Of a stretch of 42,305 nucleotides of DNA, positions 1 to 42,305 are shown in pieces. The stretch lies in the NCBI GenBank assembly GCA_000388065.2, contig KB932204.1; one strand, given 5' to 3'. The DNA comes from Fonticula alba ATCC 38817. Lineage: Eukaryota > Protista > Nucleariida. The notes below the pieces were generated by a model. It was not told the DNA's origin and made no database searches. It worked only from the letters and a program-made list of their open reading frames with translations. Numbering within the stretch: the stretch's first letter is position 1; each line of letters starts with the position of its first letter. Made by a program: the position numbers and the translations under genes.

Positions 1-1
1 G

Positions 2-714
2 TGGCACTCGAACGGCCAGCTCTGGGGCTACCGGCCGAACCATGAGCACTGCCTGATGTGCGTGTGTGCCCTCGCGGGGGAGGGGGGTCGTGTATTTTTC
101 TTCCCTTCCCCCTTTTGCGCTTGTGTGCTGTTCTTCCCTTTCTTGGTGTACCCCGCCCCCCCGCCCCCCCGCCCCCCCCCAACCCCCAAAAACCACCAAA
201 CACAAACAACAATAAATCAGAAAGAAAAAAAACGAACGATCACGCGCGCATGTGCGCCCCCGCTCATGCACGCCATATCACTGGCACCGGCAAATCGTAA
301 CACGCGCGATGTGGCACCTGCAGGCGCAACATGACCTCGGTCAATTTCTGTGATGCCTGCCGCGAGACCCTCTGGCTGGAGCTCCTGGCCAAGGTGTCGC
401 TGATCGACGGGATCCGGGCCGAGGAGAATTCCCGCAACGGCACCATCACCATCAGCCTGGATCTCATGCCTTTCGGGCATCTGCGCCAGCCGCGGCCGAT
501 CGCCGGCGAGCAGCTCCTGACCACCTGGTACCGGGTGGTGTCGTCCGTGGACCCGGGTGTCCATCAGCCGCAGTTCGACAACATGCACGAGTGGACCGCG
601 CCGGCCGGCTGGTCTCGCGGCATGTGGCGTGCCGATGTGGAGCTGGTCACGCCGGAGGTCCGTCGCGATGATGATGGCCTCCTGCGCGACTCGATCTTCA
701 TCCGGATTGAATAG
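2..714 (+). CDS. IgA peptidase M64 family metallopeptidase, 3' part (5' end lies upstream of the window)
   Basis: Exon 2-57 (WHSNGQLWGYRPNHEHCL) is followed by intron 58-323 (GTGCGT...CAG) and exon 324-714. The spliced join reads YRPNHEHCLMRNMTSVNFCDACRETLWLELLAKVSLID, matching the C-terminal YRP-x-C-LMR-x-FC-x2-C motif of M64 peptidases. The HExxH motif is not inside the window. Confidence 0.8.
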
Positions 715-1042
715 TGCAGCAAGTGCGGCCTTTGTGTGCTTGCCTGTGTGCGTCTTTGTACATGTGCGCGCACAGGCACACACACGCATGTCCATCTGGG
801 CACCTGTTGTTGTGTCCCGGACCGCGGCCGACCTCCCTGCCCCTAGTGCCGGGGCTTCCGCTGCTCCATGGCATGCCGACAGGCTTACACACACATGCAC
901 ACACGCCTGGCTCCCGCGGCCTTGCCATTGGTCTGCCGAGAATGCACCCTGTTGCGCCCTCCTTCCTTCTCTCTTGTCCGTGCGGGGAATGCGTGAGGGG
1001 GATGGTCCCTCCGTGTGTGTATGTATGTTTTCAGAAATATAT

Positions 1043-1057
1043 TTGTGTGTGCGGCTT

Positions 1058-1104
<47 letters not shown>

Positions 1105-1187
1105 CTCTTCCTCCCTCTCTCTTTTTCTCTTCCTCCCTCTCTCTCTCTCTTTTTCTCTCTCTCTCTCTCTCTNNNNNNNNNNNNNNN

Positions 1188-1228
<41 letters not shown>

Positions 1229-1310
1229 CTCTTCCTCCCTCTCTCTCTTTTTTTTCTCTTCCTCCCTCTCTCTCTTTCTCTTCATCCCTCTTTCTCTCTC
1301 TCTCTCTCTG
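1043..1310. repeat. (CT)n microsatellite/polypyrimidine tract between the convergent M64 and APC1 3' ends, with an N gap at 1173-1187
   Basis: Long CT runs with a recurring ctctctttttttctcttcctccct unit are directly visible. Confidence 0.9.
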
Positions 1311-1383
1311 TCCCTCGCCCCTCCCTCGCCCCCTCGCCCCCTCGCTTCATATGCGGCACATGTATTGGCGTTACAACTGGCAT

Positions 1384-4300
1384 CTAGGTGCCAAGCTGCT
1401 CGGTCAGCTGGAGATACCACTCCTCCAGGGCCAGGAGATCCCCCGCAGTGAGGGCCTCCGGCTGCTGGGTGTCAGCCCGAGGGAGTGGCCGGCCAGCGCG
1501 CCATGTCCCCGGGGCCGGGGCCCGGCGTGCTGCCGGGGCTCGGGGATGCAACAGTGGCGAGTGGCCCACCCGGCGTGCGGTCTCCCGGAGAAGTTGCAAC
1601 GGGATGGGGTCCCGGGTGGAAAGCGGCCGCCCGGCGCGGCTTTCCCCATGGAGGACGCCGGCCGCGCGGGCCAAGTCGTGCAGCAAGTCCACCAGTGCCC
1701 CGAGCAGGCGCGGCTGCCCGGCAAGCGGAGCCCGCTCCAGCGTCGGGGCCAGGCCCAGCGTCAGGGGCAGAGCCATGCCCAGGGGAACGGCCTCCAAGCC
1801 CGGAGCACAGGGCCCGATGCCCGGGGCAAGGGCCGGGCTGGTCGCCAGCCCTGGGGCCGGGGCACGCGCTTGCACGAAGATCGTGTGTACATGGCGCAGG
1901 AGGCGAGCATGGTGGCGGAAGCGCCGCGGCTCCAAAGTCACTGGCAGGTAGTCCGGGTCCACGACAGCCAGACGCTGGATGACCGATGCGTCGGGCAGCA
2001 GGCAGGGCGTGGTCAGCTGGTACCGCCGGGCACAGGCGGCCGTGGCGGCGGGGGCACCATTGCCGCTGGTCGGGGGTCGACATGTGGGACAGCGGCCGAT
2101 GGGGCCGGCGGCACCGGCACCGGCACCGGCAGCCTCCCCGCCGTCGATGTCCAGGATGCCGGTGTCCTCGGCCGGGCTCAGGTCCGAATTGCTGGGCGAG
2201 GGCATTTGCGCCATGGCATCCGACAGTTCAAGGCTCGGGCTGGGCCGCAGGGCAGCCGGGAGAGGGCGCTCGGCCAGCCGGTGCGCGCAGTCATTGACCG
2301 TGACCTCGATGCGCACGCGCCGGGGAGCCCCGAGCCCGGCCGGGTCGGCCTGGTCCACGGCGGCGCCATGGACCAGCGGGTCGACAGCCGGGTCGTCCGG
2401 CACCCGTCGAGCCGACAGGAGCCGCGACTCGGCGGCCATGGCCCACAAGTGCCGCAGCCACTGGGGATGCGGCGAGTAGGCATCCGACGAGGAGTGCATC
2501 GGCCACCGGGGATACACGGCCAGCAGGAGCATGGCCTTGGCAAAGGGGGAGGACGCTGGGCCGGGAGGGGGGCCGAAGCCGGAGGGTTAGCGTCTGCCGC
2601 CCTGCAGCCGGCGACAAAGGGACCCGACGAGCATGCATGGTGTGGGCATGTGTCCAGGGGCGAACGCACCGAAGGAAAAGGCCGAGCCACCGAGGAAGAG
2701 GAAGCCCAGCGCCAGGTGGACCGCGCACTGGTAGGCATACACATCATCGTGCGGGCTGCCCAGGGAGAAGGTGGCCCAGCCGATCAGCGGCTCCGGGTAG
2801 CGGACGCGGCTGCGCATGAGCCGGGCCCGGGCCACCCACTTCGAGGCGCCGGTCCCGGCGAACACCAGCCCGGCGGCCAGCAGCACATTGGCGCAGTATG
2901 CCTCGGCCGCGGTGCGATACCACCGGTCGGTGGGCTTGTTCACTGTGTTCCGGGGGGAGGGGGGGGGGGCAAGGAGAGGCAGGGGACCCGGGGGAGTTAG
3001 CAGGAGGACACGAGGTGCAGGGGCCCCCGTTGTCGGGGAGCCGCGGGCCGGGGGAGGAGGGCGGGCAGGTGCCCGCGGTGGGACCCAGGCAGCGTACTCG
3101 GCCGAGTGGACACCTTCCAGGCGTGTGCCCATAGGGCGCTGAGGGTGGCATCCAGCTGGTGAAGCTGCGGACTGTCGGCCGGGCGAAGAGGCCCGTCGGC
3201 CCCGGTGGCCGGCGTGTCGTCGCCGGCGCCGAAGTCCCCGAAGCCGGCCCCGGCGAAGCGCAGCCCCAGGGCCAGGGCCGCGGCCGCCAGGGTGCCGAAG
3301 TAGAAGGGCGATGTGTCGATGTCACGCAGGGAGAGGCGCGCCGGGTCGGTGGCCGGCCCGGCCAGGGCCTCGGCCGTGCACGCGTCCCAGGCGGTCAGGT
3401 CGCCGGCCGGCACGCCGACCAGCAGCCAGTCCGGCACAAAGTCCAGGACGTAGCGGGCGATGCCGGCCGCCGGGCCGGGAGCCGGGCCGGCGGTCGGGAC
3501 ACCGGCCGCGCGCATGGCCGCCAGCATGGCCGCCTCGCCGGGGCTTGGCCCGGGGGAAATGCCGGCGCCCGGGCCGGGCGCCTGGCCGACCAGGCGCAGG
3601 CGCGTCATCTCCCGGCACAGGAGCCGCGCGGTGAGCTCCCCGTGCGAGCGCTCGGACCCGAGGAAGTCCGCCAAGCGGGCGCGAAGGCGCGCATGGCGGG
3701 CGGCCGCGCCCGACGCCGGCCCCGGGACCTCGCGCACCTCGCCGTCCGGGGCCCCGGCGTGCGGGCGGAAGCCCAGCACCCCGGCCACGGTCGGGTCACC
3801 GGTGTCCAGGTGAATGAGCCCCAGGGCCAGGGCGGCCGCCGGGGCGGTCACATGCGGCGCCAAAGACCACGCCGAGTGGAAGGTGTCGCCATCGTGCTCC
3901 GACAGGGGGGCCGAGCCCGGCGAGGGGAAGGCGGCGGCGGCGGCGGCGGCGGCGGCGGCCATCCGCGCACCGGCTCCGGGGGCGCCGGTGCGCGGGGCCC
4001 CATCCTCCGGCGGGCCGGAGGCCGGGGCCCGGTCATGCGCGCGCGACTGGGCCCGGTGCAGCCGCACCAGGTCCGGGCTCAGGGCCGACCCGAGGGTGAT
4101 GTCCAGCCCGGCGTGGGTGCCCCGGCCGAGGTGCACCAGGCCGAGGGCCACGGCGCAGGAGGTGGCATACAGGTCGGCCGCGTGCGGCCACCGGAGGTCG
4201 GCCACGGTCGGGTCGGCTGCCAGCTGCTCCTGGGTGGGGGCCCCGCCGCCGGCCCCATCGGCCAGGCTGGCAGCCGACCCGCCGGACAGGGCGGCCAGCT

Positions 4301-7300
4301 GTTCGCCATAGGCCGGCGCCGCGGCCAGCTCCGACAGCAGGGCCTCCGTCAGCAGGGGGACCTCGGTCATGAGGGCCAGCCGGGGGTCGGCGGCGGCGGC
4401 CGCGGCCGCGGCCTCCATCTCGGCCGGCGTGGTGGCATTGGCCGTGACGCAGTCGTCCGGCCAGGCGGCCGCCATCCCGGGCGGCGGGGAGCCCGCCGCC
4501 GGCGAGTGCGGCTGGCTGGCCCCCCCCGCGGCCCGCCGGGCTGCCGGGCCCGCCTGGTCCAGGTGGTAGCTCCGCCGGTGGTACAGCGACTCCGGGAGGA
4601 AGCCCTCCCCGCGCCACCGGCAAAAGGACAGGCCAATGCCGACAATGGCCGCCGACTGGACGGTCGGCGCCACCAGCAGGTCGGCGGCCGCGGCCGCAGC
4701 CGATAGGCTCCCCCGGCCGGCCGTGCCCTCGGTGGCGGCCGCCAGGCTGGCCGGCAGCAAGGCCGGCACATGGAGGTACAGCATGTCCAGCACGAAGCGC
4801 GGTGGCAGGGCCATCTGCCCGGCGGCCAGGGGCGACGCCGCGAGGCCTGGGCCGCGGGGGTACCCGGGCAAAGGCGCCAAGGGGGGTGGACCGGGTCAGT
4901 GGCTGGGCGGCTGGCTGGCCGTGGTGCGGCGTGGGAAACCGGCCCATGGCCTGCGCCGGTGGGGGCGCCCTGCGGCCGGGGCGTGGGTGGCGATGGAGAA
5001 GGCAGCAAGGAGGAACGCCTGTGGGCGTGGATGGCGGCTCACGCACCAAGCAGCAGGCCGGAAATGGTGCCACTATGCGCATGGCTGAGCAGATGGTGGA
5101 CCGGCGTCCGCTGGAAGGACTGCAGCATGCCACGGAGGCCGAGGCCGAACAGGTAGCCCCCCCGGGCGTACTTCAGGGAAAGGGGGGCGACCAGGCGGAC
5201 ATGCGTCCGGGGGAGGGGGGGGGGCGGGGCGAGCGCGAGGTCAGGCAGGAGAAGGAAGCGAGGAAAGGCAAACCCGGAGGGCGGGGGGGGGGGGCGAGCG
5301 CAAGGTCAGGCCGGAGAGGGAGGCAGGGAGAGGCAAACCCGGAGGGCGGAGGGGCGGGAAAAAGAAAAAAGCTCTCCGGGCGAGCCGACGAGGGGAAAAG
5401 CCGCATCAGGCGACGCACCGGGTCGGCGGGCAGGTTGGCCATGATCCAGGCGTTGGAGGGGGCCACACGGGTGACCAGCCCCAGGGACGCGGCGCAGGCA
5501 TTGTGGAAGGAGCACCATGGGCTGAGGGCGGTGGTGGCCGACAGGGGCAGGAGGGTGCGGCTGCCGGCGGTGATGTTGGCAATGGCGGCGGCGGCGGCGG
5601 TGGCGGCGGCCGCGACGGCCGGGCCACGGCGCGGGGCGGGCACCGACGTCACGTCCGGCCGGGCGGACGCCTCGAGCAGGGCATCCATCCGGGCTCGGCG
5701 GCTGGCGCGGGCGGCCCGGCCTGGCGCCACGGCAGCCGATGGGTGCCCGGCATCCGGCCCCGGGGCGGCAATCGACCGGACAACGGCATGCGGCAGGAAG
5801 GGCGAGTCATCCTCGTTGTCGGAGTCGGCGTCATCCTCGCCGGGGTCCAGGCCGCCGGGGATGCCACGGCCGGCGGCCGCGGCGGCGGCCAGCCACGCCT
5901 GGGCCGCCGGCGGAGCCCGGCTGTTGCCGGCCGCCCGTGGACAGGCCACCAGCGTGAAGACCAGCGTCGGCAGGGCGAAGGGGACCTGGTCCGGATCGGC
6001 GTACGGATCGACCAGCCGCGCGGCCAGGGCCGACGCCACCAGCGGGTGGGCCCCGGCCGCCAGGGTGGACCCCGGGCCGGGTGCCGTGCGTGCACATCCG
6101 CCGGCCCGAACGGACCGGAACCCGAGCGCCGCCCGGCCCAGGGGCAGGGCCCACGCCCGGAAGACCAGCTGGTCCACCAGGTCCCGGGCATACTCCATCA
6201 GCTCTTCCGGCGGGTAGGGCAGGGCCGTGTCGACCACCGGCGAGGCGGCCAGCTTGAGAGCCTCGAAGATGAGGGCCGGCAGGCGGATGCCGCCCTCGGA
6301 CCGGAGGATGCGCTGGACCTGGCGCAGGGCGCGGCCGGCCGGCGTGCCGGCCATGGTCGGAGTGATGGTGGTTCCGGGGGCCATGTCGGCCGCCTCGTGG
6401 TCGGAGGCCGCCCTGCCGGGCTCCGGGTGGCAGGGGCCCCCGGTGTCCGGCCGCAGGCGCCACACCCCGGCCGGGGACATGTGGGCCAGGTCCCGGCGCC
6501 CGGCCAGGAGGTGCACCTGCGCCGGCCAGTACGCCGGAGACAGGGGGGCCCCCTCGCCCGGCGGGGGAGTCGGCCCGGCCGGGCCGCCCAAGGCCCTGCC
6601 CACCTGGGCCAAAGCCAGCAGCGGGAGCAGGCGCAAGCCAGCCGGCAGGGAGTCCAGCAGGGCTCCATCCGGGTCCAGCCGGGCCACCACGCCGAGCAGG
6701 CGCCCTCGTGGGTCATCCCCGGGCGAGGCCCCGGCCCCGGGTGCCGAGGACACATTCGGCCCGATGGCCGCCAGCTTCGCCGTCCAGCCGGCCAGCGGCC
6801 GGAAGAGGGCCAGCACAAAGCGCACCCGGGGCAGGTGCCCGGCATGGAGGAGGTCCGCGGTGAGGGAGCGATCCCAGCCGGCCGGGGGGATCCCACGCTC
6901 GAGGGCACCCTCGCACCCGCGTGCCAGCGAGCGCACCACCGTCTGCATGAGATCCGGCGGATGGAGATGCCCGAGCCGGGGGGCGGCCGGATCGCCGGCC
7001 GCCACCGACCACCAGGGGGGCAGCAGGCACAGGAGCGGCAGTGCCGGGTCCGACAGGCGCCGGTCCAGCCACCCGGACAGGCCGTACCGGGCCAGCCAAC
7101 GCTTGAGCCGCAGGGCAAAGCACATGGGCCCGAGGACCTGATCGGCCAGGGCCCCGGCCGCTCGGGCCCCGAGCGGGTCCAGCCGCAGCTCCTCATACAG
7201 CAGGCCCAGGGCCTGGAGCAGGCGCCCGAGGGCGATGCCAGCCTCGACCGGTCGGCTGTCAAAGGCCCCGGAGCTGGGGAGCACCAGCGCGTGGACCCGC

Positions 7301-10130
7301 GCGCCGAAGGCCCCCTCGGCCGGGTGGCTTGGCGACAGGCCGCCGGTGAGGAAGGTTTCCGGGGAGACGGCGCGCGCGCGCGCTTGGAAGCATGGCGTGG
7401 GCCGGGTCCGCAGGTGGAACCCCGGGCCCGGGTCCGGGTGGCAGGCGGCCCACAGGGACAGCAGCAGAGCTCGCCAGGCGCCCCCGGTCCCGGCGGCCAG
7501 GGCCTCCCGGTGGGCGCCCTGCTCGAATTGCGACATCAGCGCCACGGCATGGAACCAGGCCCGGGCCGGCAGGACCGCCTTCGCCAGATCCAGCGCCGCG
7601 GCCAGGGCCGGCTCCCGCGGCCGGATGGCCTCCGGCAGGTGGATTTCGCAGAGGTCCGCCCCGGCGGCCGGGCGCAAGACCACCCGGCCGCCGACGCTCA
7701 GCCGTGGCCAGAAGCGCGCATCCGCCCGGAAGAGGCTCTTCCGGAGGAGGCCGGCCGAAGCCGGGCCGGCCGATGCGGGCGACGTGGGCGATGTGGGCGG
7801 GGTCGCTGCGTCGGTGGCCTCGGCGGCCGGGCCCGGCGTCGAGTAGGCCCCGGCCAGCGGGCTGTCCGCCGGGGCGGCGGGCAGGCGAACCGGCAGCAGG
7901 GTCTCCGACAGGCAGAGGGACACGTAGAGGCTGGCCGCGCCGGAGCCGGAGTCCAGCAAGACCAACAGGTCGCGCAGGAGCGCCGGCGGGGGGATGGCCC
8001 TGGCGGTGGTGACGCCGGCCGGGGGGGTGGCCGATGTGGCAGCGGCCCCGGCGCCCGGGCCCGTCTGCGGCAGGGGGTCTCGCGCGCTGCCCGAGGGGGC
8101 CCCGGCGGCGGCGGTGGCGGCGGCGGCGCCGACCGGCGATGACCGGCCGGTCGCGGGGTCGCCCCCGGGGGGCGAATGCCCGGGCGCCCGGGCCCCGGTG
8201 GGGGGCTCCTCCGGGTCTTCCTCCTCCGGATCGTCATCGAGCGAAAGCCCGGAGACCGGGGGGACCAGCGGCGGGGCACCGACCGCCGGCCGAAGCCCGG
8301 TGTGGCCGATGCACAGGAAGTCCAGCACCCCGTCGAGCTGGGCACGCTGCCGGACGCGCCAGGCCGAGGGCAAATGCGAGTCCAGCCGGACCGGGGCCGA
8401 TTCCCGCGGCGGGACCAGGTACGTGCACAGGAGGGCTCGGGTCTCGGGCAGGTGGATGAAGACCACCGGCCAGCCGAGGGAATCGTGAGCCACATCGCAC
8501 CGGAGGGCCGTGGCCGGGCCGGCGGCCGTGGACAGGCACGAGCCCGGCTCCAGGGCCCCAAGCAGGGCCCGCGGCAGGAGCCCGGTGTCGGCGCGGCTCA
8601 GCGGCGGCAGGAAGCGCACCAGCTGCAGGGACACGGTGGGCTGGTGGGGGCCCGGGACGAAGGACCAAAAGTCCGAGCCAAGGCTCGAAGCCTCGGACGC
8701 CGGGGCCGGATGGCCAAATGCCCCGGAGGGCGAGTGGCCGGCCGGGTGCCCGGGGCCCAGCGGCGGCGAGGGGGCGCCCCCCCCCTCGCGCGGGGACTGG
8801 TGCAATGGACTCCGGAGGAGGGCCGCCCGGGGGGGTGCCGGCACGGTGCCGGCCGGATGCCGGGCCAGCGGCGATCCGCCGACCGGCGACCGGGGCGATT
8901 GCAAGGGCAGCAGCCCCGGCCCGGGGGACAAGCGCCCGGCCGCGCGGCCGGGCGACCGAACCGGCGACCGGAGTGCCACCGGCCGGCCGGGACGCCAGCC
9001 CGGCGACCCGGCTCGCGCGTCAGCCCCGGCCCCTGCCCCCGGGGACCCGGGGCCAGCCACATCCACAAACAGGTCCTGGATGGAGGCCTCGAGCATGTCC
9101 AGCTGCGAGAGGTCCGGGTGCCCGGCGATGCCGGCGGCGGCGGCGGCCGCGGCGGCGGCCGCCGTGGCCGCGGCTGCCCCGTCCACCCGCGCGCTCCATG
9201 TCCACAGCCCCAGCTGGAAGTCGGCATCGGCGACCCCCCGGCGCCGGGGGCCCAGCCCGACGCCCACCACCACCGGGCAGTACCCGGCCCCGGGTGGCTG
9301 GGACAGGCCGCTATCGTGCACATGGAGGATGCGCCAAAGCCGCGACCCCTGGGGCAGATCCACCGGGACCGGGCGCGCCAGCGGATGGTCCAGCGAAAAG
9401 TAGAGCGCCCCGTCGGTCGGCGCGCGGCAGGCCAGATGTCCACACGGGCCGCCGGGCACCTCGCCGGGGGCACTGCCAGCCTGCAGGCAGGCCGTCGATC
9501 CCGGCAGGTGGCGCTCCAGCAGCAGGACGTCCCCCTGGTCCAGGGCCGGGGTAGCGCGCTGGCGAAGGATCCATGCCCGGCTCACGCGAAAGTCCAACGC
9601 CGACCGGAGGAACTCCTCGCGGCCGGGCACATACGCGTGGACGCTGTGCTGGCAGACAATCCACAGCCCGGGCCCGGGGTCAACTGGGCTGGCCGAGGGG
9701 GCCGGCGAGGCCGGGTGCCGGGGACCGCCGGTCGCGCTGGCCGGCCCCCACGACAGCGCCCCCCAAAAGCAGGCGAGTATCCGGCCCGAGGCGGGGGGAA
9801 CCGTGTGCTGGCGCAGGAGCACGCCCCGTTCAAAGATCGACAGGCTCAGGCGGTCCTGGCTGATGTACACCTCCCCGTAGCCGCCGTCCGGGCATTGGTA
9901 CGACACACACTCGCCGGGAAGGTGCGGCTGATGGGGGCGGCAGGAGTCAAGGGGAGGGCGAGGCAAGTCAGTGTGTGTGTGTGTGTGCGATGGGCTATTT
10001 CCTGGCGGACGGGGCGCGCGCCTCTGTGCGATGTGTGCACAGAGGCGGCCACGCGGGGCCACAGCGAAGGACGAACCGAGAGAGATGAGGGCGGGTGCCT
10101 CAGGCATAGAGGAGGCAGGGGACTAGGCAT
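1384..10130 (-). CDS. ANAPC1: Anaphase-promoting complex subunit 1 (APC1), about 2,626 aa, 6 exons
   Basis: Exons are 10130-10077, 9927-5419, 5170-5047, 4846-3098, 2942-2670 and 2555-1384. All introns are GT-AG and the exon sum of 7881 nt is in frame. PC-repeat-region motifs match APC1: RAWALPLGRAALGF, WCSFHNACAASL, WIMAN, GGYLFGLGLRG, GLLLG, LYLHVPALLP, TAPAAALALGLIHL, VLLAAGLVFAGTG, HLALGFLFLGG, LLAVYPRWP...WLRHLWAMAAE and TPCLLPD. Exon 1 is the least certain; an unspliced start at 10107 is also open. Confidence 0.9.
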
Positions 10131-10699
10131 CCAGGAGCATCAGGTCGCGCAAATGGGCGGGGGCGAGGCAGGGGGTGCGGAGGGGGGGGGGGGGAGGGGG
10201 CAGGCGCGAGATGGGAGGAGGCTGATTGCCGGCGGCACTCGGGTGCAGCGCAGCCTGGCCGCGGGCTTTTCGGCAGGGAGCACGCCCGAGCCCGAGCCCG
10301 AGCCCCGGGTCTGGTGGCGATCTTGCCAGCCAGCCGGTCCCCTGGCCGGGCGCGGGGGAGGGGCGCCTAGTCGGCAGGGGGGGGGGGGGGGGACCCGGGC
10401 GGGCCGTGCACTCCCGCGGGGCCGGTGTTGCGAACGCGAGCCGCGGAACGGGAGGCATATTCAAATATTGCCGACCGTTGGGAGCTGTCAGGGGCGCGTC
10501 CCGGGCCCGCATCTACTTCGGGCGGCGGCCCGGCCGCGCGCCGATCGGGAGAGGCTGGGCCCCTCCCTTCTGGTTGATGCACACAAACGCTCGATTTTTC
10601 CGTCGCTCTCCCTCCCCCTCGCTGCCCGGATCCCTCGTCGCTGCTTGGCCGCCCTTTGCTGTGGACTGCCCCCCCCCCCTCCCCTGCCCGCCCGAAGCC

Positions 10700-11414
10700 A
10701 TGAACCCCGCCGAGTCGGCCTTTGTCACGGTGCGTTGATGGGGCGCCCGGTCTCCCTGCCCCCATTGGCCCATGTGCCCTCTCTACCTTGTCGGCCACTG
10801 ACGCCCGCCAGCACAGATTGTCAGCTCCGATGGTGTCCGATTCCAGGTGACCCGTGAGGCGGCCTGCTCCAGTGCCACCCTGGCCAGCATGCTGGGCGAG
10901 ACCGGTGCGTGTGGCCTCCCCTCCCGGGCCCCTTGCCCTCCCGCGNNNNNNNNNNNNNNNNNNNNNNNNNNNNNNNNNNNNNNNNNNNNNNNNNNNNNNN
11001 NNNNNNNNNNNNNNNNNNNNNNNNNNNNNNNNNNNNNNNNNNNNNNNNNCCTGCCCTTCCTTGAGCACCACACAAGCGAGATCTTCCTGCCGGACATTCC
11101 GTGCGTCCTGGCCTGCCTGCCTGCCATGTAATTGCCCGGGCTTTTCTCACCCCCGCCCGCTTCCCCCCTCGCCGCTGCGTGCCCGCGCTCTGCCCGGGCC
11201 GCGCACCGGCAGTGCGCACTCCCTGGTGACGGTCTTCCGTTTCGCGTATCAGAAAATGTCCTCCAACGTGGAGAGCGCCTCGGTGCCGAACCCGTCGCAG
11301 GCGTCGCGCTTTGCTTTCAGCCCGCCGGCGCAGGCGGCCGGCGCGGCGCCCTTCGAGGTCCCTGCCACCCGGCTCGGGTCGCTGATTCGGGCGGCGGACT
11401 TCCTGCAAATCTAG
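10700..11414 (+). CDS. ELOC: Elongin C (Skp1/BTB fold), 4 exons, intron 2 runs into an N gap
   Basis: Exons are 10700-10729, 10817-10904, about 11050-11100 and 11213-11414. The protein reads MNPAESAFVT-IVSSDGVRFQVTREAACSSATLASML...EIFLPDIPAHSLVTVFRFAYQK...PFEVPATRLGSLIRAADFLQI*. It is short and lacks the F-box-binding helices of Skp1, so it is Elongin C. Confidence 0.85.
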
Positions 11415-11758
11415 TCCCACGTGACCAGGTGGTCATGCCCCGGCCGTGCCTCGCGGCGGAATGGCACTTGTCGGGGGGCCCGCGCACCGACGGCGGCGGC
11501 GGCGGCGTGCGGCACAACACATGCGAGCGAGCCGGCACACGGCCGGGAGGGTGCATGCACCTTTTGCAAGGGGGAAGGCACGGACCGGCGAGAGAGTGGG
11601 CGCCGGCCGGTGGGGGCCTCTTTTGCCGGGGCATGGTGTTATGTAGTCGGTCAGGGATCTGCACCCCTTCTCGACAATCCCCCCCTCCTCCCCCCCCCCT
11701 CCTCCCCTCCGCCCCTGCCGCCTTCTCTCTCGCCCGCCGTTTTTCCCCCCGCGAGCAC

Positions 11759-13454
11759 ATGGTATTTCTGTCGCCCATCCTCCGTCAGGCCAGCAGTGCC
11801 TGGCCGCACCCGCCGCGTGTGATCCCGAGTTTGCTGTTCTTTGGCTCGGACAACTTCTCCGTGTCCTTCCTGCGCCGGATCATCGAAGATCGCGGTGCGC
11901 ATATATGCACAAGTGAATGCACGCGCACATGGCGCGGGTATCTTTCCGCGCTGGGTCCCTCTAACTTTTGCCTCCCTTCCCCATGACGGATGGCCGAGCA
12001 GATGCGGGCCGGCTGCATATCGGCGAGATCCAGGTTGTCAGCCCGCCGGACAAGGCGTCATCGCGGAAGAACCGCACCAACAATGTGACCCCGCTGAAGC
12101 AGTTTGCCCTGGAGCACGGCCTGACCGTGTCCGATGCGCCACATCGCGAGAAGACCCTGCGCAATTGGACCCTACCGGCCCCGAGCGTGGCCGCCGGTGC
12201 CTTTTCCCTCGGCATTGTGGCCTCCTTCGACTACTTCATCACGCCGCCGGTGCTGGCCGGGCTCGAGCATGGAGCCATCAACATCCATCCGTCGCTGCTG
12301 CCCCAGTGGCGCGGCGCCTCGCCGCTGCAGGTACTCCACTGGCCTTCGGTCTACCTGGGCCCTCTTGTGCTTTGACTGACCATGGCTGCTTCCATGTGCC
12401 CGTCTCCCCTGGCCATCCAGCATGCGGTCATTTCCGGCGCCCGGTCCTCCGGCATCTCCATTCAGGAGGTGCACCCGCGGCGCTTCGACGCCGGCAATGT
12501 CCTGGCCGCGCGGCCCTTCGTACGTCCAATGTGCCCATCCTGTGTGCCCTCCTTCCCCCCTGCTGCTGCTGCCGCTGCTGCCGCTGCTGCCGCTGCTGCC
12601 GCTGCTGCCGCTGCTGCCGCTGCTGCCGCTGCTTCTTCCTTTCCTTCTGCCCCTCTGTACCTAACGGTCCCCTTTCGGTGTAGGATCTGCCCGGGGCGCG
12701 GCCCACCTTTGCTCAGGCGCTCGACCGGTCGATGGCGGCCGGGGTTCCCCTGCTGGCCGAGGTCCTGGCCGACTTTGGCACCTTCCGTCAGCGGTCCGTC
12801 GATCAGGACGACACGCAGGCATCCCTGGCACCGAAGTTCCCCCCCGGGACCGGGGCCCTGGCCTGGGACCGGCCGGCCACCCATTACGACCGCCTGGCCC
12901 GAGGGGTGGGGCACCAGCTTCCCCTGTGGTCGCACTTCCGCAATGACAAGGGGTCGCCCGAGCCACAGCGCGTGGTTTTCCATGGTGGCTTTGATGTGGT
13001 ATTCTCCGGCCCCGGGGCCGAGGTCTTTGATGCGGAGTACCGCCAGCAGGAGGAGCCCGCTGGCGCGGAGGATGACGAGTCCCCGGTTCACTGGTCCTTG
13101 CCGGTGGCCGAGCGCCAGGAAATGGCCGCCTACCTGGCTGGGGTGGGCTCGCGCGGGGGTGGCTCCGGCGGGGCCCTGGTCCCCGGGTCGGCGGTGGGCT
13201 TCCGCTCGCGGACCAAGGGCAGCGAGTACCGGCTGGCCATTTGGTGCGGCCCTGCCGAGGGGGAGGCCTCCGTCGGGACGTGGCTCGTTCCCCGGGCGCT
13301 GGCTCCGGAGCGCCGGGCCAAGATGAGCCCGACGGTCTTCCGCAGTGCCGTGTCCACGGCGGCCCCCAACACCGGCTTCACGGGCGACCGGTTCCTCCTG
13401 CTGCAGCCCGAGGAGGGCGAGGTGGCCGCCACCCCGGCAACTGCCAATGCTTAG
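11759..13454 (+). CDS. MTFMT: Methionyl-tRNA formyltransferase, mitochondrial, about 444 aa, 4 exons
   Basis: Exons are 11759-11894, 12002-12330, 12421-12519 and 12684-13454 (1335 nt, in frame). Motifs include LLFFGSDNFS, GIVASFDYFI, the hallmark INIHPSLLPQWRGASPLQ, GISIQEVHPRRFDAG and SLAPK. The N-terminus is basic and presequence-like. Confidence 0.92.
12561..12633. repeat. 9-bp tandem repeat (GCTGCTGCC) x ~7 inside MTFMT intron 3
   Basis: Directly visible. It lies within intron 12520-12683 (164 nt), so it is not a coding poly-Ala tract. Confidence 0.9.
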
Positions 13455-13796
13455 AGATAGACAGCCTCGTTGTTTCACATCGCCCTGGGCGTCGTGTGTT
13501 TGTGGGTGGGTGTTTGTGGGTGTGGGCAAGTGGTGTGGAGACGGTCTTTTCTTCCGAGCGCGGGGCATGCACCCGGCCAGGCCCCCGAGGTCTGGGGCTC
13601 CCCCCCCGGGCGCGTGTGGGGTGGGAGGGGGGCTTTTTCCGGGACCCGGCAGGCGGACGGGGGCGGTCGCGCCCGGGGGCAGCCAGCTCCCCCCCCCCCC
13701 CCCCCCCTCGCCCTCCCGTCTGTGTTGTTTGCCCTTCGCTGCTTCTGTCGCCCATTTCCTTTTGCCCTCGCACCCACGACGCACACAGGTGCCGCA

Positions 13797-16248
13797 ATGT
13801 CTCGGACATCCTCTGGCCACGAGCCGGTCTCCCCGGTGGCCAGCGACGCGCCCCTCTTGGTGCAATCAGCCTCCTCGGCATCCCTCGAGTCCCCGGCCTC
13901 AGCTACGGAGGCGACTGATGGCGGCCCGGTCGACACGCATCACCAGCGCTTTTCGGGCACCGGGCATCTGCCAGACCACGGAGACAAGCCCTATGATCGG
14001 TCCTCAAGCATGCAGGGGAACCCCATGTTCGACCAGGCACACCTGCAGAGCCAACAGATGTTCCAAAACCAAGTGTACCAGTACCTGGCGATGCAGGAGG
14101 CCCTACAGCGCCAGCAATGGCAGCAGCACCCCCAGCATCCTGCCGGCACTGATGGATCGCTCTTTCTGACGTCGACGCACGAGGCCAGCGCCCAGCCAGA
14201 CCAGTCGCCAGATCTGGTGGCCTATCCGGCGGCCTCCGGCATCCCGTACCCCTCCTTCCATGGGGCCTATCCCGATGACGAGCCCACGGTATGTACTTGG
14301 GCGAGGGGCTGGTTGGTGGTTGTTCTTCCCGGCTGCCTTGGTCTCTGGGTGTGGTCGTTCCCTCCTCTCACTCTCTTCCTCGGCAGTCTCCCCTGCTTGG
14401 CAGCCCGGCGCACCGGGGCCCCGGCGGCGATGCGCACTATGCCGACTCGGATGCCGGGGTACAGTACTATGACGCCTTCGACTCGGAGCCCGGGGCCGGC
14501 CTCGGCCCGGGGGAGGACATGTACGCTGCCCCGGGGACCGGCAGCAGCATCGGCTTCTTCGACCCCTCGATGCCCTTCTTCCAGGGGTGCCTGCTGCTGC
14601 TGATCGCCCTCCTGTCCATCGGTAACAGTTTCCTCTTCGACCTGCCGGCCGGCTTGGAGCAGTTCATCCTGCATGAGATGAATGTCCCCCGCTGGGGGTA
14701 TGCCTTCTTGTACAGCGCCTACTCGCTGCCGGTGGCGCTGCTTTTCCTGGTGCTCGGTCGCCTGGCCGATCGTTACCTCGGCACGCGGAGGACCCTGCTC
14801 CTGGCGGCGGGGTTCCTGGTGGTCGGCCAGTCGATCTTCGTGCTTGGTGCCTACTTCCGGCTGTTTACCCTGGCCCTCCTGGCGCGCATCATGATTGGCC
14901 TCGGCAGTGAGACCATCTTCGTGGTGCAGCAGGCCCTGGTGACCTTGCACTTCGAAGGGCGCAAGCTGTCCATCTCGGCCTACCTGATCCTGGTGCTGAA
15001 CCGCATCGGCGCGGTCTTTGGTCTGTATTCTTCCTTCGGCCTGGCCAATCGCTATGGCTATGTCTTTTCCCTGTCGGCCGGCGTGGTGGTCACCCTGTTG
15101 ATCTTGCTGGCGGCCATCATCGTGGCCCTGATGGATCGGGCCGTGCACAATGTCATTGAGCTGCGTGCGTGCCGTGGTTTTTTTTTTTTTTTTCCCTCCC
15201 TCTCTTCGCTCGTTCTCTGACTGGGCCTGACCTGTGTACCGGGCACACGGGCGGGGACACTGTCTCCGCGCGCGCGCTGTCTCCCCGCCGCTCTCTCTGT
15301 CCCCATTCTCCAGCCGTCACCAAGATCAACATCACCTTCCGCAAGCAGCATGTGAAGGATCTGCCAGTGGTCTTCTGGGTGATTGCCATCATGTCGGCCC
15401 TCTACTATGCAACCTTCTACAGCTTCATCGCCTTTTCCAAGTGCGCTTCCAACTGCCCGGATCGTCCTTCCCTTTCAACCGGGCCGTCCTGACCCCGCTC
15501 CCGCTGTCTCGCTCCCCCTCCTGCCTGCAGTGGTTTCTTCAATGCCAAGTTCCCCCTGGAGAATATCGCCCTCATGACGAGCATCCCCTACATTGTGTCC
15601 ATCCCGGCAGCTCCGCTGTTGGGATTCGTCATCAACCAGCTTGGCCGGCGCATTATGTGGACCACGGTCGCCGGGTTGCTGGCCCTGCCGGCCTTCTACA
15701 TGCTGGCTCTGACGTCGCACTCCTCAAAGGTGTCCCTGGTACGCGTGGGCTTGCGCCGCATCTGTCCCTTTGCCTGGTTGTCCCCCTCGAGCATGGGCCT
15801 TTCCTCCCCCTTTTTGGGCCGGCACTCGCACCCCTCTCCCCCCCCCCCCCCCCCCCCCCCCAACACACGCACTCACACACGCCGTCGGCATAGATCATCC
15901 TCGGCACCTCGTTCTCCATTTTCCTGAGCACCATTTGGCCGATGATCGACATCATTGTCAGCCGGACCAATGTCCGGACCAGCTTCTGCCTGCTTCACAT
16001 CATCCAGCACCTGACCTTCGCGGTGGTCTGCCCGCTGACCGGCTTGTCCATCGACAAGGTGGGCTATTCGTGGACCTTCATGACGCTGACATTCACCTTT
16101 GTCACGATCATTGTCCTGTCGCAGTCCCTCAGCATCATGAGTCTTCTCCGGCGGGACTTCCTCAACTCCCGCACCCAGGAGTACATTCGCAACCAGGTCA
16201 AGCAGCAACAGCTCATCCGCCGCCACGAGAACACGTACGTCTCCCTGG

Positions 16249-16313
<65 letters not shown>

Positions 16314-16594
16314 CGCGCTATCTCCTCCTACCGCCGCGGAATCTGTGCTGACCCCCCTTTCCACCTCCTCTTGCTAGCCAATCGATTGCCAACACCTTCC
16401 GCGATTACAGCAGCTTCGGTACCAACCCCCCGCCCGGGCAGCACCTCCACGACGAAATTGTCTCCGGGGCTGGGCACTACCTTGCGACGCCGCACGTGCC
16501 GCACCACCGCGCCCCGGTCGACATGTCGTACTCCTCCTCTCACGAAGAGGGGACACACATTCACTCCTCGCCAGCCATGTCCATCAATACCTGA
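13797..16594 (+). CDS. MFSD1: MFS transporter, MFSD1-like, about 720 aa with long soluble N- and C-terminal tails, 6 exons
   Basis: Exons are 13797-14288, 14387-15164, 15314-15440, 15531-15738, 15894-16234 and 16378-16594 (2163 nt, in frame). It has multiple TM helices, with GNSFLFDLPAGLEQFI (MFSD1 GSYFCYDNP-like), LYSAYSLP, MFS motif A GRLADRYLGTRR, ARIMIGLGSET, GFVINQLGRR and TIWPMI. Confidence 0.8.
16250..16311. repeat. (TG)n microsatellite in the last MFSD1 intron
   Basis: About 30 TG units are directly visible. Confidence 0.95.
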
Positions 16595-17940
16595 TACGAC
16601 CGGCCGCAATACACCACCTGCCCTTGTCCTCTTCTTTTTCCTCTTTTTCTACTTCTCCTTTTTGCCGACTGGTCAGCCACAGCACTTCGACTGCGCGAGG
16701 ATGCTTTGGGGTCGGAAGCCAGACGCAGGGCTCCAAAATGAGCCAGGCTCACAGGCCTCATGTTTTCAAGGGGGGCGGGGGGCCCTCGCGTTCGGTGAAG
16801 GATGGCAACCGAGGCGAGCCGGGCGAGGCGGGACTCGAAGGCAGAGGACCGACTCGATCCGGGGCGTTGTCATCTCCCGTGTCCCAGGGGAAAGGACCGA
16901 GATCACGGACGGAGGCAAGGTCAGGCGAGGCATGGTTGTGGCGAGACCAGGAGACCAGCGCGACACTTCCCCCCAGGCCGAGGAGGCTGCAGGAAGACAT
17001 CCACACGCAGCCAACCGGCGACGCCTGCAGGAACCACCCGAGAGACTCCCCACAACCTGGCCTCGCCCTGCCGCCCAGAGTGCAGGCTACAACGCCCCTC
17101 CGGGCATCGGTGAGGAAAGAGGGCAGGGCTTCGGCCGGCAGGGGGGGGGGGGGGGGCAGAGGGAGCCCCTGCCAGGCGTCGAGAGTGAATCAGGTGGTCG
17201 GGATGTCAGCCGAAATGGGTGAGCAGCACCCTGGTGTTTGATCGAGCAGAAGCCGGGACTTAGTTTGGCCCGGCTATCCTGGCGCCGCTCGGGCGGGGTC
17301 ACGCCTGAAATCAGCGCGCACCGGCAGCGGCAAAGCCGTCGGTGAGGTTGATGGAGGCGCGGAAAAAAAAGAAGAAGAAAGAACGGAGCAACAAGCAGTC
17401 AGGACTGCTGGCCGTCCCCGCCCGAAAGGAGTCGACGGCCGCAGGGAGGCGTGACAGAGACAGCCTGCGGGGCGCCTGGCGCAACAAGTGCCTGAGAAAA
17501 GACCGGCATCCAAAGGGTTTGCCGAGCATGTCGCCGCCAGGGGAAGGCTGATATAATTCCAAAGGTGCGAGCAGTCACGGAAGAAGGGCTCCAGCCAAGT
17601 CAGCTCAGCACCCGTAGAGACATCAGGGAAAGATGTCGGTCGTGCGACAGGACGGATTCAGAGGCGGGGCCGTTTGATGCCCTCCCAGAACAGTCCCCGC
17701 CCTTGGGACCGAAGAGCAATCGAGCAGTAAAGGCAAAGAGGCGGAAAGAGGGGACACGGCCATCAGGAGAGGGGACATCCAAAAGAAGGAGGGCCCCACC
17801 AAGTGTGGTGCCTCGACTCGAGACGAGAGCGATCTCAATGGCCCGGGCAGGTATTAGACGGGATTGGCTGCGGTGTTCAGGAGCGAAGCATGCGGCCAGC
17901 CTTGGAACTCCGAGCAGAGTGGATCTGCCAGCGCATCGGT

Positions 17941-18180
17941 GAAAACTAAACAAGGGAACCTAAAGCACCAGGAAGGCTCACAATGTGTTACTTAAGCTAC
18001 TTTATGAAAAAACTGAATAGGATGTAAAAAATAGAGACAAGATAGTTTTTAAACAAATGATTCAACTAAATGCACAAAAGCAGGGCTTTTCTGCCATATA
18101 ATTGAGCAAGAATGTATGACTTTTGTGTAAATAATACGCATAATTTTATGGTGTCTCGGATTTATTTTGCCATTTTCTGT
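17941..18180. promoter_or_regulatory. AT-rich island, probable promoter or nucleosome-depleted region upstream of the Spindly-like gene
   Basis: A hand count gives 77 G+C in 240 nt (~32% GC) in an otherwise very GC-rich window. It lies about 200 nt upstream of the ATG at 18382. Function is inferred from position only. Confidence 0.4.
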
Positions 18181-18381
18181 TTGGCAGGCTTCAAGTTGCC
18201 CTCCCCTACTGCTTCCCAGTCCGGTTTCTCAGTGCCTTCCTCACCTTCCTCCTCCCGGCCTGTTTTTTTTCTCCTCGCCCTCTCCGCCCTCGCAACAGGC
18301 GATCCTTTTCCTCGGCTCTCGCTTTCCCCCCACGCGCTGAGTACCGCTCGCGTATTGCCATGCCTGGCTCCCCTCACACCT

Positions 18382-20472
18382 ATGACAATGAGTTTTGATG
18401 CCGATGCCCCTCCCGGCGAGCCGGCCTCCTGCCAGTGTGACTGGTTTTTCCGCTGCTCCTCCCTGGAGTCCAGTACGCAGTTGCTTGCGAGCCCCTTCGC
18501 CCCCTACTCTCGGCTGACCGCCCTTCTGACGACTTTCCTCCCTGCTGTTCGTACTTTCCCCCCCCCCCCCCCTGGCCAGAGCTCGTCCAGGCCGGTGAGC
18601 TTGGTTTGCAGTTGGTGGGCGACAATGAGACCCTGCGCCAGGAGAACCAGCAGCTCCTGGACCGGGTGAAGGCCCTGACCCTGTCGCAGGAGACCGGCGA
18701 CAAGGAGGTCGCATCTCTGCGTGGGTCACTGCGCCTGTCGCAGGAATCGCTGACCGCCTACGCCGACCGGATTAACCAGCTGGAGACCGAGCTGGCCGAG
18801 GTCCGGCAAGCCGGCACCGAGGCCGCCAAACAGCAGCGCACCGAAGCCGCGGCCCTGGCCACGCAGCTGGCCCAAGTGGAGCGGGAGCGCTCGGCCCTGG
18901 AAGCCGAGTGCGCCTCTCTTCGTAGCCGGGCCGGGCAGCTGGAGCAGCGTCACACCGAGCAGCAAACCCTGCATCGGGACGCCGAAACCCAGATCTCCCT
19001 GTTGGAGGGAGATCTGGCGGCCGTGCGCGAGGACCGCGATCGGCAGGTTGCCCGACGGGACTTGCAGATCATGGAAGCCGAGTCCCGCCTGGCGCGAACA
19101 TCACAAGCAGATGCGGCTCTGATTGCGGCGCTGCAGGAGGAGCTGGCGGCCGTGCGTGAGGCGGCCGACGTGGCCGAGGGCCTGTGCGCCGAGCTGGACG
19201 CCGAGCTTCAAACCGCTCGTGACAGCCTCAGCCAGATGGCCGACTCGCAGGCAACCGCGCAGCTGGAACTCCTGGGCGAGCGCAATGGCATCGGCATCGT
19301 TGGCGGCGTGCAGGACGGCTTCAGCATCCTGGCCGATGTCGATGACCAGCGCCGGCAGGTGGCCGAGCAACTGTCGGAATTGGCGCAGAAGCACCGGACG
19401 CTGGCGGCCGGGCGTGCGCGCGACGCCGTCAAGCGCTCGGCCCTTCGCAAGCAACTGGCCACCGCACGGCAGCATGCGGCGGCGGCAGCGGCCGCCGCCG
19501 AGGAGGCCAACCACAACGCCGCCGCGGCCGGTGTGGCGGCTGCCTCCCTGTCAGCCGGCCCGACCAATGATCTGCTCGTCGAGGAGGCGGCCGCGCTGCG
19601 CCGCGAGCTTGACCGATATGTGCGCGAGTCGCGTGTTCTGCGCGCCGACAATGACTCCCTTCGTGCGGAGATGGCGGCCTTCCGGCGGTCGAGCGCCGCC
19701 GCTGGCGACATCCGGGTAGGCGGGTCGCTGTCGCCGCTGCGCCCGGCGCGGGTGCTCGCCCCGCGCCCCGGGCCACTCCCGGCGGAAGGCTACCCCGCCA
19801 CCGGGTCGCCAGCCGTCGGCGGCACCTCCAACGCCCTGGACCACGAGTCGGCGGCATTTCGCCAGCTGGAGCGTGCCCTGCAGGCCGAGAAGAACCGCTC
19901 CACCTCGGCGCGCTTGGCCCTGGCCGCCGAGTCGCAGAAGGTCCGGAAATGCGCGAGAAAGAGGACCCCCGCCCTCACCTGCACCCTCTCCCCCTGCCAG
20001 CTCTGACACACGTGAACACCCTCGCTCCCCTCCGGCCCAGGTACGGTCCCTGATGAAGAAGCTTTCGCAGCTTGGCGGCGCTGGCCCGCTGCCGGGCACC
20101 CCGGTCGCGGCTGTCGCGACGCCCGGAACCCCGGGGCTCATGGCGCCCGGCACCCCGGCCACCGCCGGCAGTCTGTACCGGACTCCAGGGCTCCCGGCCA
20201 ATCGGTCGGCCCTTGGGCATCGCATCCGGCCGGACGCCGGGGGCCCGACAGACTCGCCGTCCACCGCCCTGCGCGGTCTGAGTCTGGCCCCGGCAGACAG
20301 CCCACCGACCGGCGGGGNNNNNNNNNNCATCCGGCCGGACGCCGGGGGCCCGACAGACTCGCCGTCCACCGCCCTGCGCGGTCTGAGTCTGGCCCCGGCA
20401 GACAGCCCACCGACCGGCGGGGAGGCAGAGTCGCCTCCCCTCCCGGCTGATGCCGACATGGCTGGAGCCTAG
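18382..20472 (+). CDS. Long coiled-coil protein with CC1-box-like and Spindly-box motifs (candidate Spindly / dynein activating adaptor), about 592 aa after removing a gap artefact
   Basis: Exons are 18382-18472, 18580-19940 and 20041-20472 (introns GTACGC..CAG and GTCCGG..CAG). The N-terminus has SLESKLVQAGELGLQLVGDNETL, followed by ~350 aa of heptad-rich sequence and GFSILADVDDQRRQVAEQL at 19317-19373. The tail is S/P/T-rich. Exon 1 is tentative. Confidence 0.7.
20223..20422. other. Assembly artefact: 95-bp sequence duplicated on both sides of a 10-N gap
   Basis: 20223-20317 is identical to 20328-20422, and the two are separated only by N10. This is a typical unmerged contig overlap. Removing 105 nt keeps the reading frame. 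Confidence 0.85.
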
Positions 20473-20477
20473 AGAGT

Positions 20478-20509
<32 letters not shown>

Positions 20510-20744
20510 TGTCTCGCCCTACCCTTCCCCGCCCTATAGACCTTCCCCCATGCGTCCCTGCCCGTCTCTGCTCTCCACTCGGACACCTTGGTCGCCCGCC
20601 ACGCCCGGTCGAACATCCCCATCTTGCTGCGTCGTGCGAGAAATGGAGGTTTGCTATTTTGACTGGACCCGGTGTGGCCGGCCTGGGAGGAGAGCCGGGC
20701 ACAGTTGGGGCATGGCCAGCGACGGGGCATGGCCAGTCTTCGCC

Positions 20745-22458
20745 CTAGCGATTGCCAGTGGTCGGAGCCTGCGCGGCCAGCGCGGCGTAGGCACCCTCGG
20801 CCTGGCGGAGCCGGCTGACGAGATCCTGCAGCTGAACCGGATCGGCGGTGAACGTGATGTTCTGGACGGAGGCCTCGTGCTCGGCGAAGGAGCCGCTCGG
20901 AGTCGTGGCCAGAAGGCTGATGTGGTAGCTGAGCCCGGCCTTGCTCTCAGTGTCGGGGGTGGTGTNNNNNNNNNNNNNNNNNNNNNNNNNNNNNNNNNNN
21001 NNNNNNNNNNNNNNNNNNNNNNNNNNNNNNNNNNNNNNNNNNNNNNNNNNNNNNNNNNNNNNNNNNNNNNNNNNNNNNNNNNNNNNNNNNNNNNNNNNNN
21101 NNNNNNNNNNNNNNNNNNNNNNNNNNNNNNNNNNNNNNNNNNNNNNNNNNNNNNNNNNNNNNNNNNNNNNNNNNNNNNNNNNNNNNNNNNNNNNNNNNNN
21201 NNNNNNNNNNNNNNNNNNNNNNNNNNNNNNNNNNNNNNNNNNNNNNNNNNNNNNNNNNNNNNNNNNNNNNNNNNNNNNNNNNNNNNNNNNNNNNNNNNNN
21301 NNNNNNNNNNNNNNNNNNNNNNNNNNNNNNNNNNNNNNNNNNNNNNNNNNNNNNNNNNNNNNNNNNNNNNNNNNNNNNNNNNNNNNNNNNNNNNNNNNNN
21401 NNNNNNNNNNNNNNNNNNNNNNNNNNNNNNNNNNNNNNNNNNNNNNNNNNNNNNNNNNNNNNNNNNNNNNNNNNNNNNNNNNNNNNNNNNNNNNNNNNNN
21501 NNNNNNNNNNNNNNNNNNNNNNNNNNNNNNNNNNNNNNNNNNNNNNNNNNNNNNNNNNNNNNNNNNNNNNNNNNNNNNNNNNNNNNNNNNNNNNNNNNNN
21601 NNNNNNNNNNNNNNNNNNNNNNNNNNNNNNNGGGTTAGCGCAAGCGGGCGGACGGGAGGAGGGAAGGCAGAGATCTTGAGGGGAAAGACCAGGGGCAAGG
21701 GGGGGAGAGACTCGGGCAGGGTCTCTCCCCGCGATCCGGGAAGCCTGGGCGAACCTTCAGGTCGTACTGGAGCTTCCAGTCGACGTCCACCAGCTGGGCG
21801 GTGCCAGGCGAGCCGGCCCCGGTGATGGCAGCCAGGCGCTGGCGGATGACACGGAAGTGCGCCGCGTAGACCGACAGCAGGATGTTGACGATGGCCTGCT
21901 CGGAGACGCCGACCGAATCGAGGATAGATCTTTCAGGGCCCCAAGGAGAGAAGGGGGGAGGGGGCGATAGTTGGCGGAGAGAGGAGAGTGAGGAGGGTGT
22001 GCGAGGGGGCCCGGACTGAAGGGAAGGCTCGACGTACGGGAAGGAAGTGTCGGTGACGTTGCGCTTGGCACACTCGGTGAACAGGGCGGTGATGCCGTAG
22101 AGGGCCTCCTTCAGCGCGGCGGACATTAGCCCCGGCTTGCCGGAATCCTTGAGGAATGCGATGACCTCGGGCTCCTGGAGGGGATCTATGGAGGTGGGGG
22201 GCGGAGGCGCACATTCATGGTCAGTGGCCGGGCACCAGGGGACACATTCAAAGGGCAAACAGGGCAAGGGCCAGGACAGGCAGGGGGGAGGGACGAGGGG
22301 AACGAACCATTGGAAGCCAGCCCCTGCGCAGGGACGTCCGCCGAGAGGGAAGTCGCGGCATTGAGAGAAAGAATGTTGATGATGTGCGGCTGCTTCAGGA
22401 AGTAGCGGTCGTTCGTCAGGAGGTTGAGCCCGGAAAGGGCAAGCGAGGAGAACTCCAT
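20745..22458 (-). CDS. COMMD3: COMM domain-containing protein 3 (Commander/CCC complex), at least 4 exons, last intron spans the 666-N gap
   Basis: Exons are 22458-22308, 22185-22038, 21929-21755 and about 20965-20745. MEFSSLALSGLNLLTNDRYF, LKEALYGITALFTECAK, QLVDVDWKLQYDLK and ITFTADPVQLQDLVSRLRQA align with the recalled COMMD3 motifs (MELSESVQKGFQML, HITDVSWRLEYQIK, ISFSCSMEQLQDLVGKLKDA). Confidence 0.85.
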
Positions 22459-22902
22459 GGCGCCGCGGCGGGTGGGGCAGACAAAGAAAAGTAGGGGGGA
22501 GGGGGGGGGGAGAGGGGAAAGGTGGAGCGTGCTGCCCTCGCGCCCCGGCCCACGGCGGGCTGGGCTGCTGGCCCAAGAGGCCCCAACCGTGGACCGAACA
22601 AACACACGGACCGGCTCGCGGGCCCGGGGCCGCGAAGCAAAAACAATCGACTCCGGGTCACGAGAGTGCGAGGTGCCAACGGAAGGCAGTCTATTGTGGG
22701 CCGCAAGTCCGAGACCGACAAGGGGGAGGGAGGCGAGGTCTGGGGGGGGGGNNNNNNNNNNNNNNNNNNNNNNNNNNNNNNNNNNNNNNNNNNNNNCGGT
22801 CCTCCGTCCCCCTGTCTTTCCGCTCGGCGGGTAGCATGTGAAAGGCGATGGAAATGGCTTCTCGCCGCTTGTGCTGGTTGGCTTGCGCAGGAGAAGGCAT
22901 GG

Positions 22903-22941
22903 GGCTGGCTGGCTGGATGGATGGATGGATGGATGGATGGA
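22903..22941. repeat. (GGCT)3(GGAT)~6 tetranucleotide microsatellite downstream of Derlin
   Basis: Directly visible. Confidence 0.85.
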
Positions 22942-23062
22942 GTATATACATGGGGATGCTGGCAGGCAGGCCGGGATCCTGCTTTTGGTGGCCGGTGTGC
23001 GGCTGGCGCGTCAAGCGCGCGTCGCAGGATATGGCGGCCGGACGCGGAAGGGCAAGATTGCA

Positions 23063-24297
23063 TCAGATCCGGCGGCTCGGACCGGTGGCCCATTGGCGAG
23101 TGCTGCCGGAGCCGGTGGGTGGGGATGGAGGGGCGCCGTCGGCGCTCTGCACGGTGGGAGGACGGTCGTCGGCGCCGAAGATGTCGCGGCTGGGGCGAGG
23201 AGGGTGCAGCGCGTGTGCGTGTGCATGTGCGGTTAGCGGGGGCCGGGGGGAGGGGGGGATCGGAGCTGCGCCGCGCTGCGCCGCGCTGTGTGAAGGGGCG
23301 CGAAACGGAAGGACGCACAAAATGCCCGGGGTCTGGAAGATGGGTGGGCGCCCGGAGGAGGTCGGCCACTCGAAGGTGGTGAAGTAGTATGCATGGCCGG
23401 CCACAATGCCGATGAACGAGGACAGTGGCGACACACCGGTCAGGATGTCAAAGGCGATGAAGGCCCACGGAAGCAGGGCAGCCTGGGGGGGGGGGGGGGG
23501 TGGGAGGGGGAAGACAGGGGAGGGGGAGGCAGGGGAGCATGGATATGGCTGGTGTCAGATCCGGGCGCGGGACGTGGCACACTGCACTCAATGGGCTCCG
23601 CTCGTACCTTGAAGTTGATGCCGAAGAAGAAGGTGACGATGACGTCGCGGTTGAGCTGAGACCAAATGTAGATGATGGCCTGCGTGAGGGAGGACCCGGT
23701 GATGCGGAGGTTGAAGAAGAAAGAAACGGCCTGTGGGGGTGGGGAAGGGCGTCAGCATGGGAGCCGGCAGGGGGAAAGGCCGGGCCAGGAGGAAATGGGA
23801 GAAGCGTCGCGAAAGGGGGCCCGGGGAAAGGACGCACAGAGATGACCGCCAGGAGCATGGTGATGGCGAAGACATAGTCGGCCCGGCGCCCGGCGAAGTT
23901 GGTCTCCTCCAGCCGGCGCCCATACGAGTAGAGCATGAACAGATGGCTGAGCAAGGCGAAGGAAGGGCCGCCATAGAAGAGGGCCGCGGTGATGAAGCGC
24001 CAGATCTGTGGCCCGGCCGGAGCGGGGCGGCGAGGCGGGGGCGGGGGGAGATGCAAGTCAGAACGGGCGAATGGTGCTGCCATTGGGGGAGGCGGCGCGG
24101 AGCCGGGCAACCGGGGCCGAGGGCAGGCGGCGGCGCACCTCGAGTTTCATGATGGCGCCAGACTCGAGCAGGAAGAGCGACAGCACGCGCCGGGGGAGGA
24201 CCATCGGAGCGAGGGCGCTCAGAAGGAGTGTCCCGAAGAAGAAAAAGCGCGTCACCGGCGGAATGGACGTCGCCCACTCGACAATTTCATTCCTCAT
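23063..24297 (-). CDS. Derlin (DER1 family, ERAD rhomboid pseudoprotease), about 246 aa, 5 exons
   Basis: Exons are 24297-24139, 24005-23838, 23730-23608, 23482-23319 and 23189-23063 (741 nt, in frame). Motifs include SIPPVTR, the WR motif in IWRFITAALF, RLEETNFAGRRADYVF, IYIWSQLN, LPW and GIVAGHAYYF. The paralog class (Derlin-1 vs Derlin-2/3) is not assigned. Confidence 0.92.
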
Positions 24298-25337
24298 GAT
24301 GGGGCAAAGGTAGGGCGGAACAGGGGAAGCAGCAGGGGGCGCAGAGCGAAGGGAAGGGCGCAGAAAGAGGGGGCAAAGGCGCGGCAGGGGTCGGGGACGA
24401 GGGGGCATGGGTCACGGACCGGGGACCGGCCCGGCCCGCAGGCTCTTGGGGCGCAGGGCCGGCCGTGTGGCCATTGTCCCCGGGAGGAGGCCTGCGGTGT
24501 TGCGCCCCGCCTGCTTCCCCGCCCGCTTTCTCCGTTCCCGGGCGGAGGGAAATTTCGAGAGATCCCCCTCCCCCGGGGGCCCCCGCAACCGGCGGCAGAA
24601 GGCCATGGAGAAAAATTAAGATGCCCTGCCTGCGGGGAATGGAATCGCTCGGTCCCAGCGGCCTTTGCCTGTTGCGCGCGGGGGCCGAAGGCGCGGGCAT
24701 GTTTCAACGGGCATCGTCCGGCCGGGCAAGACACATGTGTCGGGAATGGGCAGGCGGATCCTGACGGGGCCGCACATCCCCACCCTCGGGCCGATCGTCG
24801 CCGCGAGATAAGCCCCCGCCCCCCCCCGCCCCCCCCACCAGTGTCCTCTCGGTGCCATTGGAGCATGGAAGAGACAAAGCAGGAAGAGCCCCGCCAGCTC
24901 GGAGGCCCGCCGCGAAGATACCCAGCCACTGGTCCCGGGCTCAGGGGCAGGAACGCGGGGCCGCCCCCTCCCCCCCCCCGCGCTCTTTCTCAACTCCATC
25001 GCCGGTGGGATGAGTGGGGCGCGTCAGGCCAATCCCTGCTAGTTTGGTCGCGTGATCTGGATGATGTCAGGTGCAGCAGCGGTCAGGAGGATCCCTCGCG
25101 CGCACGGCCCGATCGTGCCCGCCGCCGGAGAGGAAGGCGGGGGATCTAGCCCCCCTGGGGTGCGGAGGGGCACGGGGGAGGTGGGGCATTTTGGTGTATT
25201 TTCCATATGCGCGGACGTGTTTGCGTGCACCAAGAGAGAGGGAGAGGGAGAAAGAGTGGCAAGGAGATGCACGCACAGGAGCAGCACAGGGATGGGCAGG
25301 GCCCCCCGCCCCGCCCCGCCCCGCCGGGGCCCGGCGG

Positions 25338-26967
25338 CTAGCGCGAACCGTAGGCGGTGGCCGGGGCCGCGCCCCAGCCGCCGTCGGACCCGGGGGCCGC
25401 GATGTAGCCGAGGTCCTGCAGGACGCGGGTCTGGGCCTCGTGCGGCATGCGGCTCAGGCGCTCGAGGGCCGCCTCGAAGGAGGCATTGCCACCGGTGGCA
25501 CTGCGCAGGGCGGTCGAGTAGCCGACCATGGTCCGCAGGGGAACCGAGGCCACGACAATGGAGCTGGTGTCGCCGGCGCCCTCGCCCTCCTCCACCTGGG
25601 TGGTGTAGGTGTCGCTGGCCGGCCCGGCGCCGGCGGCCTCGGACGCGGCCAGGTCCTGGGCAGCCGAGCGGATGTCCACGATGCGGCCATCCCGACGCCC
25701 GGTCAGGTCGCTGACCACCACGCCGACCAGGTCGCCGGAGCCGCTGGGGCCGCTGCCAGCATGGGAGGCCGCCTGGCTGCCGACGGTGACGGCCATGCGC
25801 ATGACCGGCTCCAGGAGGAACCCCGGCCGGGCACGAGCCAGGTGCGAGACACCCTCGAGGATGCACCCGCGAGCCGCGTGCACCAGCGCGTCGCCCGGCA
25901 GCAGGAAGGTCGGCTCGGCATTGGGGAAGTGCCGGGCCACCTGGGCCTCGTCCAGGGCGAACCAGGGCTGGTCGATGATGAGGTGCACATGGGCCAGGGG
26001 GAAGTGGGCCTTGGTGCCGAGATCGGAAGAGCGTCGTGCGAGCCAGGTGCGAGACACCCTCGAGGATGCACCCGCGAGCCGCGTGCACCAGCGCGTCGCC
26101 CGGCAGCAGGAAGGTCGGCTCGGCATTGGGGAAGTGCCGGGCCACCTGGGCCTCGTCCAGGGCGAACCAGGGCTGGTCGATGATGAGGTGCACATGGGCC
26201 AGGGGGAAGTGGGCCTTGGTGCCGGAGCTGTGCAGGGCCGAGGTGGCCGCCTCGGCCAGCAGGCGCTGGTAGCCATACGACCGGATGGTGCTCGGGCAGC
26301 GCTCCAGCTCCTCCAGGGACAGGGGGGCCACCGAAATGCGATTGGCCTCGCAGCGGGTGGGCATCATGCGCAGGCGGAAGCCCACACGCGCGCGCTGGCC
26401 ATTGATTTCCCGGTCGAAGACGTGGTATCGGGCCGGCAGGGCCCCGTCGAAGTCCCCGAGCGGTGAGGGGTCGCGCAGAGGCGGCGCCGTGGCCGCCGGG
26501 TCGATCATGTCCCCGCTGCCGGGCACCCCGTCGGCCTCATGCGGCGGGAGGAGGTGCTCGTTGAAGAGGTCGAACTCGTCGTCACTGTCCTCCCCATCGA
26601 AGGCCTGGCCCGAGAGGATGGCCTCGGCCTTGGCCTCGGCTCCATCGACGAAGGGCAGGCGCATGACGCCGGGGCCGCCCTGGCCGAAGTCCAGGCCCTC
26701 GCGATAGGCGATCAACACCGGGCCGAAGGAGGCGCCGACTTGGTAGTCGCGCCGGAGGCGGTCTTCGGCCACCTCCAGGTGAAGCTCGCCCAGGCCACAA
26801 AGGAGCGTCTGTCCGGTCTCGGCGTCGTGGCGAACCGTCAGCGACGGGTCCTCCAGGACCATGGAGGCGAGGGCCTCGCTGAGGGCCCCCTCGTCGGCCA
26901 GCGACAGGGGCTCCACCGAGCGGAAGAAAACTGCCGGCGGGGGGCTGACTCCGGGGAGGACGAAGCT

Positions 26968-27035
<68 letters not shown>

Positions 27036-28953
27036 GTGTGTGTGTGTGTGTTGGTGCGTGGATGCGTGGATGCGCGGATGCGTGGATGCGTGGATGCGTG
27101 GATGCGTGGATGCGTGGATGCGTGGATGCGTGGATGCGTGAGTAAGTGTGTGCGAGGGTGTGGATGGGCATGTGCGGATGGATGGATGCACATCCAGGAG
27201 AGAAAGAGAGAAAGAGAAGACAAAAATAGGACGGCGAAGCGGGAGGATGGGGGTCAGCCGTGTTGCAACAGGGGAAGGGGAGAGCCGTGCGGAGGGAACA
27301 GCACACGCTGGTGCATGGCAGCGCGCGCGGGCCGGCCCGCGCGCCAGGGACGTACCGCTCCTTCGAGGTGCCGGAGAGGATGGTGTCACCCGTGCGGGTG
27401 GCCTTCATGCCGACGATGACACCGATATCACCGGCGGAAATGGCGTCCACCTCTTCCACCTTGTCGGCATACACGCGCAGCAGCTTGGACGGGCGCTCGC
27501 GCACGCCGGACCGGCCGATGAGCAGCTGCTCTCGGGCTTCCAGCCGACCGGAGTACACGCGAACGTGAACCAACGGGCCGCGCTGGCGATCGACCACCAC
27601 CTTGAAGGCCATGGCGCAGAGGGGCGCCTCCGGGTCGGAGGTGAAGGACCGCGTGGTGTCCACCACCGGGGCCGGGGGCTCGGCCGAGGCGGCCTCCGAG
27701 GCCGGGCCGGCGCCACGCTTGCCGGACTTCTTGCCGGCGCCAGCGGCCTTCTTGGCCTGCATGGCAGCCGCATAGGCGGCGGCAGCGCGCGCGCGCTTGG
27801 ACATCACCTCGGTCGAGGGAGCCGCCTCCATCGCCTGGATCTCGGCCAAAACCGGCGGCCGCTCCAACGGCGAGGGGAGGTAATCCACCACGGCATCGAG
27901 GACCGGCTGGACGCCGCGATTTTGCAGGGCCGACCCCACCAGCACCGGGGTCACCCGATTGGCCAGGGTCAGCCGGCGGATGGCGGCGGCCAGGGCGGCC
28001 GGAGGCACCAGCCGCGCCTGGGCCTCCGGCGTCAGGTCCTCCTCGCTGTCGTACGAGAGCAGGAGCTCCAGCAGGGTGTCATCCAGCCCGGCGACGGTTT
28101 CCACCAGCTCGGCGCGCTGGGCCAGGGCCAGGGCGATGTCGGCCGGGGTCAGGACCCCGGCAGCAGCGGCCCCCGGCGGCAGGGGGCTCGCCTCGGGCCG
28201 GGACTGGCCGGTGTAATCCAGCAGCCCGGGGACCAGGGCATGAGCGGCCATGCTGTGGCCGAGCTTGTCCTGCCAGGCCTGGTACTCGAGGCGCACCAGG
28301 TCGATGAGAGCCCCATCAAAGCCGGGCCCGGTGGCGTCATCCCCCCCGATGAGGGTTTGCAGGAGCAGGGTCCGCGCGCCGAGGCGGCTGCGAGCCGACG
28401 CCAGAGACCGGTCGATGCTTGCCCCGACGCGATCGAGCTTGTTGATGAACATGATGCGGGCCACGCCCCGGCGGGAGGCCTGGCGCCAGACGGTCACGGT
28501 CTGGGCCTGGACGCCGGCCACCGCGTCCAGCACGGTGACCGCGCCGTCCAGGACCCGGACGCTGCGCTCCACCTCGAAGCCGAAGTCCACATGCCCCGGG
28601 GTGTCGATGAGGTTCACCTGCTGGTCGCGCCAGCCGAGCGTGGTGGCGGCCGCCTGGATGGTGATGCCGCGCTCCTGCTCGGCCGGCAGGAAGTCCATGG
28701 TGGCCGCGCCATCGTGCACCTCCCCCGGGCGTGCCAGCTGCCCGGTGTACAGGAGGACACGCTCGGTGAAGGTGGTCTTGCCGGCATCGATGTGGGCGAT
28801 GATGCCGATGTTGCGCACCTTCTCCAGGGCCTGCTGGTGGGTGTGGTAGGCGGCGACAGCCGCGGCCCGGGGGGGCCCGGTGGCCAGGGGCCGGGGGAGC
28901 CCGGCGGTCAGGGCCCGGCCAGGGCCGGCGCGGGACCACAGGGCGCGTAGCAT
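25338..28953 (-). CDS. GFM2: Mitochondrial EF-G2 / ribosome-releasing factor 2, about 1,006 aa after removing the adapter-induced duplication
   Basis: The ATG at 28953 is followed by a presequence-like N-terminus, VRNIGIIAHIDAGKTT (G1), DFLPAEQERGITIQAAA (MEF2/GFM2-type G2), DTPGHVDF, NKLDR, FKVVVDRQRGPLVHVRVYSG, EDPSL and GLGELHLEV, then LLEPVMRMAV and MVGYSTALRSATGG in domain V. The intron is 27355-26966. Exon 2 contains an extra 205 nt (186-nt duplicate plus 19-nt adapter); removing it gives 3021 nt in frame to the TAG at 25340-25338. Confidence 0.88.
26020..26038 (+). other. Illumina TruSeq adapter fragment AGATCGGAAGAGCGTCGTG embedded in the assembly
   Basis: Exact match to the known adapter start. 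It sits precisely between two identical 186-nt copies (25834-26019 and 26039-26224). Confidence 0.97.
26969..27140. repeat. (TG)n microsatellite followed by about 10 copies of the octamer GGATGCGT, inside the GFM2 intron
   Basis: Directly visible. The repeats lie within intron 27355-26966. Confidence 0.9.
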
Positions 28954-29715
28954 GGCTTGTGAGGCGAGGAAAGAGAAAGGCCGAGGAGGGAGCAGCAGGG
29001 GGGGGGGNNNNNNNNNNNNNNNNNNNNNNNNNNNNNNNNNNNNNNNNNNNNNNNNNNNNNNNNNNNNNNNNNNNNNNNNNNNNNNNNNNNNNNNNNNNNN
29101 NNNNNNNNNNNNNNNNNNNNNNNNNNNNNNNNNNNNNNNNNNNNNNNNNNNNNNNNNNNNNNNNNNNNNNNNNNNNNNNNNNNNCTGGCCACAAGCTGGA
29201 TGGAAAGGGGGGGGGGGGAGAGAGGCAGTGGCCAAGGAGGTGGGAGGTGTGGGCCCCTCCCCCGGGCGCGGTGGGGCCGGCGCCCGAAAAGGACGCGGCA
29301 GAGCCGACCGCGGGAGGGGGAGGCCTCCGGACGGAGACCCTGGCGACGCTAGCTCCCCCTCCGAAGGGGGGGGGGGGGCGCGGGCGGGCCTGGCGGCGGG
29401 GCGCCTCACGCGCGACGACACATCTCTGACTGGGGGCGGGATGACTTCCGGCGCAGGGAACGTGCCGGCCCGGCCCCGAGAGGGGGGCCCGGGCATCCTG
29501 CCCCCCTCCCCGCCGCAGGCATTGGTCCGCCGGCAATCGGAGCCCGGTCGGGATCTGGCCCTGGCACGCCGCACACAGGCGCAGAGGGGGGGGGGGCACA
29601 CGCGCACGCACACGGACGCGCCAGCTCGCGCGCGATTCCTCGTGGAGGCGGGCCTCGGCCTGACCCGCGGGCGCCGCCCGTGATCAGTGGAAAGCCGGGA
29701 AATATCGCGCCCGTC

Positions 29716-30078
29716 GGGTCAATTGTGGTTCTGGTGTGTTGGCCCCATTTAGGATGTCGGTATTCGGCCTTCTGGTGGTGCGGTGCTCCCCCGGAACGGG
29801 CTTAGGTAGAAATGGCGAACTAATGGCCCACAGCCGCGGAGCTCACGTGCTCGGTGTTGAACTCAGTCAGTTACCCGTGGGGCGTGGCACCGGGGGGGTC
29901 AATTGTGGTTCTGGTGTGTTGGCCCCATTTAGGATGTCGGTATTCGGCCTTCTGGTGGTGCGGTGCTCCCCCGGAACGGGCTTAGGTAGAAATGGCGAAC
30001 TAATGGCCCACAGCCGCGGAGCTCACGTGCTCGGTGTTGAACTCAGTCAGTTACCCGTGGGGCGTGGCACCGGGGGGG
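29716..30078. repeat. Exact 180-bp tandem duplication in the GFM2-DnaJ intergenic region (possibly an assembly artefact)
   Basis: 29716-29895 is repeated at 29896-30075 with period 180, and the copies are joined through a G run. Confidence 0.85.
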
Positions 30079-30177
30079 CGGGGGCTGTGGGGGTGCCGGG
30101 AAACGGGCGCCGCACCACGCCGCCCCTGTCCGAGCGGCAAGCAAAGTTACGCGCTGTGGCGGGCGTAATCTCCTGCG

Positions 30178-30199
30178 GACCACCGAGATCTACACTCTT
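30178..30199 (+). other. Illumina P5 adapter fragment GACCACCGAGATCTACACTCTT embedded in the assembly
   Basis: Exact match to part of AATGATACGGCGACCACCGAGATCTACACTCTTTCCC. It is flanked by a near-identical 60-nt duplication (30118-30177 vs 30200-30259). Confidence 0.95.
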
Positions 30200-31288
30200 C
30201 GCCGCCCCTGTCCGAGCGGCAAGCAAAGTTACGCGCTGTGGCGGGCGGCTTCTCCTGCGAGAACAAGGCGCAGGCCCCGCGAGAGGCCCCTCCTCGCGGG
30301 AGATGGACACTTGTGGGCGCGCGCGCGCCCGCACACGGGGCCGGTACAGTTGACTGTAACTCTGGCGGGTCCCCGGAGGCGGCGCGATCTTGTCGCCTTT
30401 TCAAACGGGCGCATTGGGCAGGGGCTGGCGCGGTGGTGTGCGGGGCCGGGTGGGGCAATGGCCGGAGGCCTGCCCACATGTACAGTTGTGGGTGAAACGC
30501 ACGCCTAACGGGCACCCGGCCCTGATGGTGACCGNNNNNNNNNNNNNNNNNNNNNNNNNNNNNNNNNNNNNNNNNNNNNNNNNNNNNNNNNNNNNNNNNN
30601 NNNNNNNNNNNNNNNNNNNNNNNNNNNNNNNNNNNNNNNNNNNNNNNNNNNNNNNNNNNNNNNNNNNNNNNNNNNNNNNNNNNNNNNNNNNNNNNNNNNN
30701 NNNNNNNNNNNNNNNNNNNNNNNNNNNNNNNNNNNNNNNNNNNNNNNNNNNNNNNNNNNNNNNNNNNNNNNNNNNNNNNNNNNNNNNNNNNNNNNNNNNN
30801 NNNNNNNNNNNNNNNNNNNNNNNNNNNNNNNNNNNNNNNNNNNNNNNNNNNNNNNNNNNNNNNNNNNNNNNNNNNNNNNNNNNNNNNNNNNNNNNNNNNN
30901 NNNNNNNNNNNNNNNNNNNNNNNNNNNNNNNNNNNGGGGGGGGGGAGCCCGGCGCACAAGGAGCCACACCACATGGGCGTGCTCATTCTTGTGGCGCCGG
31001 AGGGGGAAGGGCCCTGTGGCCGCGCGAGGTGTCCCACACCATGGCGGCCTCCGCCGGGACGACACCTTCCGGGCCACCGTGCCGAGGCAAGCCGGGCCCT
31101 GTCTGTCGAGGCGTGACGCGCCAGGTCCCCGGCCTCGCCGGGCTGCGGGGGGAGCGGAGGGCGGGGAGAGCAGGGCCTCGGCGGACAAAGACCCGCGCAC
31201 CACCACATCGCCCCGCGCCCATGGACATGCACGCGCCCGGGCTCCGCTAACACCCACGCCCCTTGCCGTGTGCCTTGGCAGCGCAATC

Positions 31289-31459
31289 ATGACCGAGTCC
31301 GAGGAGATCCTCGAGTGCTTCTACGTCCTCCTCGCTGTGGGTGCGCTGGCCGGGTTTCTTCCCTTTCCTGCCCTTTGCGTGTGCCCACGCCGCGCCCCGT
31401 GCCTCGCCTTTGCGCCCGACCGCGGCACACTGACCGACGCATCCCGCCACCCACCCACC

Positions 31460-31504
<45 letters not shown>

Positions 31505-33010
31505 GACACGGCCACCGAGTCGGACATCCGGCAGGCCTACCGGAAGCTGGCGCTCCAGTACCACCCGGACAAGAACCCCGAGGGGCAGGAGCATTTCCTG
31601 AAAATCAAGGAAGGTGCGTGACACAGGCGCCCGGCGCAGAGGGTCGCAGGGCGGGCGTGCGGGCGGGGGGGGACACATTTGTCCCGGCGGCCGCCGGCTC
31701 CACAGGCCCGGGAGACTGACCCCCGTGAGCGGCCCCAACGCCGCAGCCTATGAGGTCCTGATCGACGCCGACCGGCGTCGTGAGTACGACGAAGTGCGCA
31801 ACATGCCGGAGGACGTCTTCGAGCAGGAGTATGCCGCGCACGTGGGCCGGCCCCCTGGCCAGGGGCCCGCGCAGCCGCAGCACTCGCCGCCGCGCCACTC
31901 CCCGGGCTCCGGCCAGCGCAATGCGCACGCCCACCACCACCACCACCACCACCACCACGCCCACCACCACCACGCCCACCACCATGCCCACCACCACCAT
32001 GCCCAGCAGCAGCAGCACCAGCAGCAGCAGCAGCAGCAACGGCACGGGTGGCAGCCGCCGCCCGGCCATGGCGGGCCGGACCCCGAGCAGGCGTACTTCT
32101 TCTCGGGCTTCCAGTTCAAGTGGGGCCGCAGGCCGTCGGACGCCGGCCCGGACCCCGGGGCCCGGACCCCCTCCGACGACAGCCTCCTGAGCAGCGAGGA
32201 GGAGCCGGCCGCCCGGCCGGAGGGCGGGTTCGCCGGGGCCCGGCCCCGGGGGCGGCCGGAGCCCAGCTGGCGCGGCCGCGGCGACGACCGGCCCTACTCG
32301 CCGGAGGGGGGCTGGCCGCCGGCGGGCCCGGCCCCGGGCCGGTCGCCAGGCCCCGGGTCGCCGGCAGCCCGGCCTGGCACCCGGCCAGCCGCCACCGGCG
32401 GCACGTCGTACGCCTTCACGCACGGCGCCCGGCCGGGGGGGCCCGGCCCGGGGGAGCGCTCCCCGCCGTCGCCGGCCCCGGCCCCGGCCCCGGCCCCGGC
32501 CCCGCCACCGATGGCGACCACGACAGCGACAGCCGCGGCCGGGCCGCACAGCCCGCCGGCGGCTGGCGGCCCCCACGCCGGCCGCCACCACGGGGCGCCC
32601 CACATGAGGTGGTCCGCCTGGACGGAGGCCGGCCCGGCCCCGGGCGAGGCCCCTGGCGAGTGGTTCACCCATGCCCGGGCACCGGCCGGTGGCTGGTATG
32701 GCGCCAGCCGGGGGGCCGCCGGCCCGGCCGGGCCGTCGGTCCCGCCGCCGCCCATGCAGGCGGTCGACCCGCCGGCGAGTGGGCCGCGCGTGCGGGACGG
32801 CCCCTTCGCCTGGGCCGGCGCCATGCCGGCGGCCGGCGCATACGTGCCCTTCCGGCCGGCGGCCGGCCCGCCACCGGGCGCACACACCCGCCACCCGGCC
32901 AAAGACCCCTCCCGGCCGGGGGAGGCGCCCTTCGCGCGGGGCGGCCCGGGGGGCTATGCCCAGGGCCCGGTGTCGCCGTCGACGCTGTGCGCATCGCCCC
33001 GGATGGCGGG

Positions 33011-33041
<31 letters not shown>

Positions 33042-33801
33042 CCGCCGTCACCGCCGCCACTTGGGCCCTCGATGGCGGCGGGCGCCAGCTTCGCCATGCC
33101 GTGGACCGCGCGGGCCACCGGGCCGGCTGGGGCCAGCGCGCGGGTCCCGCCGCCGCCCATGCAGAGCATCGACCCGCCGGGGGGGAGGATGGCGGCCGGC
33201 CGTGGGCCGGCATACGGGCCGGCCATCCCCGGGGCCGGCCTGCGCGCGGCCTTTGACCGCTTGAATGTCTGGTCGGGCGCCGGGCCCGGGGGGGCATCAT
33301 CCTCGTCGGAGGCCCTGGGCCCGGACTCGGCGGGGCCCTCCAGCGGCGAGTCCTCCAGCGAGTGGCTGCCGTGGGCCGCCGCGGGCCCCGGCCGGGGGAG
33401 CGCCCTGTCCTCGGGCCAGGCGACCCCCCGGCGCGGGCCCGGCGGCAGCATGACCAGCCGCTGGGGGGTGGCCGGGCGCGGGGCCGGGGGCCCGCCAACC
33501 GGCGGGCTCTTCCAGAAGCCCGGCGCCTGGAAGGCGGCCGCCGCCGCCGCGGAGCCGGAGCCCTCGTCCTCCACCTCCTCGACGGGGTTCTTTTCGACGA
33601 TGGCGCGGGAGCGGCGGCGCGCGGCGGCGGCCGCCGCCGCCGCCGCGGCCGCCACCATGCCCGGCGACCGGCCCGGCGATACTGAAGTCCTCCGGCCCGG
33701 CGGCCGGTGGGTCGCCGACGCCGCGGCCGACAACGACTCGGACCTGATCGAGCTCCAGGTGAAGATCAGCCTGCGGGACTTGGCCTCGGCCGGGGGGGGG
33801 C

Positions 33802-33838
<37 letters not shown>

Positions 33839-36122
33839 GGCCGCCCCCCGGCGGGTGGGCTACCACCGGCGGTCGGCGTGCAGCGAGTGCTCCGGCCGCG
33901 GCCGGGTGTTCGACCTGCCGGGGCTGGACCGGCTGCCCTTGGCCCGGGGCCAGCGTGCGGCCGGATCGACCGGTGCCGCCGCCGCCGCCGCCGCCGCCAC
34001 CACCACCACCGATAGCGAGCTTCGCCGGCGCATGGCCCGGCAGCGGTGCGAGGAGTGCGCCGGCACCGGGACCGTCCTGGAGCAGGCCACCCTCTGCCTG
34101 GGGCCCGGGGCCGAGGAGCTGCTCCGGCCGGCTGGCCCCGGCGCCGGCGTGCGCTTCCACGGCATCGGGCACATTCGCCTGCTCGGGGCCGAGGGGCCCG
34201 GGCAGCCGGGCGGCCAGTCGCGACCCGGCCCGGACCCGGGGGCCGCCGCCGGCCGGAGCGCCGGCCGCGGCGACGTCCTGGTCCAGTGTGTGGAGGTGCC
34301 GGACCCGGTGTTCCGCCGGGTGCCCGGCCAGCCGGGCGACCTGGAGGCCGACGTCGAGTGGACCGACCCGGAGCGCTGGCTGCGCCGGGCCGAGCGCGAG
34401 GCGGCCAAGCGGGCGGCCGGCCGCCGCCGAGCCGGGAATGGCTCGCTGGCCGGGCGGTCACGCGCCGGTGGCCAGGCCGCCGCCGCCGCCGCCGCCGTGG
34501 CCGAAGCCGCCGCCGCCACCGAGACCTGCACCATCACGCGGACCTTTCGCCTGCGGCGCCCGGCCGACGGGTCGGACTTGGAAATCCCCATGTGCGTGAC
34601 GACCGACGTCCTGGCGGCGGCGCTGCGCCGGCGCGACGAGCAGCCACCCGACCCGGAGCAGGACGGCCCGGCGGCCGACCGCCGGCGCCTGATCGACGTG
34701 CTGGTCCTGCCGGGGGAGGGCCTGCCGCGGGGGGGCGCGCCCGGCGCCGGCCGGGGGGCCTTGCGCCTGCGGGTCCTGGTCCCGGCGGCGCCCGGGCCCG
34801 CGTCCGGCCCCGGCGCCGGGCGCAACAGCGTCCTGGCCGCGGCGGCCATGGCCGCGCGCAGCTGGCGGCAGTACCGCCAATCGCGCGCCGAGACCGGCCC
34901 CCGGCCGGCCGACGTGGTCGATGTCGAGGATGACGAAGACCACGAGGGGGAGGGCGGCGGGCCGCCCGGCGCCCGGGCTCGGGCCCGGGCCGGCGACCCC
35001 ACCGACCTGGCCAGCCGCCGGGTGCCGGTGGCGACGGCCATCAGCCGGGCCGGCCGCGGCCCCCCCGGGCCCGGGTCGGCCACCGCCGGCAGCCTCGGGT
35101 CCTTCGGCCAGGCGGTGCGATCGCTGCTGTCGCTGGCCGGCCTGCGCCGGGCCCTGCGGCCGCACGCGGCTGACCGGGCCCCGGGCGCGAGCCCGGCCCC
35201 GGCCCCGGCCAACCCCATGGACGCGGCCCACCGGGCCACGGCGGCCTTCACGCAAACGCGCGCGGCCGGCTCCGGCTCCGGCTCCGGCGGGTGGTCGGGC
35301 ATCTCGCGCACCCACGCCTCCATGCGGGCCTATGCCAAGGAGCAGCAGCGCCAAGAGAAGGAGCGCCGGCGCCAGGAGCAGGAGGCCCGGCGCCAGGAGC
35401 AGTATCGCCAGCGCCAGGACGCGCAGGCGCGCCACCGCGAGGAGCATCTCCGGCAGGTGCAGGACCGCGAGCAGCGCCGGGCCGGCGGGCGCTCCTGGTT
35501 CGGCCCGGGGCCCGGGGCCGCCGGCAAGCCGGCGGCCGCGCCCGGCTCGACGACGCCGCCGCCGCCGCCCCTTCACGCGGCCGACGGGCCCGGCCCGCAG
35601 CAGCCGGTGCGGGCGCACATGGCCGCGCCCGCGGTGCCGCCCCGCCCGGCCGAGCAGCCGCCGATGCCAGCCTCGCCGGGGGCCTCGCACGGCGGCCTGG
35701 CCGACATGGTGTCCGATGCGTCGACCGCGGCCCTGCCCTCGGCGAACCACAGCTCGCACGGCATCAACCGGGGCGAGGCCCATGCACGGGGCCCCGGCGA
35801 CCCGGTGCCTTCGATGGCCGCTGGAGGGGGGGGCCTGGCCGAGGCGGCCCCGGTCCCCGGCGAGGATCCCCTGCTGGAGGACGACCTGTCGGGGTTCTTC
35901 CGGACCCTGCGCACGACCGCCGCCCCGGGCCCGGCCAAGCCGCCGCCGGTGGCGGCACCCGGGGCCAAGCTCAACAACCCCTTCCAGGAGGAGTACCACC
36001 GCATCCATGGCGACGGGATGCCGGCGACGGCACCGACGCTGCCCCCGCGCCCGGGCACCGAGGCCGAGCAGGCCGGCCGGTACTTCCACGCGCGCGCGGC
36101 GGCCGCCGGCCGGCAGCCGTGA
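31289..36122 (+). CDS. Very large J-domain (DnaJ/Hsp40) protein, about 1,512 aa, 3 exons
   Basis: Exons are 31289-31340, 31503-31613 and 31747-36122 (4539 nt, in frame). The J domain reads [60 protein letters not shown] and has an intact HPD. Further motifs are CSECSGRG and CEECAGTG, plus the DnaJ_C-like GVRFHGIGH...GDVLVQCVEVPDPVFRR. The rest is low complexity, and hidden in-frame introns cannot be excluded. Confidence 0.8.
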
Positions 36123-36530
36123 GCCCAGCCGGCGGCGCGGGGGGGGGCACCCACATGCCGAGCATGTGTGTGCGCGCGCGAAAGGAAGAACGCGCGACAA
36201 AGGGTGCTGGTGCATGTTTTTTGTGTTGTTGCTTTTTTTTTCAGGGGACACCGAGAGAAGCATGTGGTGTGTCCCCCCCCCCCCTTCTGCGGGAGACAGG
36301 AACATGGAAGCATGTCGACAGGAGGAAAATACACACGCATGCCGCGATGCTGGCCAGGGTGCAGGCGGGAGGGAGAGAGAGAGAGGGAGAGAGAGGCGGA
36401 GGGGGTATTTGATGCCGGTGGGGGCAGGGCACCCGGCCAGGGGGAGAGGATCTACAGGGGGACGTCCGGCAGGAGGAGGGAGGAGGGGGGGGGGGACACA
36501 CAAGGACGGTCGGGGCGCGTCAGGCGCATC

Positions 36531-37800
36531 CTAGCCGGAGGAGGCGCGGCAGCACTCGTTCCAGTCGGGCCAGTACATGTCGCGGATGCTGCGTGGTGGT
36601 GATGGGGGGAAAGGGGGGGAGGGGGGGGGGGGGGAGCGCAATAAGCAAAAGACGGGAAGGACGGGGGCCAAGGGCAGCGGGAGGGGCCGCGGCACGCACC
36701 GGAGGAGGTAGACGTGGAGGTTCATGATGGACGGCTGGAAGAGCATGTACTCGCGGATGGGCGAGTCGAAGGGGCCGAAGAAGATGGGGGCCAGGGTGCC
36801 GAAGACCACGGCATCGGCCGAGGTGGGGCGGCTGGGGTGGAGGAAGAACTGCGGCGGCCGGGGTCGGGGACAGGTGAGCGAGCGAGCGAGCGAGCGAGCG
36901 AGCGGAGGGGGGGGGGCAAGCGAGAACACACCTTCTTGTCGCCGAGGATGCTGCTGAGCGATTGGCAGACCACGCGGCAGACCTGCTTGATCTCGTCCTC
37001 CGAAGAGGAGGCGATGCCGAGGCTGGCGAGGCGGGGGCCGAGCTGCAGGCCGGGCGGGGCCGGGACCGGGGGAGAGAGAGGGCGGGGGGCGCGCGCGCGC
37101 GCGCGAAGAGGAGGGTGAGTACGGGCGCGGGTGCGCCGGCGGCGGGGCGCACGCAGGGAGAGGGACGAACCTTGAGGTTGACGCGCATCTTGGCCAGGAT
37201 GGTCCCGAAGGGCTCGGGCCAGCCGACCAGGTGGAGCCCGGCGAGCTCGGGCCTGCGGGCGGGGATGCGAGCATGTCAGCTGAGCAGCGGCGTGGGGCGG
37301 GCCGGGGGGGCCGGGGGGGGGGGGGGGGAGGCACGCACTGGCGGACCCACTGGTAGTAGGAGAAAATGTGGATGAGCTTGCCGCGGAGGCACTGGTCGAT
37401 GAAGAAGGACGTGGACATGGCCGCGTCGTCCAGGCCGAGGTCCAGGTCCACGGCGTTGGTCACCCCGCGCAGGGCGTGCGACAGGAAGGGGGCCGACGAG
37501 GAGATGCGGATGCCATTCTGCATGACATAGGCGTCATGACCTGTGTGTGGAGGTGTGAGAGGCGGGAGCCGGGCGTGTGCGAGGCGAAGGGCCCAGAGAG
37601 GGGGGGGGGAGAGACAAAGGGGGCGGGGGGACTGCCGGCGCGCAGGACGCGCACGCACCCTTGGAGTCGATGTCCTGCACGGGCACCGTGCGGTAGGGAA
37701 CGCCCACCATACGGAGGTAGGTCTCCAGGATCATGGACCCCGGGGTGAGGGAGGGGGCAAACATGGACCGCGGCGAGCGGTACAGGATGACCAGCTCGCT
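36531..37800 (-). CDS. FAXC (failed axon connections)/metaxin-like GST-fold protein, 5' exon missing (in or beyond the gap at 37807-37968)
   Basis: Exons are 37800-37659, 37540-37339, 37252-37171, 37042-36932, 36848-36700 and 36588-36531. VILYRSPRSMFAPSLTPGSMILETYLRMVGVPY resembles the FAXC motif PSLSPFCLKxETYLRMADLPY. LSSILGDKKFFLHPSRPTSADAVVFGTLA and YLLRIRDMYWPDW match the C-terminal FAXC/metaxin motifs. Confidence 0.8.
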
Positions 37801-38691
37801 CTGTCGNNNNNNNNNNNNNNNNNNNNNNNNNNNNNNNNNNNNNNNNNNNNNNNNNNNNNNNNNNNNNNNNNNNNNNNNNNNNNNNNNNNNNNNNNNNNNN
37901 NNNNNNNNNNNNNNNNNNNNNNNNNNNNNNNNNNNNNNNNNNNNNNNNNNNNNNNNNNNNNNNNNNNNGGGGGTTGGGGCCTTCCCCCCCCCCCCCCTGG
38001 CGCCCCTCCGGCCGTCTTTCCCCGCGCGCCCTGCGGCGGGGGGAGGTGCGCGGGCTGGCGGGGCCTGCCCGCCGGGGGCGGCCTCGCCCCCGGGGGCCCC
38101 TTCAGCTGAGAGCAGGCACCGCGGGCCCTCTGCTGAGCGAGGGCCGACGACGGCCCCTCGGGGCAGGCCCGGGCCGCACGCATGCCGGACCGTGGAACCC
38201 AGGGGGCGACGGGGGGGGGGGGGGGCGCGGGGGCGGTGGAGGCGGCGCGGCGCCGGGCCCGCTGTCGGGCGCGCCAGCCCGCCACCTCCCAATCTACCTC
38301 GCCCCCCTCCCCGGGGGGACGGACGGGGAACGGGCCGGCGGGGGGCGCGCGCGTGCGCGCGCCAAGCCCGCGATCCCCAGGCCGGCGGTGAGCGGAGCGA
38401 CGCGCGCGCCAGCCAGGCGTGTCACACGCACGCCGGGCGTGAATATGCCCCTTAGTGTTTGCCGGCGCGGCGAGCACCCGGTGAGTATGTGCGCCAGGAG
38501 AGAAACCCCGGGGGCTCACGCGAGCCGGCGCCGGCCGGGGGAGGGGGGGGGCCACGGCGGCCGGGCAGGACACGACTCACCGGCGCTGGGGGGGGGGGGG
38601 CGACTCGGCGCAACCGTGCGTGGGTGTCTGTGCGCCGATGGGCCAACAGGCGGCAGGGGCTGGGGGAAGTCTCACGGGCGCCGACAGTGCG

Positions 38692-38731
<40 letters not shown>

Positions 38732-39036
38732 TGCCCCCCCCCCTTTCGGGCGGCGCCTTCCCGGTGGCCGGAGTCGTGGTTCCCCGAGCGCCGGGGGAGG
38801 GGGGAGGGGGCGCCGGCGCGCTGCGCACCCCATGGGGGGGTTGGGCGCGCGGCTTGGTCGCGTAATTACCATTGCCGGGGCCCGAATGTGGCCGGCGCGA
38901 ACAGGCGTGTTCGCCTGGCGGGCCGTTTCCCCCCTTCCCCCCCCGGTGGCGGCGGGCTCGCCTGTGCCTTTTCCCTGCCCCGGGTCTTGTGGCGGCGGCG
39001 GCGGCGGCGCGAGGTCTCTGCCTGGGAGGCGCGGCA

Positions 39037-39053
39037 TCTCTCTCTTTCCCTAC

Positions 39054-39087
<34 letters not shown>

Positions 39088-39090
39088 TTC
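39037..39090. repeat. (CT)n tract in the gene-poor region
   Basis: Directly visible, followed by a pyrimidine-rich stretch ending in GCAG at 39121-39124. Confidence 0.8.
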
Positions 39091-42000
39091 CCTCGGTCTC
39101 AGCCCCCGGCCCGTCCTCCCGCAGGGGTAATCAGCGGACCGTGCGCCTTCTTCTGGCCCTGCCTCGAACTGCCCCCCCCAACCCGCTGAGCGGCGCATGC
39201 TCCCCGGGCGGCGGTTGTTTGTCGCCCCACCGGCGCCCCTGGCCTGGGGNNNNNNNNNNGGGGGTGCTGGCCGGCATTGGCCGGGTGTCTCTGTATACGT
39301 GTGAGCCCGCTGCCCGCCGGCTGGGGGCCCCTGGCCGGCGGCCGTCTGTCAGTCCCAGTGTCCGGTCGGCGTGCTTGCGGGGGGGGGGGGGCCGGGGCGG
39401 CGCGGAGTTTCTGGGAATCCCCGTGTGTAGAGTTGAGGCGTGTGTACGTGTGTACCGGTGTGCGTGCGTGCGTGCGTGCGTGTGTGTTTGTTGTGTGCGC
39501 GCTCGGGGCATGCGGTCTCCCGCACCCGGCGGCGGGGGCGAGGTCCCCCCGGTCGGCGGCTGGGTGTGTACCTGCGGGGATGGGCGCGCGTGAGCGGGGG
39601 CGTGCGTTGGCGCCTGCCGGTTGGCCGGGCGAGATCCGCGTTTCCTCATTTTCCGCCGCGGGCTGTCTGGCGATTTCCCCCCTCGGGTGTCTTGTGTGGG
39701 CGCGTGCGCTGGTGGGGGGTGGCCGGGCGGGCGGCCGCTTGACAACTCCCCCACGAGCGGGGCTTTGCCCGGCTCGGGGCGGAAAACCGGCGCCCCGGGC
39801 GGGCGGCCGGGCGGCCGCAGCGCGGCCCAGCGCGGGGACGCTCATCTCGCGGGGGGTTGCGTGCGCCGGCGCCGGTGTGCACATGCATGCGACGCCGCGG
39901 GTGCGGGGCCCCTCGCCCTTGGGCCGGGCCCAGTGCGAGGAGGGGGCACGAGGGCCCAGAGATTAATCCCCCCCCTGTGCGCCTTCCCCGATGAGGGCGC
40001 GCTGGGCCGGGTCGTGGCTCGGAGGGCGGCGGTGCGCTCCGGGCCGCGGCCTGCCGGTCCGCCCTCCTCCGGGGGGGGGGTGAGCTGTCTGCATGACGCG
40101 GCCGGCGGCGGCCGGCGGTTGTGCGGCCGCATCATCGGGCGCGAGCCTGGCGCCGGCCGAGGCGGCGGGGATTGCTCGTGCCTCGAGGGCGCCGGCGGCT
40201 TCATTCGGGGCGGCGGGGGGGGCCTCCGCCGGGTGTTCCCGCCGCCCCCGGGGCTGTGCGGGAAGGCCGGCGTGCTCGGCGGCACCGGGCTTGGTGCATT
40301 GCGGCGGTCATTGCCATGCCCCCTGCGTGTGTGCGCCGGGCGCGCCCAGGCTCCCCGGCCGGCGGTGAGACAGCCCGGCCGGGGGGACGGCAGGGCGCCC
40401 CTGATTAAGGACCTGCTGCGCGGGCGGCCCCGGGACGCGGTGCCGCCGGGGCACGGCCGGCGCCCGGAGGGGCGTATTAATCAGCGGGGACCGGCGCGCC
40501 CGGTGGTGGCCCCCCCCCCCACCCCCCAGGACGAGCATGGACGCCGAGATGTGTGCGTCTGCCTTTTGAGGTGTTTGCCGGCAAGGGAAGGCCGGGCGGG
40601 GGGGGGGGAGGAGGGGGGCGAGCGCATTCCCCACCGTGGGGGAACGACCCGGACCGGGGGAAGGCCGGGGGGCCCGAGAGAGAGAGAGACGGGTAGACCA
40701 GCTGCCCGGGAAATCCCGCCGGTCTCTGCGGCGGGCGCCCCCGCACCCGGGCGCGTCACACACAATAACAACAACAGTTGGGCGGCGCCCGGGCCGGAGC
40801 GCGCCCGGGGTGGGGGGAGGGGCAGGGTGTATGTTTTTTCTTACCTGCCGGGCCGCGGGCGACGCCGGCCAGAGCACGCGAGTTCTTTTTAGGGGGGGGG
40901 GGGGCGATGTGCCCTGCTTCGGTGCCCGGCCTCCGGCGGCGGCGGTGGGCGTGTGCGGGCGCGCGCGCCCGGGGGCCGAGCCCTTTCGGTTTGTGCGTGT
41001 GTGATGTTATCGCCGCGGAGGGGGGGGGGGGGGGCGACGGCGCAAACACCGGCCGGCGGGATATTGCCCCGGGGTCTGTTTATTTGTGTCGACCGTTTGG
41101 GGCCTCGGGCAGGAGGGCGAGATGGGCGGGGGGGCGCACATGAAACTGGCAGTCGCCGGTCCGGGGTGGGCTGCGCGTGCGCGCGCGCGCGCGGGGGAAG
41201 CCATGCCAGCGGCCTGGTGAGGAGAGGGNNNNNNNNNNCCCCCCCCCCCCTCCTGCGGTTCTCAATGTGCGCGCCCGTGTGAGGGGGACGCGCGTGTTTG
41301 TACCGGGAGCCTCTCGTTCCCGGCAAACTGAGGGCAGATGCTGGGAAAAGCGTCGCGCGCCGTCCCTCTTACTTCTGCCCCGCCCTCTATCCTCTGCCGT
41401 GCGCGCGCGGGGGGGGGGGAGGAAGACGCGCGCGCGCGCCGCCGGCCACGCCCCGCCAGCCGTAAATATATGCCGCCGCCGCCGCCGCACACATGGCAGG
41501 GGGGCACGAGAGAGAGAGCGCAGGAAGACACCCGCACCCTCTCGGGGGGGATATGAGAATGAAAGTGGATTCGATTATTTGGAGGAAAGAGGAGAGAGAG
41601 ATGACTGGTCAGATGGCTACTAGGCCGTAATTATCGCGTAACAAGAAGGTTGGGGGAACGACCTTCAGCATTGCATTGCTGCCTGGGCACGACCACTCTT
41701 CATTCCAGCTTTATACCAGGAAGGTATCATCTGTCGGGACTCCGGCGGCCAGCGGAGCGCCGGCAGCCGGGGGCCCTCTTGAACGGGGGCCCGGCCCCGC
41801 CCGCGGCCGTGTCCCGAGCTGGGTCCTCTGACAAATGTCATTCCGCGAGGGAGGGATCATGCCCTCGGGCCCGCCGGGCGTGATCTCGGGTTCATGGGGC
41901 TGGCAGCCGGCCGCCGAGCGAGCCGGCAGGGGGGGGGGGGGGGGGCGACGGCGGAGGCCCGGGGGGAGCGACCCCAAGGCCGGGCGGGTATTGTCCGGGC

Positions 42001-42305
42001 ATGCGCGGCGGCAACGGGGGCCCCCGGAAAGTGGGGCGATATATGCCAAGTATAAAAAATAGTCCTGCCTTCCACCATTGGCCTGGCAAAATGGAGCTGC
42101 CTCTGTGAGCACATCGGCGCCCCGGGCCGCGGCGGCCGCGGCGAGCAGTTAATGAGGACCTCTCCGATTGGGTGTTGCCCCACCAGGGAGGGCCGAGGGG
42201 GAGGAGGGCCGGGGGGGGGGGGGCGGGGGAGGGGCGTACAATGTGCCGGCAATGTTGCGTACGCATGAGCGGTGCATGAGTGAGTATTCTCGCCGGCCCC
42301 GTGAG

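What the first reader, a model, noticed from the sequence alone, without database searches (positions are those of the whole stretch)
18382..20472. Candidate Spindly orthologue (kinetochore dynein-dynactin adaptor) in an apparently non-animal genome
Seen in the sequence: the spliced protein has ESKLVQAGELGLQLVGDNETL at residues ~29-49. This compares with human Spindly RLKAAQYGLQLVESQNEL, sharing GLQLV and showing AGxxG in place of the AAxxG CC1 box. About 240 residues later, through continuous coiled coil, it has DGFSILADVDDQRRQVAEQLSELAQKHRTL, versus human KGNSLFAEVEDRRAAMERQLISMKVKYQSL. Identities cover G, S, A, V, D, R, QL, K and L, and most other changes are conservative. Predicted length (~592 aa) and motif spacing are close to human Spindly (~605 aa; spacing ~230). 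Established knowledge: a CC1 box plus a Spindly motif define activating adaptors that bind the dynein light intermediate chain and the dynactin pointed end, and Spindly is recruited by ROD-ZW10-Zwilch to build the fibrous corona. Inference: this organism may have an RZZ-Spindly-dynein kinetochore module of a kind studied mostly in animals. The human sequences are recalled from memory, and I cannot check whether this orthologue is already catalogued.
Basis: partly seen in the sequence, partly recalled or inferred. Interest (0 to 1): 0.8.

Follow-up and report, generated by a model that had tools for sequence, protein, structure and literature searches.

The report
Divergent Spindly-like dynein adaptor in Fonticula
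A transcribed gene of the slime-mould-like fungal relative Fonticula alba, annotated only as hypothetical, carries the two short motifs that let Spindly-type proteins couple the dynein motor to dynactin, so it is probably a very divergent member of a family already known outside animals.

Summary
The window is Fonticula alba (Opisthokonta, Rotosphaerida). The gene is H696_02728, annotated as a hypothetical protein. RNA contigs confirm both GT..AG introns, so the CC1-like segment lies in the same transcript and frame as the rest.

The assembly gap sits between two identical 95-nt copies. 95 + 10 = 105 nt, or 35 codons, so the frame is kept. It affects only the disordered tail.

I built profiles from published Spindly orthologues only.
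- CC1 box: 16.3 bits.
- Spindly motif: 13.8 bits.
- None of 9,000 composition-matched decoys reached either score.

The motifs are 246 residues apart, and the predicted helix breaks just before the motif, as in human Spindly. Two softer searches also place Spindly near the top.

Several results weaken orthology:
- The conserved block after the motif is absent.
- The C-terminal block is only faint.
- There is no CAAX box and no canonical HBS1.
- Pairwise searches find no relatives.

My estimates are about 0.85 that it is a CC1-box dynein-dynactin adaptor and about 0.65 that it is a true Spindly orthologue. The presence of RZZ could not be tested.

Spindly orthologues in chytrids, Allomyces, Capsaspora and choanoflagellates were published in 2017, so this is a new member of a known kind.

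The parts
18245..18381 (+). 5' UTR. RNA contigs begin at about 18245. It contains a 12-codon out-of-frame uORF (18360-18398) that overlaps the main start codon.
18382..18472 (+). Coding exon 1. The first in-frame ATG in the transcript is at 18382; the annotation uses the ATG at 18388. It encodes a non-helical Cys/Trp/Phe-rich N-terminus and the first residues of the CC1 block.
18473..18579 (+). Intron 1 (GT..AG, 107 nt, with a 15-nt poly-C tract before the acceptor). It is spliced out in RNA contigs of runs X1, X3 and X4.
18580..19940 (+). Coding exon 2. It holds the main coiled coil with both motifs.
18591..18617 (+). CC1-box core AGELGLQLV (P0001 residues 33-41). The whole profile match covers residues 27-50 (18466-18472 plus 18580-18644). 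Predicted binding site for the C-terminal helix of the dynein light intermediate chain.
   Evidence: searches (16.3 bits; G37 and L40 invariant), PMC5379953
19314..19385 (+). Spindly-motif block DGFSILADVDDQRRQVAEQLSELA (P0001 274-297), directly after a helix break at residues 264-268. Predicted contact with the dynactin pointed end (p25).
   Evidence: 13.8 bits; R286 invariant; V282 and D284 nearly invariant
19941..20040 (+). Intron 2 (GT..AG, 100 nt). It is spliced out in RNA contigs of runs X1, X2 and X4.
19911..20070 (+). Faint match to the C-terminal coiled-coil block of Spindly orthologues (RLALAAESQKVRSLMKKLSQ, P0001 473-492). It spans intron 2.
   Evidence: 4.8 bits; 6 and 39 of 3,000 decoys reach it
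20041..20472 (+). Coding exon 3. It holds the end of the last helix and a Pro/Gly/Thr/Ala-rich disordered tail, with stop TAG at 20470-20472 and no CAAX box.
20223..20422 (+). Two identical 95-nt copies around the 10-N gap (20318-20327). This is a probable assembly artefact inside the tail. The annotated protein bridges it with an artificial intron (..STALR|DSPSTALR..).

Best explanation
H696_02728 of Fonticula alba encodes a dimeric coiled-coil activating adaptor for cytoplasmic dynein-dynactin. It is most likely a highly divergent orthologue of Spindly (SPDL1).

Inferred mechanism, by analogy with human and worm Spindly and BICD2:
1. The N-terminal CC1 box (A33-G34-x-x-G37) binds the C-terminal helix of the dynein light intermediate chain.
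2. The ~246-residue coiled coil lies along the Arp1 filament of dynactin.
3. The Spindly motif (S277-I-L-A-D-V-D-D-Q-R286), at the start of the next helix, docks on the pointed-end complex.
4. The C-terminal part (helices 356-403 and 445-494, plus a disordered tail) would bind cargo, which for a true Spindly is ROD-Zwilch at the kinetochore.

Shown here: the gene is transcribed and spliced as modelled, both motifs are statistically real and correctly placed, and the helix layout fits.

Inferred only: all binding partners, the kinetochore role and orthology.
For: - RNA: both introns are confirmed by spliced RNA contigs.
- Profiles: block profiles made only from published orthologues hit residues 27-50 at 16.3 bits and 277-297 at 13.8 bits. 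The per-sequence E-values are 3e-7 and 1.9e-6. None of 9,000 decoys reaches either score, and nothing else in the window does.
- Alignment: MAFFT placed concatenated published blocks on the same two sites on its own.
- Variant residues have precedents in catalogued orthologues. A-G-x-x-G occurs in zebrafish, and Ciona has the same A-G pair in its CC1 box. Leu at the Phe258 position occurs in chytrids and Allomyces. Asp for the central Glu occurs in Capsaspora.
- Spacing: 246 residues, against 234 in human and an average of about 260.
- Structure: AF2 gives helices 17-62 and 68-263, a break at 264-268 just before the motif, then a helix at 269-352.
- ESM Atlas: the best named cluster is Spindly, at 0.94 for the whole protein and 0.95 for residues 1-330.
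- Foldseek against Swiss-Prot models: Spindly of Xenopus and rat rank 5 and 7 of 550,129 entries, aligned from the N-terminus.
- Pfam: no BicD or HAP1_N match at E <= 10.
- Phylogeny: Spindly is documented across Opisthokonta, and Fonticula is an opisthokont.
Against: - Family blocks: true orthologues from animals to chytrids score 28-58 bits (block 3) and 23-55 bits (block 4) in leave-one-out tests. Fonticula scores 0.8 and 4.8.
- Motif scores: its motif scores are at or below the low end of the family range. For CC1 the range is 14.5-39. For the Spindly motif it is 20-39, apart from Coemansia at 2.1.
- Missing features: there is no CAAX box and no QxxH/Y about 30 residues after the CC1 box.
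- Pairwise searches: phmmer against 1.84 billion representatives and three word-indexed searches found only the protein itself. PDB searches found nothing relevant.
- C-terminal half: residues 255-500 have no Spindly-like features in the Atlas.
- Atlas caveat: the Atlas tool's own check (3 of the 10 best named hits share the family) warns that the family call may be wrong.
- Foldseek caveat: the E-values are weak (about 5e-3) and TM is about 0.1, which is meaningless for coiled coils.
- Other families: a CC1 box plus a Spindly-like motif also occurs in BICD, BICDL, HAP1 and TRAK.
Confidence: 0.65

Rival explanations
1. It is a real CC1-box dynein-dynactin adaptor but not a Spindly orthologue. 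It could be a lineage-specific family or an unrecognised relative of another adaptor family. It would carry non-kinetochore cargo through its unconserved C-terminal half.
For: - Only the two motifs shared by several adaptor families are clearly present.
- The Spindly-specific blocks 3 and 4, the CAAX box and HBS1 are absent or faint.
- The C-terminal half has no Spindly-like features.
Against: - The motif matches the extended Spindly form (S..[FL].[ED]V.D.R after a helix break), not only the 5-residue JxxE-phi core. That core occurs 7 times in this protein.
- There are no BicD or HAP1_N Pfam hits.
- Spindly, and none of BICD, BICDL, HAP1, TRAK or HOOK, appears among the top Foldseek hits; it is also the best named Atlas cluster, although a BICD2 cluster appears much lower there, at rank 65.
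- Bona fide fly and worm Spindly also lack the CAAX box, and by eye they lack alignable blocks 3 and 4.
Confidence: 0.2
2. It is a generic coiled-coil protein, and its two motif-like segments are chance resemblances with no dynein-related function.
For: - Pfam gives only sub-threshold generic coiled-coil hits.
- No detectable homologues exist in very large databases.
- Ala/Leu/Arg/Glu-rich composition favours spurious helical matches.
Against: - Both profile hits exceed all 9,000 composition-, locality- and heptad-preserving decoys.
- The joint per-protein probability from HMMER is about 6e-13 before order and spacing are counted.
- The motifs lie in the expected order, at the expected distance, and at the N-terminus and a helix break respectively.
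Confidence: 0.08
3. It is an assembly or annotation artefact: the gap or a wrong exon 1 creates a chimeric reading frame.
For: - A 10-N gap with duplicated flanks lies in the last exon.
- The annotated model bridges it with an artificial intron.
- No RNA contig covers 20309-20472.
Against: - Exons 1-3 are joined by spliced RNA contigs with no mismatches.
- Both motifs lie more than 900 nt upstream of the gap.
- The frame is preserved whether or not the duplicate is collapsed.
Confidence: 0.03

Closest known systems
Spindly / SPDL1 (CCDC99) orthologues of early-diverging fungi and unicellular holozoans (Batrachochytrium, Spizellomyces, Allomyces, Catenaria, Coemansia, Capsaspora, Salpingoeca; van Hooff et al. 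2017, PMC5579357 Dataset EV1)
   Same: - N-terminal CC1 box of the form L..[AS][AG]..G..L[LV]..N..L.
- About 230-300 residues of coiled coil.
- The motif [ST][LIV][FL].[ED]V.D.R. Leu at the human Phe258 position is shared with the chytrid Batrachochytrium, Allomyces, Catenaria and Coemansia, and Asp for Glu is shared with Capsaspora.
- A Pro-rich disordered tail as in Allomyces.
- Opisthokont host.
   Different: - It lacks the strongly conserved block after the motif (..RMK.QIA.L.Q....AD....RLE.AL.Q..).
- It has only a trace of the C-terminal block (..E[ST].K[LV]R..).
- It lacks the C-terminal C-x-x-Q farnesylation box, which all these orthologues have.
- Its scores are far below their leave-one-out range.
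Human Spindly (605 aa)
   Same: - GLQLV is identical within the CC1 box.
- Length is 592 against 605 aa.
- Spacing is 246 against 234 residues.
- The helix breaks just before the motif.
   Different: - A-G replaces A23-A24.
- Leu replaces Phe258.
- Asp replaces the motif Glu.
- There is no QEKY HBS1, no R295/K297-type CC2 segment recognised by the family profile, and no Cys602 CAAX box.
Drosophila and C. elegans Spindly
   Same: These are experimentally validated Spindly proteins that also lack the CAAX box. By eye they have little beyond the Spindly motif in common with other orthologues. They show that this degree of divergence is compatible with function. Fonticula shares VDDQR with the fly motif.
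   Different: Fly and worm keep GNS[LM]F with Phe. Neither the kinetochore role nor the RZZ partners are documented for Fonticula.
BICD2, BICDL, HAP1 and TRAK1 (other CC1-box adaptors)
   Same: A CC1 box, a long coiled coil and a short Spindly-like motif (for example LLSEL in BICD2) are used in the same way on dynein-dynactin.
   Different: - There is no Pfam BicD or HAP1_N match.
- The Fonticula motif matches the extended Spindly-type context.
- None of these families appears among the top Foldseek hits. In the Atlas only a BICD2 cluster appears, at rank 65, well below Spindly.

Membership tests
Spindly (SPDL1) family | Extended Spindly motif ([ST][LMV][FL]x[ED]VxDxR) at the start of the helix that follows a break in the coiled coil. 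The literature says this motif defines the family (PMC5379953). | tested here: met
   The profile of 10 published orthologues hits residues 277-297 at 13.8 bits, and 0 of 9,000 decoys reach it. The helix break is at 264-268. The match is weaker than leave-one-out scores of true members, which are 20-39 except Coemansia at 2.1. S277 is conserved, Phe258 is replaced by Leu as in chytrids, and Glu by Asp as in Capsaspora.
Spindly (SPDL1) family | CC1 box (AAxxG type) near the N-terminus. | tested here: met
   16.3 bits at residues 27-50, with 0 of 9,000 decoys reaching it. The leave-one-out range is 14.5-39. The A-G-x-x-G variant is also found in zebrafish, and the same A-G pair in Ciona.
Spindly (SPDL1) family | [quoted passage not shown] | tested here: met
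   A33 to L279 is 246 residues. AF2 predicts helices 17-62 and 68-263. The adaptor average is about 260.
Spindly (SPDL1) family | Conserved CC2 block downstream of the motif (human ~290-345, which includes the autoinhibitory R295/K297 segment). | tested here: not met
   The best score is 0.8 bits and lies elsewhere in the protein; nothing is found at residues 300-390. True members score 28-58 bits. The fly and worm proteins also lack it by eye.
Spindly (SPDL1) family | Conserved C-terminal coiled-coil block (human ~395-445). | tested here: inconclusive
   4.8 bits at residues 473-492, at the collinear position. 6 of 3,000 global-shuffle decoys and 39 of 3,000 local-shuffle decoys reach it. True members score 23-55 bits.
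Spindly (SPDL1) family | C-terminal CAAX (C-x-x-Q) farnesylation box. | tested here: not met
   The protein ends ..DMAGA. There is no C-x-x-x-stop in any + frame between 19900 and 20750. The box is also absent in Drosophila, Anopheles, C. elegans and Schistosoma Spindly. The end of the gene has no read support.
Spindly (SPDL1) family | HBS1 (QxxH/Y plus an acidic patch) about 30 residues after the CC1 box. | tested here: not met
   The only QxxH is at residue 157. A helix break (63-67) sits at the expected place. By eye the feature is not conserved in the fungal orthologues either.
Spindly (SPDL1) family | Full-length sequence or profile homology, or a reciprocal best hit, to Spindly. | tested here: inconclusive
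   phmmer and the word-indexed searches find only the protein itself. The local Pfam copy has no Spindly model: the first 76 residues of human Spindly get no such hit. The soft searches put Spindly first or at ranks 5 and 7. I could not bring full-length orthologues into the session.
Spindly (SPDL1) family | Co-occurrence with ROD and Zwilch, binding to ROD beta-propeller-Zwilch, and kinetochore localisation. | not testable with these tools
   No tool here searches the Fonticula genome or proteome with a query that I could reference. The literature held here does not mention Fonticula with Spindly or RZZ.
BICD and HAP1/TRAK families | Match to Pfam BicD (PF09730) or HAP1_N (PF04849). | tested here: not met
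   Neither is listed at E <= 10 for the exon 2 product, for the whole protein or for residues 1-330.
CC1-box class of dynein-dynactin activating adaptors (a functional class) | A LIC-binding CC1 box, a long dimeric coiled coil and a pointed-end-binding JxxE-phi motif, in that order. | tested here: met
   The core reads I-L-A-D-V, with Asp in place of the near-universal Glu (consensus). The dimeric state and the binding partners were not testable.

The most novel reading that the evidence does not exclude
Fonticula keeps a Spindly-derived adaptor that has lost the farnesylation box, the autoinhibitory CC2 block and most of the C-terminal RZZ-binding region. This would mean either a farnesyl-independent way of coupling dynein to kinetochores in the sister lineage of fungi, or a Spindly re-purposed for non-kinetochore cargo, possibly in a genome without ROD and Zwilch.
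Probability: 0.25. Interest if true: 0.5.

Novelty: new member of a known kind. Interest (0 to 1): 0.3.

Why it matters
If confirmed, this gives a function to a protein annotated as hypothetical that pairwise searches cannot place. It also adds the nucleariid/Fonticula branch (Rotosphaerida) to the map of the ROD-Zwilch-Spindly module. That module is thought to have arisen at the base of Obazoa and to have been lost repeatedly in fungi.

The missing CAAX box and CC2 block make it a natural test case. It could show which parts of Spindly are needed for dynein-dynactin activation and which for corona assembly.

It does not change the current picture, because non-animal Spindly orthologues have been in the literature since 2017.

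Tried and rejected
- Pairwise and word-indexed homology searches found only the protein itself. These used the exon 2 product, the motif region 266-320, and a mixed alignment of P0001 with published motif blocks. The exhaustive phmmer run against 1.84 billion representatives gave the same result. I therefore could not fetch Spindly orthologues as referenced sequences or build a full-length family profile.
- phmmer of the whole exon 2 product, the CC1 region and the motif region against PDB returned only designed helical proteins and tropomyosin-like noise.
- Pfam gave only sub-threshold generic coiled-coil families. The library lacks the Spindly model, as checked with the human N-terminus.
- A by-eye match of LRKQLATARQ (residues 317-326) to human MKLQIATLLQ, at the same +41 spacing from the motif, looked attractive. 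The family profile for that sub-block does not detect it, so I do not count it.
- A first MAFFT run with separate CC1 and motif fragments misaligned the CC1 fragments. I used it only as a source of the fragments.
- An alternative CAAX-bearing terminal exon was looked for and not found.
- An upstream in-frame ATG at 18112 was rejected because RNA coverage starts at about 18245.
- Literature searches for Fonticula together with Spindly, RZZ or kinetochore returned nothing relevant. The earlier notes of this scan returned nothing on RZZ or dynactin.
- TM-scores from the structure searches are meaningless for this coiled coil, so I did not use them.
Full report
**Identity of the locus**

The translation of exon 2 is 100% identical to one database protein, P0001. 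This is the 598-aa 'hypothetical protein H696_02728 [Fonticula alba]'. Its contig is KB932204.1 of GCA_000388065.2.

**Gene model and the gap**

- Reading the DNA gives exon 1 at 18382-18472, intron 1 at 18473-18579, exon 2 at 18580-19940, intron 2 at 19941-20040 and exon 3 at 20041-20472.
- Four small RNA runs from 2012 hold the locus. Their contigs skip exactly 18473-18579 (runs X1, X3, X4) and 19941-20040 (runs X1, X2, X4), with GT..AG ends and no mismatches.
- The CC1-like segment straddles intron 1.
- RNA coverage starts near 18245. The upstream in-frame ATG at 18112 is therefore not used, and 18382 is the first in-frame ATG. A 12-codon out-of-frame uORF overlaps it.
- The gap at 20318-20327 was tested first, as asked. 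The 95 nt on its left equal the 95 nt on its right, which is the signature of an unmerged overlap.
- One copy plus the gap is 105 nt, or 35 codons.
- The annotated P0001 instead bridges the gap with an artificial intron.
- No RNA contig crosses the gap, so the last ~55 codons are unsupported. They lie in a disordered tail more than 280 residues after the motifs.

**Are the motifs real?**

I took short blocks from ten published Spindly orthologues each, spanning animals, a choanoflagellate, Capsaspora and five early-diverging fungi. I built profile HMMs from them without the Fonticula sequence.

| Block | Position in P0001 | Score | Per-sequence E-value |
|---|---|---|---|
| CC1 | 27-50 | 16.3 bits | 3e-7 |
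| Spindly motif | 277-297 | 13.8 bits | 1.9e-6 |

- None of 3,000 global, 3,000 local-window or 3,000 heptad-preserving shuffles reached either score. The decoy maxima were 9.7 and 12.0.
- In 61,908 aa of six-frame translation of the same GC-rich window, the next best scores were 5.1 and 2.1.
- MAFFT placed concatenated published blocks on the same two sites. G37, L40 and R286 were invariant.
- Chance is therefore excluded for practical purposes.
- The short core alone (JxxE-phi) is not informative, since it occurs seven times in this protein. The extended Spindly-type context carries the signal.

**Anatomy**

An AF2 single-sequence model (mean pLDDT 63) predicts:
- a disordered segment at 1-16;
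- helices at 17-62 and 68-263;
- a break at 264-268 immediately before the motif;
- helices at 269-352, 356-403 and 445-494;
- a disordered tail from 495.

The distance from the CC1 box to the motif is 246 residues, against 234 in human. Gama et al. report about 260 on average for adaptors, with the motif at the pointed end and the CC1 box at the barbed end of dynactin.

The deviating residues all have precedents in catalogued orthologues:
- A-G-x-x-G occurs in zebrafish, and Ciona has the same A-G pair in its CC1 box.
- Leu at the Phe258 position occurs in Batrachochytrium, Allomyces and Catenaria.
- Asp for the central Glu occurs in Capsaspora.

**Is it Spindly or just Spindly-like?**

Two further blocks are conserved from human to chytrids, and I tested both.
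- The block after the motif (human ~290-345, including the autoinhibitory R295/K297 segment of d'Amico et al.) is not found. Fonticula scores 0.8 bits, while true members score 28-58 bits in leave-one-out tests.
- The C-terminal coiled-coil block gives a faint hit at the collinear position: 4.8 bits at residues 473-492. This is reached by 6 of 3,000 global and 39 of 3,000 local decoys. True members score 23-55 bits.

Other negative or neutral results:
- The CAAX box carried by the chytrid, Allomyces, Catenaria, Coemansia, Capsaspora and choanoflagellate orthologues in the published set is absent.
- There is no QxxH/Y HBS1 at the usual place.
- Pairwise searches find no relative at all, and PDB searches are empty.
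- Pfam shows no BicD or HAP1_N match.
- Pfam cannot speak about Spindly, because the local copy lacks that model.

Results in favour of Spindly:
- The ESM Atlas feature search puts Spindly clusters first among named clusters, at 0.94 for the whole protein and 0.95 for residues 1-330. The tool's own consistency check is poor for the partial query, and residues 255-500 show nothing.
- Foldseek of the model against Swiss-Prot AlphaFold models ranks Xenopus and rat Spindly 5th and 7th of 550,129, aligned from the N-terminus. The E-values are weak.
- Fly and worm Spindly, which are experimentally validated, also lack the CAAX box. By eye they also lack blocks 3 and 4. These absences therefore lower the orthology claim but do not refute it.

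**Verdict on mechanism**

I commit to a CC1-box dynein-dynactin activating adaptor at about 0.85, and most likely a very divergent Spindly orthologue at about 0.65. Binding to LIC, the pointed end and RZZ is inferred from the human, worm and BICD2 work, not shown here. ROD, Zwilch, ZW10, LIC and the pointed-end subunits could not be searched for in this genome with the available tools, so the kinetochore module remains untested.

**Comparison with what is known**

- Van Hooff et al. 2017 published Spindly orthologues from Batrachochytrium, Spizellomyces, Allomyces, Catenaria, Coemansia, Capsaspora, Monosiga and Salpingoeca. They described a Rod-Zwilch-Spindly co-evolving module.
- Wu et al. 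2023 place the origin of Spindly at the base of Obazoa.
- Fonticula is absent from the 2017 data files. No paper held here mentions it with Spindly. I could not read the 2023 figshare tables.
- This is therefore a new, unusually divergent member of a known family in an expected lineage. It is of modest interest, mainly for its missing CAAX and CC2 features.

**Limits**

- The family blocks were typed as short strings.
- Shuffled decoys are a weaker null than a real proteome of coiled-coil proteins.

Noticed in passing
window 18360-18398: A 12-codon upstream ORF (MPGSPHTYDNEF*) lies in the 5' UTR, out of frame, and overlaps both candidate start codons (18382 and 18388). It may dampen translation.
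   Followed up: partly
window 18558-18572, 20480-20508 and about 30 other sites: There are 33 poly-C or poly-G runs of 12-29 nt in 42 kb. In this gene they are poly-C on the sense strand, one just before the intron 1 acceptor and one right after the stop codon. RNA contigs break at the 29-nt run. This looks like a genome-wide habit of Fonticula non-coding DNA.
   Followed up: no
window 20223-20422; also the 10-N gaps at 39250-39259 and 41229-41238: The 10-N gap in this gene is flanked by identical 95-nt copies, and the public annotation bridges it with an artificial intron. The other 10-N gaps in the window may be the same kind of unmerged overlap and may distort other gene models.
   Followed up: partly
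window about 20637-22458, minus strand: The convergent neighbour (222-aa product, no Pfam family) is transcribed at about 5-8 times the word depth of this gene. Its 3' end comes within about 165 nt of this gene's stop codon. A 666-N gap (20966-21631) sits inside it.
   Followed up: no
window up to about 10130 on the minus strand, and about 10700-11414 on the plus strand (L001 1-1743 and 2313-3027): An APC1 gene (anaphase-promoting complex subunit 1, 2,626 aa) and a weak Skp1_POZ gene lie about 7-8 kb upstream of the candidate Spindly. They are cell-cycle genes, and the proximity is probably coincidental.
   Followed up: no
P0001 residues 327-352: An alanine-rich low-complexity stretch (AAAAAAAAEEANHNAAAAGVAAA) sits where other Spindly orthologues have their most conserved post-motif block. 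An insertion or replacement there may explain why that block is not detected.
   Followed up: partly
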